Sequence record: OP589283.1
Direction: 5' to 3' (one strand)
Length of the DNA: 64,000 nt
Part shown: piece by piece, positions 1-64,000 of the stretch
Position numbering within the stretch: position 1 is the first letter of the stretch
How the letters are laid out: every line of letters begins with the position of its first letter
Made by a program: the position numbers and the translations under genes
The notes under the pieces: model-generated
What the model saw: the letters and a program-made list of their open reading frames with translations, nothing else
Databases searched by the model: none
Told to the model about the DNA's origin: nothing

Positions 1-306
1 TACGTTGCAGCAGAATTAGAAAGTGTGTTAAGTATAGGTGAGTATGGAAAGTTCCCCCATGATACTTTATCGTGGCTTTATGACACCTATGATTTCTCTG
101 ACGAAATCTCTGACCCTCAATCGTTAGACGACATGTATCAAAGCACCGCAGACAGCTTAAGTGTGGCGGTATTTGAAATCCATGCGTCTTATGACTTCCA
201 ACACACCAAAGACTTCCTATTACAAAACATCGCGTTATTAGAAGACGTAGAGTTTGATAATCGCGAAAACAGAATTGTAGTGAATATGGATATTCACGAG
301 GAGTAA
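1..306 (+). CDS. Acidic hypothetical protein, 5'-truncated by the window edge
   Basis: Frame is open from position 1 (YVAAELESVLSIGEYG...), so the track's GTG start at 25 is probably internal; D/E-rich. Confidence 0.75.
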   Translation, partial: YVAAELESVLSIGEYGKFPHDTLSWLYDTYDFSDEISDPQSLDDMYQSTADSLSVAVFEIHASYDFQHTKDFLLQNIALLEDVEFDNRENRIVVNMDIHEE

Positions 307-308
307 TT

Positions 309-758
309 ATGAGTGCTACTTACGCCCACGTAATGCACGTGGGTCATTTACATGAAGAGATTGGTGAGGACTTTACTGCTTACACGTTAGATTACCTTAA
401 AGAAAAGATTTACGAATCTTTTGTTGGTGCTCAAAACGGCTTGACCTTAAATGATTGGATTTACAATAACACAGACCTTGGAACGATTTTTCATGAATCT
501 GCTGATTTGTGGGATGAAGAAAATGGTTCCGCTATTGACTATGATAGCGAAGAATACGCTATTTTGGTTAATGACTTTGTAGGTTCTATCGCTGATACCA
601 TTACGGCGGGTATATTTGAAATTGAGAAAATGCCCGAATATCAATCATTAGTTAATCAGGTCAACACTGAACGAGAAAACATTATTGATATGCACTTCAA
701 TGATGATACCCGAGGGTTTGTCACTATACTTACTTTGAAAAGGGGGCGACATGAGTAA
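309..758 (+). CDS. Acidic hypothetical protein (149 aa)
   Basis: ATG 2 nt after the upstream stop, GAGGAG RBS; very D/E-rich. Confidence 0.8.
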   Translation: MSATYAHVMHVGHLHEEIGEDFTAYTLDYLKEKIYESFVGAQNGLTLNDWIYNNTDLGTIFHESADLWDEENGSAIDYDSEEYAILVNDFVGSIADTITAGIFEIEKMPEYQSLVNQVNTERENIIDMHFNDDTRGFVTILTLKRGRHE

Positions 759-1170
759 AACAAAAGCATTCGTGCTAAATATAGATGATTTGTTCCAAAA
801 AATCGGCCCCATTGTTTCAATCGCAGTTTGTGAAAAAATTAAGAGTAGCGTCGAGCACTGTATCGCCACTACTCCAAATGTGACAAACATTAAAGAGTTG
901 GATGTGTTCTTTAACTCTTTATTTGATCATTTGAAAAACATAACTTCAAAAGATTTCATCGTTACTCATCGAGAATTAAGCGATCAAGAAAAGGTCGCTT
1001 TAAATAATCTTGAATTAAGACTTGCTAAAGCACTAAAGTGGTTTGCTAATAATGAAGACTTCACTTTACATCTATCAGCCTTAAAGTTGAATCATGAAGA
1101 TGAGTTTGAATCAGTTAATGTCGAATTCAATGAAAAAGTGATGACCTTTGTAATCACACTAAAAGATTAA
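751..1170 (+). CDS. Hypothetical protein (139 aa)
   Basis: 8-nt overlap with the upstream gene, AGGGGG RBS, followed by a hairpin. Confidence 0.8.
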   Translation: MSKTKAFVLNIDDLFQKIGPIVSIAVCEKIKSSVEHCIATTPNVTNIKELDVFFNSLFDHLKNITSKDFIVTHRELSDQEKVALNNLELRLAKALKWFANNEDFTLHLSALKLNHEDEFESVNVEFNEKVMTFVITLKD

Positions 1171-1174
1171 TCTA

Positions 1175-1206
1175 AACCAACCTACCCGTTAAAAGGTAGG
1201 TTAGTT
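1175..1206 (+). terminator. Intergenic stem-loop, probable intrinsic terminator
   Basis: AACCAACCTACC / GGTAGGTTAGTT inverted repeat with one mismatch. Confidence 0.55.
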
Positions 1207-1231
1207 AAAGAAATTTTTAAAGGAGTTATCC

Positions 1232-1720
1232 ATGATAACAGGTGTATTGAAAATTGATGGGGGGTTAGATGATGACCTCACCATTCCAATGACGGAATAC
1301 TTTTTTGCGTGGTTTGTTGTTGAAACCATTAAAAGTATAGTTAGTTCAAATGGTGACTATAACACATTAACTAACTATTACGACATTGGAGATCTTGAGT
1401 GTTCTTCTGTGACTTACATAGATGTGTTCGTTGAACAACTTATGGAAATGTACGCCGACTGCCATAAGCCAATAATTCTAAACATTGATGAAGAAATACC
1501 CTTCACAGTACTTAATCAAGTGTTAGGTGACTATCATTTCAACCTATTCAAAAGTTTGGTCAGTAATAACTCTTTTGAAGAGTTAGTAAACATCGCCAAT
1601 GAAGTGGGGTTAAATGGGGGTAAGTACAGTGCCACGATTAACACATACGGTAATACTTTTGTGTACCTGATTCAGGGGGATGCTGTAGCTAATAGTCTGA
1701 ACGCGTTACTCAATTCCTAA
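1232..1720 (+). CDS. Acidic hypothetical protein (162 aa)
   Basis: AAGGAG RBS, ATG, terminator directly after. Confidence 0.85.
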   Translation: MITGVLKIDGGLDDDLTIPMTEYFFAWFVVETIKSIVSSNGDYNTLTNYYDIGDLECSSVTYIDVFVEQLMEMYADCHKPIILNIDEEIPFTVLNQVLGDYHFNLFKSLVSNNSFEELVNIANEVGLNGGKYSATINTYGNTFVYLIQGDAVANSLNALLNS

Positions 1721-1727
1721 TTAACTC

Positions 1728-1765
1728 TTATAACTACCAATGTCGTGCGACATTGGTAGTTATAA
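1728..1765 (+). terminator. Intrinsic terminator, 18-bp perfect inverted repeat
   Basis: TTATAACTACCAATGTCG-tg-CGACATTGGTAGTTATAA followed by a T-rich tract. Confidence 0.8.
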
Positions 1766-1790
1766 TTATTTTATTTAACTTTTGCTTTTA

Positions 1791-1810
1791 TTTAGACCTA
1801 TATTACTAAC
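1791..1810 (+). promoter_or_regulatory. Candidate early (vRNAP) promoter
   Basis: TTTAGACCTATATTACTAAC contains TATATTAC, the phiKZ early promoter core; sits between a terminator and a gene; related copies at 27784, 39604 and 56857. Confidence 0.6.
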
Positions 1811-1841
1811 TTGAGTAAACCAACTATTATTGAGGTGCATC

Positions 1842-2150
1842 ATGTACGTAGGTTATAAAAAATCAGTTAGTTTTGTATTCCAAAACAACTCTCGTAGCGA
1901 AATAGAAATGTTTAGCAGTTTGTTAAAACACTGCTTAAACAAAAAGTTGTCATTGTTAGAAGGAATTAAGAATCCACCTAACAGTGATGTCGATGAACCA
2001 TACACCTGGGAATCTTTAACCCCTTTAATCAACAATACTGATTACATTGGTATAGTTAAAGAAGTTATTAATCCCACAAGCAATACTTTCTTTCTTACCG
2101 AAGTAAAGAAAGAAGGAAATGACGTTTTAATCCATGTCTCACATTATTAG
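1842..2150 (+). CDS. Hypothetical protein (~102 aa), probable early gene
   Basis: GAGG RBS precedes ATG 1842; the track's TTG start at 1830 overlaps the RBS. Confidence 0.75.
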   Translation: MYVGYKKSVSFVFQNNSRSEIEMFSSLLKHCLNKKLSLLEGIKNPPNSDVDEPYTWESLTPLINNTDYIGIVKEVINPTSNTFFLTEVKKEGNDVLIHVSHY

Positions 2151-2210
2151 AAGGAGAAAAATACACTCTTAGAGTGGTGGTTAGTACACCCATCTTTAAA
2201 ATAAGTAAAT

Positions 2211-2243
2211 AACTACCCTACTCCATTACGGAGTAGGGTAGTT
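2211..2243. terminator. Bidirectional terminator between convergent genes
   Basis: 14-bp perfect stem AACTACCCTACTCC / GGAGTAGGGTAGTT. Confidence 0.85.
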
Positions 2244-2257
2244 TAAGTTTATTTATT

Positions 2258-3418
2258 TTATTTGCTAAAGTTTGCTTCAAACACATTGTACTTCTTCCCT
2301 GTAGTAGGGTGTATTGCTTTAAACCCTAATTTCATACTTCTCATTACGTTTGCTTTGTTAAACCCGTGAGTAGCAAAATCCTCAGGTTTACTTATTTTTA
2401 ATACTTCTCCGTCCCCAACCAATACCCACGTTTTCATTACAGCTTTTGGTTTTTCTGGTGGTATTAGTTCTTCCCCATCTTCAAATCGTTGTACCGAATA
2501 ACCTTTAATTGTTCCTTGTTTTTCCCAAGTACCTTTTAAATGAGTTTCGTTAAATCCATGTTTATCTCTTAATTCTCTTCCTGTCAATCCATCTATGACA
2601 TCCCCTGTTTCTTTATGTGTTAGCCGATACGTAATCACACTCACTAAGTTCTTCATCGCTTCAGCTAGTTTAAGGCAATTGTTGGCTCTTAATGCACTGT
2701 ATTCTTTGATATCAATAACTTCCCAAGTACACCCTTTGTGTTTTGACATTTTGCCTTCTCGCACCTGCCATAAACTATTAGCGTACAACCCATATTGTTT
2801 ATAATCATCTCCGCCACAAACAACAATGACTTTGCCGTTGTGTTCTGGTATATCAACAACGGTGCCTTTCATCGGGATGACCCCTTGTTTGTTAACCCCC
2901 TTTGGATACGATACTAAATTGTTTGTTATTGCATGATCTTGATTCTCTTTGTTAGTAATCCATTCTAAGTTCCAAGATTCATTACACGTCTTATCGCAAT
3001 TGATGTGATTGATTTGTAAAGCACTTAATGTGGTGTCCCTATGTCTAGTTGGTTTAGGACAGTAAGATGCACCCACTAATCTATGAACCTTTCTTATATC
3101 CCCGTCTAAATTTACATTGAGATAACCTTTCTTGTCTTTACTCGGAGTAAGGCATGTATTTGTTTTAATACTGTAAACGCGTCCACGATTACTAACCAAG
3201 TAATCAGGATATTTAATAGGACGACTATTGGATTTTGCTTTTGTACCAACTATGAGTGGATAGTAGATACATTCATCCCACACTTCGAATTCAGGATCTT
3301 CTTTAATGTGTTGATTTACCACCCCCCTCGCTATATGAGCTTTTGTGTTAGTCTTTACATGTTGGTTAGTGAATGTGTCTTTTTGTATTTGTGATAAACA
3401 GTTAATTAATGTTAACAT
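2258..3418 (-). CDS. Free-standing HNH homing endonuclease (NUMOD4 + HNH + repeated C-terminal DNA-binding modules)
   Basis: YLVSNRGRV (NUMOD4-like); HRLVG...QINHINCDKTCNESWNLEWITNKENQDHA (HNH); three short degenerate C-terminal modules. Confidence 0.9.
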   Translation of the reverse strand: MLTLINCLSQIQKDTFTNQHVKTNTKAHIARGVVNQHIKEDPEFEVWDECIYYPLIVGTKAKSNSRPIKYPDYLVSNRGRVYSIKTNTCLTPSKDKKGYLNVNLDGDIRKVHRLVGASYCPKPTRHRDTTLSALQINHINCDKTCNESWNLEWITNKENQDHAITNNLVSYPKGVNKQGVIPMKGTVVDIPEHNGKVIVVCGGDDYKQYGLYANSLWQVREGKMSKHKGCTWEVIDIKEYSALRANNCLKLAEAMKNLVSVITYRLTHKETGDVIDGLTGRELRDKHGFNETHLKGTWEKQGTIKGYSVQRFEDGEELIPPEKPKAVMKTWVLVGDGEVLKISKPEDFATHGFNKANVMRSMKLGFKAIHPTTGKKYNVFEANFSK

Positions 3419-3499
3419 ATTGAAGTCCCCCTAAGTGAAATATGCGGGAATTACCCCCACATAAGATAGTGGGATAACTAAAAAAATAACTATAAATTC

Positions 3500-3531
3500 A
3501 TATACCAACGACCTTACAGCCGTTGGTATAT
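3500..3531 (-). terminator. Stem-loop after the vRNAP subunit gene
   Basis: ATATACCAACG / CGTTGGTATAT 11-bp inverted repeat, T-rich downstream on the minus strand. Confidence 0.6.
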
Positions 3532-3535
3532 ATGG

Positions 3536-4885
3536 TTATTTACAAGCTTTCTTTAAATCTAACTTTGTTGTTGCTGCCCCGGCAGAGTGATATGCTTTCA
3601 TACGTGTTAACATGAAGTTGGTTGGGATACGAGTAACCGCAGCGGTCATTTGGTCTGCGTTACTTCCAAGTACTTTACCTAAACACACATTACAGAAATC
3701 ACCATTAGGTTGCATACAGAACGCGGGAACACGCACATTAATGTATTGTCCGATTAATGGTTTGATAGTTTCATTAGTAAGTTCAATTGCGTCTCCAGAA
3801 TCATTGTTCGGGTTATAATAACTACCCAACCAATATTTCTGGTTAAACTCTGTCATCATCACACGTTCACCTACCTTAGTACCACAGTTCACACCGGGAT
3901 GAGCTTTAGTTCCCCCAATCAACTGGATGGTGTCTTTTACTGCTGCACCACCTTCACCTGTAGCTTTACCACGGTCATATGCACCAGATACCGTAGAGTT
4001 AACGTAGTTAGTGATTAGGTTTAAATCAACCCCCTCGTCTAAACTTCGTTTTAAGGTAACTAATTTACCTGACTCAGGGTCAGCTTCTACCCCGAAGGCA
4101 ATAAACATCCGTTTACGGTTATCTTCGATAAACTTGGCTTGAGTATAAAACGTGGCATTGTAACTCTTCATCTGTTCTTTCATATCAAGCGCGACGCACT
4201 GCTTAACGATATTAGAGAACACAACAGGATCATCGAGTTGGTCTTTAAACTCTTCATAGAGTTTTTCTTTCAACGCCATAACCGCTGGAGAAGGGCTTAA
4301 CGATTCAATACAACTACTGCGTATCCAGTAGATATCCAATCCTTGTAAATAGTTACCGTGTCGAGCAAACTTTTCTACTGCCTTCTTGTAATCATATTTA
4401 CCGGGAGGATAAACAGGTCGCCATTCTGGATTTCTGGCCTCTTCATCGGTAGGACGAATTTCATCCACCAATACATCAGAAAGTAACTTGCGGACGTAAC
4501 CGTCTGTAATTTCTCCGTTGAGGTATGTAACACCACCATTGTCGAATACTTCGTAAAACAAAATAATATTACAAAGTAATATACCGAAGGTAGTAATCAT
4601 GGGCTCATGAATAAACGGATGTAAATCAGGTGTGATGTCCAGTAATTCATCCTTATCGAATAAAGGTTGTTGAGAATACGTAACATCGTCGATAACAACT
4701 TCATTGCCTTCATGCATGAAATGAAATTTATTACCCTTTACATACACCCCATAAGGGGATGCCTTAAAGGTTTTCATGGTTTCTTCTTCATCAGGAAGCT
4801 GGATAGAAACAACACTGATTAGTGTATTTTTGTCTCCGTAACTTCGAGAACTAAGAAACAATTTTAGATACGCTAGTTTGTTCAT
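3536..4885 (-). CDS. Virion RNA polymerase beta-prime C-terminal subunit (phiKZ gp80-like)
   Basis: Zn-binding cysteines (NCGT...FCMQPNGDFCNVCLG); C-terminal LTRMKAYHSAG aligns with the trigger loop TQLTMRTFHIGG; 449 aa; family gene order. Confidence 0.9.
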   Translation of the reverse strand: MNKLAYLKLFLSSRSYGDKNTLISVVSIQLPDEEETMKTFKASPYGVYVKGNKFHFMHEGNEVVIDDVTYSQQPLFDKDELLDITPDLHPFIHEPMITTFGILLCNIILFYEVFDNGGVTYLNGEITDGYVRKLLSDVLVDEIRPTDEEARNPEWRPVYPPGKYDYKKAVEKFARHGNYLQGLDIYWIRSSCIESLSPSPAVMALKEKLYEEFKDQLDDPVVFSNIVKQCVALDMKEQMKSYNATFYTQAKFIEDNRKRMFIAFGVEADPESGKLVTLKRSLDEGVDLNLITNYVNSTVSGAYDRGKATGEGGAAVKDTIQLIGGTKAHPGVNCGTKVGERVMMTEFNQKYWLGSYYNPNNDSGDAIELTNETIKPLIGQYINVRVPAFCMQPNGDFCNVCLGKVLGSNADQMTAAVTRIPTNFMLTRMKAYHSAGAATTKLDLKKACK

Positions 4886-5781
4886 ACGTCGAGTACCAAT
4901 AGTTTTAAGTAGGATTCAATATTCATTGCTTGCAGAATATCATCACTTAACTCAGCAAACTCTTCGGCTAATTTGACTAAAAGAGTTGGAGTATTAATAT
5001 TACTAACAAGATAAAGAGATACAACATTAAAAACATATTTCTTTAACCCCTCTTCTGAGGTATCCAAACGTAGCGTTTCTAATTCATTTTTAAAGAATGT
5101 TTTGAATGTACCAATGTCACCTTCAAGCGCGCTTCCGTTGGTAACTATTTGACGACCCAGTGTGTCATCCATAAAAAGCATGTTAGCTTTAATACGTTCG
5201 ATTGTCGCATCTGAAACACCTTCTAACAAAGTGTCGTCGTTCTTTAATGTGCCTGCAACGGAAGTAAGCAAACGTTCACTAACATCGTGTACGTGGTAAA
5301 TCACATCTTCCAACTCTTCTTCAGTATAGAAAACCTGAAGTAATTGTTCAAATCGACTTACCGAGTCTATTTCAGTATTAAGCAATTTATCACTTAATCC
5401 GTAAACGTCTTCTAAGCCACCTATTTCAAATAATACAGCAAACAAATAAGTATGTAGGGGTAAGTATTCAAACCCCTTATATTCTTCGTGTAAATGAATT
5501 CCGGCGGCTTCAAGCTGTTCGTTGAGTACGTTGTTTAACGTTAAGTAAATTTCTAACTTTTTACTCTGGATGCCTAATCCCTCGTTAATCAGGGTGCCGA
5601 TGATTAACGGTGTGAGTTCATTCATTGTGTCGTCAATAGCGTATAACAGTTTTAAAACACCAGATAAAACATTATATTGTTCTTTGGGGATGGATTCACC
5701 AAACACATGCCAGGGTTCCCCTATGATTTCTACTGGGTTGATGCTGTCTAAGTCAACCATTTTTTCTATTTCAATAAACAT
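4882..5781 (-). CDS. Conserved acidic protein (~299 aa), gp79-like by position
   Basis: AGGAG RBS before ATG 5781 (track start 5862 extends too far); 4-nt overlap with the vRNAP gene. Confidence 0.75.
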   Translation of the reverse strand: MFIEIEKMVDLDSINPVEIIGEPWHVFGESIPKEQYNVLSGVLKLLYAIDDTMNELTPLIIGTLINEGLGIQSKKLEIYLTLNNVLNEQLEAAGIHLHEEYKGFEYLPLHTYLFAVLFEIGGLEDVYGLSDKLLNTEIDSVSRFEQLLQVFYTEEELEDVIYHVHDVSERLLTSVAGTLKNDDTLLEGVSDATIERIKANMLFMDDTLGRQIVTNGSALEGDIGTFKTFFKNELETLRLDTSEEGLKKYVFNVVSLYLVSNINTPTLLVKLAEEFAELSDDILQAMNIESYLKLLVLDV

Positions 5782-5805
5782 ACTAACTCCTAGAAGGATG
5801 ACATT

Positions 5806-6534
5806 ATGAGTCATAAACGCCAAAAGCCAAAGAAACGCAAAGTGTCTAAAGGCAGACCCCAAAAATTACATAAAATCAATGGTCGAATTGTCAAACGCGA
5901 CATTGCTGGCCACATCAATATGTTAAAGGCCCAAAACAAGCTTTCTGAAGCGATTAATGCTGGCGAGCTAAACGACGACACCATTCCTGATTTGATTCAA
6001 GAAACCATTTCAGGTGTGTATCGCATGACTACATCATTGTTATGTATCAATGCATTGTTAAAAGAACGCACCATTAAGTTAATCCCTAACTTCGCTTCTA
6101 TTTCAGAAAAATGGGATCGCCAAGTAGTGCGTTTTGAAGAAAACGCCGAAGTCTACATGATTCTGAAAGAACAACAACTCACCGACATCGAAAACGATAA
6201 AAACCTTTCAGAAGAAGAAAAGGCGGAAATGTCAAAAGATGAGTCAAATTTATCAGACATCGTCTTTGACTTAGTGGATGGTATTAACGAATTGTTCATC
6301 AACCTCGCAACTGAAATTGCTGATTTAACAATGCGTTATTCAAATGAAATTAACGAGTACATTAAAGACCATGTGCTCGAAAATGAAACACCTAACGATT
6401 TTGCGGTGCGTATTTGTCAAGCGCATATCGAAGAGATTCGTGCTAAATACGCAACTAAGTTAAACCAACCTATTGAAGAAGTCGCTAAAGAGTTAATCGG
6501 CGAGCTGGCTTCTGGAGAACCTGCTAATGTCTGA
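5806..6534 (+). CDS. Hypothetical protein with K/R-rich N-terminus (242 aa)
   Basis: GAAGGA RBS; MSHKRQKPKKRKVSKGRPQK basic head on an acidic helical body. Confidence 0.85.
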   Translation: MSHKRQKPKKRKVSKGRPQKLHKINGRIVKRDIAGHINMLKAQNKLSEAINAGELNDDTIPDLIQETISGVYRMTTSLLCINALLKERTIKLIPNFASISEKWDRQVVRFEENAEVYMILKEQQLTDIENDKNLSEEEKAEMSKDESNLSDIVFDLVDGINELFINLATEIADLTMRYSNEINEYIKDHVLENETPNDFAVRICQAHIEEIRAKYATKLNQPIEEVAKELIGELASGEPANV

Positions 6535-8212
6535 ACCGAACGAACCAATTAATCAAGACGCTCATGTTGAACAACCTGAAACGTCTGTAGCCAAAAACGA
6601 ACCCAAGGCAACGTACAAAGAAGAACATACAGCAAAAAATACCACGTTTGCTGATTATGTTCCACCGGAGCAGTTTATTACTAAACTGTATACTCCTGAA
6701 GAATCCAAGAAGGTATTGGAACAAGGTTATTTAACCTACTTCTTGGGTAACACTAAAAAGGTGATTGAAGAAGCCAACGAAATCATCGCTAACTGGGTGG
6801 AATACACCAGTGCTGAACTTGATTTCATGGACGGTGAAATCAAAGAAAGTGCATTCAATGCGATCAAAAACAAATGGAACGAGTTCAGTGCGGTTAAGTT
6901 CCCGGGTATGGATGAAACTGAAATTCTGGATTACTGCCGTAAACTGTACGCGTTCAATAACGAACTGTTGGATACGGTAAAGGTGCGTTCTAAGGTGATG
7001 CGTGAAAAAGGTATCACCAATATGAACGACCGCGGAGGTCTAACCACAGGTGACGTCATCGGTAAAAAGCCTCGCCGTAATAATGCACCTGACTTGGTTG
7101 AACGCATGCGTATTCAGTCCATTGGCGCACAAGAAGAAGAATATCAGTTTGACATTCTGTTGCGTAACAGCTTTGTCTTTTTGACTATTCGTCGTCCTTC
7201 TCGTTTGAAGTTAGCTGAGTTGATTCGTGAAGTGCACCAAACCGTTAAGGGATATGTTCGTAGCACCAACAACCCAACCATTAACTTAAGTTATTTGGCG
7301 GCGGTACGTGCGCTGTGGAACTATATTACCACGTTAATCATTAACTGTAGTGTAAAGGACATCACGGACTTTAAACAATTGGAAGATATCATCCTTATCA
7401 ATGATGTCGAAGCGTTAGCGGTAGGGTTGTCTAAGGCTAGTATGAACAAAGGTCATAACGTTCAACTGCATTGTTTAGAGCGTGGTTGTGGTTGGGTTGG
7501 TGTTGGTTTAGCTGACCCCGCTAAGTTACTTCAGAAACGCGATAACCTTATCACGAAAGAAGAAGCAGCTATCTATGCGAATATCAGCAACAGCCGTTTG
7601 AAGTTAACGGTCCAGCAAGTGCGTGAACTCCAACGTAAAAGTGCTTACATTGAAGACAATCGTGTTTACAATGAACAAAGAACTTATTACTTGGAAATCG
7701 AACCTCCTTCACTGCGTGTTGGGTTTGAAGCGCTAGACCAAGTTGCAGATTCAATTAACCCACGTATTCAGAAATTACGTGCCAACTCAACGCAAGAAGA
7801 GTTCGAAGCCCAACTTCAAGATTTGTTGATTAACGTATCCCCAATGGAATATATTCATTGGGTAGCAAGAGCAGCTTCTCCTGGTGAAACAGCAGAAGAA
7901 GATGACATCATTGAACGTTATGGTAATAATCAAGCGGCGTTTAACGAAGGTCTGATGACGGTGTTAGAAGACGATAGTTATCTTGCCAACCGATTAGCGA
8001 ATAAGGTACGTTTACAATCTCCATTTATGTCACGCACTTATTGTGCGGTTGGATATTTTGAATGTCCTGAGTGTAAAAAGAATTCAAAAGAACACGATGA
8101 AATTGGTTTAGGTTACACACCAATTAATCCGCTTATGAATTTTTTTACCCTTACCCAGTTGAAGATGATAAACGAAATGCAAACGCTCACGAAGTCAGAC
8201 GAAGCCCTCTAG
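6527..8212 (+). CDS. Conserved 561-aa protein with Cys pairs; putative tail-assembly chaperone (short form)
   Basis: GGAG RBS; CLERGC and CPEC motifs; T7 slippery run 21 codons before the stop. Chaperone role is inference. Confidence 0.8.
   Translation: MSEPNEPINQDAHVEQPETSVAKNEPKATYKEEHTAKNTTFADYVPPEQFITKLYTPEESKKVLEQGYLTYFLGNTKKVIEEANEIIANWVEYTSAELDFMDGEIKESAFNAIKNKWNEFSAVKFPGMDETEILDYCRKLYAFNNELLDTVKVRSKVMREKGITNMNDRGGLTTGDVIGKKPRRNNAPDLVERMRIQSIGAQEEEYQFDILLRNSFVFLTIRRPSRLKLAELIREVHQTVKGYVRSTNNPTINLSYLAAVRALWNYITTLIINCSVKDITDFKQLEDIILINDVEALAVGLSKASMNKGHNVQLHCLERGCGWVGVGLADPAKLLQKRDNLITKEEAAIYANISNSRLKLTVQQVRELQRKSAYIEDNRVYNEQRTYYLEIEPPSLRVGFEALDQVADSINPRIQKLRANSTQEEFEAQLQDLLINVSPMEYIHWVARAASPGETAEEDDIIERYGNNQAAFNEGLMTVLEDDSYLANRLANKVRLQSPFMSRTYCAVGYFECPECKKNSKEHDEIGLGYTPINPLMNFFTLTQLKMINEMQTLTKSDEAL
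8140..8146 (+). promoter_or_regulatory. Candidate -1 programmed frameshift site (U UUU UUU)
   Basis: AAT TTT TTT ACC in frame 0; the -1 frame is open from 8128 (after TAA 8125-8127) to 8685. Confidence 0.7.
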
Positions 8213-8685
8213 ACTTCATTAACCCAGTAGGCCGTGTTCATTCTGAAAGTTACATGACAGTCAGTCGTATGTTGATTGGTAAACCGTTTCATGAAGATAA
8301 GTACGCCCCTACTGGGTTACAAGAAAGCCAAATGCATGACTTCGACATGGGTTATTATACGTTAAGTGATAAAGACCCCTTTCGTTCTATTAAGTGGATT
8401 GAAGAAGAAAATGCGTATGTCCATCAATACTCCTTAGAGGAGCTAGGACGTGTTTACGCGTATAACCGTTTACAAGAATATATTCCATTAGACTTGTATT
8501 TAAACTTACCCAGTATCGTTGTAGACGATTTAATTACAGGGTTGGTTAACGGTCGTTCTGAACGTGAAGAATACGATGACGAGCAACGTAAGAAACGTAA
8601 AGAAGAAAACGGAGATTCACTTGATGATGAAGAAGAAAAGCTGAAAAAATTAGTCGAAAGAGCAGAAAGATTGAATAAAATTTAA
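8146..8685 (+). CDS. -1-frame extension (track ORF 8254..8685), probably the C-terminal part of a 719-aa fusion
   Basis: No SD before ATG 8254; the frame reads YPYPVEDDKRNANAHEVRRSPLDFINPVGRVHSESY-MTVSRM without a stop. Confidence 0.7.
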   Translation, partial: YPYPVEDDKRNANAHEVRRSPLDFINPVGRVHSESYMTVSRMLIGKPFHEDKYAPTGLQESQMHDFDMGYYTLSDKDPFRSIKWIEEENAYVHQYSLEELGRVYAYNRLQEYIPLDLYLNLPSIVVDDLITGLVNGRSEREEYDDEQRKKRKEENGDSLDDEEEKLKKLVERAERLNKI

Positions 8686-8732
8686 AATGTTATGCCCTAA
8701 ATTTTATTCATCCCTTTACTGAGGAAATCGAC

Positions 8733-9662
8733 ATGACCAATAAAAGAAAACGCGCGACAGTGGCTGCACCTACTAATCCGCTGCCGACCAACGAATTCGG
8801 AGAGATAATCTTGGAAGATAACAATATCGAACTTTCTAAAGTTCCTACCACTGAAGTTGACGTTGCTGAATTAAAAGATGCAACTGAAGATGCTTCTTCT
8901 GATACACCTGAAACTTCTGTTGAAGAAACCAGCGAAGAACTCACCGGTGACGCATCAGAAACTAATGAGGAAGATGAACCAAAACTTCCTGGTGATTCTG
9001 AAGAAACCCCTTCATCAAACGATGCACTTGATCTTTCTGGTGACGCCCCATTAAATCTTACCCCAACCAGCGTTACACCTGATGAACCTGCCGGTGTAAT
9101 CAAAATGGCTATTTTTGATGGTCAAGTTACCGCGTTAAAGGTAACAAGCGACGAAGATAAAATTATCGAACGCTTAAAGGGTAAAGCAGTTACTATCGCC
9201 AATTACGAAGATGATGAAGGCGCGGTAAATCCAATCGTCGAAGTTATCACCGGTCGTATTCAAAAACATTTCGGATTTATTTTGGGTACAGCCAGCTTCC
9301 GCGATGAGAAACACAAACTCGAACAAGTGGTTAGTTTCGGCCAACAAATGATTCGCTTAACTCAGTTAGAAGAAAATTGTTTCTTTAAAGTGATGGATTA
9401 CATCATGACTGAAATGCGTAATCGTGGTGAAAAATTAAGTCCAACCCAAATGTTCCGCTTTAACTTGGTAGCCGCCAAAGACTTTAGCACCGACATGAAT
9501 CGTTACAATGATTTCATGAACGTGTGTTATAAGTTTGCACGTAACTATGCCGATCGCAGCAAGTTAATTAGTCAAATCGACTTTAACAAAGTTTGTGCGG
9601 GTCGTACTGTAAAAGAAGCTGAATTACTGAAGACGTATTTCCGTAAGTTAGCGAACAGTTAA
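8733..9662 (+). CDS. Hypothetical protein with acidic disordered N-terminal half (309 aa)
   Basis: GAGGA RBS; about 120 aa rich in E/D/T/S/P followed by a helical domain. Confidence 0.85.
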   Translation: MTNKRKRATVAAPTNPLPTNEFGEIILEDNNIELSKVPTTEVDVAELKDATEDASSDTPETSVEETSEELTGDASETNEEDEPKLPGDSEETPSSNDALDLSGDAPLNLTPTSVTPDEPAGVIKMAIFDGQVTALKVTSDEDKIIERLKGKAVTIANYEDDEGAVNPIVEVITGRIQKHFGFILGTASFRDEKHKLEQVVSFGQQMIRLTQLEENCFFKVMDYIMTEMRNRGEKLSPTQMFRFNLVAAKDFSTDMNRYNDFMNVCYKFARNYADRSKLISQIDFNKVCAGRTVKEAELLKTYFRKLANS

Positions 9663-9681
9663 TACTGTTATCGTTTATACC

Positions 9682-9716
9682 CCTTACTCCGGAACCTTTT
9701 GGGTTCCGGAGTAAGG
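9682..9716. terminator. Bidirectional terminator
   Basis: 15-bp stem CCTTACTCCGGAACC / GGTTCCGGAGTAAGG between convergent genes. Confidence 0.85.
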
Positions 9717-9724
9717 TATGTATA

Positions 9725-11482
9725 TTAAGCAGTTAATTTTTTAAGTTCAGTTTCCATTCCTAGTTCTATTAGCTTGGCTTCAAACACTTCTTTAACATCT
9801 TCTGTTAAAGGGAATCCAAACAACGCGTTACACAATCCAATAGCGTTAGCTTTAGGACTACATGCATAGTTAATACTAATCTCTCGTTGTTCTTCTTCGT
9901 TCTTACCTTGCATCTTACACACTTCCATTTGTGTTGTTTTATTGGCACAGTTTAATGCAACAGTTTCACTTGGATAGGCTCCTTCCACGTCAATGTCATC
10001 TGTAATACCCCGTGCTCTACTGTATAAATCCCATAGTCCTTCAAACACTTGCTTACCTTTACTTAAAGCACATTGTTCAGTAAAGAGTAATGCAATCCAG
10101 TTACCTAATGAAGGAAGTTCTTTCTTAAAGGTCTCATCTTTCTGATTAGGAGTGCAACCCCAAACATAGTTGTTTTCTAATGCAATAAAAGAAAGTGTGT
10201 CACTGATTAAGTTAGGCTGGCTAGGGAAGTTGAAATACTCAGAATACTTTAACAACATGCTTAACGATAAACCCATGTCGTCAGTCTTTTCATCAATTTC
10301 TTCAATACAGATGTTGTCTTTAATACAGTACATGCAATACTGATATTTAAAGTTTTTCTGCATATCTTTATGCCATTCCAAACTACCCGGTTTAAATCGA
10401 CTGGTTTCTTCACCTTGAAAGTATAACTTACCGTCAACCTTCTCACGTTCTGTTACTGCTTGTAACGCATAACTATCCAGTTTACCTTTAGCGGTACGTT
10501 TAATTGCATACAAACTTCCTGTATCTAACCAACACCAACCAGCCAACGTTCTTACTGTAGGAAAACGTTCCTGCCATTCCAAAGGTGTTTTGCTACCATC
10601 TTCTTTAATCTTGTGTGGTCTGCCGGGATGGAAAATATATTTACGATATTCAGGAGGGACACTTGGGTCAGTATACACATCTTTAGGTTGACGACCTCCA
10701 GCAAATAATGCTGCCTCGTTCTTCTCCATATCGAACTTAGCGTTCCAGCTACCTATCCAATCTGGTGACCATTTATGCCAGCGAGATACGTTTTCTACCA
10801 CCACGTCACAAGGTGTGTCAACTAGAAGGTATTCTGGATTAATGATACCACGACGTTTATACACATCCGCCATGTATTTTTGTTCTGCTTCTTTTAAGTT
10901 AGCAAGAATTGTTTTATCGTCATCACCTCCAAACCAACTACGACAAATAACCAAAACAACTTTATCTTTCATGGTTGTGGCTGCCATGATGATTTCTTCT
11001 TCTTTTGACCACATGTTTGTTTCAACGTCGTATGATGCAACCGTGTATCTTTCTTTTTCTTGGTACTCCGGATATTTGACGTGAAATTTGTGTTTGAACA
11101 CAACAGGAATGGATTGCTCACAACCAAAGACATAAGGACTGTTTTTAGCCATGACTAAATCTAAATTACGGTCTGGGAACCCATAAAGTACTTTACTGAT
11201 ATTCAATGGAAGTCTAGCACGAGTACTTCTGAATTTATCACATTTGTTTGCTTCAATGTAATCTTTATGTTGATTAAACTTACGATGTTTTTCTTTTACG
11301 ATATAAAAATCTTGTTTATAATCTTCAATCGCAATTAAAAGGTTATTACGCGTTCCATCAGCCATGATCTCGGTTATCTTGGCTGTTAGTATGTCCTTAA
11401 ATTTATCTCTCGAACTGGTGTTATAGGCAGCGTGTTTACACACCCTAGCAATAACAGGATTGGATGAATCAGAAGTACTCAT
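9725..11482 (-). CDS. Split family-B DNA polymerase, N-terminal part: 3'-5' exonuclease + motif A (phiKZ gp82-like)
   Basis: ExoI YDVET, ExoII SWNAKFD, ExoIII YCIKD, motif A DDIDVEGAYPS; no motif B or C; GAGG RBS supports start 11482. Confidence 0.85.
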   Translation of the reverse strand: MSTSDSSNPVIARVCKHAAYNTSSRDKFKDILTAKITEIMADGTRNNLLIAIEDYKQDFYIVKEKHRKFNQHKDYIEANKCDKFRSTRARLPLNISKVLYGFPDRNLDLVMAKNSPYVFGCEQSIPVVFKHKFHVKYPEYQEKERYTVASYDVETNMWSKEEEIIMAATTMKDKVVLVICRSWFGGDDDKTILANLKEAEQKYMADVYKRRGIINPEYLLVDTPCDVVVENVSRWHKWSPDWIGSWNAKFDMEKNEAALFAGGRQPKDVYTDPSVPPEYRKYIFHPGRPHKIKEDGSKTPLEWQERFPTVRTLAGWCWLDTGSLYAIKRTAKGKLDSYALQAVTEREKVDGKLYFQGEETSRFKPGSLEWHKDMQKNFKYQYCMYCIKDNICIEEIDEKTDDMGLSLSMLLKYSEYFNFPSQPNLISDTLSFIALENNYVWGCTPNQKDETFKKELPSLGNWIALLFTEQCALSKGKQVFEGLWDLYSRARGITDDIDVEGAYPSETVALNCANKTTQMEVCKMQGKNEEEQREISINYACSPKANAIGLCNALFGFPLTEDVKEVFEAKLIELGMETELKKLTA

Positions 11483-11565
11483 TAACAACCTCTCAATTTT
11501 ATGCAAATTTGTACAGTAAACCTTATTAAATTAAGGCTCTTGTTTATTTTAACTCCGGAGTTATC

Positions 11566-12918
11566 ATGATAGATATTAATTTTTTAAATGGAGGGGAAAT
11601 CGCCGGCCTCGAATACCTCCGTTTCCAGAAAGATAGAGGATTCTATCTTGAGCTTACGGAGGTTATAGAAAGTAACCTCGATCAGGCAACGTTATCAAAA
11701 ACCGCACAAAAAGAAATTGAACGCGTTATCAGTAAATACTCCGGTTTCGAACAACTCACAGTAAACCTCGAACCAAATTGTTTCAACGCTTACGCCCACG
11801 GAAGTGCTTTCTTTTCCCCTACTCATGTGTTGCGTAACAAAGGTCTTGAAACATTTCTTTCTGTCAAAGAAACTGTCGCCTTTAAGGCACTGAAACAATT
11901 AGATAAAACAGTGTTGAGTGGTTGGGTGGATTACGACACAGGTAAAGTGTGTGGTGACTTCACAAAGATTAAATGTGAAATTACCATCGACACTCATCTT
12001 GACAATATGTTACCTGTTCCACCTAAGGGATTAACATTTGCTCAAGCCTATGCATTAATTTTTATGCATGAAGTTGGACATTTCTTTAATAACTGTGCGA
12101 CAATCGCCGATGTCGCTGGTGATGATTATGTCAGTAAAATGGCTGTAGCGTGTATTGCAAGCGAATCTGACCCTATTAAGAAAACGGCTATTTTGTCTCA
12201 CGCCGGTAAATTGCTAGAGGTAAGTGTCACTTCAAAAGAAATTGAAGAAGCGCTATCAGTTAATGACAACATTGCTATTGACATGTTGTTAGCAACTAAA
12301 ACAGTGGAACGTGATAATAAACGTGCATTGAGTTTAGGCGTGACTAATATTTCTTCGGAAGTACTGGCAGATGCTTATGCCATTCGAATGGGTGGCGGTA
12401 TTGATGTCGCTAAAATGGTGGATACGTTCCGTCGTTTTAACTCTTCTTGTAACCGTGTCAATGCCGTGGGTGAAACTGCAATTGCGTTGATACTTGGTTT
12501 CTTAATGGCAAACAATGTAGTCATTCCGGGATTGTTCTTTTTTAACTGTATGAAAGTCGTTCGTTTTATGGTTAACTTTAGTAAGAACAACGTGACGATT
12601 GAGTACAACACGCCAGAACGACGCGTAACTGACGCGATTAAACAAATCATCAGTTTGATTCGCGAGGATAAGTACCTCAGTACCAAAGATAAAACTGAAG
12701 CTATCAGAGTAATTGATGAACTAAGAAAAGTCCCGTTTGCGGATTTCTTATTTGATCCCACCTCAATCAGCCCGTTCAGAACATTAATTAATCGTACATT
12801 GGGTAATATTCTGACAGGCGGTAAATGGTCTAAATCAGAATATGCACACTTCACGTCTAGCATTGCTAACAATGAAGTTAACCTCCTAGAGCATAAATTT
12901 AATGCTTTGTTAAGTTAA
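11566..12918 (+). CDS. Virion head protein with intact zincin motif (gp84-like)
   Basis: HEVGH plus downstream EVLADAYA; hydrophobic segment AIALILGFLMANNVVIPGLFFF; family gene order. Confidence 0.75.
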   Translation: MIDINFLNGGEIAGLEYLRFQKDRGFYLELTEVIESNLDQATLSKTAQKEIERVISKYSGFEQLTVNLEPNCFNAYAHGSAFFSPTHVLRNKGLETFLSVKETVAFKALKQLDKTVLSGWVDYDTGKVCGDFTKIKCEITIDTHLDNMLPVPPKGLTFAQAYALIFMHEVGHFFNNCATIADVAGDDYVSKMAVACIASESDPIKKTAILSHAGKLLEVSVTSKEIEEALSVNDNIAIDMLLATKTVERDNKRALSLGVTNISSEVLADAYAIRMGGGIDVAKMVDTFRRFNSSCNRVNAVGETAIALILGFLMANNVVIPGLFFFNCMKVVRFMVNFSKNNVTIEYNTPERRVTDAIKQIISLIREDKYLSTKDKTEAIRVIDELRKVPFADFLFDPTSISPFRTLINRTLGNILTGGKWSKSEYAHFTSSIANNEVNLLEHKFNALLS

Positions 12919-12927
12919 GGAAATATC

Positions 12928-13347
12928 ATGGATTTTCAAAAAAGTTTACCCAAAGTTACTGCGTTTGTTGCAGCACTTAATGAAGCCGGTATCACTTCTG
13001 CTGCCGATATTAACAAATATCTTTCTTTGGTTGTGGGGCAGGCAGTTGCAGCAGACCATGTGAATAAGAACGCCTCACTTGTTTTTGATGACCAAGCTAA
13101 AAACCGTATGTCTAATCAAGCTTGGCGGTTTAACAATTTCTTTTCTATCAACTACGATTTAGCAATTGCCAAAGCACGGGATGTCATCAACACCGCTTAT
13201 AACGAAATCACATCAAAAGGTTATACAACCTGCACCGATGTTAAAATTCCGTTGGGCGAATCAGAAGTTTCACTTTTTGATATTCCCGAAGCGCACGCAC
13301 TGTTTGTTGAGTTGGTCAACCGCTTCTCAGAAAGAGAGGATTTTTAA
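12928..13347 (+). CDS. Small virion protein (gp85-like)
   Basis: AAGGA RBS, 139 aa, position in operon. Confidence 0.75.
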   Translation: MDFQKSLPKVTAFVAALNEAGITSAADINKYLSLVVGQAVAADHVNKNASLVFDDQAKNRMSNQAWRFNNFFSINYDLAIAKARDVINTAYNEITSKGYTTCTDVKIPLGESEVSLFDIPEAHALFVELVNRFSEREDF

Positions 13348-13349
13348 TT

Positions 13350-14864
13350 ATGAATCCGGATATTAAGTTGAAAGATTATTTGCAACTTGGTAACCACGAA
13401 TCAAAGAACACGTTTATTGGAGATGAAGATGGCGACGAAGTAGAAGCCATCTCATTGAACGAGTTTAATGATGAGTCTAAACCAGGCAGCGGGACAGACC
13501 GTGTTATCACAGGTATTGAAGAATTTCGTGCACGAGTGTTATCTCGTCAAACTGCACAGTTCTTTAATTTGAAAAATGCGGAAGGTTACGCTAAAAAAGC
13601 AACCGAAATGAACTTTGTTATGGGTAACGAAGGTTTCATTTCTTCAATGATGGAAGGAATTAAGTCTATCATTGAAAAGATTGTTAAATTCATTATGGGT
13701 GGAGTTAACTGGTTAATCGAAGCAGGTAAATCATTGCTGGGATTATCCGCTAACGCAGAACGTAAAGAAAAGCAGGCTAAAGATACTATTCATGCTTATA
13801 AAGACATGGAAAACTATTTACGCAGCAAAGGATTCCCAGAATCTGTTCTTAGCTTAGAAAACTGCGTTAAGCATCTTTCTCCTGATTACAAAAAAGCATT
13901 TGAATTGATTCAATGTGACCAAATAGCAGCTAAAGGTCATTTTGATAATTTGTTTGCCACTTCAAGTGCTTTAAATGTGCTACAAAAGGATTTGTCTAAG
14001 CACAGTATTTTTGTAGCGAAAACGCAAACCAAAATCAAAGAACGCATTGAGTCACTTTACGACGATCTTGTAAAAGATAAAGGTGATGCTACCAGTCATC
14101 GTTACCTTGATTTGGCAGCAAGTATCAATGAAGCTATTACGGAATTAAACTTCACTCAGTTTGAATCGCGTTTGACAGCTATTATTGATAGACACTACAA
14201 AAAAGTAGGGGATAAAGTCAATGAAATTCAAAACCCCGAATTTGCGGCCACTGTGAACAGAATGCGTTTGTATGTTAATTCCATTAAGGAAAAAATGAAT
14301 CGAGCGCGTCCAGACCAATTAATCGAAGGTGCATTAGTTGAAATGGATAAACTCGCTGCTGTTCGCGGTAATCCAAGTCGTCAAATCATCCCGGCCCAGA
14401 CATTCATAGACTACAGAAAGTTTAATAATGTCGCCAGTGCCAAACTTCAATACATTGAAACTTCATTCTTTGAAAAAAGTTCTTACTTAACCCATCAGTT
14501 TGTAGCATACTTGGCTGAAACAGCTAAATACGTTACACTATCGGGTGAGATTAACTTATTGATTAAACAGTGTATTAACGAGCAGTTGGTTTACTTTAAT
14601 TTCTTTACTCGTTTGAGTTACGATATGACTATTTTCTTTGAAAAGGGAATGGAAGCCTTTGTTACTCATCTTACTGCGATTAACAGCAATCTTGCTGAAA
14701 AAGATCGTTTTGTAAGTATGGGTAAGAAAATTTTCGAATCAGATGAAGTTGCGGATAGCTGGACTAGCCAAATTAACCAAACACTTGAAACGTTACACAA
14801 GAACGGGGATTTACTCAACGTTCAAAGTCGTATCAAAGCGTTTAAACTTCAAATGGGAGGTTAA
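13350..14864 (+). CDS. Processed head/ejection protein (gp86-like)
   Basis: Acidic propeptide with GDE, GIE and GNE(92-94), then amphipathic GFISSMMEGIKSIIEKIVKF. Confidence 0.8.
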   Translation: MNPDIKLKDYLQLGNHESKNTFIGDEDGDEVEAISLNEFNDESKPGSGTDRVITGIEEFRARVLSRQTAQFFNLKNAEGYAKKATEMNFVMGNEGFISSMMEGIKSIIEKIVKFIMGGVNWLIEAGKSLLGLSANAERKEKQAKDTIHAYKDMENYLRSKGFPESVLSLENCVKHLSPDYKKAFELIQCDQIAAKGHFDNLFATSSALNVLQKDLSKHSIFVAKTQTKIKERIESLYDDLVKDKGDATSHRYLDLAASINEAITELNFTQFESRLTAIIDRHYKKVGDKVNEIQNPEFAATVNRMRLYVNSIKEKMNRARPDQLIEGALVEMDKLAAVRGNPSRQIIPAQTFIDYRKFNNVASAKLQYIETSFFEKSSYLTHQFVAYLAETAKYVTLSGEINLLIKQCINEQLVYFNFFTRLSYDMTIFFEKGMEAFVTHLTAINSNLAEKDRFVSMGKKIFESDEVADSWTSQINQTLETLHKNGDLLNVQSRIKAFKLQMGG

Positions 14865-14865
14865 G

Positions 14866-15534
14866 ATGGACAAGAAGGAATTTCTTGAAACATTCGAATT
14901 GTTACTCCAAAATATCGTTGAGGTATTACAGTGGGTGACCAACATTGATTCGTCAGAATGCATCTCTGTGGGATTTTTACTGGAGACAGTAAAACAACAA
15001 AATGAAGAAGCATTCTACATTGCAAGAGAAAAATCAACGTTGTATGATTCTTCTCTTAACGCCAGTCTCTTACGTAAATTAACCCTTCTTCATCCCAATT
15101 CAGCGTTGGTGAAAGCTGAAGCAAATATGCGTAATGCTGTCCAACCTCTCTTTATTGCAGAGATGACGGAATTAGCTAAAGCGGCGGATGAAAGCGGCGA
15201 ACCTGAATTGCGTGAACAATTCATGATGTTTATTGCGCGTATTACTGGACTGTATGAAAAAGAAATCAGTTCAGGTGATTACATGACTAAACCGTCAGAA
15301 TGGTTCTATCGCCAGATTGAAGTGTTACACCAACACACAGTGAATCCCGAAGAACGTTGTTTGAAAAGAAAATATTTCTCTTTGAGAAATTTAATTCAGA
15401 CCACATTCCTGTTGATGGAATTTAATCAACGCCGAGATTCTTCTGAAGGTGAAAAATTCAATTTCGCTATGAATGATTGGTTCAATAAGTTTGGCGCTCA
15501 TGTTGAAAAAGAACATGGCATATCTTTACGTTAA
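14866..15534 (+). CDS. Hypothetical protein (~222 aa)
   Basis: GGGAGG RBS before ATG 14866; track start 14743 lies inside the upstream gene. Confidence 0.8.
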   Translation: MDKKEFLETFELLLQNIVEVLQWVTNIDSSECISVGFLLETVKQQNEEAFYIAREKSTLYDSSLNASLLRKLTLLHPNSALVKAEANMRNAVQPLFIAEMTELAKAADESGEPELREQFMMFIARITGLYEKEISSGDYMTKPSEWFYRQIEVLHQHTVNPEERCLKRKYFSLRNLIQTTFLLMEFNQRRDSSEGEKFNFAMNDWFNKFGAHVEKEHGISLR

Positions 15535-15546
15535 ACGTTAATAATA

Positions 15547-15582
15547 CCCTAACCCACTCCCAATTAAGGGAGTGGGTTAGGG
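15547..15582. terminator. Bidirectional terminator
   Basis: 15-bp stem CCCTAACCCACTCCC-aattaa-GGGAGTGGGTTAGGG. Confidence 0.85.
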
Positions 15583-15592
15583 ATTATATTTG

Positions 15593-18511
15593 TTACAGAT
15601 TTACATTGTGTCGTAAGAAGTTTACTTCAATGCTTTCTTTGATGGTTAACAGACCGTCTGTTCGAGATTCCAATCCTTTACGGATACTGAATCCTGACAA
15701 GTCATCACGTGTACTGATAATGTCAATCTTAACACCACCCGACATTGCTTCTACTTTAATTGCTTCAATATCAGGATTATTGCCACTATCAAGTGCTTTT
15801 GATAACACACTCACACTTAATGTTCGGCTGTTGATTAATAATTGGTTAACAGTCTTAGCGGTTGTCTTAGCTAAGTTTTCTTTTAACACAACGTTATTCA
15901 TACCGTCGTCTGTTAAGTAATAAGTAATGTTAAATGTGATGTCCGATTTCAATGACGTTTCGATGTCATTGTTTATAATAACAGGACAGTAACCAATCTT
16001 ACTCTTAGGTTGATAACGAATGCCCGTTTGGTCTAATGACTTCTTGTTAAACATGGTCAGGTCTTTATCAATCACATTGACAAAGTAATCTTTTGTTTCA
16101 TTAGCAAAGACACTGTCGTAGCTATCATTACTGAAATAAAACGCGCCATCAAAACCAATGAAATCAAAATGATACTGAAGTTCTTTAGGACCTAAGAAAA
16201 TCAACTCACCATCATCATTACGAACGTAATCACCCTTTGCATGCTGCAAGATAGGAAGGGAAGGGTTTATTTCAGAATAACGAATATCTCCTGCTAAATG
16301 TAAAATAACGGGCAATCCATCATCTCCAAATACCATCTCTCCATTTTCGTACAACAATTCATTGACTGGATACGTAGCAGGAACATCCGCTTCATACACC
16401 GCATACTGTGTGCCACCAGATAACGGTCTAATACGACTGTACATCGTTTTTAACCGACGTCCAAAACTTACTTTGTATCGGCTTTCTGTAATACCAATCA
16501 TCGGTTTATCAAAAATAGATTGGTCTACGTTAGCGTCTGTTTTAGTACGAGTACGGTCGTTGAGTTCACCCGCTTTAGTAAAGATGACATATAAAGGTGT
16601 TTCTAATGTCACCCCAACACGTTCACGAGGATTACCGTATTGATAGAGATTGGTAAAGTATAGAACATCGTTACCATCAATATCAAGGTTAGTAGAAAGC
16701 TTAGCTTCCCAATAACGTTCCCCGTCATCTGCTATAGCCTTTAACTCAGCTTTAACACTGGCTAATTCAACCCCGCTGATACTAGGTAAACTGACTTGTA
16801 AACCGATGTCGTCGTTTAACAGTTCTTTGTAACCTTTACCACTTTTGGTTTTCATTTCCAAGAAGTAATCACCATCACGTTTAGTGATGTTCATGTATTC
16901 CAAACCCACTTCTAAACCAAGTGAGGTGTTTTCACTTAAGAAGGTTTGAGAAATGATTTTTGGATTATCCATGTGATATGTGGTCAACCCTACCTGGTTC
17001 CCACTGGTATCAAACACGTAATAAAAGGGTGTGTAAACCAATGTTTTGTTTTCGATAAGCTTGACTTTTTCTTCAGAGGTGTAATTCAAATACTGTTCTT
17101 GTAATGATTTACCCACTAAATAAGTCATGCTTTCCGAAACATCAAACAACACATTGCTTGGTAATGTAACACGGTCACCATTATTGTAAACCAATCCACT
17201 TAGAATCAAATCACTTACGCTGGTGAGACAGCTCCCTACAAATGTCCCCATAGTACAGAAAAGACCTTTGGAATTTTGCAGTGGAAGTTCTTTAGTCACC
17301 GAGTAACGACGACCTGTCACAAAGTCAACTGATTTAACAACACCGTAACCGTACTTAGATAAGTCACCCGTCAGTTGGTTGTCTGACACTGGTAATACTC
17401 TGGCGTAACGACCTTGGATAACCCCTTCTTTCATTTCATCAAATGAAACAGGATTAGTACCACCACTTAATACTTCGGTGAGTCGCCAAGCTATACCACC
17501 TGCGTTCTTTAATCCAGCACTAAACGGACTTAATTTATTTGAGCCGTAAAGGTAATCAAAGTAGTTAACACGATAACTTTTAAGTTCCGTGTTGGTTAAA
17601 TCTTTTTCAACATTACCTAGTGTGGTATAAGTGTAAATGTCGAGTGTACCTACCCCCATACCGTTACCGATGTATACATCAGGAATGTTGTAACTGATGA
17701 GTTTATTGACCGTATCGATTGAAAGTGTTAACGTCAATGTGGTTGGATCAAACACATCTTCATCATACGTAACCAAAATTTCTTTCTTGACATTCCCTCG
17801 AGTAAAAAACGCTCTTACACCGTAAAGGTGGTTAGTGTAGTTATAACTACCCGAACAACCACTACCAATTGTACTGGTTAAGTTTTCCTTAACTAAACAA
17901 CTTAATTGTCTAATCGGAATTTTAATTTTGGTGTATTCAGTTGAATTGGTGAAACCGGTTTCTTTCTCAAGAATGTTGGTTTCAATTTCTTTGAATGGGC
18001 TAATGGCAGAACTGTCGTAAACTGCTTGAATACCCGTGCGGCTACTGTAACGAATCTCAACGCCGTTCTCTAAGCAAAATTCATAACCCAATACGTTGAT
18101 TAATGTATCTTTAGGTATCAGTAATTTACTGTAGTTGCTAACAGTGCTTCCTTGCTCGTAAACAGGCACTACTAACTTTTTCAATACGTTAGTTTGAATA
18201 ATGAAGTCAATGGTGGTTTCAGCAGGCGTAGCAAAAATACCTACTCGCTCATTGTCAGCCATATTTTTGCTAAGTTCACTTAATGAACGAGCGTGTTTTG
18301 CAAAAGAGTTACTGACCGCATCTTGCAGTTCATTGATGTAACCGTGAGTAGTTCCGACAATTAAATCCATACAAAAAACAGCAGGGTGAGTTAAACTATT
18401 GATTTTAATCTCACCATTAAACCAACTGTTTTCAATCTCGTCTATCACCGCACTCATGCCACGAGTTGGGTTGTTAGCGAGACGTAATAAATCATTTTGG
18501 CTAATAGTCAT
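15593..18511 (-). CDS. Large virion/baseplate protein (gp87-like; baseplate wedge-type)
   Basis: 972 aa, AGGGA RBS; size, orientation and position match the family; fold assignment is recall. Confidence 0.75.
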   Translation of the reverse strand: MTISQNDLLRLANNPTRGMSAVIDEIENSWFNGEIKINSLTHPAVFCMDLIVGTTHGYINELQDAVSNSFAKHARSLSELSKNMADNERVGIFATPAETTIDFIIQTNVLKKLVVPVYEQGSTVSNYSKLLIPKDTLINVLGYEFCLENGVEIRYSSRTGIQAVYDSSAISPFKEIETNILEKETGFTNSTEYTKIKIPIRQLSCLVKENLTSTIGSGCSGSYNYTNHLYGVRAFFTRGNVKKEILVTYDEDVFDPTTLTLTLSIDTVNKLISYNIPDVYIGNGMGVGTLDIYTYTTLGNVEKDLTNTELKSYRVNYFDYLYGSNKLSPFSAGLKNAGGIAWRLTEVLSGGTNPVSFDEMKEGVIQGRYARVLPVSDNQLTGDLSKYGYGVVKSVDFVTGRRYSVTKELPLQNSKGLFCTMGTFVGSCLTSVSDLILSGLVYNNGDRVTLPSNVLFDVSESMTYLVGKSLQEQYLNYTSEEKVKLIENKTLVYTPFYYVFDTSGNQVGLTTYHMDNPKIISQTFLSENTSLGLEVGLEYMNITKRDGDYFLEMKTKSGKGYKELLNDDIGLQVSLPSISGVELASVKAELKAIADDGERYWEAKLSTNLDIDGNDVLYFTNLYQYGNPRERVGVTLETPLYVIFTKAGELNDRTRTKTDANVDQSIFDKPMIGITESRYKVSFGRRLKTMYSRIRPLSGGTQYAVYEADVPATYPVNELLYENGEMVFGDDGLPVILHLAGDIRYSEINPSLPILQHAKGDYVRNDDGELIFLGPKELQYHFDFIGFDGAFYFSNDSYDSVFANETKDYFVNVIDKDLTMFNKKSLDQTGIRYQPKSKIGYCPVIINNDIETSLKSDITFNITYYLTDDGMNNVVLKENLAKTTAKTVNQLLINSRTLSVSVLSKALDSGNNPDIEAIKVEAMSGGVKIDIISTRDDLSGFSIRKGLESRTDGLLTIKESIEVNFLRHNVNL

Positions 18512-18526
18512 GTTGCATTCCCTAAA

Positions 18527-19642
18527 TTACGATTTAGGCCCCCAGTATTCGAGTTCCATTGTTTTAATGTTAATTAATGGATAAACTCGCTTTTTACCGT
18601 ATTGGGCAGAGAAATATTCATCTACCGTTAACTTACGGTAATAAGACGTTCTAACATCAGGCTCTAAACGAGGATTAAAATAATAACTGGTTTGGTTAAA
18701 CATTTCACAAGCAATAATGCTGTTGTAACGAAACCCCACCCCTTCAAAGTTCATTTCATATTCGTCTTGACCTTGCCCTCTGAGACTATCAGATGTTCGG
18801 TCAATGGTACTTTGTGCGCCAACCGGCAACATATTAGGGACAGTCGAACCTGTACAATATATCCCTTCAAGGTTACGCATGTTTTTATTTAAGATTAAAT
18901 GATAAATGCGACAGTCGTAATCCGTGTAGTTTTGATACAAAGGTTCATTATAAGGCGCCATGCCTTCATCACCCAATTTCACACCTTCAATATATTGTAC
19001 CCAAGATTCGAACATCATAGGAAGTATATTGGGTTTAATCATGTTGTAAGTTTGGCGGATGTTTAAGTCGCCGTTGAAGGTAAGAATGCCGTCTACATTC
19101 ATGTAAACTTGGTTACGGAAACCAGGACTGCTTTTACTGAAATTTAAGGTGAGGTCGGGGAACCCAGTACTGACTTTACAAAGGTTAGTTAGTGGAGGTA
19201 TCCAAGCGTACTGATTATCAAATAAATCGTTCACCATCAATCGACCAACTCGACGGTCTAGCATACCTTTTATATAACCTTGAATACTGTGATTACGAGG
19301 CTTTAAAAGGAAGCATAAATTTTCATGGTTTTGAATATTATCATCGCTTAGATTCAATAGGGGGCGGGAAACGAAGTTTAATCCTATGACGTTATCTGGT
19401 AAGGGTACCATCTCATTACCAGGGCCCAATATCCGGATGCCACTTAAGGCTGCGGAAATGGTTGCGGTATATCCAGGACCCCCATTTTCTTGGAACGCAA
19501 AATCTAAAATAGAATCCCGTTGATCTTTATTGTTTAAATCGAGATTCGGTCGTCCATCGGCGGAAGCACTCGTTAAAGCAGTAGGGGTGTTGTTATTTGT
19601 TGTCCCAAGCAACTTTTTAACTGAGGGGTTATTTTCACTCAT
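18527..19642 (-). CDS. Virion tail/baseplate protein (gp88-like; tail-tube-type fold probable)
   Basis: 371 aa, co-oriented with gp87-like; DYDCRIYHLIL...YCTG...P segment resembles tube/initiator proteins. Confidence 0.65.
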   Translation of the reverse strand: MSENNPSVKKLLGTTNNNTPTALTSASADGRPNLDLNNKDQRDSILDFAFQENGGPGYTATISAALSGIRILGPGNEMVPLPDNVIGLNFVSRPLLNLSDDNIQNHENLCFLLKPRNHSIQGYIKGMLDRRVGRLMVNDLFDNQYAWIPPLTNLCKVSTGFPDLTLNFSKSSPGFRNQVYMNVDGILTFNGDLNIRQTYNMIKPNILPMMFESWVQYIEGVKLGDEGMAPYNEPLYQNYTDYDCRIYHLILNKNMRNLEGIYCTGSTVPNMLPVGAQSTIDRTSDSLRGQGQDEYEMNFEGVGFRYNSIIACEMFNQTSYYFNPRLEPDVRTSYYRKLTVDEYFSAQYGKKRVYPLINIKTMELEYWGPKS

Positions 19643-19675
19643 ATTAAAATCGTCCTAATAGACAGGAGTTAGATA

Positions 19676-20782
19676 ATGATAGGTCAAGCCATCACACTGG
19701 GTAAATTCCTTCTGGATGTTGCCCAAGCTAAATTTCCAGAAAGTACCGATATCAAAGAAGCGGCTGATCTGGCAGACTCGGCAAAATACGCATATAATGT
19801 CCTCAGTACCACCTCTGTTCATCAGTCTGCATCAAAAGCCATTATCTCTCCGATGGTGGCAATTGAAGACTCTTTAATCAACAAAGAGTGGGCTCGTGAC
19901 TTGATGCAGGTTATTCAAATTCGTGACGTTTTAGCGGTATTAACTCATTTGAGCATGAAAGGTTCAGTGGGTATGGGTTTGCGTATCCAAGACCTTGTTG
20001 GTGAAATCAATCCAAACCGTTCAGGGTTAATGGCGTTGATGGGCTGCGAAGCAATGGCGGATAAAGACCCTCGTAAACCCGCAACAAAAGAAGAACCGCA
20101 ATTTACACCGGGTGAAATCAAAACCGAAATTAAATCTAAAGAACTGATGGAATATACCCCATTGGCTGTAGGTAAAGTAGTAAATGCGTCTGTTTATAAC
20201 GAACAGGGACGTGTGATTAACTTCCCATTGACGTTCCGTCAAATTCCGGTACCTATGCCTTATACTGCTTTATTAAATGTGTTTAAAGCAGTAGGTATCG
20301 ACGAAACATACGCAGGTCGTTATCTCAAGCTTAAAGTAGGTGCAGTTACTGCTCCTGAATTTTTAAGCGGTAAAGACATCATCAAAGAACGTTTCAATAT
20401 CGCTAAAAACGATATGTCTCGTTATTACACCGAAAGCATGAAACGTGAAACAGCAAATAAACAAGCTGCTATCCGTACAGGTGTGATGTCTATGAACACA
20501 TTGGCAAACACCATTATTCTTTCCCAAGATACCATGAACCAAATTGAACTTGAAATTGGTCGTCGTATCAGTAACCCTGATGGTCGTTCTAAAATCTTCC
20601 ACGAAGTAAAAGCCAACACTATTGTGGTGTGCAATGAAAACCGTGGGTTATTCGTCTTCTATTCTATCGCAAGTTCAATGGAAGAGATTTACACCCGTAA
20701 CGATCTTAAAGTCAAATCTTCAGGCGCTGACAACGCGATGACTCAAGAAGAGTTAATTCGCATTATGGCGGCTTCACGCTAG
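19676..20782 (+). CDS. Abundant head (inner-body) protein (gp89-like)
   Basis: AGGAG RBS; GCE site; high-expression codon usage; gene order. Confidence 0.75.
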   Translation: MIGQAITLGKFLLDVAQAKFPESTDIKEAADLADSAKYAYNVLSTTSVHQSASKAIISPMVAIEDSLINKEWARDLMQVIQIRDVLAVLTHLSMKGSVGMGLRIQDLVGEINPNRSGLMALMGCEAMADKDPRKPATKEEPQFTPGEIKTEIKSKELMEYTPLAVGKVVNASVYNEQGRVINFPLTFRQIPVPMPYTALLNVFKAVGIDETYAGRYLKLKVGAVTAPEFLSGKDIIKERFNIAKNDMSRYYTESMKRETANKQAAIRTGVMSMNTLANTIILSQDTMNQIELEIGRRISNPDGRSKIFHEVKANTIVVCNENRGLFVFYSIASSMEEIYTRNDLKVKSSGADNAMTQEELIRIMAASR

Positions 20783-20792
20783 GAACTAACAA

Positions 20793-21662
20793 ATGAAAAT
20801 TTTTGAATTCAGTAACCGTGTTAAAACACACAAAACTTCTGAACTGCTTTTCATGCTCACTCACTTACGTACTTCTGTGGAAGATTTATCAAACACATTA
20901 GTGCGTATTGAAGAAAGCCATCTTGGTATTGAAGCCAAAGCAGCAGAGTGGATGGTGTCTAAAAGTTTGATGCGTGAAGTGGCCAAAGTATTACGTATGG
21001 ATACCAAACGTCCATACTGTAATGTCATGGAACATTGTTTCCGCACAATTGATGCTGTTTGTAAAGAGTTAGAAAAGGAAATTACTCACAGCAAAGAAAA
21101 GGTGTGGAACGGTGCAACTCTTACCTTTAAACAAGCGGCTGTGTTAGACACTATTAACGCGTTAGAGAACTGGGTGGACTATACTTACCTATGTTTTGAC
21201 GTATTGGTAGGCGAAGGTTTTGGCAGTTCACTGTCTAAATCGGATTTAGATTTGTTGAATGGCACACTCCGTTATTACACCGGGTTAACCTTTGAATATT
21301 CAAAAGGCATCAGTGCGTGGAAAGCAGAGTTTGACAATGTTGCTGAAGTGGTTGTTACTGAAGAAAACGAATCTGTAATTGAAGTATCTGATAAATTACG
21401 CACTCGTTTAACCAGTAACAGTATCGGCATCCATAAACTGAATCCGAAGTTCTGGTTTGATTTGGGTCGTTCTCGTTATGATTTAAGCCGCCTAGAAGCG
21501 CTTAATCGTTACAACGAACAACTCAACATGATGATCAATTTGGCGAATACCAAAAAGAGTGGTGGTGATGACGCCGTTCTTGAAAACCAAATTAACGTCT
21601 ATCGCAACCAGATTAACATTAATCGTGCGAAACAAGAAGAGATTGTGAAACGCTATGAGTAA
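20793..21662 (+). CDS. Head protein (gp90-like)
   Basis: AGGA RBS, 289 aa, gene order. Confidence 0.75.
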   Translation: MKIFEFSNRVKTHKTSELLFMLTHLRTSVEDLSNTLVRIEESHLGIEAKAAEWMVSKSLMREVAKVLRMDTKRPYCNVMEHCFRTIDAVCKELEKEITHSKEKVWNGATLTFKQAAVLDTINALENWVDYTYLCFDVLVGEGFGSSLSKSDLDLLNGTLRYYTGLTFEYSKGISAWKAEFDNVAEVVVTEENESVIEVSDKLRTRLTSNSIGIHKLNPKFWFDLGRSRYDLSRLEALNRYNEQLNMMINLANTKKSGGDDAVLENQINVYRNQININRAKQEEIVKRYE

Positions 21663-22170
21663 ATTCAAACAGACTCCTCATGGTAGTTTATACGTTAAAT
21701 CTACCGACAGTTTTACCGAAGCGGTCTATACACTAAAACTGTATATTCGTGCTGCGGCAGCAGCAACCTCTCTCAAATATGACCCCAAGTCAACCATTGC
21801 GATTATGAATCTCTGCCGTGAACTGAGCGGCGGTAACTTTAAAGATTTCTTAATTGAAAACTTCAATAATGGGTTTGCCCGTCGTGCTGATTTGGTTACT
21901 TCTATCGTTCGTTATTTAAATGGTGAGGTGACTAATCGTGCAGTGACAACCCAACTCAAGATTGGTGAAAATGAATTTCTCCAACGTGTGAGTAAAGATT
22001 TAAACTTTACTCACACTGTTTCTGAAATGCACACTGCTGCTTTACCGAAAGGAATGGAGCAAGTAACCAATCGTGATTTCTATCGCTTAATTGAATGCAT
22101 GGGGCCTGTAAAGGTTGCACGGTTATTCCTAATGTTGTCTGGAGATACCTACCATGTCATTAGACAATAA
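21655..22170 (+). CDS. Virion protein (gp91-like)
   Basis: Overlaps both neighbours; 171 aa. Confidence 0.75.
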   Translation: MSKFKQTPHGSLYVKSTDSFTEAVYTLKLYIRAAAAATSLKYDPKSTIAIMNLCRELSGGNFKDFLIENFNNGFARRADLVTSIVRYLNGEVTNRAVTTQLKIGENEFLQRVSKDLNFTHTVSEMHTAALPKGMEQVTNRDFYRLIECMGPVKVARLFLMLSGDTYHVIRQ

Positions 22171-23443
22171 AAATCTCGCTATGGAGATGGCAGCTATCAA
22201 CATGGTCAATTCTCAAGAGTTGGCCGAAAACAGCGCCATTGTTTCCGAAATCATTGATCTACAAAACAAAGTAAAAGAACGCATTGAAGTCGTCAGTGAC
22301 GTGAAAGAAGTTATCGAAGAATTAAAAGACCGTGAAGTCAGTCCAGACACCGCGGTCATATTGGATAAACAACTGGAACGTCAAGGTGCGTTGAAATCTA
22401 AGTTAGTTTCTGGTGCAGAATGTTTATGTCGTGATATCTCTCCTGCTGAATGGAGAAAAAGTCGTATTACGGCATGTGAAGGATTCATCACAGAAAGCAT
22501 GGCTTTCTTAGAACGTTCTGCTAAATTACTAATTTCAAACTTTTCAGATGCAAAGGTGATGTTAACTACCTCCGTTAATGACGCTAAAAGCTCTTTAGAT
22601 GAGTTAGAAGCGAAAGTTAATGGGGTAGATAACTGGCTGAAAATTTTATCGCCTAAAATCGATTTAGGGTACCATTTATTTAACCACCTTAAATTAGGTA
22701 ACGAAGTGACTGAAAACTTTGAAGCCGAATTTAAACGAGTGGGTAACGTAGTAAATGCGTTGACGCGAATTTATTATAAAGAAAGTGCAAACAATCTGAA
22801 TGATATTTTCCGTATTTTTGGCGGAGTACGTATTTGTAACTCTCCTGAAGAAGTTCAACAGTATTTACACAACATCCCGTTCTCTCTCAAGAATAAACAT
22901 TTTGATGAATGCCGTGTTCTTGAGAGTAATAAAGAAGGGGTGTCAATTAAACGTTCTGCTGAATTGATAGGTGACCGCTATTTCATTTCTACTGTGCTTG
23001 ACCCAAAAGCATTCGGTAAATCTGATGAAGCATTCAGTAATTGGGTTACCACTTATGTTTCGAATGCGGGTGTAACCTTTTCGGGAACACCGGAGCGTGT
23101 TTACACCGGTAAATTCATTGTTAATGCATTGACAAAAGAAACCATGTTAAAACTGATTGCTTCTCTTAAGGGGACGTTGGAAACATGGGAAAAGGTGTAT
23201 TCAACTGGTGAAAACGAAATCGTCTCAATTAAAGAGATGAAAAGTTCACTGGAAGAGTTCACAACGCTTAATGCTAACAAAGAACATATCGTTTTGTTAT
23301 CTGAAGCATTCGACAAGTTGGTCTGGGCTAATCAACATCAACTATTAACGTTACGAAACAACATCACTAAGTATTTGGTAATTTTGACTTCTGCGTTAGT
23401 GAGATTGGTGAACCTCAGTATTGAGGCAAGGACAGCACTATGA
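22154..23443 (+). CDS. Processed head protein, internal-protein paralog family (gp92-like)
   Basis: E-rich propeptide, GAECL...ACEGF processing pattern. Confidence 0.75.
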   Translation: MSLDNKNLAMEMAAINMVNSQELAENSAIVSEIIDLQNKVKERIEVVSDVKEVIEELKDREVSPDTAVILDKQLERQGALKSKLVSGAECLCRDISPAEWRKSRITACEGFITESMAFLERSAKLLISNFSDAKVMLTTSVNDAKSSLDELEAKVNGVDNWLKILSPKIDLGYHLFNHLKLGNEVTENFEAEFKRVGNVVNALTRIYYKESANNLNDIFRIFGGVRICNSPEEVQQYLHNIPFSLKNKHFDECRVLESNKEGVSIKRSAELIGDRYFISTVLDPKAFGKSDEAFSNWVTTYVSNAGVTFSGTPERVYTGKFIVNALTKETMLKLIASLKGTLETWEKVYSTGENEIVSIKEMKSSLEEFTTLNANKEHIVLLSEAFDKLVWANQHQLLTLRNNITKYLVILTSALVRLVNLSIEARTAL

Positions 23444-24456
23444 GACTACTAACTCTTTATGTCGCCGGATTGGAAGAACATACTGACTTTTTGGAATCTC
23501 AAGCTGAACTGAAGAAATTGGTGCGTGCAGTTAATCAATCGATTGACCATGTTGATTATGTCACGGGGAACGAAGACTTTAAAGAAGTCATGGCTTCTGT
23601 AAAAGAAGCCTCTTTCCCCATTGTCAAAAAGATGTCTGAATCTGCATGGACTGCCACTAAGTTCCTTAGTAAAGAAGGTTTTAATCTTGCGGTGAAAGCA
23701 CTTAATACGTCTTCACTGAAAATTAAAAAACTTTCTGAGAACAACAAGTACTTCCTAAAAGAAATCGTGAGTCAATTACCAGAAAGTCATGACGTTGAAG
23801 TGACCTTAGGTAACCTGGCTGCAATCACACGGGATGGGAAGATAGGTGACTTTATTCGCGATATTGATGAATACAAAGATGTTGTCAATGCCATGAATAA
23901 ACACGGTGATGCAGTTCTTGATTACATGAACTCTATTATTGTCATTGTGTCTAAGGTATCTAAAACATCAACCGACAAAGATGTTATGTCGATGCTGGAA
24001 AAACTAGATAACCTTCGTTATCCCAAATTGTCGTTGGAAAACCATTTGTTACCGGGTGGAAGAACTATTGAATTTTCTGAAAAAGAAGGTTCAGTAAAAT
24101 ATTCTATGTTAACAGATAAACCATCTGCAACGAGTGAAACAAAGCATTACAGTAAAGATGAGATGAAATCCATCCTAAATAAACTGGTGGAGTTAAACGA
24201 TTCCTTACTCCTGATTAAGAAAGGTCAGGAAAAGTTTATTGCCTCTATGAAAACATGGAATGAAAAACTTCCTACAATCATGGGGAACTTGGTTGATAAC
24301 ACAGTACTCAGCTCAGGTGCCAAAAGTGAAATCAAGGCGGCGGTTCAACTAAACCCCGCTATCATCTCATTTTATGGTGAAATATACCCAGAGTTGGGTG
24401 CATGCGTTAACTCATACATCATTACGTTATCAGGTAATTTCGCCAAGATAATTTAA
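23440..24456 (+). CDS. Processed head protein paralog
   Basis: GLE and GNE(43-45) sites; PGGRTIEF segment; ATGA overlap with upstream gene. Confidence 0.75.
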   Translation: MRLLTLYVAGLEEHTDFLESQAELKKLVRAVNQSIDHVDYVTGNEDFKEVMASVKEASFPIVKKMSESAWTATKFLSKEGFNLAVKALNTSSLKIKKLSENNKYFLKEIVSQLPESHDVEVTLGNLAAITRDGKIGDFIRDIDEYKDVVNAMNKHGDAVLDYMNSIIVIVSKVSKTSTDKDVMSMLEKLDNLRYPKLSLENHLLPGGRTIEFSEKEGSVKYSMLTDKPSATSETKHYSKDEMKSILNKLVELNDSLLLIKKGQEKFIASMKTWNEKLPTIMGNLVDNTVLSSGAKSEIKAAVQLNPAIISFYGEIYPELGACVNSYIITLSGNFAKII

Positions 24457-24501
24457 TTAAATTGTTTTTACATTCTTTTTAGAGATAAAGGATAGATTGT
24501 T

Positions 24502-25770
24502 ATGAAAAATATTTTGTTAGCCTACTCCGGCGCTGAAGAACTGGAACAACAAGGCCTGCTTGAAGGCCACGTTGAGCAAATCGCTGAAGAAGCCGCAAAA
24601 GCTGAAGTTGCTGAAGCTGTTGCCGAAGTTGCTGAAGTTTCTGAAGAAGTAGCTGAAATTGCCGAAAAACTCGAAGAGCTTGAAGAAGCTCATGAAGAGT
24701 TAGTTGAAACTGTTGAAGGTATGGAAGAATTGCTGGCCAGCGGTTCATTCCACGGTGGTACTTTTGCTCGTCTGTATTCTCGTGCCGGTAAACTGTCTGC
24801 TAAGTTAGGCGGTTCAAAAGGCGGTCGTCAAGGCGTTGAATCATTTGGTGACGCTTCTACTGCAACCATCAATGCCCGCAACGGTATGGAAGGTTTCATG
24901 GACACTGCCAAGAAGTGGGGCAACCAAGCCATCGAATTCATCAAAGCCCTGTTCAATCGTTTGATCTCTTTCGTTGTTGGTATCTTCGATACTGCCAAAG
25001 GCCTTGACAAGCGCGCAAGCTTCCTTGAAGAGCGTGTGAAGAAAGCCGAAATCAAAGACGATAAGAAAGTGAGCTTAGGTGGCTGGAACACCCTCCTTGA
25101 CATCGCAACCAACAAAACACCTTCTAACGTTGAAGTTTCTCGTGGTGGTGCCGGTGCTATTTACACTTCTGTGTTTGGCAGTGGTTTTGCTAATTCTGTT
25201 GAAAGCGCCGCTAAAGCAGGCAACATGTCACCAGTGTTATCAAGCTTCAAAACTCAGTACGAAACTCTGCTGAAACCTTTACAACATGGTAAAGACGTAA
25301 CTGGTAGCGACAGCGATACTACCGGTAAACTGCTCCAAGTCGGTGCATGGCGTATGCTGGTTAGCTTCTATAAAGGCGATATGGAAAAAGTTGAAGACAT
25401 GGTTGCTGCACTGAAAGCGTTAAGCTTCAAGTTCACTAAAGACGGCGAAGCTGCTAAGAAACTGACTGGTGACAGCGTTCCTGCGTTGGCCAAATCTGAA
25501 CTGTCTGCTCTGTTGACTTCTGCAAAATCAACGATCACTAGCGTACAAAAAGCCAAGTTAGAAGACCAGTTCTCTAAAGGCCGTCGCGACAAAATTGTTG
25601 GCTTGTTAACCATCGCTACTAAGGACGTAGAAGACAAGAAAGACGTTAAAGCCGCTGTAAGTTTCATCAAGCAATACTGCGCGACTTCAGGTTCTTTCCT
25701 GACTGCGTTCACCAAAGCTCAGTTACGTGTAGCTGAAGCTAAAATTAACTGTGTGGCTGCACACGTTTAA
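24502..25770 (+). CDS. High-copy internal head protein (phiKZ gp93-family)
   Basis: (AEV)n acidic propeptide; GAE/GME/GVE/GME(128-130) sites; mature N-terminus GFMDTAKKWGNQAIEFIKALF; strong codon bias. Confidence 0.85.
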   Translation: MKNILLAYSGAEELEQQGLLEGHVEQIAEEAAKAEVAEAVAEVAEVSEEVAEIAEKLEELEEAHEELVETVEGMEELLASGSFHGGTFARLYSRAGKLSAKLGGSKGGRQGVESFGDASTATINARNGMEGFMDTAKKWGNQAIEFIKALFNRLISFVVGIFDTAKGLDKRASFLEERVKKAEIKDDKKVSLGGWNTLLDIATNKTPSNVEVSRGGAGAIYTSVFGSGFANSVESAAKAGNMSPVLSSFKTQYETLLKPLQHGKDVTGSDSDTTGKLLQVGAWRMLVSFYKGDMEKVEDMVAALKALSFKFTKDGEAAKKLTGDSVPALAKSELSALLTSAKSTITSVQKAKLEDQFSKGRRDKIVGLLTIATKDVEDKKDVKAAVSFIKQYCATSGSFLTAFTKAQLRVAEAKINCVAAHV

Positions 25771-25801
25771 TTAATAATCCGGTGATTACAACCAGATAAG
25801 A

Positions 25802-25839
25802 AAAACCAGAGTAGTCGGGAAACCGGCTACTCTGGTTTT
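25802..25839 (+). terminator. Intrinsic terminator with GAAA tetraloop
   Basis: AAAACCAGAGTAGTCGG-gaaa-CCGGCTACTCTGGTTTT. Confidence 0.85.
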
Positions 25840-25871
25840 ATGTCTTTCTTTTTTATGAGTAAGGATTTTTT

Positions 25872-26816
25872 ATGATCAGTGGAATACTTCGGGACAAAAG
25901 ACAACATACATCTCACAACAGTTTATCCACCAAAGATGTATCCGCTTACTTACTTTCATCATTAGTACCTGAGAAAGTAATCGATGGAAATGAAGGTTTG
26001 GTGGATGGTGTTATTAACGCTGTTAAATCAGTAATTAAGAAAATCGTTGAAGGGTTTAAGTGGCTTTGGAATAAACTGTTTGGTTCTGGCGGTGATGTGG
26101 CTGGGTTTAAGAAAGGATTAAAAGAACTTAAAGGCGCTAAGCTTAAGCCCCAGGGATTAACGTTTAATAAAAAGATTTTGTATTTTGTTAAACGAGAACA
26201 TTGGGGTGACGCAACAAGTGCGTTAAAAGATTTGGTTGATACGTCAGAAACTTTATTAAAGATGGCCAAACGCATCAACGGTTTGATGCTTAACTATCAA
26301 CGCACTTACATCAGTGAAAAGTTTATAAGTGACCAGCGAAACGATAAACATTCTAAGATAGAATCTACGTTTGCTATCTCTCCCGGATTAGTTATCGAGT
26401 TTAAGTATGACCCCTCCCAAAAGGAGAAAACATCCAAAGACAACGTCACTATAGAAAAAACCGCGGTCACTGCGGCTGAAGCCGAACAAAACAATGGTAT
26501 TTTTAATATTACCCGTGAAGCGTTTGAAACAATAGTTAAAAATCTTATTTCTATCGATGAAGAGATTAAGACCAGTGAAAAGAGTTTCTTAGAAATTACA
26601 AAAATGTGGGAAACACATTTTAAGAATTTCACTTATACTGATAAGTTTAAAAACGCTGGCGATAGTCAAAGTCAGGACGATTTCAACAAAGCATATTTTG
26701 TTGAAACAGCCAATTATTTAAACGTTCAATTTAAACTTATTAAAACTCTTTGGATTAATTTTACAAAAGAAATCGAAGAGTTTAAATCCTTAGTTGAAAG
26801 TTTTACTGAAAAGTAG
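25872..26816 (+). CDS. Head protein paralog (314 aa)
   Basis: VPEKVIDGNE-GLVDGVINAVKSVIKKIVEGFKWLWNKLF. Confidence 0.8.
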   Translation: MISGILRDKRQHTSHNSLSTKDVSAYLLSSLVPEKVIDGNEGLVDGVINAVKSVIKKIVEGFKWLWNKLFGSGGDVAGFKKGLKELKGAKLKPQGLTFNKKILYFVKREHWGDATSALKDLVDTSETLLKMAKRINGLMLNYQRTYISEKFISDQRNDKHSKIESTFAISPGLVIEFKYDPSQKEKTSKDNVTIEKTAVTAAEAEQNNGIFNITREAFETIVKNLISIDEEIKTSEKSFLEITKMWETHFKNFTYTDKFKNAGDSQSQDDFNKAYFVETANYLNVQFKLIKTLWINFTKEIEEFKSLVESFTEK

Positions 26817-26825
26817 AAGGTATTT

Positions 26826-27674
26826 ATGGAAATTTATCAAAGATTATTAACTACTACTGTCCCTGAAGTTGTAGTGGTGGGTAGCGAAGGTTTAGTCGAT
26901 GGTATTATTGGATTTATCCAGAAAATTATCCAGAAAATCATTGATGGCATTAAATGGATCTTCAGTAAAATTTTTAGTAGCAGTAAAGAATCTACTATTA
27001 AAGCAACTGAAGAAAAGATGAAGAATGGTACCCCTAAGAAATCTATAGCTTATACTAAACCAGTGATGTATGCCATTGCTGACGGTATGGCGGGTGACAC
27101 CTCAAAATGCAACTCTCACATTGTTGCTTATGTTGGGGAATTAGAAAAAACCCACACCAAAATACAAGACCGGATGACCAAACATTCCAACCAAATGCAA
27201 CCGGGACTTTTAAAAGCACTTGAAAAGGTTACGATAAAGAAAATTGAAGAAGAATTTTTCTTATCACATCGTTCTTCTGTTAAAGTGAATTTTGACCCTA
27301 ATAGTGCTGACCATAGCAATTCAATTTTCAAGGTAACTCATGGTTCTCGCGATTTCAGTAAACCAGAAAAAATCACTGAAAACTTAGAACTAAGAGAAGA
27401 AACCTGTAATAAATGTTTTTCTGTGTTCGGTAAGTTAATGGCTAAACGTAAACTTTTCCAAGCTTTGTTTGATAAGATCCATGATGCGTGGGCAAAGGAT
27501 TATACCAATCTTGCTAGGTCTAAAGAAATTGCTGAAATACCGGATTTAAAATTACGATTGGAAACGTTCAGAATAGAAGTGAGTACGATTACTGCCCTTG
27601 CGGAAATGTTCGATAAAGAACATGAAATTTTTACCGCACTATGTCAACAGATGTACGAAACAAAAGGAAAGTGA
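26826..27674 (+). CDS. Head protein paralog (282 aa)
   Basis: VPEVVVVGSE-GLVDGIIGFIQKIIQKIIDGIKWIFSKIF, clearly related to the preceding gene. Confidence 0.8.
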   Translation: MEIYQRLLTTTVPEVVVVGSEGLVDGIIGFIQKIIQKIIDGIKWIFSKIFSSSKESTIKATEEKMKNGTPKKSIAYTKPVMYAIADGMAGDTSKCNSHIVAYVGELEKTHTKIQDRMTKHSNQMQPGLLKALEKVTIKKIEEEFFLSHRSSVKVNFDPNSADHSNSIFKVTHGSRDFSKPEKITENLELREETCNKCFSVFGKLMAKRKLFQALFDKIHDAWAKDYTNLARSKEIAEIPDLKLRLETFRIEVSTITALAEMFDKEHEIFTALCQQMYETKGK

Positions 27675-27783
27675 GTTGGAACATTTTGGTCGCGTACTAT
27701 TCCAAGTTGACAGACTTTATAATTTGTCATGTACATTTGGTAGTAGTGTAGAAAGTTATTTAAGATAACTTAAATCAATTTCT

Positions 27784-27803
27784 TTAAATCTTATTGTACT
27801 AAC
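27784..27803 (+). promoter_or_regulatory. Candidate early-type promoter (weaker match)
   Basis: TTAAATCTTATTGTACTAAC, 14/20 identical to the 1791 copy. Confidence 0.4.
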
Positions 27804-27821
27804 TTAAACGGGGTACCCCTC

Positions 27822-29156
27822 ATGCAATTATCTATTAAAAAGCTCCAAGCAGCGATGCTCGCTGTACTCGGCCCTGCCTCCGCTGAATTAACAGCAGCAG
27901 CAGAACATCACGGCATTAACGTGGAAAACTGTCATGCGATGCTTGCTGATGTGGTTTCTGAAATCAAATCGTTTTTAAAAACGTTGCCTATTCCTGCTAC
28001 TATCCCTGAGCAAGAAAACAAAGGGTTATATGGTTTACAACGTTTGATTTACGTTAACGGTGAAGTTATTTTAAGCGAAGCTGAAGTTGCTGAAGTTGAA
28101 AAATGTTTTGCGTTGGATTTAACTAACCCAACTCCGGTTCCACCATTCGCTGTTCACACAATGATTTTCAACACTGAAACATTGCTGGATAAAACGTTGA
28201 ACATGATTGCGGGTGCATCTGGTGATGCTGAAGCGTCCTACGTCACTCACATCCACCATCATATCGCGCGTCTGGTTTCATATCTTCACGTATTGGATGT
28301 TTATTCTCATCATTGTGCGGGTCGTAACTATGACCAACATGTCGCGGTAACAGAAGCGCTTGAAGAAACGCGTTCTGAGCTGCTAACAGAAATGGAAAAC
28401 GTTGAAGAAGAGCAAATGATGCTCTATGAAGGCGTTGAATGTTTACTGACTGGTCGCGAACCTTCTACCCAAGGTGAACTGTATACCAAAGGTATTCTAA
28501 CTGCTAACAGCGTTTACAACGTGTTTGGTGGTGAAGCATGGTACGATGGTATCATGAACGCAATTAATAAAGTTATTGAAAAAATCAAGCAAGGTTGGGA
28601 ATGGTTCATTGGTCTGTTCAAAGGTGATAAAGCGCCTGAAGAAACAATCAAGAAAGCCGAAGAAGCTGCTAAAGAAGAACTTGAAAATCTTTCTAAAGCA
28701 GGTGCTGAAGTTGAAGCCAACGATGAAAAGATCAACAAGCTTGTTGCTGCGCTTGAAAGTCTTAAATTTAAAAATGCCGCGCTTAAAAAGCATTGTGATG
28801 AATTAATCACAAAAACAAAAGGATTGGTCGGTAAAAAGGGAACTGAACTTGTTAATAAGTTTAAAACTGTTTTTGCTGACGTTAAGACCTTTTACGGTGA
28901 ATACGCCAAGCAATCTTCTTTATTCCAAAAAGGTAAAGAAAAACTTGATAGCTTGGTGAAAAGTCTTAACAAGCTTCGTGGTTTGAAGCAAGAAGACAAA
29001 GAAGCCGTTGCACAAGAACGCAGCACAGTACAACAAGAGCTAAATGAAGCAAAAGAACTCCAAAAAGAAGCCAGTGACACGGTTAAAGAGTTTGAACGCG
29101 TAGGTAATCCATTTATCCTAATGATGACCCATCCATCTAGCTTTACTGTCCGTTAA
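27822..29156 (+). CDS. Head-protein paralog with long His-rich N-terminal region (444 aa)
   Basis: GVE and GGE(~238) sites, then AWYDGIMNAINKVIEKIKQGWEWFIGLF; THIHHHIARL...YSHHC cluster; K/E coiled-coil C-terminus. Confidence 0.8.
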   Translation: MQLSIKKLQAAMLAVLGPASAELTAAAEHHGINVENCHAMLADVVSEIKSFLKTLPIPATIPEQENKGLYGLQRLIYVNGEVILSEAEVAEVEKCFALDLTNPTPVPPFAVHTMIFNTETLLDKTLNMIAGASGDAEASYVTHIHHHIARLVSYLHVLDVYSHHCAGRNYDQHVAVTEALEETRSELLTEMENVEEEQMMLYEGVECLLTGREPSTQGELYTKGILTANSVYNVFGGEAWYDGIMNAINKVIEKIKQGWEWFIGLFKGDKAPEETIKKAEEAAKEELENLSKAGAEVEANDEKINKLVAALESLKFKNAALKKHCDELITKTKGLVGKKGTELVNKFKTVFADVKTFYGEYAKQSSLFQKGKEKLDSLVKSLNKLRGLKQEDKEAVAQERSTVQQELNEAKELQKEASDTVKEFERVGNPFILMMTHPSSFTVR

Positions 29157-29158
29157 TT

Positions 29159-29557
29159 ATGGTTGATATTCATCCCACTTTATTAACCGTATTAAAAGAG
29201 CAGTTACCTTCTGTCGTCACTATTGATGGAATAGCTTCTGTAAATAAACACGTCTCTGCAATAAAGTTGGGTTATGAAAATCAAAATGTGTTGAAATCAA
29301 TTGAGAAAGTATACGTTGACCGTTTGTATGAACGTGAGATACCGACCCTATTGGTTAAGACACCCATAACTCAATCTGAAGCGATACGTCAGTTCTGTGA
29401 ACGAGATAACCTATTTCTTATTCCCGGAACAGACTATCCTTTAGATGACACACTTATTGAAATGGATGACAATATTGTTATTGTTCCTTTGCGGATATGT
29501 GATGATTCTCTTTTTTATAAAGGAGAATTGTACATTCCTGTTAAAAAGGTTGACTAA
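29159..29557 (+). CDS. Hypothetical protein (132 aa)
   Basis: ATG 2 nt after the upstream stop. Confidence 0.7.
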   Translation: MVDIHPTLLTVLKEQLPSVVTIDGIASVNKHVSAIKLGYENQNVLKSIEKVYVDRLYEREIPTLLVKTPITQSEAIRQFCERDNLFLIPGTDYPLDDTLIEMDDNIVIVPLRICDDSLFYKGELYIPVKKVD

Positions 29558-29609
29558 CAATATCGAGTGTGTTACTATGGACCCCTAATCATTTTTGGAG
29601 GGTCTTTAC

Positions 29610-29684
29610 ATGCAGAGAGTGTTAACTTGGTTGATGTTGTTGTACTTAATTGTCATTGCAATTTTAGGTTCACAGCCAATCTAA
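29610..29684 (+). CDS. Unannotated 24-aa hydrophobic peptide MQRVLTWLMLLYLIVIAILGSQPI
   Basis: GGAGG SD 8 nt upstream; single TM-like helix; strong terminator follows. Confidence 0.6.
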   Translation: MQRVLTWLMLLYLIVIAILGSQPI

Positions 29685-29693
29685 CTCACGACT

Positions 29694-29731
29694 ATACCCC
29701 TACTACTCCAGTAATGGAGTAGTAGGGGTAT
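29694..29731 (+). terminator. Intrinsic terminator
   Basis: 17-bp stem ATACCCCTACTACTCCA-gtaa-TGGAGTAGTAGGGGTAT plus T tract. Confidence 0.85.
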
Positions 29732-29778
29732 TTTATATTAAAATCCTATATAACTGTCTGGATACAAATGAGGTCATC

Positions 29779-31281
29779 ATGTACTTAAATACCTTTGTCC
29801 CGAGTCAGGAAACTTACGCAAACTACACACGTCCCATGACGTATGATTCCATTCGACGTGTTTTACGTTTCTATGGGTTAGAAGGTAGTCGACAAGTTCT
29901 GTACATGGGTGAAAGTGAAATTACACCATTAGTGGGAAGTAATTCCACAGATGGGTTAAGAGGGGATTTATTCACTGACGGCATTTTCAGAGAAAAAATC
30001 TATTGTAACGTTACTCACGATCGTTCTGAGTTTAACTCCGGTTTTTCTAATAGTCGTCGAATGATCACAGAACAACCTACGTGGTATGATTCTGATACTG
30101 GGTTGATGGTCACACCTGCATTTGAAGGTCGTATCTGTCGAGTAGAGTTAAGTTGTTTTTTCCCCTCCCGGATTAAAGCACAACAGTTCATTGCTACCCT
30201 ATCCCGACTTCAAGCTAATCAGGTGGTAGACTTCAATTTTGAAACCAACGTGCATGTCGTATTTAATGAAGGTATTTTGGGTCTTATTGAGCACATACAC
30301 GCGTTAAAATCAAAATGGGAACCTACCCTACCCACTTTAGAAGATTGGTTCGTAGGATGCGCTCAGCAGCCTTTAACAACCATCACAAATAAAGCGGGGA
30401 ATAACGCAGTTCTGGCTGTTCCTTTTAATATGCAAAATTTAGGGATACAGTTCTCAGAACCTACCATTGCGTTAGCACGTAAATCTGATTTGTTTGGTAA
30501 GTATGAAGTAATCATTCCTTACTTCTATCATTTTCAAGAATTTATCGGTTGGGAAGTACAATATCCTTTAAGTATTTATCAGGACACAATTGATGAAGAA
30601 TTTATTCCTCATAAAGAAGAAGGACAACGTCCCTTTACCCGTCGACGGAATATTGAATTAGACCAAGCAAAACAACTATGGGACGTTCAAAGTGATGTTC
30701 AACCGTATTACATCGTGCTTCCGGAATACGACCCTTGGAAAATGGAGTTTAAACGTTTTGAACTACCTATTGTTCAAGCCCGATTATCAGTAGACAATGT
30801 TCCTGAACAGGTGATGTGTAACTTCTTCGATATCCCGGGTTTTACTTGGCACCCCGCATTAAAGAATTACGTTGTCCGTAACCGTTCTAAATTATTTGAT
30901 ATGGCAAGTTCCCCGTTAATAGTAAGAATCTATAGCGGGGAAATTATGATTTTGAATACCCAACTCAGAATGGAAGAAAACGGAGATATTATCCTAAATC
31001 GCCCACCCACTATGAAAAACATCCATCATCTGGTTGTTTCATTAGATTATGGTGTCAGAGATTGGCCGGATAGTTTTTGGGAAGACATTGATATGCACCC
31101 AGAGGACAGACCTGTATTGGATGTATTGTTTCCTTGGTTTGACTGGAGTCGTTTCCCTAACAATCTTGCTGGCAATGCTAACTTGATTAGAGAGTTAATC
31201 AATCAAGGGGATGGCATCATCCACTATCCGTGGGGTCATTACATGATGCGGTTAGGTCTTCACGCACATTCTGCTTATTAA
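29779..31281 (+). CDS. Virion structural protein (gp98-like)
   Basis: GAGG RBS, 500 aa, gene order. Confidence 0.7.
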   Translation: MYLNTFVPSQETYANYTRPMTYDSIRRVLRFYGLEGSRQVLYMGESEITPLVGSNSTDGLRGDLFTDGIFREKIYCNVTHDRSEFNSGFSNSRRMITEQPTWYDSDTGLMVTPAFEGRICRVELSCFFPSRIKAQQFIATLSRLQANQVVDFNFETNVHVVFNEGILGLIEHIHALKSKWEPTLPTLEDWFVGCAQQPLTTITNKAGNNAVLAVPFNMQNLGIQFSEPTIALARKSDLFGKYEVIIPYFYHFQEFIGWEVQYPLSIYQDTIDEEFIPHKEEGQRPFTRRRNIELDQAKQLWDVQSDVQPYYIVLPEYDPWKMEFKRFELPIVQARLSVDNVPEQVMCNFFDIPGFTWHPALKNYVVRNRSKLFDMASSPLIVRIYSGEIMILNTQLRMEENGDIILNRPPTMKNIHHLVVSLDYGVRDWPDSFWEDIDMHPEDRPVLDVLFPWFDWSRFPNNLAGNANLIRELINQGDGIIHYPWGHYMMRLGLHAHSAY

Positions 31282-31290
31282 GGAGTTATC

Positions 31291-32646
31291 ATGGGGTTTA
31301 ACACTAAAGCGCTGGGTAAACCAGCAGAACCCGTACCTGATGTACCTAAAATTTATTCTGATCGCTATAAACACAGTATAGTGGATAGTCAGTACAACCC
31401 GGGACAAAACTTACTAACGATGGTTTCAGGAACCCCTCGTTTAGTAGAGTATTACCGTGGCGTGTATAACTCAACAGAAGAACCAATTGCGTTTCAACCA
31501 AGCGACATTAACACGTATCAAAGTTATACCCGTATTAAAGGGTTGGTTATCAAGGAACAAGGGGAAGGAAGTTTTAACTTTGACCCTACTTCAGGTACCA
31601 GTACCAAAACAATCTCTGCGTATACCTTATTTGATTTAGTCCCCATCAAAGGGGATATTTTGATTATGGATATCGGGGACGGTAACGCGGGTTTATTCAT
31701 GGTGTTCGAACAACCTGAAATCTTTAACGTTACTGCGGATAAGGTTTACTTTATCCAATATAAGTTTTTAGAGATTTTAAATTCAACAGTATTCGAGCAA
31801 TTGAACTCACGTGTTGTTGAAGAATTGGTGTACACCAAAGACTCCGTATTAAACGGTGGTCACGCTGTTATTGACCATGGTACGTTTAACACTCAAAAAG
31901 AGTTATTGGCTTGGCGACAAACTATTGCCCAACATATCCTGTCTAATCATTACTGGAACGCGGAAAGAACCATTGCATTAATGGAACCTAATCCTGACTA
32001 TAATTCGCTTAATGTGGATTCGATGGACCTGTTCCAAGGCAGTATGTATTACATTTATGACCCTTACCTCGTTGAATTTCTGTGTGGGATGTTGACACCT
32101 GAATTAAGGGGAACGTACACCTATATCCAAACTCACTCGTTGGAATACGGGGGGATGGCATTCAGTAGAAAGGGAACGTTAAACATTTGGGAAGTCATCA
32201 AATCACGTAACTTTAATGCGTTACCACAGTGCAATCATAAAGCCACGTGGATTGACACTCAATGGTTTTATAACACACGGTATTACGGCAATATTCGTAA
32301 TACTAAATTTACATTTGTGTTAGTAACGAATCCTGAAGATTACACTAAGTTGAATAAACAACTTTCTACCCAAGGTAATGGTGTATTGGGTAACTTTACG
32401 TTTGCTAGTCCTGCGGCAAATAAAGAGGTGGACTATTTCCTTAGTGAAGGGTTCTTTAAAGGCACCCCTACCGGTGAATTCGAAGAACTGATGGTCGACA
32501 TACTGAAAAACAATGTCATGGACCGTAATCGTCTGCTTGCCTACTGTAATACGTTTTGGGAACTCACACCTAAAGAACAATTGTACCATGGTGCTATTTT
32601 GTTGTATTTGATACAGTTGTCTCGTAAGGTCAACATGGGGATGTAA
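31291..32646 (+). CDS. Virion structural protein (gp99-like)
   Basis: AAGGAG RBS; GDILIMDIGDG motif; gene order. Confidence 0.7.
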   Translation: MGFNTKALGKPAEPVPDVPKIYSDRYKHSIVDSQYNPGQNLLTMVSGTPRLVEYYRGVYNSTEEPIAFQPSDINTYQSYTRIKGLVIKEQGEGSFNFDPTSGTSTKTISAYTLFDLVPIKGDILIMDIGDGNAGLFMVFEQPEIFNVTADKVYFIQYKFLEILNSTVFEQLNSRVVEELVYTKDSVLNGGHAVIDHGTFNTQKELLAWRQTIAQHILSNHYWNAERTIALMEPNPDYNSLNVDSMDLFQGSMYYIYDPYLVEFLCGMLTPELRGTYTYIQTHSLEYGGMAFSRKGTLNIWEVIKSRNFNALPQCNHKATWIDTQWFYNTRYYGNIRNTKFTFVLVTNPEDYTKLNKQLSTQGNGVLGNFTFASPAANKEVDYFLSEGFFKGTPTGEFEELMVDILKNNVMDRNRLLAYCNTFWELTPKEQLYHGAILLYLIQLSRKVNMGM

Positions 32647-32648
32647 CC

Positions 32649-33407
32649 ATGGAACTATCACGTTATACCCAACTACGCGAAGAGTTAATAGAAGGGTATA
32701 AAAAAATTCGTTATCAACCTTATGAGGTTTGGATAGCCCCCAAATCGCTAATGTCAGTGGAAGAGGTTAGAGAACGTTCCAATTTTCAATTCGAAGGGAC
32801 CGAGGGTGACCCCGGGTATTACGAACGAGTTGAAAAACGTCCTCTAACTATGTGGAAAATTATTCAAAACCTAAACAATTTTGAAACATTTAACGACATC
32901 AGTTTCCAGCGGCCCAATACAGATATTGTCGATATTTATGAAACGATTCAAACATACATCTTAAACTGGTGCACGATAGTGCGACATGTTCCAGAATATG
33001 GCCGGATATCGTTACATGAATTAAAGACCCTTGAAAATTTGGCTTATGTGTTATTTGACAGGTATCGGCAAATCAAACCTTTCGTTGTTGGATTTAAACA
33101 ACGGCAGGAAGATAAAATCAATGCAACTCGTACCACGGAAGAAAGGGAGGGGTTGCTTGGTCTGACGATGTTGTTAAGTCGAGGAGCGATGTTTAATGCG
33201 CAAGCAAAATATCGTACTGAAGATGACAGTTTTGTCAGTCATGTGGATCAATTGAAAGCATGGCTAAACGGCGGTCTTCAATATGAGGAACCTAAGATGG
33301 TTCCTCAACCTCACTTTAAACCTGTTGAAGTGGAAGACAGTTTGTCTAATATCAATAATAACCAAAGCACCCCAACGGGTCTGTTGGACTGGTATAGAGG
33401 AAGGTAG
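32649..33407 (+). CDS. Conserved protein (gp100-like)
   Basis: 252 aa, tightly coupled in the operon. Confidence 0.7.
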   Translation: MELSRYTQLREELIEGYKKIRYQPYEVWIAPKSLMSVEEVRERSNFQFEGTEGDPGYYERVEKRPLTMWKIIQNLNNFETFNDISFQRPNTDIVDIYETIQTYILNWCTIVRHVPEYGRISLHELKTLENLAYVLFDRYRQIKPFVVGFKQRQEDKINATRTTEEREGLLGLTMLLSRGAMFNAQAKYRTEDDSFVSHVDQLKAWLNGGLQYEEPKMVPQPHFKPVEVEDSLSNINNNQSTPTGLLDWYRGR

Positions 33408-33415
33408 GAGCAAGT

Positions 33416-34741
33416 ATGATAATTTCATCCCCCGTAAAGAACCTTATTAGACAGGCAGCGAGTAATGGGGCAGGCGGTCTGGCAAGGCTATTCACTCTGG
33501 GGGCAACCATTATCACCCCAAGTGAACATATTGTTGCGTATTTTCCAAGGGACTACACTTGTTTGTCGTTATACAACATCAATCGTACTGATGGTGGTGG
33601 AATAACACTGGATATCCAACCTGGGGTGTATTTTAACAAGATACTCCCCTTTAAGGATAACTTAAAATTAGAATTACGGGAAATGGAAGGAATTAAGCAA
33701 CGAGTGAGATTGTTTACTCTGATTCCTTTACAGACGAATAGTCCTACTTCAGCAGGTACAAGTAGTCACGCAGTCAACATGTCAGGGTTGGATACAACTC
33801 ATCTAGTAAGCTATCAATTCCAATTAGTAGACATGGGATATGCCATTCTTAAGAATAAAGAAGCATCAGACATTCATTTGATGGCAAATCTGGAAGAAGC
33901 ATTAAAGGGAAGTTTATTATCTAACTCTGTTGGGGTGAATCTCCCAGAACCGGATAATTTTAAAGGAGTTGAAATGGAAACCCCGTTAACCAATGTGAGA
34001 CGTTATCGACAAGTTGATATTCCACAAGGAACTCGATTGATCGATTTACCGACGTTCTTACAAGAAGACCCACGTTACGGGTTATACAACAAAGGATTAG
34101 GAAGCTACTATATCAAAGGGATATGGTATATTTACCCTCTTTATGGTTTAGGGCGCTACAACCGTGCAAAGTTCGTTTTAAACGTTTACCGTATCCCAGA
34201 GGATATCATGCCTACCGTTGAGAATACGTACTACTTGAATGAAAAGAGTGTTACGGTCTTAGGGTTAGGTAAAGGACAAAACATTGATAACCGGGATATT
34301 ACTCGACAAAATAAAGGGATAGGGAAACGAGTGATGTTAGCCGACGCATTAAACGGAGACGCGGGTTATTACTACGCTAAAAGCTCCGCTATTACAACAG
34401 AAACTGACGTCATGGTAGGCTTTAAGACAGCAGAACGCGGAGACGGCAATGAATTCATTCCATTGGATTTAACGCCGTCTAACAACTACTGTCATCCAAT
34501 GTCGATGGCAGCATTTAACGATGGTGAGATTATCACAGTACAGTGGCATAATAGTGATTGTTCGCTATTGGTGCCCGGTATGCCTGTGAAATATTACTAT
34601 ATGAAGGATGACGTGATTGCTATTAAAGAAGGAACTTTATTAGGTCGTAAGACCGAATATCAAATTGAAAAAACCGATAAAAACCCAGTCTTTAGAGAAC
34701 ACACGATGTTACAGTTGTTCTTAATCGACATTGAAGAGTAG
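33416..34741 (+). CDS. Baseplate hub-type protein (gp101-like)
   Basis: AGGAG RBS; YGLYNKGLGSYY and QWHNSDCSLLVPGMPVK motifs; gene order. Confidence 0.7.
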   Translation: MIISSPVKNLIRQAASNGAGGLARLFTLGATIITPSEHIVAYFPRDYTCLSLYNINRTDGGGITLDIQPGVYFNKILPFKDNLKLELREMEGIKQRVRLFTLIPLQTNSPTSAGTSSHAVNMSGLDTTHLVSYQFQLVDMGYAILKNKEASDIHLMANLEEALKGSLLSNSVGVNLPEPDNFKGVEMETPLTNVRRYRQVDIPQGTRLIDLPTFLQEDPRYGLYNKGLGSYYIKGIWYIYPLYGLGRYNRAKFVLNVYRIPEDIMPTVENTYYLNEKSVTVLGLGKGQNIDNRDITRQNKGIGKRVMLADALNGDAGYYYAKSSAITTETDVMVGFKTAERGDGNEFIPLDLTPSNNYCHPMSMAAFNDGEIITVQWHNSDCSLLVPGMPVKYYYMKDDVIAIKEGTLLGRKTEYQIEKTDKNPVFREHTMLQLFLIDIEE

Positions 34742-34749
34742 GAATCAAC

Positions 34750-34839
34750 ATGGCTATCAAAAAGAAAGTAGACATCATGTTACAAATAGTCCTTCTATCC
34801 ATCGGAGTTGTGGTAACGGCAATATCGTTAGCGATATAA
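34750..34839 (+). CDS. Unannotated 29-aa membrane peptide MAIKKKVDIMLQIVLLSIGVVVTAISLAI
   Basis: AGGA RBS overlapping the upstream stop; basic N-terminus plus one TM helix; terminator follows. Confidence 0.6.
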   Translation: MAIKKKVDIMLQIVLLSIGVVVTAISLAI

Positions 34840-34851
34840 AGTAATAAAGGT

Positions 34852-34887
34852 TAACTACTCCTGCCCTGGATGGGGCAGGAGTAGTTA
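34852..34887. terminator. Bidirectional terminator
   Basis: 15-bp stem TAACTACTCCTGCCC / GGGCAGGAGTAGTTA. Confidence 0.85.
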
Positions 34888-34902
34888 TTTTAGTATTCGA
34901 TA

Positions 34903-36456
34903 TTAAGAACCAAAATCGTCAAAGGTACTTACCGGATTACCATTTTCATCGAGTCTTGTTTGTAAATTACGTCTGAACTGAGGTTTACCTTTTACATCGT
35001 GCTTTAACCCGAACTTAGGGTCTATGTCGTAAATACCGAAACGTTTCTGAGGAGCACATCCCTCACCACGTTGTTTACCAATAGCAAACGTCCAGTAATT
35101 ACGAATATCGGTTTTAGCCACATGAATCGTAATTTCACCATCAGCTTCGTTAGTCACTTTAGTTGAGGTGTCTGTCATACTTTTACCTGCTACATCTTTA
35201 GCAAAGTAAATTTCGGATTCATCATCACTTTCTCGGAGATAACGTTTAGCGTCAGGACTTAATTGGTGTGGGGTAATAAAACAAATCCCCCTGCTCAACA
35301 TAAAAATACGGGTTTTACGGAATAACATATGAAGACGGTCACCTTTTGTGTCTCCTGTCATACCGTCCAATTCCATCATCGCTAAATAGTCGTAAAAATA
35401 GATAATGATTTCATGGCCACTGTTTTCTAATTTACGGATACGATTAGCCATGTTAGTGAAATTATCTTGGTTAGCATCAATTTGGTTAATGATGAGTCGC
35501 CAACCATTTTCTTTGAAAGTAGCTGAAATTAATTCAACCACTTCTTCCGCGGTAGATGTGTAAATGTCCTTGATGGGGTCTTCAGGCCCTAGTTCATACT
35601 TGTGAACATAAAACAACTTATACATGCGGTTAATGATTAAATCGAGTGTATCTTCAGCACTGTCCAACACCACTGTAGGTATACGACTCTTATCACGAAG
35701 TTTAGGGCGGTTATATAAAGGTACTCCCGCTAATAAGTGACCAATGGTAAAACTTTTACCCCGGTTAGTTAACGCAGGTAATAAATAAAACTTAGAACGC
35801 TTTAAACCGCCATCAGGTTCTAACCCTTGGTTGAGTCCTTGGAAAGGAGTAAGAATAACACCATCTTCACCACATTCCGCTTTGGCCTGTTTAATGACAC
35901 TTAATAAACCACCAGAATCATCACTGTTAATAGTGTCGACAATTTCTGTTGCACGTTCATCGCTGTCATTAGCAATTTTCTCATTAATGAGTTCTGCTAG
36001 ATGTATCCATTCCCCTTTAGGTAACGTTGATAAATCACCGAAATGAAAATCTTTTAATTTACGTTTAAACTTATCGTTGAAATCATTGCCTTTAAGTGTC
36101 TTGCGAATGTCCTTGATATGTTTAAAAATAAACTTTCGTGTAGCATCTTCATCTTTGAATTCTTCTAACCCGCTAATGATACTATCTTTTGTTTCGGGTG
36201 CGTCTTTTGAAAAATCATTACACTGTTGGATTAACATTGATTTTATGATAATCTCATCCTCAGGTTGTTCGAGGACCCAGTTAATAATGCTTTGAACTTT
36301 TTGTTCTATTTTTCTATCTTGCTTGAACGCATCTTTGGGTGTTTCAGGAATAGATGCAAGTAAATCTTCTAACTCTGATACCAAATTTTTATCTTTTAGA
36401 TTCTTAGATTGGTATAACGCAGTTAGGATTTTGACTAAAATAAGTAAATTACTCAT
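34903..36456 (-). CDS. dnaB: DnaB-like replicative helicase (gp118-like)
   Basis: Walker A ALTNRGKS, Walker B FYDYL, TPHQLS, arginine-finger GKQRG. Confidence 0.92.
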   Translation of the reverse strand: MSNLLILVKILTALYQSKNLKDKNLVSELEDLLASIPETPKDAFKQDRKIEQKVQSIINWVLEQPEDEIIIKSMLIQQCNDFSKDAPETKDSIISGLEEFKDEDATRKFIFKHIKDIRKTLKGNDFNDKFKRKLKDFHFGDLSTLPKGEWIHLAELINEKIANDSDERATEIVDTINSDDSGGLLSVIKQAKAECGEDGVILTPFQGLNQGLEPDGGLKRSKFYLLPALTNRGKSFTIGHLLAGVPLYNRPKLRDKSRIPTVVLDSAEDTLDLIINRMYKLFYVHKYELGPEDPIKDIYTSTAEEVVELISATFKENGWRLIINQIDANQDNFTNMANRIRKLENSGHEIIIYFYDYLAMMELDGMTGDTKGDRLHMLFRKTRIFMLSRGICFITPHQLSPDAKRYLRESDDESEIYFAKDVAGKSMTDTSTKVTNEADGEITIHVAKTDIRNYWTFAIGKQRGEGCAPQKRFGIYDIDPKFGLKHDVKGKPQFRRNLQTRLDENGNPVSTFDDFGS

Positions 36457-36506
36457 AGCTAAACAACCTTAGTAAACAACACGATGATGCCCATGAAAAG
36501 TATAGT

Positions 36507-37118
36507 ATGAATCTCGCGGTAAAAGATTACAGGAGACCATACTCGGAGGACTTGCCCTTTATGATTATTTTAGCCAACGATGAAAAAGCTAAAAATGTGT
36601 TGTTTATTAATGACATGTTTTTAAAGCTTCCTTTGTTAAACAAAAATCTCAATCTTGAAAAGTTGTTGTTTCCGGATAAAACGGTTAAAGCTCTTTTTTC
36701 TGATGTAGAAGCACTCTACACGTTAATTGAGATTAACATGGGGGTCTATAATCGTGTTCCAGAACCTGCTCCTTATGGTTACGATTTAGACGGTCTCTCA
36801 GAAGAACAAAAAATTCTTTTGAACGATAAGCTTGTTGAACGCCCTTTACATGATGAAATTAATCAGTGGTTAACAGAAGCCAATGAATTTTATGTAAAGA
36901 GTTCCGACAGTGATGTTATTGTTTGTGTTTCGACAGAAGATACAGCATTAAGCCACGGCTTTGTTAAAATGCAATCAACCAACATTAAAGAAGTTATTCT
37001 TGAGCTGTTTTATTCCCAGTTTACTTACTTTGATATTCACAATCTATCTCGCCCGAATATTCCCGGCAGCGGATTTGAAATTACAGTAGCTAAAGCGTTT
37101 GAGCTTGGACTTAACTAA
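36507..37118 (+). CDS. Conserved protein upstream of MCP (gp119-like by position)
   Basis: 203-aa ORF between helicase and capsid genes. Confidence 0.7.
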   Translation: MNLAVKDYRRPYSEDLPFMIILANDEKAKNVLFINDMFLKLPLLNKNLNLEKLLFPDKTVKALFSDVEALYTLIEINMGVYNRVPEPAPYGYDLDGLSEEQKILLNDKLVERPLHDEINQWLTEANEFYVKSSDSDVIVCVSTEDTALSHGFVKMQSTNIKEVILELFYSQFTYFDIHNLSRPNIPGSGFEITVAKAFELGLN

Positions 37119-37141
37119 AACCCCTTGTTACTAAGGGTTTC

Positions 37142-37215
37142 ATGTTATGTGTGGAAGCACAAACATATTCGAATATGTTTTTTACCTCTTATTTTCATTT
37201 TCATAGGTACTACAG
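37142..37215 (+). promoter_or_regulatory. Candidate late promoter (ATGTTATG) and structured MCP leader
   Basis: TATG at 37146-37149 matches the phiKZ late core; GGAA-loop hairpin 37148-37161; perfect 20-bp palindrome 37161-37180. Confidence 0.5.
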
Positions 37216-39405
37216 ATGAAACAAATGCAATTTAATTCGAGCATTGGTCCGGCTCAAAAAATCACGATTCGTGATTTACAAACTCAACTTGGCACCGGTG
37301 TACTGTCAGCCTTAACGGGTAATGAAGCGCTATCTGTGGTAGGTGATAAGCTTAGCACAGTGACCGGCTTTGAACACCTTAGTCAAACCCCTAACGTACA
37401 ACGTGTAGTTGGTGCTATTGCTCAACGTGGTACCGATACCTTTAAAGACTACATGTCAAGTGCTAACTTAGGTTCTGCTTCTTTATACAAAGAACTGGAA
37501 GCTTATGCTGGTGCGGAAGGTTTCTCTCTGCAACAATCTCCTGGTGCTGAAAAATCAATGAAGGCAGTTAACATTGCCTTAAACGCGCAAGCACAACTTC
37601 AAACTGAAGCTGCTGAAGCGATGTTCCGCACCATCACTATTCCTTACGAATATGAACAAATCGATTTCGTTGTTCGTTCTGCGGGTTTAGGTACTTACGT
37701 ATCTGGCGCCAACGCTTTCCAACGCGCTTCTGAATTACGTCCAATTTTCGGTCTGCTGCGCACTGGTGAAATTTTCACCAACGATTCACTGCGTATCTAC
37801 CCAGTTTACCCAGAACAAGCTAACGATCAAGCGCGTGCTAAGTTCGTTCCAGAAGCTGAATTCGCTCCATATGACGTTGTGTACAATCCTGGCGATGCTT
37901 ACGGTCGTGAAGCTCACCGCTCTTCAATGTTGGTTGTTCCTGTTAAACTTGAAAACCTGTTAGGTTTATCTCAAGCACCAGGTCAACGTCCTTGGACAAC
38001 AACTGACGAAATCGAAGCGTCTGCTGTATCTATCGACAAAGTAAAAATCAATGCTCGCTTTAACGGCAAAGACATCGTCTTCTTCGTTAACACCGCGACT
38101 ATGTCAAACAACACTTTCGGTGTGACTACCACTGGTCAAACATCTGATGAACGTGGTTTATCATTAGTAGTTAAAAACCTACCAGCGTCTGCTGTACTTG
38201 ACAAAGACAACAACAGTGCCGTTGCCCTGTTCGCTGATATGACCGCGTTAGGTTATCAACCTTTACTGAGCTTCTCTCTGAAGGGTTCTTTACAACGTCA
38301 AACCAACGAATTTGAACTGTCTTCAGGTTCTGCAACGATCACTGCGGTTTCTGCTGTTAGCGATAAAGAAGGTAAGCCAATCCCAGTTAACAGCATCCAA
38401 GAAGCGCCAGTTAAAACTATGGCACTTTCTTTTGGTGGTTCTGTTACCGGTGCTCACCCACGTCTGAACGTGAACAACATCTCTCAAGGTAACTTCGGTT
38501 ATCGCTTAGAAGTTTTCGATGCTCGTAAGCAATACGCTACTCGTCGTCGCGAACCAATCTCTGTGAAGTACCCAGTTACTAAAGAAGACGTTAACCAAGA
38601 ATCATTGGATGCCGCTATTGAACATATGTCAATTGCGATTAACAACCAATGTTCTAAAGATGCGTTCACCGAAGCGGCTAAACACCTCGAATACATCAAG
38701 TCTATCAACGGTCAAGGTGTAGTGTCTAACCAACAAGGTTCAAACGTTTTAGCGGGTCAACATTTCGTGACTGCAACCGCAGTTTCACGTACTCTGACAC
38801 TGCGTGATGTTATCTCTGTAACGAAGAACGAAGATTTATTCTTAGCGATTTGTGCAGCGTTAATCAACGAAACATCAGATATGGTTGCCGCGCTTGAAAC
38901 TCGTTCTGGTATCGCTTCTATCAAAGAATACGGTGCCATCAACGACATGAACTGGAACCTGATTACCCACCAAAACTTAGCACGTTTCTTCATCAAGTCT
39001 GGTGATATCCGTACTATCGGTGGCTGGTCTCGTATCAACGTGAAAGCGACTAACTTCGACAGCATGATTGGTCAAGCGTACTTAGTACCTGCTGACAACT
39101 CAACTGGTGATAATATCAACCCATTAACTGGTGTTGGTATTAACGTCGTGAAAGAAAACATCGTTGTCCAAGGTAACATGCATCGTGACCAACAACACTA
39201 CGGTGTTCTGTTGACTGTGCCTTCTTACCGCCACTGGGCACTGAACCCAGTTATCGGTCATCTGACCGTAACTGATGCTGCTGAGTTCCTGACTGACGAC
39301 GGTCTGTTAGCAAGCCTGACCAAACTGCGTATTGCTGCGGCTGATGCAGATGGCCTGTTAATCAACGATCCAAACAGCGGTACTCCTGTTAACCCAAATC
39401 CATAA
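37216..39405 (+). CDS. Major capsid protein (phiKZ gp120-like)
   Basis: 729 aa, strongest codon bias; propeptide GNE37/GFE53/GAE101; C-terminal SYRHWALNPVIG; order helicase-MCP-nvRNAP. Confidence 0.93.
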   Translation: MKQMQFNSSIGPAQKITIRDLQTQLGTGVLSALTGNEALSVVGDKLSTVTGFEHLSQTPNVQRVVGAIAQRGTDTFKDYMSSANLGSASLYKELEAYAGAEGFSLQQSPGAEKSMKAVNIALNAQAQLQTEAAEAMFRTITIPYEYEQIDFVVRSAGLGTYVSGANAFQRASELRPIFGLLRTGEIFTNDSLRIYPVYPEQANDQARAKFVPEAEFAPYDVVYNPGDAYGREAHRSSMLVVPVKLENLLGLSQAPGQRPWTTTDEIEASAVSIDKVKINARFNGKDIVFFVNTATMSNNTFGVTTTGQTSDERGLSLVVKNLPASAVLDKDNNSAVALFADMTALGYQPLLSFSLKGSLQRQTNEFELSSGSATITAVSAVSDKEGKPIPVNSIQEAPVKTMALSFGGSVTGAHPRLNVNNISQGNFGYRLEVFDARKQYATRRREPISVKYPVTKEDVNQESLDAAIEHMSIAINNQCSKDAFTEAAKHLEYIKSINGQGVVSNQQGSNVLAGQHFVTATAVSRTLTLRDVISVTKNEDLFLAICAALINETSDMVAALETRSGIASIKEYGAINDMNWNLITHQNLARFFIKSGDIRTIGGWSRINVKATNFDSMIGQAYLVPADNSTGDNINPLTGVGINVVKENIVVQGNMHRDQQHYGVLLTVPSYRHWALNPVIGHLTVTDAAEFLTDDGLLASLTKLRIAAADADGLLINDPNSGTPVNPNP

Positions 39406-39490
39406 ACCCTTATTACTACGGTAATTTAGGTACGGACGTCAATCAAGACGTGGGTGTTTAAAACGATGTAATAAGGGTTACCCCCTTTAT
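39393..39490 (+). promoter_or_regulatory. Candidate -1 frameshift cassette at the MCP 3' end
   Basis: C CCA AAT heptamer (39393-39399), 5-nt spacer, 12-bp helix 39405-39416/39468-39479 or alternative cUACGg hairpin; -1 frame open to TAA 39459-39461. Confidence 0.55.
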
Positions 39491-39500
39491 GTCATAACTA

Positions 39501-39534
39501 CCTACCCCTTCTGGTTAACGCCAGAAGGGGTAGG
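39501..39534 (+). terminator. MCP terminator
   Basis: 14-bp stem CCTACCCCTTCTGG / CCAGAAGGGGTAGG, then GGTTTT. Confidence 0.88.
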
Positions 39535-39603
39535 GGTTTTATGATCACTTTATAAAAACAAAACGCACTATTTATATACGTTTTCATAATTTACCTTATT
39601 TAA

Positions 39604-39624
39604 TTTCAACTCTACATTATTAAC
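39604..39624 (+). promoter_or_regulatory. Candidate early promoter for the nvRNAP-subunit operon
   Basis: TTTCAACTCTACATTATTAA, 17/20 identical to the 56857 copy; nvRNAP genes are expected to be early. Confidence 0.6.
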
Positions 39625-39679
39625 ATAGAAAGAATAACATATTCGTTAATATTTTTCAGAATTGAAACTGAGGTTCATT

Positions 39680-40927
39680 ATGTACGGAATACAATTTAGT
39701 ATACTCCATAAATTTGACCGCGCCAGTGTAAAACGCAACATAATGTTTGTTAGTTACGCTGGTGTCGGGGGAGAAATCAAACGTGCGGAGCACGATTACC
39801 TTTCTCCTAAAAATGCAATTGTTGTTAATTTACGTTTAGACATTGCTAACGTAAATGGGTTGTCTTTGAATCCTGAAAATTGTGCGTCGGGATTTGATAA
39901 AAGAATCGTTGAGGCATTAAAGGCTGAACGAGATAAACAGTTAAAAACATTAGTGTTATGTAACCCACACGCCGATGTAGATGTAGGTCATCTTAAATTT
40001 CATGAAGAGCGCCGTAACAGTGTGGAAGACATTTGTGATATGGATGTCTATACTGCTGAAATTTCCGGATTAACTGTAAAGATTATTTTTACTGCGGAAG
40101 AACTTGCAGCGTTAGAAAAGAAAGGGGAACTGTATTCTGATTTACTGGCGATTATCATAGAGTACCCAGAAGCCACGTATACAGAGAAATTCCGTAATAA
40201 GAATGGTGCATTACGTGCGTTAGAGTTTCAACGCATGCGTCGCATTAAAGAGGTTAAAGAACGGTATAAACTATTCGGGGATAACGGTAACGTTTATAAC
40301 TACTTTCTAAACGACCCTGAAAGGCGGGTCGGGGTACTGTACGTTAATCATTTGGGTATGGTGCGTAAAATCCAATCAGTGTCGTTAAATTATTTAAAGA
40401 AAGGATTGTTTATTTCTTTAGGGGAGAATGACCACTACGAAGAATTGATTGTTGAAATAGACGATATTCTTGATGGCAAAAGTGTGTCTTATGGCGTATA
40501 CCTAACAGAAGCACAAGCCAAAATGGGAACGAACAATAGTGAGGAAAATAAACAACTTACTAAGGAATTAGAAAAGACACAGGGGTTTTTAAAGGATAAA
40601 GTTAAAGACCTGGTTCGATTAACGGAACGTGCTGTTAAAGCAGAAGAATTAAATAGTGTGAAAGATAACGAATTAAAGTTACTTAAGCATGAATTGTCAA
40701 TAAAAGAATTATTGATTCGGGGGCGAGAACAAGGAATTAAAAATAAGGAGGATGTGTTTAAATTAAAAGAGTTGGAACAACGCCAAAAAGAATTGAATGA
40801 CAACAGTTTCTTTGGAAAACTTAAACGGTTCTTTAGTGGGCTATTCGAAATCGGTAAACATTTATTCGGTTTTGTGGATGGCGCAGCTAAAGCTAAGACG
40901 GGAGCAAAGGTGCTCGGAATAGGGTAG
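39680..40927 (+). CDS. Conserved protein with C-terminal coiled coil (gp122-like by position)
   Basis: GAGG RBS supports ATG 39680 (track start is TTG 39662). Confidence 0.8.
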   Translation: MYGIQFSILHKFDRASVKRNIMFVSYAGVGGEIKRAEHDYLSPKNAIVVNLRLDIANVNGLSLNPENCASGFDKRIVEALKAERDKQLKTLVLCNPHADVDVGHLKFHEERRNSVEDICDMDVYTAEISGLTVKIIFTAEELAALEKKGELYSDLLAIIIEYPEATYTEKFRNKNGALRALEFQRMRRIKEVKERYKLFGDNGNVYNYFLNDPERRVGVLYVNHLGMVRKIQSVSLNYLKKGLFISLGENDHYEELIVEIDDILDGKSVSYGVYLTEAQAKMGTNNSEENKQLTKELEKTQGFLKDKVKDLVRLTERAVKAEELNSVKDNELKLLKHELSIKELLIRGREQGIKNKEDVFKLKELEQRQKELNDNSFFGKLKRFFSGLFEIGKHLFGFVDGAAKAKTGAKVLGIG

Positions 40928-40932
40928 GCGAT

Positions 40933-42615
40933 ATGGAAGCAAGATTACTAGCGGCGGTTGATGAAACCATGCCTCGTTTCAATGCTAAAGTGATTGAAGG
41001 ATACCATAAAGAACAATTTGATCTTGGCCACAAAATTTACGAACATTACTTGAAGCAACTTTTTAAATACCTCCCTAAAAAAGGGGTACGCTATAAAGGG
41101 CTTGAGTTAGTTCAACCGAAAGAATTCATTCGGATGCTTAATGAAAGCAGTACTAAAATCTGTGATATTCATCGTGAAACTGTTTACCCTATTAAACATC
41201 ACTTTGAGTATTGTGACCACGGTACTTGGGTTCCTTTAAAACCAACGTATCAAATGTTGAGTTACACTAACGAATACGGTGATATCTTTTTACGTAATTC
41301 GTTTTATAACTTAACACTGGTGTTGTCTGACCGCGGGTTGTCCGTTACAAAAGAAAATAGTATCTTTATCAAGATATTAGGTTATAAGTTCAAAGTGACA
41401 ACTGAACCTTTCCGTTATTCATCTGTAATTACCTCTGAAGGGTTTGTGTCTACTGAACCTGTGGATATCAACATTTCGTGTAATCGTTTCTATAGTCCTC
41501 ATTTAAGTCGTCGTATCGACCCTAAAGTAAAAATTCCCAGACCATTATTAAGTTGGTATATTTTTGGTAACATGGGGTTTACTGAAGCGATGAGTCGTTA
41601 CAGTGAGTGTGAATTTGAAATGGGTAAGACAGACACAGTAACTGAATTATGTCGTAGCGACCAAGGTTGGCACGTTATGAAAGGTTACGGTGGTCCGCTG
41701 AATCGTTCATTAGGTCGTATTGTTGATAATGACTTTGCGATTGCCATTCGAAACAAAAATAAACAACGTAAAGAGTTAAGCCCGATGGGATTAAACTATG
41801 CGGCCAGTTTACTTTATGTTTCCGAATGCTGTAGTACTTATTTCGACATGAGCCAAATCGATAATCCCAGTTATTGGCGATTAATTATCGGTCGGTGTTC
41901 GGTTAAAAGTAATGACCCTGACGAATACATTATCAAATTAATGAACGAACATTTTGATAGCGTAGACGAATATTTGGATGACGATTCAATTAAACGTTTC
42001 CGTCGTCAAGGTATTGACTGTTCAGATATGTACGACCTGTTAAACTATATCAGCATTCATAGGGGGGAAATTGTTCAAACGGCTGACCGTGGGAATATGT
42101 TAGGTAAAGAACTTACGAGCATAGAACACACGTTAGATGTTTTATTAACTGCGGCAAATGGATTCAATCACGATGTGAAGAATACCAGCGATTTGACTCA
42201 GCGTAAAGTGGAACGGTTATTAACCGCTCATTTTAAACTGAAGAAAATTGACCACAGTTATCGCAGTAACATGGAGTTAGTTAATACTCCGACAGATTGT
42301 CCAATGACAGAACACGCATTGCGGATTATTTCACAGGACAAAGTAAATCCCCCCAAAGGCCAAGGGTCTAAAGAATTTGACCCGATGGATTCGGCAAACC
42401 TAATACACGCTAGCATACCTTTCGTTACAAGCTACTTGCGTATTACTGAGCCCAATCCAGATGGAAGGGGTCATGCAAATCCTTGTATCTATTTAGAAAA
42501 CGACAAAGTGACATCTATTAATCCAGATCTCATTCCGTTGTACGAAAGTATTAAAAAGCGTTTAGAGATAAGAGATAGCAAAAATGTCCAACAACTTGAT
42601 CAGACCGACGAATAA
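40933..42615 (+). CDS. Non-virion RNA polymerase beta N-terminal subunit (phiKZ gp123-like)
   Basis: N-terminal PRFNAKVIEG, GDIFLRNSFYNL...VLSDRGLS, C-terminal PNPDGRGHANP; position after MCP. Confidence 0.85.
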   Translation: MEARLLAAVDETMPRFNAKVIEGYHKEQFDLGHKIYEHYLKQLFKYLPKKGVRYKGLELVQPKEFIRMLNESSTKICDIHRETVYPIKHHFEYCDHGTWVPLKPTYQMLSYTNEYGDIFLRNSFYNLTLVLSDRGLSVTKENSIFIKILGYKFKVTTEPFRYSSVITSEGFVSTEPVDINISCNRFYSPHLSRRIDPKVKIPRPLLSWYIFGNMGFTEAMSRYSECEFEMGKTDTVTELCRSDQGWHVMKGYGGPLNRSLGRIVDNDFAIAIRNKNKQRKELSPMGLNYAASLLYVSECCSTYFDMSQIDNPSYWRLIIGRCSVKSNDPDEYIIKLMNEHFDSVDEYLDDDSIKRFRRQGIDCSDMYDLLNYISIHRGEIVQTADRGNMLGKELTSIEHTLDVLLTAANGFNHDVKNTSDLTQRKVERLLTAHFKLKKIDHSYRSNMELVNTPTDCPMTEHALRIISQDKVNPPKGQGSKEFDPMDSANLIHASIPFVTSYLRITEPNPDGRGHANPCIYLENDKVTSINPDLIPLYESIKKRLEIRDSKNVQQLDQTDE

Positions 42616-44857
42616 TGCTGGGGTAGCGATTCCACAATATCAACCCGGTGGAATGGGTCAACAGCAACAATACGCTCAACAATCCATCCAAGATAATCCG
42701 ATCACCAATGTAAACAACTATTTCCAACAAGGTGGTCAACAAAATGCACGAATGATTAACTGGGAAGCTGGTGCGGCGGCTGGTTATCAGGACCCCTATT
42801 TAGCGGAATTATCAGAAGCTGCTAAATTAGGGGGTGATGGTAATGTGGAGCTATTGGTAAAACACAAAGTATCACAAGCAGTAGTGTTTTACGCACGTTC
42901 ACTTGGCCAGAAGCAAGGTATCTTGTATGACGTTCATATGAATACCATTAAAAGTTTCAAGATTGATAAATACACCCGGCAAGAATGCCCTATCCATAGT
43001 AAGTTCATCGATACCATAACACGTAATATTCAATATATGAATATGATTATACGTAATTCGGCGGCTTTCTTTGGGTTTAAATTGGTTGGGATAGTGCGCA
43101 AGTCAAACAGCTTAGATGCGGATAGTTCACCCTTCAATCAAAACAATCTTTCAGCGGCAACCGAACATGCTACCAGAACAGTATTGTTTCTTGAAATGGT
43201 GAACTGGTTAGACAAAAGTAAACAAGGGAGGGAATACGCGTTTAATTTACCAGCGTCTATTAAAGAAGCGTTACTTAACCTGGAAAATATTCGAGAGTTT
43301 TCCAATAAAGTATTTGCTTATTTTGATGCGGTCAGTCCTTACATGGAATTATCCTTTTCTAAACCTAGCCCAGAGGCATACTCTATTATTAACCCTGCGT
43401 TAATGGAGAATGTCTTTGAGGATAATCCATCCGCTACTTGTTTTAGGTTACCCACTGGTAAAGTAGAAGATTGGTTAAATTATGAAGCCGATCGTTATGC
43501 TAAAGATGCACCTATTCAACCTAAATCGGTCAACACATATTCCGATGAATTAACTTGGGGGCGTAAAACACCTGAAATTGATTTAACACGATTATCGCGT
43601 GACAATATTCATCAGTATGATTTTAAGAAGTATTTTCATCCAGTACCCGGCCTTGATAATCATTACATTATCGATCCTAATCAATGGGCATGTATTGAAC
43701 GATTATACACCAACAATCCCGTTGGTGTTTGGGAGAATGCAGTTGTTGTTGTTCAGGCGAACATCGATGCGCTTAACCAAGGCGGGATGGTGGAATATGA
43801 GGCTAAACTTTGTAAAGTACCTAAGGGGGTAAACGTGTCTCAAGCATTAACTGACCCAGAAAAGATTTTACCTGTGTTGAAACTGGACAAAGACCAAGAC
43901 TTAGTGGTGGTAGAAATTTCTGAAGATAAAGCGACTAAAGCCATCGAAGAAAAGAAATCACTTGAAGTCATCCCTGAAGTATCGGAAGTTGGTTCAGTTA
44001 ATAAACTCATCGTAGTGCCAACTAAAGATAAAATCTTCTCTGCAAATGTTGACACCGTTCTTGAAGAAAGTGATGTTATCGCTCAAGCATTAACCGGCAA
44101 CAAGCTCAATACCGCTTCTGTTATTACAATAGAAGGTAAAGCAAACTTTACTGTAAACGACCCTGATGAAGTTGCGTACATTAAAGAAACTTATACTGAC
44201 CTCTTCTTGAGTAAGACACGCCCTCAAAATTTAAGTTGGTATAAGTTAATGGGGGTGCTAAAACGATTAACCAGAGACAACGATGTCAGTGAAGGGGTGG
44301 CTAACTTCTTAAAGATGTGTACCACCCAACAACTTAACAGTGTGCTTTCTGGTTGTTATGGGTTTGACTTAAACAGAGACGAACCTACGTTCTTAAAGTT
44401 AGACGATATCATTGACGATTTTGAAGATTTTGTTGAATATGCACGTGAAAACTCAACACAGTTATTTGAAGACATGCACAGTTTAGAAGACAACCCGTTG
44501 TTAGCTAACTCGTATGTATTAATTGATGATTTACTGGTCAACGTTAAGTCCATGCCGGATTCCACTATTCTTAAACAACGCAGTTTGTATTTAGGTAGGG
44601 AGTTTGTGCTTTACAGTATTAACTCCACCATCACACCTAAATTTAAACCCAACACCAAAACAAACGTTAATCGAAGTTTCTTCCCTTCGTTGTTTACTAC
44701 GTTGGATAATGTAACAGACATCAACAAAGGAGTATTGTTACGATTCAATAACGAAGAACGATTATGGTTAGTACAGCGTTCTGCGTTAACGGAAGACTTT
44801 ATGACGTTACGCGTATTAAAAGCAAATTCAACCTTACCTTGGACTGAGTTTGCGTAA
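42584..44857 (+). CDS. Large hypothetical protein with Q/N/G-rich N-terminus (757 aa)
   Basis: Long ORF overlapping the nvRNAP gene by 32 nt. Confidence 0.8.
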   Translation: MSNNLIRPTNNAGVAIPQYQPGGMGQQQQYAQQSIQDNPITNVNNYFQQGGQQNARMINWEAGAAAGYQDPYLAELSEAAKLGGDGNVELLVKHKVSQAVVFYARSLGQKQGILYDVHMNTIKSFKIDKYTRQECPIHSKFIDTITRNIQYMNMIIRNSAAFFGFKLVGIVRKSNSLDADSSPFNQNNLSAATEHATRTVLFLEMVNWLDKSKQGREYAFNLPASIKEALLNLENIREFSNKVFAYFDAVSPYMELSFSKPSPEAYSIINPALMENVFEDNPSATCFRLPTGKVEDWLNYEADRYAKDAPIQPKSVNTYSDELTWGRKTPEIDLTRLSRDNIHQYDFKKYFHPVPGLDNHYIIDPNQWACIERLYTNNPVGVWENAVVVVQANIDALNQGGMVEYEAKLCKVPKGVNVSQALTDPEKILPVLKLDKDQDLVVVEISEDKATKAIEEKKSLEVIPEVSEVGSVNKLIVVPTKDKIFSANVDTVLEESDVIAQALTGNKLNTASVITIEGKANFTVNDPDEVAYIKETYTDLFLSKTRPQNLSWYKLMGVLKRLTRDNDVSEGVANFLKMCTTQQLNSVLSGCYGFDLNRDEPTFLKLDDIIDDFEDFVEYARENSTQLFEDMHSLEDNPLLANSYVLIDDLLVNVKSMPDSTILKQRSLYLGREFVLYSINSTITPKFKPNTKTNVNRSFFPSLFTTLDNVTDINKGVLLRFNNEERLWLVQRSALTEDFMTLRVLKANSTLPWTEFA

Positions 44858-44871
44858 TTAGCAATATATGT

Positions 44872-44910
44872 ATAACCTACCCTACTCCGCAATGGAGTAG
44901 GGTAGGTTAT
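44872..44910. terminator. Bidirectional terminator
   Basis: 17-bp stem ATAACCTACCCTACTCC-gcaat-GGAGTAGGGTAGGTTAT; core identical to the 2211 terminator. Confidence 0.88.
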
Positions 44911-44974
44911 TAAGGTTATTTATTTTTTTGTTTAGGTGGAATAATCACCACACGTAGTTTAGGTTTAATAAACA

Positions 44975-47953
44975 TTATGCTCCTTTTTTATCGTCAGCGT
45001 CTTCTTCCGGAGGGAGTTCTTCTTCTTCCTCTTCCTCCTCCTCAGGCTCGTCAGGGGTTTCAGATTCTTCCTCCTCTTCTGTTTCAGCGTCAGGTTCTTC
45101 TTCAGGTAGATCGTCACCAGCGAATGGGTCTTCTTCTTCATCTAGTGCAATTTCACCACCATCCTCACCATCTGGTTTTTCTTCATCCTCGAAACCACTC
45201 GATTCCTCTTCAGGCATTTCTTCACCGTGTAAAGAGTCGTAAAGTTTCTTTAACTTCTCTTTATCTTTTAAGATTTTCTTATCCCTTGTAATCGCTTCCG
45301 TCACAAAGTTAATTAAGAAATCACTCAGGTTAGTCCGTTGAGCAAGGATGCCTGTGGTTAATCCGTAGATACCGCCTTCCTTACCATCACCAACGATATC
45401 ATCGAATGGCATAGGTAAGTTGAAACGACGGAAAGCCTCAGTTAAGAAATACCCTTTCAACATTTCAGCAATAACTTCTTTATTGTAGTCGCTATCTTCA
45501 AGACCCAATTCTTTTAATGCTGATTCCAAGAATTTTTCATATCCTGACATAGAGACCCATGCATCGACAAGGTCATTCACCACACCCAACGCGCTTTTCA
45601 TTTTATCTGTACTTTCTGCGTTATTAGGCGCAGGTAATGTACAGTACACGTTGTTTAAGAAATCCACCAAAATCATTTCAATCTTGGTTTCTTTATTCAT
45701 GGTAGGGGGTAATGATTCTTTAGCGTCGTTCTTCCACAGTTTTTCATTTTCATTAATGATTTGAATTAACTGCTGAAGTAATACACCATTCACCCTCGCA
45801 TGTTTACGCATGAAGTCACCAATTGATTCTGTCAGTGTTTCCTGCCAGTTCAATGTCTGGTTCAGAATCATTTGGTGTTCAGTTAACGCTTCAATCTGGA
45901 AGTTATTTGTATCGTCACTTACGTCTAACCAACTACGTGGTAAGAAGAAATAGTTGGCGATACGGTTGAGTACTTCTTCACGACTATCCTTGTCGACGGT
46001 CTTAAAGTTCTCACGAGGTTGCTGAGACAAATCCACTTCTGGTGCTGCAATATGAGGATTCTCATTTGCGTTCACTTTAATGGTTAGTGATTGTTGCATT
46101 AATGCATCAACAACTTGAGGCATGTTAAGCTGACTGCTAGCCAGAATACTGTGGAGTCTTGGGTTGGCTTTAAAATAAGCTGCCCGACTGGCTGCAATAG
46201 AACGGTACGGATTGGTATCCTCTCTTTCAACGTTGATGGTCATCAGCGTGTGAGGTTGAGCGGCTTCTAAGTTAGCCAATGCATCTGCTAAGTCCATTGC
46301 TGCTAAACGTGTGATATGCATTTTAGCATTTTGGACAAGACTTTGACCTAATCCTAAGCGATTGTACTTTATCGCAATGTAGGTAATACACTCGCCAGGT
46401 ACATACAAACAACGGATACCTTGCTTACGGAACATGCGTTGTAAGAAAATCTTGTTGGTTTCTTCATCAACGGTAATACTGATGTTATCACCATCACCTT
46501 TAATAATAGAAGCCATGAAACGTTTAATAATGAGATCTTCCGCGAGGTGCGCAAATTCACTCATATCAAAGTCACAGTCTTTACCGCTTTGAACCGTTTT
46601 TAAGGAACTGATTAATTGATTAGTACTACCTTGTTGCTGGCTACCGTAAATACTGCCTTGCGGAGAATTACCTGTACCGTCACCTCTGCTACCTGATTGG
46701 TAAAATTCATAATCCTTAGTGCGTTTTAAGAATTTACCTTCTTCATCAGTTAAAATGATGTAGTCGATACCCGCTTTGACATCCCCATTACGGTGAATAG
46801 GAATAACGGATTCACTTGGAAGATGCCAAGTAAGTCCAGTACCAAACACACTTTTATTCAGTTCATCATTGTTATGGACAAACTGAATGTCGCGTTTAAC
46901 AGGGTCTCGTTCAGGGTAAAATTCATTTTGAATCGTTTCCATTTGACTCAATGATAATTTACCAGATTGGGTGACATTTTCTTTACTGGGTTTCTTCCCT
47001 TTTGTTTTCTTCCCTTTTTCTGTGATGGGTTCGCTACGACCTGCAACATGGGCGATTAAACTAGAGAAACTTTCAACCCCTGTGTAGTAATCACTGTTTT
47101 TCTTTTCAATGATTTCTCTGATTCGACCAAGGTACAATAAAGAAGGGTTATCGGTGATTGTGATGTCAATCGCTTTTTCCCATTCCTCTAATGTACTTCC
47201 GTGAATGGTTTCTCCAGACTTACCTTCGAAAATGTTGAATTCCGTTTCATTACTAGCCTTAGTAGTAGCAAACAAACTTTCAATACCTGTTACTGCTTTG
47301 GTACCTTCATTTTTTGGATTACGGATGTAGCGACCACTGTTAATCGCACACAAATTATCGTTAAATTCATTCTTTAAAGTTATTTTGGCGCTATCGATTA
47401 AACTTTCGTTACCAGTAATTTCACTACCGTTAATTAGATAATCTAAGTTAGGACGACTTAGGTTCAGTAATACGTAACTACCGGTATTCCAAAGCACGTC
47501 GTTCACGATATCTTTTAACTCGACCTCGATTTTATAGTCCAACGTAAAATAACTCTCCCACGCTTTAAGTAACGAAGCATGTAATTGAGTATTCTTTAGT
47601 TTACTGAACTCGGTGTCGTAACGAAGAATTTGTTTTTGAGCACCGTTAGGATAAAGTAATAACGTGTTCCAAATCAGCTCTGCTTTATCAATGTAAGGGG
47701 TAATTTCGCGTAAGTCGGTGATTGCGTTAATGTTGTTACTGATAACGTTACTTAGGTTCTCTAGTTTACGTTGATCAATATTCTTTTGGTCTATAGTAAC
47801 AGCAGTACCCTTTTTTTGTGCGGCTTCTTCGGTAGTCCCCCTTACTGCATTGTTTAAAGTGGTAGCGACAATGGGGTTAACCGAAGAGAGTTTTTCCCGT
47901 AATTTAGGGAAATTGACTTTACTGTCCCCAAATGATTTTTCACGTGTTTGCAT
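44975..47953 (-). CDS. Portal protein (phiKZ gp129-like)
   Basis: ~992 aa; divergent from the baseplate gene; internal GNE/GIE/GVE sites; YNRLGLGQSL...FFLPRSWLD core; acidic tail; GAGG RBS supports ATG 47953. Confidence 0.85.
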   Translation of the reverse strand: MQTREKSFGDSKVNFPKLREKLSSVNPIVATTLNNAVRGTTEEAAQKKGTAVTIDQKNIDQRKLENLSNVISNNINAITDLREITPYIDKAELIWNTLLLYPNGAQKQILRYDTEFSKLKNTQLHASLLKAWESYFTLDYKIEVELKDIVNDVLWNTGSYVLLNLSRPNLDYLINGSEITGNESLIDSAKITLKNEFNDNLCAINSGRYIRNPKNEGTKAVTGIESLFATTKASNETEFNIFEGKSGETIHGSTLEEWEKAIDITITDNPSLLYLGRIREIIEKKNSDYYTGVESFSSLIAHVAGRSEPITEKGKKTKGKKPSKENVTQSGKLSLSQMETIQNEFYPERDPVKRDIQFVHNNDELNKSVFGTGLTWHLPSESVIPIHRNGDVKAGIDYIILTDEEGKFLKRTKDYEFYQSGSRGDGTGNSPQGSIYGSQQQGSTNQLISSLKTVQSGKDCDFDMSEFAHLAEDLIIKRFMASIIKGDGDNISITVDEETNKIFLQRMFRKQGIRCLYVPGECITYIAIKYNRLGLGQSLVQNAKMHITRLAAMDLADALANLEAAQPHTLMTINVEREDTNPYRSIAASRAAYFKANPRLHSILASSQLNMPQVVDALMQQSLTIKVNANENPHIAAPEVDLSQQPRENFKTVDKDSREEVLNRIANYFFLPRSWLDVSDDTNNFQIEALTEHQMILNQTLNWQETLTESIGDFMRKHARVNGVLLQQLIQIINENEKLWKNDAKESLPPTMNKETKIEMILVDFLNNVYCTLPAPNNAESTDKMKSALGVVNDLVDAWVSMSGYEKFLESALKELGLEDSDYNKEVIAEMLKGYFLTEAFRRFNLPMPFDDIVGDGKEGGIYGLTTGILAQRTNLSDFLINFVTEAITRDKKILKDKEKLKKLYDSLHGEEMPEEESSGFEDEEKPDGEDGGEIALDEEEDPFAGDDLPEEEPDAETEEEEESETPDEPEEEEEEEEELPPEEDADDKKGA

Positions 47954-48010
47954 TATCAAACCTCTTAGACTAATAGAAATATGCTAGAGAACCTTTAAGG
48001 AGACTCTCAA

Positions 48011-50698
48011 GTGAGAAATATTGCATTTGATGCTTTTATTAGCGATACACTATCGCTCACAAGAAGCATGGTAATTAAAATAGAAGAAATTGCATTAAAA
48101 GACAATGCCATGTTAACTAACGCTGGCTACAGTGTGAGTGAAGATAAAAGCACATGGCGTTATTTCATGAACATGAACGGTGATTATCACGAAACAGACA
48201 TTCCGATGTATGTCAACAGTATCGACACCGGAGAAGAAATTCTTTTCAGTAAAGAAAATCTAGAAATTCATTTAGCCACAGCACGCGAATATCGTTCACG
48301 CGGATATTGGTATAAACGATTACTGGAACTTAATCCCGCGCAAGTCGATTTAATTAAAGGTATTCTTTCTCCCATACCTTACAATATATCACTGGAAGCT
48401 GAAAACTATAAAATCCTTGATTATGACCAGAACTATGTAGAAGCAAACGAATACCATCTGATACCTGAGTTACAACGTCGTATTATTGCGGAAGCACACA
48501 AAACGTTAAACAACGATTACTTGATCACAGAAGACTTGATGTTGACGGTATTATTGTGTAACTTAATGTCAACTGTGTTCAAAGCGATTTGTAATATCCG
48601 GTTTAACAGCATTGGTACACGTAATGCACATTCCTTTTATATCTGGAGTCATATCGATAGTTTCGGTAACTTCTCCCGGTATAAGGATAGTTTAAATAAT
48701 TATCAAACACTTTGGTTGTATCGGAACATTCATTGGTTAATTAACCATGCCGGACAAAATGAAAACTTCGATTACCTGTTAGAGAACTTGTTGACTGAGC
48801 GCAATATTCCCATTGCTAAATTTGACATGGTGTTGAGTTCAGAAGATCAAGAGACGACCTTTGTTCCTAAAGTTAACTTTAGACGCTCTAATCTTAATCT
48901 GTTGGCAGATTATGGTACTACTCCTGCATATGTACCAACCGCTACATTAATCGCTAAAGAACGCTTTATGGCGGCAGAAAACGCTGTCTACGAAGATGAG
49001 TATTTGTTAGAAGCTAAACAGTTAAGTGAAATTAGTTTATTCAGTGAGTTACCGACCAAAGTGTTAGAAAGCAGTATGATGGATACCACTAACATCCATC
49101 AAGACACTCGGTTGACAACACTGTTCAACAACTGGATTTATTTAACGTATAAAAACATTTACCGTGCATCTATCTTGGTAACAAATCCTAAAACAGGACA
49201 GCAGTTCCGGATTAATCCTGGGGATGCTTGGCACCTCTGGTATTACTTAGTTAATGCTGCAAATGGAAGACCTCCATTAGTGGTTGAGCCTACGTATTAT
49301 TCTAGAGCATTAAAAATTAACCCCCCAAGTATTGCACAGTTGCGTGATATTGGCGGGTCAACCTTTATCGATAATGTGTTGGCTAAAGACATTCGTAATT
49401 TAACGTACAGTCACGGGTTTATTATTACCCCTGAAAAACTGTTGAGTACGTCTGAAGAAATTTACGCGATTATGTGGAAACAGCGTAAACTTTACAGTCA
49501 GTTCTATGATATCAATAAACGTGCTCGAGTTAAAAACGCTGTTAGTGCTATGTCAGAAAGTGGGTTTGCTCGCATTACTAATTTCACTTCGTATGATGCA
49601 TTGTTAGCTAATTATGAACTGGACTTTACGGAATGGGAACCTAATGAACTGTATAACTTCGCTTATGACGTATTCCAAGCTTCTACAGCATGGGGATTAG
49701 TTAAAGTTAATAGTTTGGGGGAGATTCAATCTGATTTGATTGGATTGATGTCAGACTTAAGCAGTTACACAATTCAAATTGTTAAGGAGATTGTGGAAGG
49801 TGGGGATACCATCGAAATCCCTAACGAGAACTTTGTTGGAAGACCACTTTGGACAGAAGGTGATTTTTGGGATATTGGGGATTTCAGCGGGGTGCAATTA
49901 GACTCTCGTGGATACCTCACCCCTTGGTTAGATTCTAAATTAGCGGTTTCTATTATTCCAGATAAACCTTTAGTGATTAAGAGTATCACGGGTGATGGGG
50001 TGATGGACTTATTCGATGGTAACTATCCAATTAAGGTAGTTGAGGTTGATGACCAAGACTGGTTGGTAAGTTCAATCAGATTGGTGGATAACAGTTACTG
50101 TTATTTACGTCCTGCTGATTTACCGCCTGAACCAAATGAACCAATTGTAAATCAAATGATTGAGCGGTTTGTGGGTAATTTACCAACCATATCTGACCTT
50201 GAGTTTATCTCGGCGCCTCCTAACGACCCAACTTACACTGATGTAGTCGAGACTTTGACTCCACATCTTTCTATCTCAGGGTTAACCGTTGAAACAATGT
50301 TCGAGTTCGGTACGTACACTTCTTGGCCTTATCCAGAAATTGCAGTGGAAAGTTTCGAAGGTAAATTACCGTCCATCAGTGGATTAGTTATTCGTGATGT
50401 GTTGGTTAATAAAACAGTTGAAGAACAACCAGTATTGGTTTCTAAATCACTGACCGGATTAGAATCAAGAGAAGCGTTAATTGACCGTACTTATGAAGAT
50501 AATTTAGCTGTTAGTAAATCGTTAATCAATTTGGCTTCATTTGAAGCGTTAATTGATAAAGAATATACAGACAGTGTGTCGGTCAGTAAGTCTTTAACAG
50601 GACTGTACAGTTCAGAAGACGCTGTTTATATTGACGATGTTGAAACGATTACCGGTATCAATTTAACCATTAGTGGATTAACAATTACCACAGTATAA
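48011..50698 (+). CDS. Baseplate protein (gp128-like) with repeat-containing C-terminal extension
   Basis: GTG start with AAGGAG; TWRYFMNMNG, WLYRNIHW, SSYTIQ motifs; SKSLxxL and ISGL repeats. Confidence 0.8.
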   Translation: MRNIAFDAFISDTLSLTRSMVIKIEEIALKDNAMLTNAGYSVSEDKSTWRYFMNMNGDYHETDIPMYVNSIDTGEEILFSKENLEIHLATAREYRSRGYWYKRLLELNPAQVDLIKGILSPIPYNISLEAENYKILDYDQNYVEANEYHLIPELQRRIIAEAHKTLNNDYLITEDLMLTVLLCNLMSTVFKAICNIRFNSIGTRNAHSFYIWSHIDSFGNFSRYKDSLNNYQTLWLYRNIHWLINHAGQNENFDYLLENLLTERNIPIAKFDMVLSSEDQETTFVPKVNFRRSNLNLLADYGTTPAYVPTATLIAKERFMAAENAVYEDEYLLEAKQLSEISLFSELPTKVLESSMMDTTNIHQDTRLTTLFNNWIYLTYKNIYRASILVTNPKTGQQFRINPGDAWHLWYYLVNAANGRPPLVVEPTYYSRALKINPPSIAQLRDIGGSTFIDNVLAKDIRNLTYSHGFIITPEKLLSTSEEIYAIMWKQRKLYSQFYDINKRARVKNAVSAMSESGFARITNFTSYDALLANYELDFTEWEPNELYNFAYDVFQASTAWGLVKVNSLGEIQSDLIGLMSDLSSYTIQIVKEIVEGGDTIEIPNENFVGRPLWTEGDFWDIGDFSGVQLDSRGYLTPWLDSKLAVSIIPDKPLVIKSITGDGVMDLFDGNYPIKVVEVDDQDWLVSSIRLVDNSYCYLRPADLPPEPNEPIVNQMIERFVGNLPTISDLEFISAPPNDPTYTDVVETLTPHLSISGLTVETMFEFGTYTSWPYPEIAVESFEGKLPSISGLVIRDVLVNKTVEEQPVLVSKSLTGLESREALIDRTYEDNLAVSKSLINLASFEALIDKEYTDSVSVSKSLTGLYSSEDAVYIDDVETITGINLTISGLTITTV

Positions 50699-50707
50699 GG
50701 AAAAATC

Positions 50708-51649
50708 ATGTTGAATTTATCTATGTCCGGTAAAATGTCCGGTCACGGTAAAATGATTGTTAAACGTGGCGACGGCACTGTTGAGGAATACGCTGATAAT
50801 AATAAACTATTGGCGTCGTTTTTCACTAAGGCAAACACGGGTTCGACTTTCAGTATTACCCCACGATTAAAAGTAGGTACAGGTACTACAGCAACCGAAG
50901 CGAATACAACTCAATTGGCAGCAGTATTACCACCAGCATCAGGTTCTTGGCCTACCGCTACTGTACTCGAAGAACCGACAGGAACGTTGGTAGAAGGTGG
51001 GACTAAAATCCGGTCATATATCAAGTATCAGTTGATTGCAGGGGTGGGACAGTTTGTTGGTAACATTTCTGAGTATGGGTTAAACTTGTCAAACGATTCT
51101 ACCACAAATAGTGGGATCGTAGATACGCGTGTGTTGATTACGGACGTGGATGGGAACCCAACAACGATTACATTAGGGTTATTGGACCAATTAATCTGTG
51201 AGTACACCTTCCAGATTTTAATCCCTTATCAAGACATTGTCACTACCGTTACCGCTCAACAAGATGGTGCGGGTGTTGATTATGAAATTACTATGCGTTT
51301 AACGGGGTTGTATAAGTTCACTACTTATATGAACTTAAGTTATGCCAACCAAGGCTCAACCCAACAAGTATTAATGACTCAAGCAGACATTGGTGCAATT
51401 GGCACACCACTCCCCGCGTCTAATGATGCTAGCCAAGATTCAACCACCGGATTAGCAATCACAGGTTCTGGTGATAAGCGCAGTGTACTCATTGATATAC
51501 CCATCAGTAAAGGTAATTTGGTTGGGGGTATCAAGGGGTTGACTATTGGTGCTCGCAATAACTGGTATAAAGTGGGGTTTAATCCTCCCTTACCCAAGGC
51601 ATTAAACAAGAACATTAAGTTTACACTTAATTTGTCTCACACACAATAA
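50708..51649 (+). CDS. Tail-fibre/tail-tip protein, paralog 1
   Basis: LKVGTG, GNISEYG, TRVLITDVDGNPTTIT...DQLICEY; T/G/S-rich beta composition. Confidence 0.7.
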   Translation: MLNLSMSGKMSGHGKMIVKRGDGTVEEYADNNKLLASFFTKANTGSTFSITPRLKVGTGTTATEANTTQLAAVLPPASGSWPTATVLEEPTGTLVEGGTKIRSYIKYQLIAGVGQFVGNISEYGLNLSNDSTTNSGIVDTRVLITDVDGNPTTITLGLLDQLICEYTFQILIPYQDIVTTVTAQQDGAGVDYEITMRLTGLYKFTTYMNLSYANQGSTQQVLMTQADIGAIGTPLPASNDASQDSTTGLAITGSGDKRSVLIDIPISKGNLVGGIKGLTIGARNNWYKVGFNPPLPKALNKNIKFTLNLSHTQ

Positions 51650-51697
51650 TCTATGGTTTAAACGGTGGTGCTAATCACACCACCGGAGGATTAAGAA

Positions 51698-52660
51698 ATG
51701 GTGGAATTAAAAAGAACTCTTGGGGTTCGTTCATTTGCTGACATTCAAGTTTATCGTGATGGTAAACTCAGATGTGAATTAAAAGATTGTGGTAACGATC
51801 TTTTAGACGGTTGGTTTAACTTGTGGCTAGGTACATGGCAAAACAGTGTAGTGAACAACGGAGTGTTAAAATTAGGGGAAGGCGGCGGCCCAACTTCTTA
51901 TGCGATGACTACTCTCGAGTCAGCAAAATTATTAACATCAAGCAGTTACTACGGGTATAATGGTGATGCCGCAACTTATTCAAATGAAACTATTGATGAA
52001 GGCGGTAATAATTATGTAATTTATACTGCCGCTAGAGTTTTTTCTTACACAGTAGGTGGTTGGACTGGGACGTTAAGAGAACTCGGTATGCATGTTGACG
52101 GGTGGCATGTCAACAGCAGTGGTCAAACAAAGACAGTACAAACTCGAATTGTACTCCCTCAAGAGTTGGTGATTACTTCAGATGACCAATTAGTGATTAC
52201 TTACAAATTTAAAGTTAAAATGTTAAATGAGATCACTACTGAAGTAGTACAAGCAATGTATAATAAAGTTCCTGTTGATGTAACTGTTACACACACCCCA
52301 GGAAAATTCACTGACGCTTCTAAAATACTGGACAACTATCACAACTCTTCAGGGTATGCTAACTCTGATTATTTCTTTTTTTCAAACATCGGAGTGGGTG
52401 CCAAAAATGCATCTTTACCGATGAATTCCAGAGAAATAACTGGTGTTATGCGGTCACATAGTGTGGATGCGGTTAATAAGACACGCACAGCAACAATTAC
52501 CATTACCGCTGATAAAGCCAATTACGCTGAAAATGAAATTGCACATTTAACGTTTAACTCAATAGACCATCCAAGTAAGTGGAGTTTCGATCCACCTATT
52601 CCTAAAACCAATCGTCATATTGTTAAAATGAGCTTTGTGACTAAGGTAGAACGGTTATGA
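51698..52660 (+). CDS. Tail-fibre/tail-tip protein, paralog 2
   Basis: LKLGEG, GTLRELG, TRIV...DDQLVITY match paralog 1. Confidence 0.7.
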   Translation: MVELKRTLGVRSFADIQVYRDGKLRCELKDCGNDLLDGWFNLWLGTWQNSVVNNGVLKLGEGGGPTSYAMTTLESAKLLTSSSYYGYNGDAATYSNETIDEGGNNYVIYTAARVFSYTVGGWTGTLRELGMHVDGWHVNSSGQTKTVQTRIVLPQELVITSDDQLVITYKFKVKMLNEITTEVVQAMYNKVPVDVTVTHTPGKFTDASKILDNYHNSSGYANSDYFFFSNIGVGAKNASLPMNSREITGVMRSHSVDAVNKTRTATITITADKANYAENEIAHLTFNSIDHPSKWSFDPPIPKTNRHIVKMSFVTKVERL

Positions 52661-54012
52661 TACAGAATCATCCATCCTGGTCACCTTTTACTCAGTACGC
52701 TGGTTTGGATAGAACATCATTGGACGTTTCACTGGATGCTATACCACAACCAAGGTCAGGAAGTCCGGGACCTGACATACTCAGTCAATCTAACGGAGTG
52801 GTTAACGTTAAAAACTATGTTGCTTATTTTGCCGATGGTAATTTTTACATTCGCGCAGAAAATAAAACAATTGATAACTGGGACGAACCAATATTGCTGG
52901 GAAGCATTATGGAAGTCCCTAACACCATCTCCCTTGCGTTTGACCAATTAGGTCGCCCTCAGATTTTCTATGAGTCTAATGGCAAAATTAAACTATTTGG
53001 TTATGACCCAACTTCCCAGACAATTACGTCACGTTTCATTTGTAATGGGACTACCCCTGTAGCTGCAATGGATTATCCTAAAGATACTTCCAGAGCAAGT
53101 TGCGATATCAACGTTTGTTATGTGGTGAATAATCTTGCTAAGTTTCGCATTCAACGTGAAAAATATGAGATTGAATATTCAGTCAGTGATGTTTCTCCCG
53201 GAGATGATCTTAAGCTGATTGAGGTGGGGTTTAGACGAGATAGACGTTTTGGTTTGAACTTTACTTACAAACCTAAGTCAACTGGGGGTGGAGGAACTCC
53301 TCCTGATGAACCGGGTGATTATGAAATCGGTACATGGAAGTTTAATGATGCACGTGGAGATGGGTTCTGGTCGTTTAGTGAAGTAGACCCTAAAACATCC
53401 GGTATTGTTTGGGATAACGGAGAAGCACAAGCTTCCATGATACTTGGTTTAAACATCAATGGAAACATCCCAGGTCAAACCACGTTAGCTGGAAACACAT
53501 GGTCGGCTGTAATACCTAATGACCCAGAATACGGCCCTTACGTTTGGATTGGTGTTGGGTTTGGAATGTACGGTAATCGTACTGACCCTGCTAAAGGGTT
53601 TGGAGATTATTATGATGTGTATTTCGAATTTCTGTGTAAGGGTAAACTGGTTAAATTAAAAGCCCAGTTTGACCCACAAGACCCTTATTATGGTTACGCT
53701 ATCTTTTTGTGTGATAATGACACAAATGAACCCGCTTCTGAAGCACTGGTTCCCGCTGTATTCGGTGATTGGAGGATTTTTAGTGATCAGTCCACTGACC
53801 AATTTTTACCCGGTGGATATGAAACTGAACGCTATTCTCTCAATCTCTGGATGGATGAATTTGCAAACACGTGGTTCCCAAATGATTTTGCAACTCACTC
53901 AGATATGAAACAACTTGGTGAATTTGAGGCTACCGTTCGTGCTATTCATAAAGCAGGTACACAACCTAACATCGTGGGTAAAATGAAGTTTGTCATAACA
54001 GGTGCGACATAA
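52657..54012 (+). CDS. Two-domain tail protein, candidate receptor-binding
   Basis: N-terminal domain (ISLAFDQLGRP, DINVCYV, FRIQREKY), GGGGTPPDEPG linker, aromatic-rich C-terminal domain. Confidence 0.7.
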   Translation: MIQNHPSWSPFTQYAGLDRTSLDVSLDAIPQPRSGSPGPDILSQSNGVVNVKNYVAYFADGNFYIRAENKTIDNWDEPILLGSIMEVPNTISLAFDQLGRPQIFYESNGKIKLFGYDPTSQTITSRFICNGTTPVAAMDYPKDTSRASCDINVCYVVNNLAKFRIQREKYEIEYSVSDVSPGDDLKLIEVGFRRDRRFGLNFTYKPKSTGGGGTPPDEPGDYEIGTWKFNDARGDGFWSFSEVDPKTSGIVWDNGEAQASMILGLNINGNIPGQTTLAGNTWSAVIPNDPEYGPYVWIGVGFGMYGNRTDPAKGFGDYYDVYFEFLCKGKLVKLKAQFDPQDPYYGYAIFLCDNDTNEPASEALVPAVFGDWRIFSDQSTDQFLPGGYETERYSLNLWMDEFANTWFPNDFATHSDMKQLGEFEATVRAIHKAGTQPNIVGKMKFVITGAT

Positions 54013-54029
54013 AAGCTAAAGGATAAATC

Positions 54030-54416
54030 ATGTCTTCTGAATTAACCCATATTTTAAATCTATTTTTTAGTAAAGCAGGGATTACCAAGGACTCATTAAA
54101 ACGACAGTACTCTATTAAACTTAATCGGTTAACGGGAGACAAGGCGTATTTTGAAGTACTGGTTAGAAATACCAATCCTCAAATTTTTATTGTGACTAAA
54201 AAACCTTTAACTTTTGATAATTTACTTAGCATCCCTGCCAGCACGCCCCGTGCTGAAATCAACAAATACTTTGTTGCAAGTGTAGTGAGTCAATACACCA
54301 AAGGTTTTAATCATAATGACGTTGGTCTTATTGATATCAAAGATGACCACGTTAACGTTTATATTAACCCGGCTTCGTATTTATACACCGGTCAAATTAA
54401 AATTAGGAGAGCATAA
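54030..54416 (+). CDS. Small virion-associated protein (128 aa)
   Basis: AAGGA RBS; SYLYTGQI ending typical of tail-associated beta domains. Confidence 0.65.
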   Translation: MSSELTHILNLFFSKAGITKDSLKRQYSIKLNRLTGDKAYFEVLVRNTNPQIFIVTKKPLTFDNLLSIPASTPRAEINKYFVASVVSQYTKGFNHNDVGLIDIKDDHVNVYINPASYLYTGQIKIRRA

Positions 54417-55330
54417 TGCCGATTACAACATCAGCATCAACAGAGTCTGAAATGGCTAAAGTCCCCAGTCAAGTATCTGTTAATACCTTATTAGGTAACT
54501 TAATTGGAAAAGTATGTGCTACCAATCAAAACATCACTATTCCTGAATACGGCACAGTTAACCGCGCATTAGAAATTTTAATGGCGGAATCAGTTGGTGT
54601 TAAATCAGGTCGTGATTTTGAATTAAAATATTTCATGGTCGGGCGTCGTGGGAATCGTGTTAAGTCAACGTCTGAAGACGGTGTAGTGGAAATGGAAGCG
54701 AACCAACATCAACCTGTTGACGCCAACCTATTCTCACCAATGCCATTCGTAGCAAGACCATTAACCAATCCTCTGACCGAAGCACAACGTAAAAATTTAC
54801 GTTGCCGGACTGTAGAAGATTTTGGTGGTGTGTCTTATGAATTCTGGTGGGTGAAATTAGCCAATTTTGACGAATACAACCCACGCATGTTAAAAATCAT
54901 TCGTGACCCTGAAACTGGTATCGAAACACCTACGACGTTCATCCCCACTGATGAAAACTTGTTCCCAACTCCTATCAATCTCACTAGCGAAAATACAGTG
55001 CCGGTTAGCAACACTTACGTTAACGCCACTGCAATGCTGGATTGTAGCTTGAATGCTAACGACGTAGTGGAATTGCAAAACGTTGCTGCAATCCGTTACG
55101 GCGATGCAGGTAAAGCACGTATTAGCGAGACAGCGGTTTGTTGGGGTATTGATACATTAACGGAAGGTAATATCGGTACAGGTGTTATGACTTATACTGA
55201 AGCCGTTGCGGTAGTGCCTGCTCATTTCGTTTCTGAAAGTGATGCACGTAATGCCAACAACAACACCGGTATTTCTCTTGTGTTTGACCACGGTGTAAGT
55301 GAACCAATGTTGTTACACACTGTTGTTTAA
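54416..55330 (+). CDS. Virion structural protein (gp139-like)
   Basis: LKYFMVG..G, DANLF.PMPFVAR, YWVK, ISETAVCWG motifs; 304 aa. Confidence 0.75.
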   Translation: MPITTSASTESEMAKVPSQVSVNTLLGNLIGKVCATNQNITIPEYGTVNRALEILMAESVGVKSGRDFELKYFMVGRRGNRVKSTSEDGVVEMEANQHQPVDANLFSPMPFVARPLTNPLTEAQRKNLRCRTVEDFGGVSYEFWWVKLANFDEYNPRMLKIIRDPETGIETPTTFIPTDENLFPTPINLTSENTVPVSNTYVNATAMLDCSLNANDVVELQNVAAIRYGDAGKARISETAVCWGIDTLTEGNIGTGVMTYTEAVAVVPAHFVSESDARNANNNTGISLVFDHGVSEPMLLHTVV

Positions 55331-55341
55331 TTAACGTTCAT

Positions 55342-55368
55342 TTAGAGGGCTACTCAGTAGCCCTCTAA
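55342..55368 (+). terminator. Stem-loop, probable terminator
   Basis: 12-bp stem TTAGAGGGCTAC-tca-GTAGCCCTCTAA. Confidence 0.7.
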
Positions 55369-55380
55369 TAAGGATTATGT

Positions 55381-55752
55381 ATGACTTCTCCCTTTTTACG
55401 TAACCCTGCATTATCCCCGTATTTATTTCCTCCCGTTACGGTTACTAAGGAAGAATTATCCTTTTTAGAAGAAGTCCCGTTAATGCGTCTAGATGACCCT
55501 CAGAAGAGTTTTAATAATTCCGCGTATCATTTAAAGGAGTTATTAGAAAAACACAACCAAACGCTTTTTACGTGGTCTTCTGGCACGATGGGAGAGTATT
55601 GTACAGGTGGATACGAAATATTGTGTAAAGGTATCGCAAAAGACCTTCCCGCAAAGTATTTAGTCGCCGGAAATAAATACGTGTACATCTTACAACTACA
55701 CTACGGTAATCATAAAGGACCGGTATGCTTACAATACCTACTAACCTCATAA
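55381..55752 (+). CDS. Hypothetical protein (123 aa)
   Basis: AAGGA RBS; overlaps ruvC by 28 nt. Confidence 0.7.
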   Translation: MTSPFLRNPALSPYLFPPVTVTKEELSFLEEVPLMRLDDPQKSFNNSAYHLKELLEKHNQTLFTWSSGTMGEYCTGGYEILCKGIAKDLPAKYLVAGNKYVYILQLHYGNHKGPVCLQYLLTS

Positions 55753-56336
55753 CCCCTGAAGGCTGGATTCGAGTACTGGGCATTGACCCCAGTACGAGCA
55801 ATATGGGAATTACCATGATAGATGTGAACATGTTTAAAGAAGAAAAATTTAAACTGGTTTATGTTAACACTATTTATGGTGATAAAGTTAACTACGCTAT
55901 TCCAGACCAATTCAACGATGAAGACCACACTGGTGTGGAAGCACGTTGTTATGGATTAGCAAGGGCGTTTAAACAATTGGCTGAATTATATTCTCCTGAC
56001 GTAGTCACATGTGAAGATAACTTTTTAGGGGCTTCAGCAGATACGTTTAAACAGTTAATCAAATGTGTGAATCTATTAAGAGAGTATGCAAATAAACTTG
56101 ATTTACACATGAGCTTCGTGTTACCTAATTTAGCGAAAGATATTGTCGGGGCTAACTTCAGAGGGACACAAAAAGAAGATGTTATACGCGGTATACAAAC
56201 ATATCCTTGGTTGAATAGTGAAGGGTTTGATTTGACTGTTTTAGACGAACATTCAGCAGACAGTGTTGCTATTGCTTTATACCGTTGTGAACAAATCGCT
56301 AAACATTATAAGGTGTTTCATTATGGAGCAAGTTAG
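55725..56336 (+). CDS. ruvC: RuvC-like Holliday junction resolvase
   Basis: VLGIDPS, CEDNF, KDIVG...QKEDV, DEHSADSVAIA catalytic acidic motifs. Confidence 0.92.
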   Translation: MLTIPTNLITPEGWIRVLGIDPSTSNMGITMIDVNMFKEEKFKLVYVNTIYGDKVNYAIPDQFNDEDHTGVEARCYGLARAFKQLAELYSPDVVTCEDNFLGASADTFKQLIKCVNLLREYANKLDLHMSFVLPNLAKDIVGANFRGTQKEDVIRGIQTYPWLNSEGFDLTVLDEHSADSVAIALYRCEQIAKHYKVFHYGAS

Positions 56337-56793
56337 TGAAGAAGAAACGGAATTACACGAAGATGGGTTAGAAACTTACTTTCGTATAGATGAGAATGGT
56401 GCTGAATCTGTCATCATCTTAAAAAATGGGGAAATTATTTATAAAGGAAGTGATCGTCGTCATATCGAAGAGATTACTGAAACACAAGGAGTCCCCCCTA
56501 AAGTAGAAGAAGGTGTGTTTGGTAAATGGAGTGTTATTATTCGTAATACCGCTGGTATTATTAGTACGTTAGTTGTATGTGGTACCAGTGTGGGTTTCTG
56601 GTGGACAACTAACATCTCTGTAACCCAAAACAACGTTTGGCCAGACACAATGACAATCATGTTAACCAACATTGGTCCGGTGATGATAGCGTGGGCGGTA
56701 ATCAACGTCAACAAAACCATTACTACCATTTTTGGTGCGAGAGACAGTCTTGCGTTAGTGCGTGAAAGGCTAGGCCGTGTTTTTAAAAAGTGA
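56323..56793 (+). CDS. Membrane protein with two TM segments and a basic C-terminus (holin-like candidate)
   Basis: AAGGTG RBS before ATG 56323; TM1 IISTLVVCGTSVGFWW, TM2 IMLTNIGPVMIAWAVI; tail RERLGRVFKK. Confidence 0.65.
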   Translation: MEQVSEEETELHEDGLETYFRIDENGAESVIILKNGEIIYKGSDRRHIEEITETQGVPPKVEEGVFGKWSVIIRNTAGIISTLVVCGTSVGFWWTTNISVTQNNVWPDTMTIMLTNIGPVMIAWAVINVNKTITTIFGARDSLALVRERLGRVFKK

Positions 56794-56808
56794 TAATTCA
56801 AAAATAAG

Positions 56809-56841
56809 ATAACGTTACCTCCATGATGGAGGTAACGTTAT
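56809..56841 (+). terminator. Intrinsic terminator
   Basis: 15-bp stem ATAACGTTACCTCCA-tga-TGGAGGTAACGTTAT. Confidence 0.8.
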
Positions 56842-56856
56842 TTAATATATGGACGT

Positions 56857-56876
56857 TTTAAACTCTGTATTATTAA
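56857..56876 (+). promoter_or_regulatory. Candidate early promoter
   Basis: TTTAAACTCTGTATTATTAA, directly after a terminator. Confidence 0.55.
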
Positions 56877-56922
56877 ACCGATAACACCATTGTTATTAGT
56901 TTGTCTTATTACAGGAGTTTAT

Positions 56923-57249
56923 ATGAAGACATTAAACTTTGCCAGAACGATTATTGAAACATTAAGTCATATTGTTGATAAAGTGATGTGTATCAATATT
57001 CAGCTTAAGATTAAGTTACCCTCTGAACCCGCATCCCCATTTTCAATGATTTTTATAGGGTTCGTGTTAATCTTCGCGGCATTGGTTATTAACATCATCA
57101 TTAGACACATTGCTTTACAACGACTTATCGAGGACCCTTATTTGAATATAGGTGTGTACTTTGTTCTCACTCAACTTATTTTGTTTAATGTAGTGGGTGG
57201 GGTGACGATTCTATTTAAAGGAATAGAGAATCTGGTAAAACGACTATAA
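56923..57249 (+). CDS. Small membrane protein (~108 aa, two TM helices)
   Basis: AGGAG RBS before ATG 56923; FSMIFIGFVLIFAALVINIII and VYFVLTQLILFNVVGGVTILF. Confidence 0.75.
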   Translation: MKTLNFARTIIETLSHIVDKVMCINIQLKIKLPSEPASPFSMIFIGFVLIFAALVINIIIRHIALQRLIEDPYLNIGVYFVLTQLILFNVVGGVTILFKGIENLVKRL

Positions 57250-57253
57250 CTTA

Positions 57254-57293
57254 TACTACCCTCTCCTCCCAATTAAGGGAGGAGAGGGTAGTA
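57254..57293. terminator. Bidirectional terminator
   Basis: 17-bp stem TACTACCCTCTCCTCCC-aattaa-GGGAGGAGAGGGTAGTA. Confidence 0.85.
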
Positions 57294-57303
57294 GTTATTC
57301 GGT

Positions 57304-57840
57304 TTATTTTTTAAGGACTTTTTCAAGCACTTCATTGGGAATGGGGATGTTTTCTTTAATGGATTTCATTAAACTGGGTTCATCTCCTAGCGTATTTAAA
57401 ATCATGTTGATATTGTTAATCAACATATTGATTGTAACTAAGCTCATGTAATTAAGATATTCTTCGTGGTCTAAATCACGAGTGACACGAATTAATCTTA
57501 CCCGAGAAACCTGATAACAATATCCAAAATCAGCTTGAATCAAACAGTCATTATCTGCAAGGTATGTGGCAAGTTCACCAACGCGACCTGGGGGTTCAAC
57601 TGGGTTAGGTACTCGTAATGGCTCTACCACCTCGGTAAGTTCCGCACGGTAACTCAGTAGACGATCCCGATAACTGTTTAACTTCATGACTTCTGCTTGG
57701 ATGGATAAATAGTTATCCGCCTCAGAAATGGTTGGGTTACTTGCACACCCCGTCAACACAACCATGCAAATCAAGCAACTTGTCATAGCTGTCAGCATTT
57801 TTAATGGCTTTGTTATCGCGTGTAATAACTGTCTTTTCAT
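57304..57840 (-). CDS. Outer-membrane lipoprotein spanin (o-spanin, Rz1-like)
   Basis: Signal peptide with LTG-C lipobox; periplasmic Cys pair; overlaps the 3' end of an inner-membrane-anchored gene by 104 nt. Confidence 0.75.
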   Translation of the reverse strand: MKRQLLHAITKPLKMLTAMTSCLICMVVLTGCASNPTISEADNYLSIQAEVMKLNSYRDRLLSYRAELTEVVEPLRVPNPVEPPGRVGELATYLADNDCLIQADFGYCYQVSRVRLIRVTRDLDHEEYLNYMSLVTINMLINNINMILNTLGDEPSLMKSIKENIPIPNEVLEKVLKK

Positions 57841-58156
57841 TAGGAGTACCTTCTGATTTGATGGGTTCTTCTATCCCATACTTTTTAAGTAAGTCGTCGT
57901 AGGCGTTTGCGTTAAACTCTTCCCGCTTATTATAATTACTTAACAGCGCTTGGTTGATTTTCTTTTGTTCTGCCATGGCGGTATTAACATTGTTATTAAC
58001 GTTATTCATCAACGTTACTAATTCGTTTAACTTACCTACCGTGGATTCAGAAACAGAAGACTGTCGAGGAAATAACCAAGACAAGGTCAACACAATCAAA
58101 ATAATAATGATGGCGAGAAAATGCAGTTTATTCGCAAGGGTGTAGTTAGCAAACAT
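57737..58156 (-). CDS. Inner-membrane spanin (i-spanin, Rz-like)
   Basis: N-terminal TM FLAIIIILIVLTLSWLF, coiled coil, C-terminal CVDGVC. Confidence 0.75.
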   Translation of the reverse strand: MFANYTLANKLHFLAIIIILIVLTLSWLFPRQSSVSESTVGKLNELVTLMNNVNNNVNTAMAEQKKINQALLSNYNKREEFNANAYDDLLKKYGIEEPIKSEGTPNEKTVITRDNKAIKNADSYDKLLDLHGCVDGVCK

Positions 58157-58167
58157 AATGTTCTACC

Positions 58168-59421
58168 TTAGCCATTGTTAACAACAACAGCTTGTATTTT
58201 CAGTAAGTAAGCGTTTGCCATATAAGCAGGATTCGCGCTACTCACTTGTTTGTGGAAGACGTCACCATAACCAACCCCAGTCGTGTCGTTTATGTACTTA
58301 GTTACTGCACCGATGTCAATATCCAATAAACGGTCGTTTTGGAATTTACGGATGTAGTACTTAGGCATCAATCCATTGGCCAGCAGCATCGGTAATTTTT
58401 CTTTTTCCGATGTCATGTAAGTATAAGGATGATTATAGCGAATAAGTTTTTCTCGGGTTACGTTAACGTTGGGATTATCGAGGATAATCAGGAAACTACT
58501 AATATGGGTAAAGAGTGCAGCCAACACATCCACATCCCGATAGTAATCCTTCCCAATGACAGTTCGTTCTTTCCCGATGATAGTGCTTAGGTCAATAAAG
58601 TCTTGGCTGCGGAAAATACGGTTTACCAAATCATACCGTGTTAAATCTACCGATAAGACAGTATCTCCTGATTTTTTCACAGTGCCGTCAAATAATAACC
58701 TCCCCGCTAAACTTAGCCATACTTTCTTACCTTCTGCTGACTTGGGTAATTTAATGTGAATCTTAGGATTTTCACCAGCAACGTCCAGTGATAAATCCGC
58801 CTGTTGGATAGGGAGTGTTTCTAAATCACTCACCAAGTTAAAATTAAGGCAACCGACATGAATGTTATCGTTAACCTTAAAGTGTTTACCTGCACCCAAT
58901 AAATAGATACATTTATTGTCCGCCACCGCTCTTACTAAATGTCCGTTGATAGTCCAAAGCGTTTTGTTTTTTAGCAATTGATAATCAACCGCAGCGTTAT
59001 CGTTTTTAATAACACGAATATCGGGTGCTTTACTTACTGTTAAGAGATTTTGGTCTCCTTGGGATTTGCGGATATCGCCGGGGTAGAGTTTAAAGTTACG
59101 ATAAGTAATATCGCTATATGTCGCGTTGATTAACGAAAAAGAAGGAATGGTCTCACTAAATTCCAATACGACAGTATTCTTGGTATCCAACCATTGTTGA
59201 ATGGTGAGGTCGCTGTTTTTAAACTCACCTAAGTACCGGAATAAATCAATACTTAATTCTTTTTTATAATAATGGTCGTACACAACCACACTGAGTTTCT
59301 GAAAATCAGTGCTAATTTTTTTCAGTGCCATAGTAGCAATATCAAGAAACACTACTTGAGTAATCGCACTGTCAGAATAAACCCCATATGCACGCTTATA
59401 GGTGCGACTAATATCAGTCAT
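58168..59421 (-). CDS. Conserved virion structural protein (417 aa)
   Basis: LWTINGHL, WLSLAGRL motifs that I recall from phiKZ-family virion proteins. Confidence 0.65.
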   Translation of the reverse strand: MTDISRTYKRAYGVYSDSAITQVVFLDIATMALKKISTDFQKLSVVVYDHYYKKELSIDLFRYLGEFKNSDLTIQQWLDTKNTVVLEFSETIPSFSLINATYSDITYRNFKLYPGDIRKSQGDQNLLTVSKAPDIRVIKNDNAAVDYQLLKNKTLWTINGHLVRAVADNKCIYLLGAGKHFKVNDNIHVGCLNFNLVSDLETLPIQQADLSLDVAGENPKIHIKLPKSAEGKKVWLSLAGRLLFDGTVKKSGDTVLSVDLTRYDLVNRIFRSQDFIDLSTIIGKERTVIGKDYYRDVDVLAALFTHISSFLIILDNPNVNVTREKLIRYNHPYTYMTSEKEKLPMLLANGLMPKYYIRKFQNDRLLDIDIGAVTKYINDTTGVGYGDVFHKQVSSANPAYMANAYLLKIQAVVVNNG

Positions 59422-59485
59422 AGAAACTACCTCAAGTTGTTATAAATAGCCGATCACATAAAATCCAGTTCAAGGAATATCTATA

Positions 59486-59815
59486 ATGAATGATTCTGCT
59501 TTAATACTCAATTATGCCATTAAGAAATACTTAGCCAACATCAAAGAAAAGAACTTATTAAGTAATTCAATCTCTATCTGGATAAATGAAAAAGAAAAGG
59601 CCGGTTATCACATTGAAGACCACAATTGGACGTCAGAAATCCACCTCCTTAAAAATGGCGCCTCAGTGAGTTGTATACAGTCTGAAAATGACGACACATT
59701 GACTTTCTGGTTACCTATTTCTCCTGATGAAAATTCACCTTATCATGCAGATGCAGTAATCAAAGTCTTTAACCATTATAAAACTAACATGCTGGCTTCT
59801 CCGTTTATTTCATAA
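59486..59815 (+). CDS. Hypothetical protein (109 aa)
   Basis: AAGGA RBS, terminator follows. Confidence 0.7.
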   Translation: MNDSALILNYAIKKYLANIKEKNLLSNSISIWINEKEKAGYHIEDHNWTSEIHLLKNGASVSCIQSENDDTLTFWLPISPDENSPYHADAVIKVFNHYKTNMLASPFIS

Positions 59816-59820
59816 CCTTT

Positions 59821-59853
59821 AATTCCTTTGAACCATATTGGTTCAAAGGAATT
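59821..59853 (+). terminator. Intrinsic terminator
   Basis: 15-bp stem AATTCCTTTGAACCA-tat-TGGTTCAAAGGAATT. Confidence 0.8.
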
Positions 59854-59926
59854 TTATATTTACGTATCTTTTAGAAATCCTATAGCTCACCTTTTTGTGT
59901 TCTACCCCTATTAAAGGAAAATAGTC

Positions 59927-60661
59927 ATGGCAACTCCAGTATATCCGTTTAACCCCTATCAGGACATCGTTGCTTGTCGTGTATCACAGACAATAGCAAC
60001 TGTTAATACTAAATCTGAATACGTGCCTCGTGTCGCACCTTTTTTTAGTAATAATGCTGTTGTTACTAAAGTCGGTGATAGTGTTCCGTTAGTCTTTGGT
60101 AAAGATTATGTATTTGCTCATCCGTTTGATGAATTTATCAACGACTATAAACGAAATGTGTTTGGTAGTTTAGTGTTGTTAAAACCTTACACCGGAAGTA
60201 TCAAAGTAGATATTGATACCATCGGTACACCATTCATTTTGAACGATGTGGCATTCGCTAAATTAGTCGCGGACATTCTCACTAAACCCCGTGAAGCCTC
60301 TTGGAATGATTTGGTACCAGAAAGTATTCCTCCGACTTTCCCGACTCCTCCCCACGACCATCCCATCATCCAGACTTATGATTATCTGGAGATGACCACA
60401 ATGTTGCGTAGTCTGATTTTGTCGACCAACAGTAACACGGGTGGGGTGTCTATTGTTGAGCAATTTCTTGCTCACGTTAATGCTGAGTTACCAAGTGCAC
60501 ATGGCGTTAGTAAAACAGATTTGGGGATTGAAAAAATTCCTAATATTCCCCGTGCTGTTAATGCTGATTTTGCAGGAAACAGTAATGATGTCATAATCAC
60601 CATGCAAACTTTAAAAGAAGCGTTCAGACGTTTTGCTGCGGGTACGCTTAATCTGGACTAA
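59927..60661 (+). CDS. Virion tail-associated protein (244 aa), paralogous to the N-terminus of the next gene
   Basis: PRVAPFF, GKDY, PTFPTPPHDH, HGVSKTDLGI motifs. Confidence 0.75.
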   Translation: MATPVYPFNPYQDIVACRVSQTIATVNTKSEYVPRVAPFFSNNAVVTKVGDSVPLVFGKDYVFAHPFDEFINDYKRNVFGSLVLLKPYTGSIKVDIDTIGTPFILNDVAFAKLVADILTKPREASWNDLVPESIPPTFPTPPHDHPIIQTYDYLEMTTMLRSLILSTNSNTGGVSIVEQFLAHVNAELPSAHGVSKTDLGIEKIPNIPRAVNADFAGNSNDVIITMQTLKEAFRRFAAGTLNLD

Positions 60662-60673
60662 AAGGAAACCACC

Positions 60674-63600
60674 ATGAGTTTTTTAGGACCTAATCAGTAT
60701 GAGTTTGATATGTCAGGAGAACACCCTGACAATCTTGTCATCGAAGAACCATTAGAAATCGATCCTGATTCAGGCACTAAAATAGTGGTGCCTAATTACG
60801 GTCCGTGTTACGCTAAAGGATTTAAGTTAACTCTCCCCAACGGGCAGTTACTCACTAAAGAAGTGGATTATCAGTTTTATTCCCTAATGGGTGAGTTAAC
60901 GGAATACACTGGTAAAGGTGTTGTAGGGATTATTGAAATCCTGCGTCCTAACACCAATAAAGTATTAGCGACGTATCAGACATTAGGTGATACCTCATTT
61001 TGGGACAGCAGCCTAATCAAAATGATTATTAATGCTGCAACTGATAATCGCCCAGTCTATTGGGAAAATCTCCATGACAAGCCATTAGGTTTCCCTTCTG
61101 CGGTGCATGGCGAAAGTTTCATTTATCAGTTAACTTCGTTTACCGAATTTGTTAATTTCATTAATGATTTCACACAATCTATTACCGACCAACCTCATTT
61201 AGTAGACGTTAAAGTTGACCACTTAGCAGCATTGATTGATAGCACCATTAATCGTTATAAGTTAATGCTTCAAGATTTAGTTAATGCTCATAGCGGTGCT
61301 TACAACGCCCACGGATTAACTAAAGCGAGTATTGGGTTAGGCAATGTTGACAACTTTAAAACAGCAACAATTAATCAAGCAAGAATAGGGGAAAGCAATC
61401 GTCTTCATTTAACTCCTCCCGGTTTAAAGGAAATCATTAATGAGTTTGGCTATGACCAAAGCCGGTTATTAGAAAACAACTCACTCCCTATCAGCATGTA
61501 CGGTAATCGTAACTTTATCCCCCCATCTATTGACGGAAGTTATGAAGCGGTCGGGGTGACCACCAACCGTGCCGGATTCTGTATTGAGGAAGATGGTAGT
61601 TTGGCTGTATTGGCGCCCCGTTTTGATGGTAAAACAGCAGGATTGTATTTTAGCCAAGTGGTTAACTTTACTGACCCGGCAACTATTAAATACAATTATA
61701 CTGCTGTACGATATGACCATGTGCGTTTAAAAAACGATGGTGTAATTGCAAAGTCAATAATGGGCGGTAGTGATTTTAATGCCATGATTATTGGTGATGA
61801 TACATCAAACAACATGTACGTCACTCTTACCAAAGGTACGTTTAATCCAGCAAAACATGAATTGAAAAAAATTGATGTTTCAAATGCGGGATTACCAAGA
61901 ACGACTGGTGTATTAACTTATGCAAACATGGCTTACTTGGGTGACCGAATTGCAGTGATGATGCATCTCTCCAGAACTGTGGGGAGTAATACAGAGTCGT
62001 TCGGTACAATTAAGATGTTCTATATCGACATAAACGATATTGAAAATCTTTCCATGCAAACTGTTCCATTACGGGATTGGATAATTAATTACACAATGCC
62101 TGATGGCAAAGTGGTTACAGGAAGTCAATACCTTGATTTATCACCAATGAGTGTTGACCCCGATAACCCCGGAAAATTAAAACAGCTTTATTACACATTT
62201 CCTGAGTCCTTATCTGCTAGTGGTGGTGGTTATCGTTCTGTCAACGTAATTTCAACAATTAATCCAGATGATGACACAGAGTCTATTATTAACGTGAATC
62301 GTTCTTTTTATTTTACGTATCGCGATTCTAATAATGTGCTGCGTTCTCATGGAGGGACATCAAACGAAGTTATCTGGAAACGTGTGGATGACACATTCTC
62401 TCTGTTAGACTGTACCCCTATTACCGACATGAATTTAGGTAATTTGGGATTTACGTTACAACCCACAGCAAACGAAAGAACATCAGTTTTCGCCAACCAA
62501 TGTAGTAGTATGCTTTCAAATGGTTGGCGGGCAACGTGTCGTTCCGGTAATGAAGACCACGGATGGAATAATGCGATGTTTACAGAGCGCTCCAACAAAA
62601 CACCATGGGAGTGGTTGTCAAAATGTTCCTACACTGCTAACCACACCATCAATCGCATCGGTAGTAAAGAGACGTTTAATCCTCCAATGAAACGTGGTAT
62701 TAAACCGCTTGAATTAACATGGACAAGAGATGGTTATGAAGTTACCCATCTTAAATCCCAGAATGGTGCCGCCACTAAGACAAAGGTAAAACTACACGAC
62801 ACTAATGCAACTGCTAATTTACCTTTCTTCAATTGGGAAGTAAGACCTGAGGTTAACTTAAAAGAAAACTTAATGTCTCTTCCTATCCCCACAACCGATC
62901 AAGAAACCGAAATTGCGGATTCCTTTGTTAGACCTAATTCTAACATTACTGGTGACGCAGCTTTTCTTTCTTCTGTTAGTGCGGGTTATGGTTTAAACAT
63001 AAAGGGGAATTGGGGGCAAAACAGAAGTGTCGGAGGATTATACGCATTTGACCCAGCATTAATAGCGGGAACTGACGATGGTGTGTTGCTTTATGATAGT
63101 GCGGGTGATTTATTGTATTATCCATCTACCATTGTAAACCAACTGAAGGGATTGGTAGAAGGTGCAGGCGTGCACCCTGTTAAAGGTGTAAGCATTTGTG
63201 ACTTAACTGCCAACGTTAACAAAAACTCTGGTTACTCAGGAAGCTGGAATCCAAATCTCAGTATTGTTGTAGTGACTTATGGTAAGTACGTTCCTTCCGC
63301 ACCCTCTAAGTTTGGACGAATGTTTGTTATACGACCAGTAATTTCTAACAACACTGGAAACTTGTATAATCCTAACTATCCTCGAATTGTAACTGGTTAC
63401 ACAATCTTGGATTCTACACCAGAACGTCAATTTAGTTCTACTGAAGCGCAAATGACGGAAACTACTTGGTCTCTTTCTACTTTAGGGCCTAGTGGTTCAC
63501 AACGTCGCATGTTCCAAGGTTATGTTTCAGGCAATATGATGGATTTTGCATTTGAAACCATGATGTATTCTGCCGTAACTGGTAATGGATTAACCAATTC

Positions 63601-64000
63601 TTTTTTAGGAAGAATCGACCTATCAACAGGGTTGCTGGAAAGTTACAATCACTATGCGTTAGGACCCGCTTGGAACACAAATGCAAAACTCGCGGTACCT
63701 CGTGTGGGGTTGATGACTACTTCTAATTCCCCGGTGGATTACGGAGGTTGCGCTCTACTTGCCAGTTTTAACAGCGTCACTTACTGTTTGTACAACACCT
63801 ATCTGAAAGATGGCTGGTTTGTCTATATTGCAGAATGTGACGTTGTGTTTAACGGGATTAAGGTTCATATCCCTGCTACGGTTATCGATGTTCGAACAGT
63901 TGACCCAAATTATCTCAACCAACGTTTTTATATTTACGTTTATTGGGATGGCAGAAGACCTGCTTATTTTTACTTAAGTAAGTTAAAATTTGCAGAGTCG
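60674..64000 (+). CDS. Long tail-fibre protein (phiKZ gp145/146-family), 3'-truncated, >=1109 codons; absent from the ORF track
   Basis: AAAGGAAACCACC-ATG; spot checks of the frame at 61322, 62162, 63242 and 63962 are open; fibre motif HGLTKASIGLGNVDNF; I did not translate every codon. Confidence 0.85.
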   Translation, partial: MSFLGPNQYEFDMSGEHPDNLVIEEPLEIDPDSGTKIVVPNYGPCYAKGFKLTLPNGQLLTKEVDYQFYSLMGELTEYTGKGVVGIIEILRPNTNKVLATYQTLGDTSFWDSSLIKMIINAATDNRPVYWENLHDKPLGFPSAVHGESFIYQLTSFTEFVNFINDFTQSITDQPHLVDVKVDHLAALIDSTINRYKLMLQDLVNAHSGAYNAHGLTKASIGLGNVDNFKTATINQARIGESNRLHLTPPGLKEIINEFGYDQSRLLENNSLPISMYGNRNFIPPSIDGSYEAVGVTTNRAGFCIEEDGSLAVLAPRFDGKTAGLYFSQVVNFTDPATIKYNYTAVRYDHVRLKNDGVIAKSIMGGSDFNAMIIGDDTSNNMYVTLTKGTFNPAKHELKKIDVSNAGLPRTTGVLTYANMAYLGDRIAVMMHLSRTVGSNTESFGTIKMFYIDINDIENLSMQTVPLRDWIINYTMPDGKVVTGSQYLDLSPMSVDPDNPGKLKQLYYTFPESLSASGGGYRSVNVISTINPDDDTESIINVNRSFYFTYRDSNNVLRSHGGTSNEVIWKRVDDTFSLLDCTPITDMNLGNLGFTLQPTANERTSVFANQCSSMLSNGWRATCRSGNEDHGWNNAMFTERSNKTPWEWLSKCSYTANHTINRIGSKETFNPPMKRGIKPLELTWTRDGYEVTHLKSQNGAATKTKVKLHDTNATANLPFFNWEVRPEVNLKENLMSLPIPTTDQETEIADSFVRPNSNITGDAAFLSSVSAGYGLNIKGNWGQNRSVGGLYAFDPALIAGTDDGVLLYDSAGDLLYYPSTIVNQLKGLVEGAGVHPVKGVSICDLTANVNKNSGYSGSWNPNLSIVVVTYGKYVPSAPSKFGRMFVIRPVISNNTGNLYNPNYPRIVTGYTILDSTPERQFSSTEAQMTETTWSLSTLGPSGSQRRMFQGYVSGNMMDFAFETMMYSAVTGNGLTNSFLGRIDLSTGLLESYNHYALGPAWNTNAKLAVPRVGLMTTSNSPVDYGGCALLASFNSVTYCLYNTYLKDGWFVYIAECDVVFNGIKVHIPATVIDVRTVDPNYLNQRFYIYVYWDGRRPAYFYLSKLKFAES

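Follow-up and report, generated by a model that had tools for sequence, protein, structure and literature searches.

Does the frame change near the 3' end of a core gene of the nucleus-forming jumbo phages divide it into two genes, or do some ribosomes cross it to make a longer protein? The locus lies at 6527–8685 of a 64,000-nt window (the whole stretch of DNA analysed) of record OP589283.1, from the jumbo phage Shewanella phage FishSpeaker. An earlier note, made from the sequence alone, had proposed a -1 frameshift giving a 561/719-aa protein pair. We confirmed the anatomy, found it in 55 of 55 related loci and detected nucleotide-level selection on the heptamer where the slip would occur. 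Judged from sequence, 6527–8685 probably encodes nested 561- and 719-aa products through programmed -1 ribosomal frameshifting.

Two reading frames at 6527–8685

The features of the locus, all on the plus strand, are as follows.

5806–6534, +: upstream operon gene, 242 aa, phrog_28183, in the position of phiKZ gp78
6527–8212, +: frame-0 gene, 561 aa, GenBank UYE93479 "hypothetical protein", member of cg18 / phrog_4585
7472–7489, +: first conserved Cys pair, C316 and C321 (Cx4C), invariant in 100 family members, codons checked
8063–8074, +: second conserved Cys pair, C513 and C516 (CPEC), 23 residues before the slip-site FF
8128–8212, +: zone with frame 0 and the -1 frame both open, 85 nt
8140–8146, +: candidate slippery heptamer T TTT TTT in X XXY YYZ phase, codons AAT TTT TTT; found as N TTT TTY in 55/55 loci
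8146–8685, +: -1-frame extension after the proposed slip, 179 codons plus stop
8254–8685, +: downstream CDS according to GenBank, UYE93480, 143 aa, lying in the -1 frame
8733–9662, +: downstream operon gene, 309 aa, phrog_14374

The upstream gene belongs to the same operon as the frame-0 gene, its stop overlapping the ATG at 6527, and a 16-bp hairpin (9682–9716) follows the downstream gene. Frame 0 reads ...ATG AAT TTT TTT ACC..., and because its codons here are AAT TTT TTT, the seven T's form an in-phase X XXY YYZ heptamer. The frame-0 stop (8210–8212) lies 21 codons past the heptamer. The -1 frame has a stop at 8125–8127 and is then open from 8128 to the stop at 8683–8685. The earlier note had placed the heptamer, the open -1 frame and an ATG at 8254 devoid of a Shine-Dalgarno (SD) sequence in just this way, and each of these points is correct. 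No broken genes were found at the locus, and the frame change is a recoding signal, not a gene break.

In the mechanism that we propose, most ribosomes would read through 8140–8146 and terminate at 8210–8212, giving the 561-aa (64 kDa) protein. A fixed minority would slip back by one base with a tRNA-Phe on each TTT of TTT TTT, one in the P and one in the A site; each of these tRNAs would be able to re-pair perfectly with TTT in the -1 frame, and the ribosomes would read 179 further codons to 8685. In the resulting 719-aa (83 kDa) form, the common first 540 residues would be followed by a linker, then a small domain and finally a charged helix. By count, 540 frame-0 codons through the site and 179 codons of the -1 frame give 719 aa, and the calculated masses are ~64.2 kDa for the short and ~83.0 kDa for the long product, the latter as the sum of the masses of its two parts. 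In this reading, the CDS annotated at 8254–8685 is the C-terminal four fifths of the extension and not an independent gene.

Stimulatory elements, be they a downstream hairpin or pseudoknot or an upstream SD-like sequence, are common at -1 sites and not obligatory. The 90 nt past the site fold no better than shuffled sequences (z = -0.64), RNAalifold on 28 relatives gave no common structure downstream of the site, Rfam gave no match at the site, and no SD-like stimulator was seen before the heptamer. The GAAGTC/GACTTC hairpin described in the earlier note does exist, but it does not hold up as a stimulator: it begins ~45 nt past the site, the z-score is that given above, and it is not conserved in the 28 relatives. 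The signal would then be essentially a bare heptamer, lacking conserved RNA structure and an upstream SD-like element. The class H_HH.U_UU.Y, to which U_UU.U_UU.Y belongs, ranks with the most efficient -1 motifs of E. coli, where the tetramer U_UU.Y is shift-prone even by itself (PMC4066793). Slip efficiency may perhaps be of the order of 10%; since no stimulatory element was found, it could be low.

The same motif class serves set-ratio fusion in bacteria, where U_UU.U_UU.Y sites produce the transposase fusions of IS elements (PMC4066793). Unlike those sites, the one described here lies in a phage core gene and has neither a conserved downstream structure nor an upstream SD-like stimulator.

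Conservation of the proposed slip site

The 55 distinct related loci come from FishSpeaker, RisingSun, EL, Miami, OBP, Vibrio and Aeromonas phages and the phiKZ-like SL2, as well as from PhiPA3, 201phi2-1, Goslar, an SPN3US-like phage, RSF1, LucasX and others, with protein identities of 15–45%. We found N TTT TTY in phase at the aligned Phe-Phe (FF) in every one. The heptamer is T TTT TTT in 35 loci and T TTT TTC in 17, so that a perfect T TTT TTY is present in 52/55; position 1 is G or C in the other 3/55. Frame 0 ends 8–44 codons past the site in all 55 loci and the -1 open reading frame (ORF) continues for 154–185 codons after it in 55/55, the -1 relation of the two ORFs never being lost across the family. 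Conservation of the T run and of the overlap, proposed earlier as a check on the frameshift, thus holds throughout. We suggest that the arrangement dates back to the common ancestor of the entire phiKZ gp77 / cg18 family in the nucleus-forming jumbo phages.

Codon choice was assessed in the 23 loci retrieved by tblastn, the only unbiased ones because the peptide pattern used to retrieve 37 loci from IMG/VR itself requires FF. All 23 have TTT as the first Phe codon, as compared with 32% TTT elsewhere in these genes, where TTC is the preferred Phe codon (P ~3e-12), and in 21 of the 23 the wobble base before FF is T, although ten different amino acids are encoded there (P ~1e-9); both P values are from binomial tests that ignore phylogenetic relatedness. 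The last base of the heptamer is T in 14 and C in 9 of these loci. The heptamer bases are selected beyond amino-acid need: X and Y are constrained and Z is free, the pattern that marks an X XXY YYZ site.

This pattern also bears on which machine would slip. The phage or host RNA polymerase might instead stutter on the T run, with a minority of mRNAs of altered run length then encoding the long product by conventional reading. The site is homopolymeric, with T7 in 35 loci and T8 in Goslar, these phages use their own unusual multisubunit RNA polymerases, and UUUUUUU is under-represented in all frames of E. coli genes, possibly on account of transcriptional slippage (PMC4066793). However, runs of six T's followed by C in 17 loci, six in two others and five in Noxifer are short for polymerase slippage, and the fixing of positions 1–6 with position 7 free between the Phe codons is the pattern of tandem tRNA slippage. 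We therefore regard polymerase slippage as improbable and infer that ribosomes are the cause of the shift.

The protein encoded around the site is itself constrained. F539, F540 and the cysteines C316, C321 and C513 do not vary among 100 members at 19% mean identity, and C516 is present in at least 90% of them; the Cys pairs pointed out by the earlier note are thus a family trait. Taken together, the two pairs likely form a putative four-Cys zinc site. Among distant representatives, 134/145 end 4–38 residues after an FF, and the CPxC...FF arrangement is also found in the C-terminal sequences of distant members.

The proposed -1-frame extension as protein

Conservation of the -1 frame at the protein level begins with the first codon past the site. 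Two prolines of the extension, each with a variable third codon position, and the Leu at its codon 22 are invariant, and these positions precede any start codon. In the relatives the first in-frame ATG lies 27–100 codons past the site, its position is not conserved and it is mostly without an SD sequence; in FishSpeaker, no SD-like sequence was found in the 20 bases before ATG 8254. In relatives ~80% identical in the frame-0 (upstream) protein, most of the substitutions found past the end of frame 0 and before the annotated ATG are at third positions of the -1 frame. In the same relatives, nucleotide divergence in 8128–8212 is ~9% as against 27% further downstream, about threefold less, though part of this overlap conservation may serve the short product, since the frame-0 tail past the site is itself somewhat conserved and ends in ...EALS or similar in many members.

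The extension is predicted to consist of a disordered linker of ~50 residues, a small hairpin-plus-helix domain and, at the C-terminus, a helix rich in charged residues (D/E/K/R make up 64% of the last 45 aa). Its structural model is of low confidence (pLDDT 59), and a fold search with it gave nothing meaningful. Gene callers report fragments of it of 104–160 aa.

These observations weigh against the reading that the locus holds two ordinary genes, with the downstream ORF translated from an internal start and the T run doing no more than encode a structurally needed Phe-Phe. Each of the 23 GenBank records inspected shows either a small CDS of its own or no annotation in this region, the downstream Goslar protein gp082 was detected by one peptide, and T4 gp26 has an FF near its C-terminus encoded by non-slippery codons, so FF may play a role at the protein level. 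Yet the start is not conserved, the -1 frame is already open ahead of the site in every one of the 55 loci and is conserved as protein upstream of any start, the relation of this frame to frame 0 is kept family-wide, and codon choice is non-random beyond the need for FF. Two ordinary genes are accordingly a very unlikely explanation, somewhat less likely still than polymerase slippage. An error in the homopolymer, a run type that is error-prone on some platforms, with the true gene one continuous ORF, was a concern of the earlier note and can be dismissed: independent assemblies yield an identical 561-aa product (P0001: 3 sequences, 2 contigs, two sources), relatives 73–82% identical encode 555–563 aa, the two-frame layout recurs in 55/55 loci from many laboratories, platforms and metagenomes, and no single-frame version occurs among 174 homologs.

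Indeed, no single-frame fusion of ~720 aa was found among 24 close or 150 distant homologs, the longest being 621 and 657 aa. BFVD matches of 686–687 aa (phiEaH2 and others) were considered as fused homologs and rejected, the inspected proteins of that clade not being fusions. Those of pEa_SNUABM_43 (684 aa), SPFM17 (655 aa) and the phrog_8054 type have a longer N-terminus, end just past FF as the other members do, and carry the site.

Proteomic data on Goslar, searched against a database of annotated ORFs, offer a view of the products. LC-MS/MS of its virions gave 24 peptides for gp081 (~22 copies estimated), the frame-0 homolog, and one for gp082 (~3 copies). These counts are compatible with a minority fusion product; the lone gp082 peptide would equally fit an independent small protein. 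A level of ~20 copies per virion suggests more than a pure assembly catalyst would leave behind, with the caveat that chimallin and PhuZ are also present in the virion preparation. Goslar gp81 is absent from the 28-protein atomic model of the virion, and the 201phi2-1 gp136/gp135 records carry no mass-spectrometry note, unlike those of their neighbours.

Family identity, candidate function and annotation

The frame-0 protein matches phrog_4585 (E 3.5e-98) and belongs to the Chimalliviridae core gene cg18, whose members are phiKZ gp77 (gp077), EL gp47, 201phi2-1 gp136, PhiPA3 gp074, Goslar gp081 and RAY gp267. Homology was traced by tblastn from FishSpeaker to EL gp47 and from P0068 to SL2, PhiPA3 gp074, 201phi2-1 gp136 and Goslar gp081, and GenBank notes tie the proteins of these relatives to phiKZ gp77 and EL gp47. 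Membership is indicated both by the sequence match and by the kept position beside gp78-, gp79- and gp80-like genes. The core-genome table lists cg18 as hypothetical (PMC10299810 supplement). Two like-numbered proteins are distinct from it: the "gp77" of the Goslar structure paper is a capsid decorator under Goslar's own numbering, and "gp136" in work on PhiPA3 denotes the major capsid protein. No cg18 homolog is named in the Tn-seq paper.

Pfam gave no match for the window protein or for 10 distant members and NCBIfam gave none, PHROGs returned only families of "unknown function", and nothing in the PDB matched by sequence or by fold. One GenBank record, that of the pEa_SNUABM_43 homolog, is labelled "T4 gp26 like". 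The gene sits between the gp78-like gene and DNA polymerase, with virion-RNAP genes adjoining and a helicase nearby; its neighbours comprise gp78-like, gp79-like, RNAP beta subunit, HNH endonuclease and DNA polymerase genes, and the gp79-like product is a virion protein in relatives.

A conserved -1 frameshift gives rise to lambda gpG/gpGT and to related pairs such as P2 E/E+E' (Xu, Hendrix and Duda 2004, as cited in PMC5009743), and the earlier note had assigned the FishSpeaker pair to these tail chaperones. Chaperones of this type bind the tape-measure protein, and their extension binds the tube protein. The resemblance is one of arrangement. As in lambda, nested short and long products would arise by a -1 shift near the 3' end (here read from sequence), the frameshift is kept across very divergent phages while protein sequences are not, and most genomes list the gene as two ORFs. 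Membership of the chaperone family does not hold up. The part upstream of the slip has 540 aa rather than ~100–150, the gene is not between tube and tape-measure genes, and there is neither sequence nor fold similarity: Pfam, NCBIfam and PHROG gave no link to a tail family, and Foldseek matches to models named "tape measure chaperone" had E >1 (1.5 or more). The neighbourhood is one of virion RNAP, helicase and DNA polymerase genes and not of tail genes. Consistent with the earlier note's own remark, no tape-measure gene was found beside the pair or among the large ORFs scanned in the window. Lambda G/GT products are absent from mature virions; for cg18 the data are mixed, the Goslar homolog being detected by MS in a virion preparation that also holds chimallin and PhuZ and being absent from the atomic model. 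That cg18 is a G/GT chaperone thus fails on size, synteny and fold; that it works like G/GT, as a morphogenetic factor with short and long forms in fixed ratio, is a reasonable analogy.

A comparison with T4 gp26/gp51, also proposed earlier, fared better in part. The AlphaFold2 model of the frame-0 protein (mean pLDDT 85, pTM 0.85) matched several T4-like "baseplate hub assembly protein / hub subunit" models in BFVD by Foldseek (E 1.5e-4 to 1e-2, probability 0.99–1.0, query TM 0.2–0.3, target TM 0.45–0.59), predicted structures being compared with predicted ones; no solved structure in the PDB has a matching fold. CPxC occurs in both T4 proteins (Pfam T4_baseplate), and the C-terminus of gp26 consists of CPEC, 13 residues, FF and 3 residues, ending just past FF as do the short products here. 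With hhalign against the family profile, T4 gp26 and gp51 are the top 2 of 27 sequences; any sequence, shuffles included, reaches a baseline of ~133 and a "probability 99%", so that only this rank is usable. The cg18-family HMMs score 0.1–1.7 bits on T4 gp26/gp51, and similarity at the HMM level is absent. In contrast to the cg18 proteins, gp26 and gp51 are short (208 and 249 aa), with any match confined to the C-terminal half, gene 26 has non-slippery Phe codons at its FF, and gp26', the known second product of that gene, is annotated as arising at an internal in-frame start and not by a frameshift. The models thus weakly link the frame-0 protein to the T4 baseplate-hub proteins.

Our best functional guess, a tentative one, is a zinc-binding morphogenetic factor of the tail or baseplate hub that is distantly related to T4 gp26/gp51. 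By analogy with lambda G/GT, the frameshift would fix the ratio of short to long form, and the extension would tether a minority of the molecules to another partner. It is a more speculative and rather unlikely proposition that the cg18 pair is the functional counterpart of G/GT, having evolved separately from a zinc-ribbon scaffold for hub assembly of the gp26/gp51 kind, and that slip efficiency sets the long:short ratio of ~1:7 required to initiate the hub or tail. If so, fixed-ratio frameshift pairs would have arisen at least twice in tail morphogenesis, and T4-type hub assembly factors and lambda-type chaperones would solve one problem.

We found no annotation of this frameshift in the genome records (23 GenBank records inspected) or in the literature and, in agreement with the earlier note, no report of it for phiKZ-like phages; it is apparently an undescribed case within a known class of recoding. 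cg18 belongs to the ~70 core genes common to all nucleus-forming jumbo phages, and its product still goes by the name "hypothetical protein". Should the frameshift be real, all genomes of the family carry a wrong annotation here, with a ~700-aa protein missing and a spurious or truncated small ORF in its place, and the long form must escape detection in proteomic searches that use databases derived from them. A core function would also depend on a fixed ratio of two isoforms, a hallmark of assembly chaperones and hence a handle on a protein without known function. Finally, the few phage recoding events outside tail-chaperone genes would be joined by a deeply conserved, stimulator-free U UUU UUY site, whose conservation extends to a protein divergence of ~15% identity.

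The two-frame locus in FishSpeaker

Shewanella phage FishSpeaker (OP589283.1, 203 kb, host S. oneidensis MR-1) matches window bases 6000-9000 at 100% identity, and its GenBank record carries 6527-8212 and 8254-8685 as two hypothetical proteins. The earlier note had read here a slippery run of T's, a frame-0 stop shortly after it and an open −1 frame, and the window sequence bears this reading out. The frame-0 stop lies 21 codons past the heptamer, and the −1 frame, closed by a stop at 8125-8127, is thereafter open through 8685. The annotated ATG at 8254 is in the −1 frame, 36 codons past the site, and inspection of the sequence before it revealed no Shine-Dalgarno-like sequence, as the note had also said. 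Frame 0 encodes a short product of 561 aa (64.2 kDa). Tandem −1 ribosomal slippage on the heptamer would take ribosomes into the extension, giving a predicted long product of 540 + 179 = 719 aa (~83.0 kDa). The features of the locus are:

8140-8146 (+): slippery heptamer of seven T's, in-phase X XXY YYZ, frame 0 ...ATG AAT TTT TTT ACC...
9682-9716: 16-bp hairpin with a perfect stem, 9 G-C pairs and a 3-nt loop, ending the operon

The operon spans 5806-9662, and no terminator-like site was found between the two ORFs. The hairpin is situated between the + strand gene 8733-9662 and the convergent DNA polymerase gene 9725-11506 (− strand) and is probably a bidirectional terminator.

Conservation of the site and selection on its bases

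A search of 5.8 billion proteins with the upstream protein returned 24 homologs, all of 555-621 aa, one of which is 99% identical (the assemblies are independent) and four of which are 73-82% identical; none of the 24 is a fusion of ~720 aa. When the −1 ORF was compared by tblastn with 50,697 phage records, the matches started at query residue 1-3, upstream of any start, and overlapped the end of the upstream-gene match in RisingSun, EL, Miami, Aeromonas phages, OBP and SXP01. We then read the nucleotides at 55 distinct loci from overlapping sources (some IMG/VR loci duplicate isolates): 23 from tblastn matches picked regardless of the site, which form an unbiased set, 37 from IMG/VR, retrieved with a peptide pattern that itself requires Phe-Phe and so biased on that point, and four from metagenome contigs. 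The set spans the whole nucleus-forming jumbo phage family, with the isolates SL2 (phiKZ-like), PhiPA3, 201phi2-1, Goslar, an SPN3US-like phage, RSF1, LucasX, EL, OBP and RisingSun as well as Vibrio, Aeromonas, Klebsiella, Serratia and Erwinia phages.

Every one of the 55 loci has N TTT TTY at the aligned position, as T TTT TTT in 35, T TTT TTC in 17 and with an imperfect first base in three (G TTT TTT in PhiPA3, G TTT TTC in Noxifer and C TTT TTT at one metagenomic locus). In all of them frame 0 stops 8-44 codons after the site and the −1 frame continues for 154-185 codons. The comparison of homologous loci that the earlier note had proposed as a check therefore finds the T-run and the −1 overlap conserved throughout (55/55), and, judged from these sequences, the two-frame arrangement is neither error nor chance. 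The T-run is longest in Goslar, with eight T's at 3914-3922 (CTT TTT TTT), and only five T's long in Noxifer. In the FBKp24, Yaphecito and Ea277G clade frame 0 extends 37-44 codons past the site, compared with 8-27 in the others, which lengthens the tail unique to the short product and doubles the dual-coded zone.

Codon choice was counted in the 23 unbiased loci. Outside the site these genes prefer TTC for Phe, TTT making up 148 of 468 (32%); at the site all 23 have TTT as first Phe codon (binomial P ~3e-12), and in 21 of the 23 the preceding codon has T as its last base, although ten different amino acids are specified there (P ~1e-9), probabilities that are overstated in taking lineages as independent, yet come from synonymous sites saturated at 15-45% protein identity. 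For the second Phe codon 14 loci use TTT and nine use TTC. With X and Y fixed and Z free within the range of one tRNA-Phe, the codons carry the signature of a tandem-slippage heptamer, and, as read from codon usage, selection acts on the bases, beyond the protein alone. When all heptamers were measured in E. coli, H_HH.U_UU.Y came out as one of the most efficient −1 motifs and U_UU.[U,C] as one of the three tetramers most prone to shift (Sharma et al., PMC4066793); these measurements agree with a last base limited to T or C and account for how the site can still function at the three loci whose first base is imperfect.

The programmed −1 frameshift proposed in the earlier note is supported by the family-wide site, by selection on its bases and by conservation of the −1-frame protein. 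Its main mechanistic rival, transcriptional slippage at the T run, draws on the report that runs of seven U may provoke such slippage (PMC4066793) and on the fact that these phages transcribe with their own RNA polymerases, but it sits poorly with the large T TTT TTC class and with loci that have six or even five T's, and we consider it improbable. No stimulator of ribosomal frameshifting is evident. RNAalifold found no shared structure in the 130 nt around the site in 28 sequences, and the site region has no Rfam match. The downstream hairpin put forward in the earlier note does not hold up, given this lack of common structure and a FishSpeaker segment that folds no better than its shuffles (z = −0.64).

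Probable translation and present annotation of the −1 frame

Residues 2 and 4 past the site are proline in all 28 sequences compared, their codons varying at the third position, and a leucine at extension codon 22 is invariant; farther downstream the three-base periodicity typical of coding DNA is observed (entropy 1.29 bits at codon position 1, 1.03 at position 2 and 1.68 at position 3). Between FishSpeaker and two relatives with ~80% identity in the upstream protein, substitutions from the frame-0 stop to the annotated ATG fall mostly at −1-frame third positions (0-2 at position 2 versus 4-9 at position 3), and divergence is ~9% in the zone read in both frames versus 27% downstream, as would be expected under dual coding. 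These patterns support translation of the −1 frame from the site, not from a downstream start.

At window 8191-8212 and in relatives (alignment columns 74-84) the last frame-0 codons (…E-A-L-S-stop or similar) are conserved, and so are the overlapping −1 codons (R-S-P-L, or S-F-L). Many EL/RisingSun-clade loci share a near-identical GAAGCCCTCTC string ~55-65 nt past the site. This conservation reflects dual coding or else an RNA or nascent-peptide signal not yet recognised; RNAalifold detected no partner with which the string could pair.

The first in-frame ATG lies 27-100 codons after the site depending on the phage, usually with no Shine-Dalgarno sequence, which is why gene callers report fragments of 104-160 aa; the fragments of the −1 ORF in GenBank range from 45 to 182 aa. 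In SL2 the 165-codon −1 ORF (3640-4134) is almost wholly unannotated in RefSeq, with only a 45-aa ORF called at 4000-4137, and in the Simmy50 annotation the start of the small ORF has been shifted upstream into the big gene, giving a 136-nt overlap. A joined CDS is annotated in none of the 23 GenBank records inspected. We found no published mention of the site in full text on phiKZ, SPN3US and jumbo or nucleus-forming phages (subscription journals were mostly outside reach), nor in the core-genome paper, the Goslar structure paper or a 2016 recoding review; within this literature the earlier note's remark that it had not been described for phiKZ-like phages stands. In kind the proposed event is an ordinary −1 heptamer frameshift, and its novelty lies in the gene family concerned, in how deeply it is conserved and in its absence from annotations.

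The short and predicted long products

The upstream protein belongs to phrog_4585 ('unknown function') and matches nothing in Pfam or NCBIfam. Chains of tblastn matches and GenBank notes link it with EL gp47, phiKZ gp77, 201phi2-1 gp136, PhiPA3 gp074 and Goslar gp081 in one family, listed as cg18, 'hypothetical protein', in the core-genome table of Prichard et al. (PMC10299810 supplement). Together with gp78-like and gp79-like genes and the gene for a virion RNA-polymerase subunit, its gene forms a conserved block, near which lies a helicase or DNA polymerase gene. GenBank also places an HNH endonuclease gene directly beside an RNA polymerase beta-subunit gene (2258-3418 (−) and 3536-4885 (−)), the layout to be expected if a homing endonuclease goes with the split RNAP genes that these phages have.

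In a 100-member alignment (19% mean identity) no columns are invariant but those of three cysteines and the site's two phenylalanines. Searching 1.84 billion representatives with a profile gave 873 clusters, and in 134 of the 145 matches listed beyond the close set FF follows CPxC and is itself followed by 4-38 residues to the end. Distant members P0085, P0152 and P0159 have F-L in its place (…TFLHL, …SFLTL, …SFLSL), which would fit a heptamer with another last base, and P0048, P0080, P0092, P0100 and P0131 have a single F; where Phe-Phe is missing in these ways, either a different final heptamer base or a lost signal is predicted.

The extension keeps a constant length but is far more divergent than the upstream part; a profile built from EL/OBP/RisingSun-clade versions barely detects those of the phiKZ clade, with weak colinear hits only. 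An acidic-aromatic-[LF]-x-x-P-type motif is found, by eye, at about the same place in most clades. The structural model, which is poor (pLDDT 59), suggests a disordered stretch of ~50 residues, then a small domain made of a hairpin and a helix, and a long, charged helix, and a fold search with it returned nothing.

The earlier note had placed the pair with the lambda G/GT tail chaperones, and size, synteny and fold all speak against membership of that family. By analogy with G/GT, our best functional guess, held tentatively, is that the two products may be short and long forms of a morphogenetic factor made in a fixed ratio. Alternatively, the protein may be virion-associated at low copy number and linked to the virion-RNAP genes beside its own. 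In Goslar virions LC-MS/MS detected gp081 by 24 peptides that cover 49% of it and gave an estimate of 15-35 copies per virion, a level like that of the vRNAP subunit gp078, although non-structural proteins were abundant in the same sample, with chimallin (~126 estimated copies), PhuZ (~171) and a putative RNase HI, so that carry-over is possible and virion membership of gp081 is not readable from Table S4 alone (bioRxiv 10.64898/2026.04.21.720040). Goslar gp082, part of the −1 extension, is represented by one peptide and an estimated 2-5 copies (same table), and the ~1:7 ratio to gp081 fits a minority frameshift product, though a ratio derived from one peptide is no proof. Of the 28 proteins modelled in the Goslar virion structure of 2026 none is gp81, and the hub there consists of gp13, gp48, gp203 and gp62 (bioRxiv 10.64898/2026.04.21.720040). 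In 201phi2-1, gp136 and gp135 lack the note 'identified using mass spectrometry' that their neighbours gp138 and gp139 have.

A link to hub-assembly proteins is suggestive. The AlphaFold2 model of the upstream protein is confident (pLDDT 85, pTM 0.85) and has no fold match in the PDB; in BFVD it matches jumbo-phage homologs first and then, at E 1.5e-4 to 1e-2, several T4-like models of 246-285 aa named 'baseplate hub assembly protein' or 'baseplate hub subunit', and one GenBank record labels a family homolog 'T4 gp26 like'. In the T4 genome (NC_000866, the accession given in PMC10175313) gp26 and gp51 each have one CPxC, and the gp26 C-terminus (CPEC, 13 residues, FF, 3 residues) has the layout of the jumbo-phage short products; unlike the jumbo-phage site, its Phe codons are TTC TTT, which is non-slippery. 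Neither T4 protein scores with the family HMMs, and with hhalign the top two places among 27 sequences go to gp26 (162) and gp51 (156), on a scale where any sequence, shuffles included, scores ~133. At T4 7800-7860 (− strand) the final base of the gene 26 stop is also the first base of gene 25, which thus reads in the −1 frame of gene 26, only four codons downstream of the gp26 FF, a layout that echoes the jumbo-phage locus and looks like a coincidence.

Follow-up and report, generated by a model that had tools for sequence, protein, structure and literature searches.

In phages T7 (10A/10B) and T3 (gene 10), a −1 shift a few codons before the stop of the gene encoding the major capsid protein (MCP) produces a minor capsid subunit with a C-terminal extension, and the heptamer of T3 gene 10 is C CCA AAG. 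Frameshifts of the G/GT type, for which the lambda heptamer is G GGA AAG, occur in the tail assembly chaperones of tailed phages and fix the ratio of two structural-assembly proteins. In Escherichia coli, X XXA AAY sites, which place an Asn codon in the A site, shift less well than X XXA AAG sites. Lactobacillus phage A2 makes its gp5A/gp5B pair by a −1 shift at a C CCA AAN heptamer that closes the major head gene and is followed by a stem-loop; its long form is named in the title of Garcia et al. 2004 (cited in PMC10885494) as a second essential capsid component.

The window analysed here is a stretch of 64,000 nucleotides from Shewanella phage FishSpeaker (OP589283), and all the features described below lie on its plus strand. 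Its MCP gene (37216–39405 in the ORF list) encodes 729 aa with a phiKZ-type HK97 fold and is labeled "major head protein" in GenBank. The product matches PHROG 3231, a family of major head proteins (E 2e-157), and the PhiKZ_MCP family of Pfam (PF25620) was assigned in 91 of 91 MCP homologues. The top match of the AF2 model of FishSpeaker MCP is phiKZ gp120 (PDB 8y6v, E 5e-34, TM 0.75); phiKZ and phiKp24 ranked first in the Foldseek search with this model, and phiKZ gp120 was the sole match in a sequence search against solved structures. By both sequence and fold, FishSpeaker MCP is a member of the PhiKZ_MCP (PF25620) family. It shares with phiKZ gp120 and Goslar gp41 not only the MCP fold but also the gene neighborhood, in which the MCP gene follows those for a helicase and a small protein and precedes an unknown gene and then one for an RNA polymerase subunit. 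No homology to T7 gp10 or A2 gp5 was found among the solved-structure sequence matches or the top Foldseek ranks, and the resemblance to T7, T3, and A2 is one of mechanism, not of descent.

The 3′ end of the FishSpeaker MCP gene, whose last residues (702–729) are predicted to be disordered, reads GTT AAC CCA AAT CCA TAA, with the 0-frame TAA at 39403–39405. As the initial annotation had pointed out, it contains a slippery heptamer, C CCA AAT, in the X XXY YYZ register (39393–39399), one codon 5′ of the stop; just two in-frame X XXY YYZ heptamers occur in the 729 codons of the gene. From this site, the −1 frame runs for 20 codons (SINPYYYGNLGTDVNQDVGV) to a TAA at 39459–39461 (extension at 39399–39461), so that the predicted shifted product would have 728 + 20 = 748 aa versus 729 aa for the unshifted one, the same lengths that the initial annotation had given and that the sequence and the ORF list bear out. 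That annotation overlooked another TAA in the −1 frame (39390–39392), which adjoins the 5′ side of the heptamer and bounds, together with the 0-frame stop, the window open to a shift. Entry into the extension frame is hence confined to 10 nt.

We propose that a minor long form of the capsid protein very probably arises when ribosomes undergo programmed −1 frameshifting at a site one codon 5′ of the MCP stop. A ribosome holding CCA in its P site and AAU in its A site would meet a predicted 75-nt hairpin 5 nt downstream, and both tRNAs would re-pair one nucleotide back on CCC AAA (CCA to CCC in the P site, AAU to AAA in the A site). Unshifted ribosomes would add one further Pro before the stop, giving the 729-aa form, while shifted ribosomes would read 20 further codons through the hairpin to the stop at 39459–39461, giving the 748-aa form, whose extra tail would bear a conserved 9-residue motif, [ILV]-P-x-T-x-Y-G-x-L. 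The shift would probably occur in a minority of ribosomes only, and the long form would presumably be built into capsids. Since an Asn A-site codon is the weaker one in E. coli, shift efficiency at a site of the FishSpeaker type may be low.

Relatives were found by an alignment-based scan and by exact-protein look-ups; a single-protein scan of viral contigs returned none. Slip sites were counted over 57 distinct gene ends, and motifs and hairpins over the 54 analysed first. The carriers of the signal form a single MCP clade (support 100/99) with one loss. To this EL/RisingSun/FishSpeaker clade belong dozens of uncultured genomes along with Pseudomonas phage EL and the Erwinia phages RisingSun and Joad. 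The heptamer, the −1 ORF, and the motif are all missing from the sister groups. No frameshift signal was found in phiKZ, OBP, Miami, or the Vibrio phages, nor did phiKZ gp120 or any of ten further cultured phages of the outgroup show one; in contrast to the clade genes, that of phiKZ gp120 ends with CTT AAG CCG TGA, with no heptamer, motif, or comparable −1 ORF. The initial annotation had written of phiKZ-like phages, a scope that has to be narrowed to the EL/RisingSun/FishSpeaker clade, as phiKZ itself lacks it. The MCPs of the sister clades end with [LV]-P, and a similar pair, [ILV]-P, stands at the opening of the tail, a side clue that the long form may carry the ancestral MCP C-terminus.

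A canonical X XXY YYZ heptamer was found 0–3 codons 5′ of the stop in 50 of the 57 distinct MCP genes of the relatives. In-frame heptamers make up 0.08% of the codons in the rest of these genes, for an expectation near the stop of ~0.3%, so the signal exceeds chance. The types encountered across lineages are CCCAAAC, CCCAAAT, CCCAAAG, AAAAAAC, GGGAAAC, GGGAAAG, and AAACCCG, and at least eight switches of type were counted on the MCP tree, the site being slippery throughout. In-frame slippery heptamers elsewhere in the capsid genes of the clade are also about five-fold rarer than predicted from uniform base composition, which suggests selection against accidental slippage. As in FishSpeaker, a stop lies directly 5′ of the heptamer in the −1 frame in many relatives, including RisingSun, L006, L032, L037, and L068, and the shift window measures 10–16 nt in many genomes.

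These counts bear on the reading in which no recoding takes place, the heptamer being kept for a C-terminal Pro-Asn and the hairpin acting as a stabiliser of the mRNA 3′ end or as part of a terminator. The MCP gene is late and highly expressed, structured 3′ UTRs with a terminator behind them are common, and a true terminator does follow at 39501–39544. However, the residues encoded at the slip site vary (PN, KN, GN, PK, and GK) under an unchanged X XXY YYZ pattern, and the heptamer has CCA for Pro even in the vicinity of CCG codons. Residues upstream of the slip site show no conservation. Considered together with the coding signature of the −1 frame and the form of the hairpin, both described below, these observations make the absence of recoding very unlikely.

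The canonical heptamer is absent in seven of the 57 sequences. The gene ends of L038, L045, L058, and L062 carry A ACC CCG TAA in its place, and L055 and L067 have no heptamer near the stop and only weak hairpins. Several lineages thus end with ...C CCG TAA or A ACC CCG TAA, and for these the simplest event would be the slip of a single Pro-tRNA in the P site beside a slowly decoded stop codon, instead of a tandem slip on a heptamer. Such a single-tRNA slip is nevertheless extremely improbable as the general explanation, because the last sense codon (T CCA in the window, C GCT in RisingSun) is unable to re-pair in the −1 frame and the heptamer is the sole slippery sequence in the 10-nt shift window. 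It is a variant of the tandem-slip explanation for a few lineages and not a rival to it for FishSpeaker.

The −1 frame itself has the appearance of a coding sequence. Among the 54 distinct sequences, the motif [ILV]-P-x-T-x-Y-G-x-L retains its Tyr in 54, its Gly in 52, and its Leu in 54, and the codons used are diverse, with GGT, GGG, GGA, and GGC for Gly and all six codons for Leu. Indeed, entropy within the codon of the motif Leu rises from 0 bits at the second position to 1.95 bits at the third, and extension codons 9–13 vary only synonymously within the FishSpeaker subclade. This pattern is that of an extension under purifying selection at the protein level in the −1 frame, and the use of six Leu and four Gly codons is hard to reconcile with an unrecoded 3′ UTR. 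In FishSpeaker, the extension core reads I-N-P-Y-Y-Y-G-N-L (39402–39428), the motif being one residue shorter in this subclade. The initial annotation had named YYY as the motif of the tail, a choice that did not survive the comparison, as YYY is confined to the FishSpeaker subclade while [ILV]-P-x-T-x-Y-G-x-L is the part conserved. The length of the extension in the clade ranges from 12 to 20 aa. No copy of the tail motif was found in the 0 frame of any of the 91 homologous MCPs, and a six-frame search of the 64-kb window returned the motif in the MCP extension only, so it is not a tag common to other proteins encoded in the window.

Conservation of the motif would be equally well explained if the 22-codon −1 ORF were translated separately as a small free peptide, through independent initiation or re-initiation after the MCP stop. 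This −1 ORF, however, opens with PK (CCC AAA) immediately past a stop and inside the MCP coding sequence, contains no ATG, GTG, or TTG upstream of the motif in either the FishSpeaker window or RisingSun, and is not associated with a Shine-Dalgarno sequence. With no start codon before the motif, the extension is reachable solely from the MCP frame. A separate peptide would also leave unexplained why a heptamer occupies the first two codons of the ORF in 50 of 57 genes, and this possibility is barely credible.

A 5-nt spacer (39400–39404), which takes in the final sense codon plus the TA of the 0-frame TAA, separates the heptamer from a candidate stimulatory RNA hairpin of 75 nt (39405–39479) predicted by RNAfold, which agrees with the helix that the initial annotation placed 5 nt past the heptamer. 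The base stem pairs AACCCTTATTAC (39405–39416) with GTAATAAGGGTT (39468–39479) over 12 bp and is surmounted by an upper stem; the hairpin encloses the entire extension ORF, its 3′ arm lying past the −1 stop. The 176-nt region that contains it has a z-score of −5.8 against shuffles, and the hairpin is also obtained in the consensus fold of the subclade. An Rfam search with the hairpin gave nothing near the gathering score.

Among the relatives, the hairpin starts 5–7 nt past the slip site in 35 of 54 and closes at or past the −1 stop in 51 of 54 sequences (median z-score −2.7). Since MAFFT brought the heptamer and the TACGG core of 20 diverse 3′ ends into register but not their 3′ arms, structure conservation was scored by an anchored-helix test with in-gene controls instead of a cross-clade covariance model. 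Anchored helices that run for 8 bp or more with no interruption were found in 65% of the relatives versus 8% at control positions, and 21 distinct helix sequences were counted in the clade. In the lineages whose AAACCCG slip site lies at the stop, the hairpin is shifted accordingly and a 6-nt spacer is retained. The initial annotation had proposed following the heptamer, the spacer, and helix covariation through relatives; the heptamer, the 5–7 nt spacing, and the 21 different helices came out in its favor, but RNAalifold found hardly any double substitutions within subclades, because the base stems are invariant there. The case for structure conservation is hence made by stem differences between clades and the anchored-helix control, not by pair-by-pair covariation.

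The position of the hairpin also bears on the idea that it is RNA polymerase that slips, the frame being changed in an mRNA one base longer or shorter rather than by the ribosome. Some members do have A-rich sites (A AAA AAC), and the phages of the clade use their own multisubunit RNA polymerases. Transcriptional slippage is known at long homopolymer runs, far longer than CCC AAA, whereas most sites of the clade offer runs of three bases only, and a conserved hairpin at a spacing of 5–7 nt is a hallmark of ribosomal −1 shifting. Slippage of the polymerase is highly unlikely to be the source of the long form.

We also considered the hairpin at 39405–39479 as an intrinsic terminator and rejected this assignment, as its interior is long, a T run is lacking, and the terminator scan did not call it, features that speak equally against a terminator-based reading of the locus without recoding. 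The scan called solely 39501–39534 plus its T run, and with RNAfold this gives the intrinsic terminator of the MCP transcript at 39501–39544, a 15-bp stem followed by a T run that is separate from the frameshift hairpin. Relatives possess equivalent G+C-rich hairpins with T runs.

As read from these comparisons, the slip site, the spacer, and the predicted hairpin are conserved in the clade, and the locus presents the elements of a canonical −1 signal, namely an in-register heptamer, a predicted structure 5–9 nt downstream, and an open −1 frame that bears the marks of selection. The initial annotation had named loss of the heptamer with persistence of the structure as an outcome contrary to its proposal; what was found is conservation of the heptamer, the hairpin, and the extension alike, and the comparative evidence strongly supports the predicted −1 frameshift.

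The clade site resembles those of T7 and T3 by its position at the 3′ end of the MCP gene and by the predicted C-terminal extension. It belongs to the same heptamer family as the site of T3, and clade member L104 has exactly C CCA AAG. However, the MCP lineage is unrelated (phiKZ-type, PF25620, in a T=27-class jumbo capsid), the extension measures 12–20 aa versus about 50 in T7 and has a motif that persists throughout a deep clade, the putative stimulator is a long hairpin with the entire extension ORF inside it, and the A-site codon is mostly AAY (Asn) and not AAG. Compared to phage A2, a small siphovirus with a sizeable extension domain, the tail of the clade is a short linear motif. Canonical X XXA AAZ slippage is shared with lambda G/GT, and clade member L105 has G GGA AAG; conversely, the G/GT extension is a large domain for tail assembly, while the clade site lies at a capsid gene end and adds 12–20 aa.

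The initial annotation had suggested that the long form could be a docking site or a special-vertex subunit. In each hexon of the related phages Goslar and phiKZ, six C-terminal arms of the MCP converge in a central β-barrel, as given in the Goslar cryo-EM preprint (10.64898/2026.04.21.720040). By analogy with these distant homologues, the tail might act at the capsomer axis. If there were room for the tail on some subunits only, this would account for a sub-stoichiometric supply in place of in-frame coding. We put forward, as a tentative and rather doubtful reading, that the tail could serve in docking, as a peptide of limited stoichiometry at the capsomer axis, carried by about one subunit per capsomer in a ratio set by the frameshift rate. 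Were this true, the tail would plug or cross-brace the capsomer center or, alternatively, offer a handle to a clade-specific partner such as a decoration or vertex protein or a procapsid-docking factor for DNA packaging. Extra density or heterogeneity is predicted at the capsomer centers of EL-like capsids and would be absent in phiKZ and Goslar.

The mechanism is of a known kind (T7, T3, and A2), and its occurrence in the EL/RisingSun-like clade is unreported in the literature found. No report was found in literature on FishSpeaker, on frameshifting in jumbo phages, MCPs, or chimalliviruses, or on phiKZ slippery sites, nor in the PRFect paper or a 2026 jumbo-phage review, and the Goslar structure preprint (10.64898/2026.04.21.720040) does not mention a frameshift. 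The GenBank records examined annotate a single MCP product with no mention of frameshifting. A second, unannotated capsid protein is thus predicted for a whole clade of jumbo phages, including the long-studied EL. The clade would also constitute a natural dataset on frameshifting, with many heptamer types, one spacing rule, ~20 stem sequences, and one conserved peptide. The literature search turned up no virion proteomics based on a frameshift-aware database; the RisingSun proteomics paper searched annotated proteins only and does not mention a frameshift. The tryptic peptides predicted from the tail are LIPSTNYGR for RisingSun and SVSPANYGR for EL.

The window matches Shewanella phage FishSpeaker (OP589283; genome 203 kb, host S. 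oneidensis MR-1) with 100% identity. Its 729-aa ORF at 37216-39405 encodes the major capsid protein (MCP), with a match to PHROG 3231 (E 2e-157); Pfam PF25620 (PhiKZ_MCP) is present on all of its homologues, and the top match of its AlphaFold model (pLDDT 77) is phiKZ gp120 (PDB 8y6v, E 5e-34, TM 0.75). The local gene order (helicase, small protein, MCP, unknown gene, and RNA polymerase subunit) is identical in phiKZ, EL, and RisingSun. The final ~28 residues of the FishSpeaker MCP are predicted to be disordered.

The gene ends GTT AAC CCA AAT CCA TAA (stop 39403-39405), and reading the sequence confirmed the slippery heptamer proposed in the initial annotation, C CCA AAT at 39393-39399, in the X XXY YYZ register one codon 5′ of the stop. 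The strong helix claimed 5 nt 3′ of it was also recovered, as a hairpin (39405-39479) with a 12-bp base stem, distinct from the intrinsic terminator that follows it (39501-39544). From 39399, the -1 frame reads SINPYYYGNLGTDVNQDVGV to a TAA at 39459-39461, so that the shifted product would have, as had been annotated, 748 aa against the unshifted 729 aa. Another TAA of the -1 frame lies immediately 5′ of the heptamer (39390-39392); a ribosome can thus move into the extension frame only within 10 nt, across the heptamer and one further codon. These features match the layout of canonical tandem-slippage -1 frameshifting. Independent initiation of the -1 ORF was excluded, as the extension holds no start codon 5′ of its conserved part. 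ARAGORN found no tRNA gene in the whole window (1-64000), so the slip site (Pro CCA, Asn AAU) would be decoded by host tRNAs, unless phage tRNAs lie elsewhere.

MCP gene ends were collected from IMG/VR, JGI metagenomes, GenBank phages, and, by exact-protein look-ups, public assemblies. They amounted to 85 loci of the same clade, 54 of them distinct when compared over 180 nt, and a later fetch added four; eleven cultured phages, including phiKZ, formed the outgroup. In this comparison, which the initial annotation had proposed, a canonical heptamer ending 0-3 codons 5′ of the stop is kept in 50 of the 57 distinct clade members, where ~0.3% would be expected by chance over the last four positions, in-frame heptamers occupying only 31/39,439 codons (0.08%) elsewhere in these genes. 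The types are CCCAAAC (28), CCCAAAT (6), CCCAAAG (1), AAAAAAC (3), GGGAAAC (6), GGGAAAG (1), and AAACCCG, which abuts the stop, with at least eight switches on the MCP tree. The encoded residues shift with the type (PN, KN, GN, PK, GK), and those immediately upstream vary (...NSGTPVNPNP, ...GAGAGTDPNA, ...PGAGSVSPNP). Slipperiness, not protein sequence, is the conserved property of the site. Transcriptional slippage as the source of the frame change is unlikely because most sites have only three-base runs.

Seven sequences depart from the canonical heptamer. Four end A ACC CCG TAA, possibly a Pro-tRNA slip next to the stop. The IMG/VR loci L055 and L067 have no slip site near the stop, just a T5 run retained inside the 37-43 nt -1 window; their hairpins are weak, and the L055 motif carries a Gly to Arg change. 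Locus L107 (Logan), with a 709-aa MCP, has lost the extension, and its gene leads directly into a terminator. In these three lineages, the signal may be in the process of loss or relocation. Within the gene bodies of the 57 members (in the window, 37216-39390), the heptamer frequency of 0.08% of codons compares with ~0.39% under uniform base composition, a scarcity suggesting that chance slip sites are selected against in a gene expressed at very high levels. The sole other in-frame heptamer of the FishSpeaker gene, G GGT TTA (37683-37689, ~codon 156), lies close to the maturation cleavage position of the phiKZ and Goslar MCPs, and the -1 frame after it is open for 14 codons.

The spacer and helix are likewise found in relatives. 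A long hairpin begins 5-7 nt 3′ of the chosen slip site in 35/54 sequences, several others having an additional outer helix that begins earlier; it closes at or past the -1 stop in 51/54, with a median z-score of -2.7 against dinucleotide shuffles. In 35/54 (65%), a helix of 8 bp or more runs without interruption from an anchor 4-8 nt 3′ of the slip site, compared with 8% at random codon positions of the same genes. Members with AAACCCG at the stop place the hairpin 6 nt from AAACCCG, not from the slip position used elsewhere. The relatives have 21 different helix sequences. The 5′ arm codes for the [ILV]-P opening of the tail, while the 3′ arm lies beyond the -1 stop and is hence free to co-vary; with MAFFT, the 3′ arms remained unaligned across clades and the stems were invariant inside subclades, giving no column-wise covariation score. 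No Rfam family matches the hairpin.

Each of the 54 distinct sequences in the first analysis has [ILV]-P-x-T-x-Y-G-x-L in its -1 ORF. Counting codons from the motif's Tyr, position 0 is Tyr in 54/54 (TAC 49, TAT 5), position +1 is Gly in 52/54 (GGT 23, GGG 18, GGA 9, GGC 2), and position +3 is Leu in 54/54 (CTT 14, TTA 10, CTG 9, CTC 8, TTG 7, CTA 6), the Leu entropy being 0 bits at codon position 2 and 1.95 bits at position 3. Position -5 is Ile, Leu, or Val in 53/54 (0.13 and 1.93 bits, respectively). Selection on RNA sequence or structure cannot account for these codon statistics, which mark the -1 frame as protein-coding. Among FishSpeaker subclade members, codons 9-13 of the extension show synonymous differences only, and the last seven residues vary conservatively. 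Two additional members have Leu for Tyr (DLGTL, NLGEL), after CCCAAAG and GGGAAAG sites. The motif is absent from the 0 frame of all 91 homologous MCPs and was not found elsewhere in the 64-kb window. It is very probable, from comparative sequence evidence, that a programmed -1 shift yields a selected, extended MCP.

All extension-bearing MCPs form one clade (support 100/99; 58 rows, one loss) that contains FishSpeaker, Pseudomonas phage EL (tail RRSVSPANYGRLEYPELP), and Erwinia phage RisingSun (tail RLIPSTNYGRLG). The heptamer, a comparable -1 ORF, and the motif are all absent from the sister groups, namely Miami with the Vibrio/Photobacterium Gorgonvirinae, then OBP, Yubaba, AH04, D6, PS1, and AerS_266, and finally phiKZ; the signal therefore arose once, at the base of the EL/RisingSun/FishSpeaker clade. 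Most outgroup MCPs without the frameshift (L015-L024, L109) end in [LV]-P (GKLP, GQLP, DVP, KVP, QVP), resembling the [ILV]-P that starts the tail, and the long isoform may thereby preserve an ancestral C-terminal feature; phiKZ ends LKP, and OBP and AerS_266 end otherwise.

Phages T7 and T3 make capsid isoforms through a -1 shift at the gene end. Lactobacillus phage A2 does so as well (A2 paper cited in PMC10885494). The initial annotation knew of no such report in phiKZ-like phages, and full-text literature searches found none for phiKZ-like, EL-like, or chimallivirus phages; frameshifting is mentioned neither in the RisingSun/Joad paper nor in a 2026 review of jumbo phages nor in the paper on the Goslar structure, and only one MCP product is annotated in GenBank for FishSpeaker, RisingSun, and EL. 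Capsid frameshifting itself is already known; what this clade adds is a conserved tail motif that is new, along with comparative data of unusual richness. According to a preprint (10.64898/2026.04.21.720040), hexons of the Goslar and phiKZ capsids have a β-barrel at their centre, built from the short C-terminal arms of the six subunits; pentons lack this barrel. A tail of 12-20 residues leaving the hexon centre could hardly fit all six chains, and such crowding would give a reason to produce it through frameshifting, never in frame. By analogy, the tail might dock at the capsomer axis, a role we consider rather doubtful.

Past the MCP terminator and ahead of the following gene, which starts with ATG at 39680, CTACATTAT occurs at 39612-39620, its only exact copy in the window. 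The motif CTACATTAT[TC] is kept at the same intergenic position in FishSpeaker-like, RisingSun-like, and EL loci, with TATATTATC or AGATATTATC there in outgroups. The EL copy seems to coincide with an annotated "putative phage promoter" (3518-3536 of the EL locus, L014), and the motif probably acts as the promoter from which a phage RNA polymerase transcribes the downstream gene.
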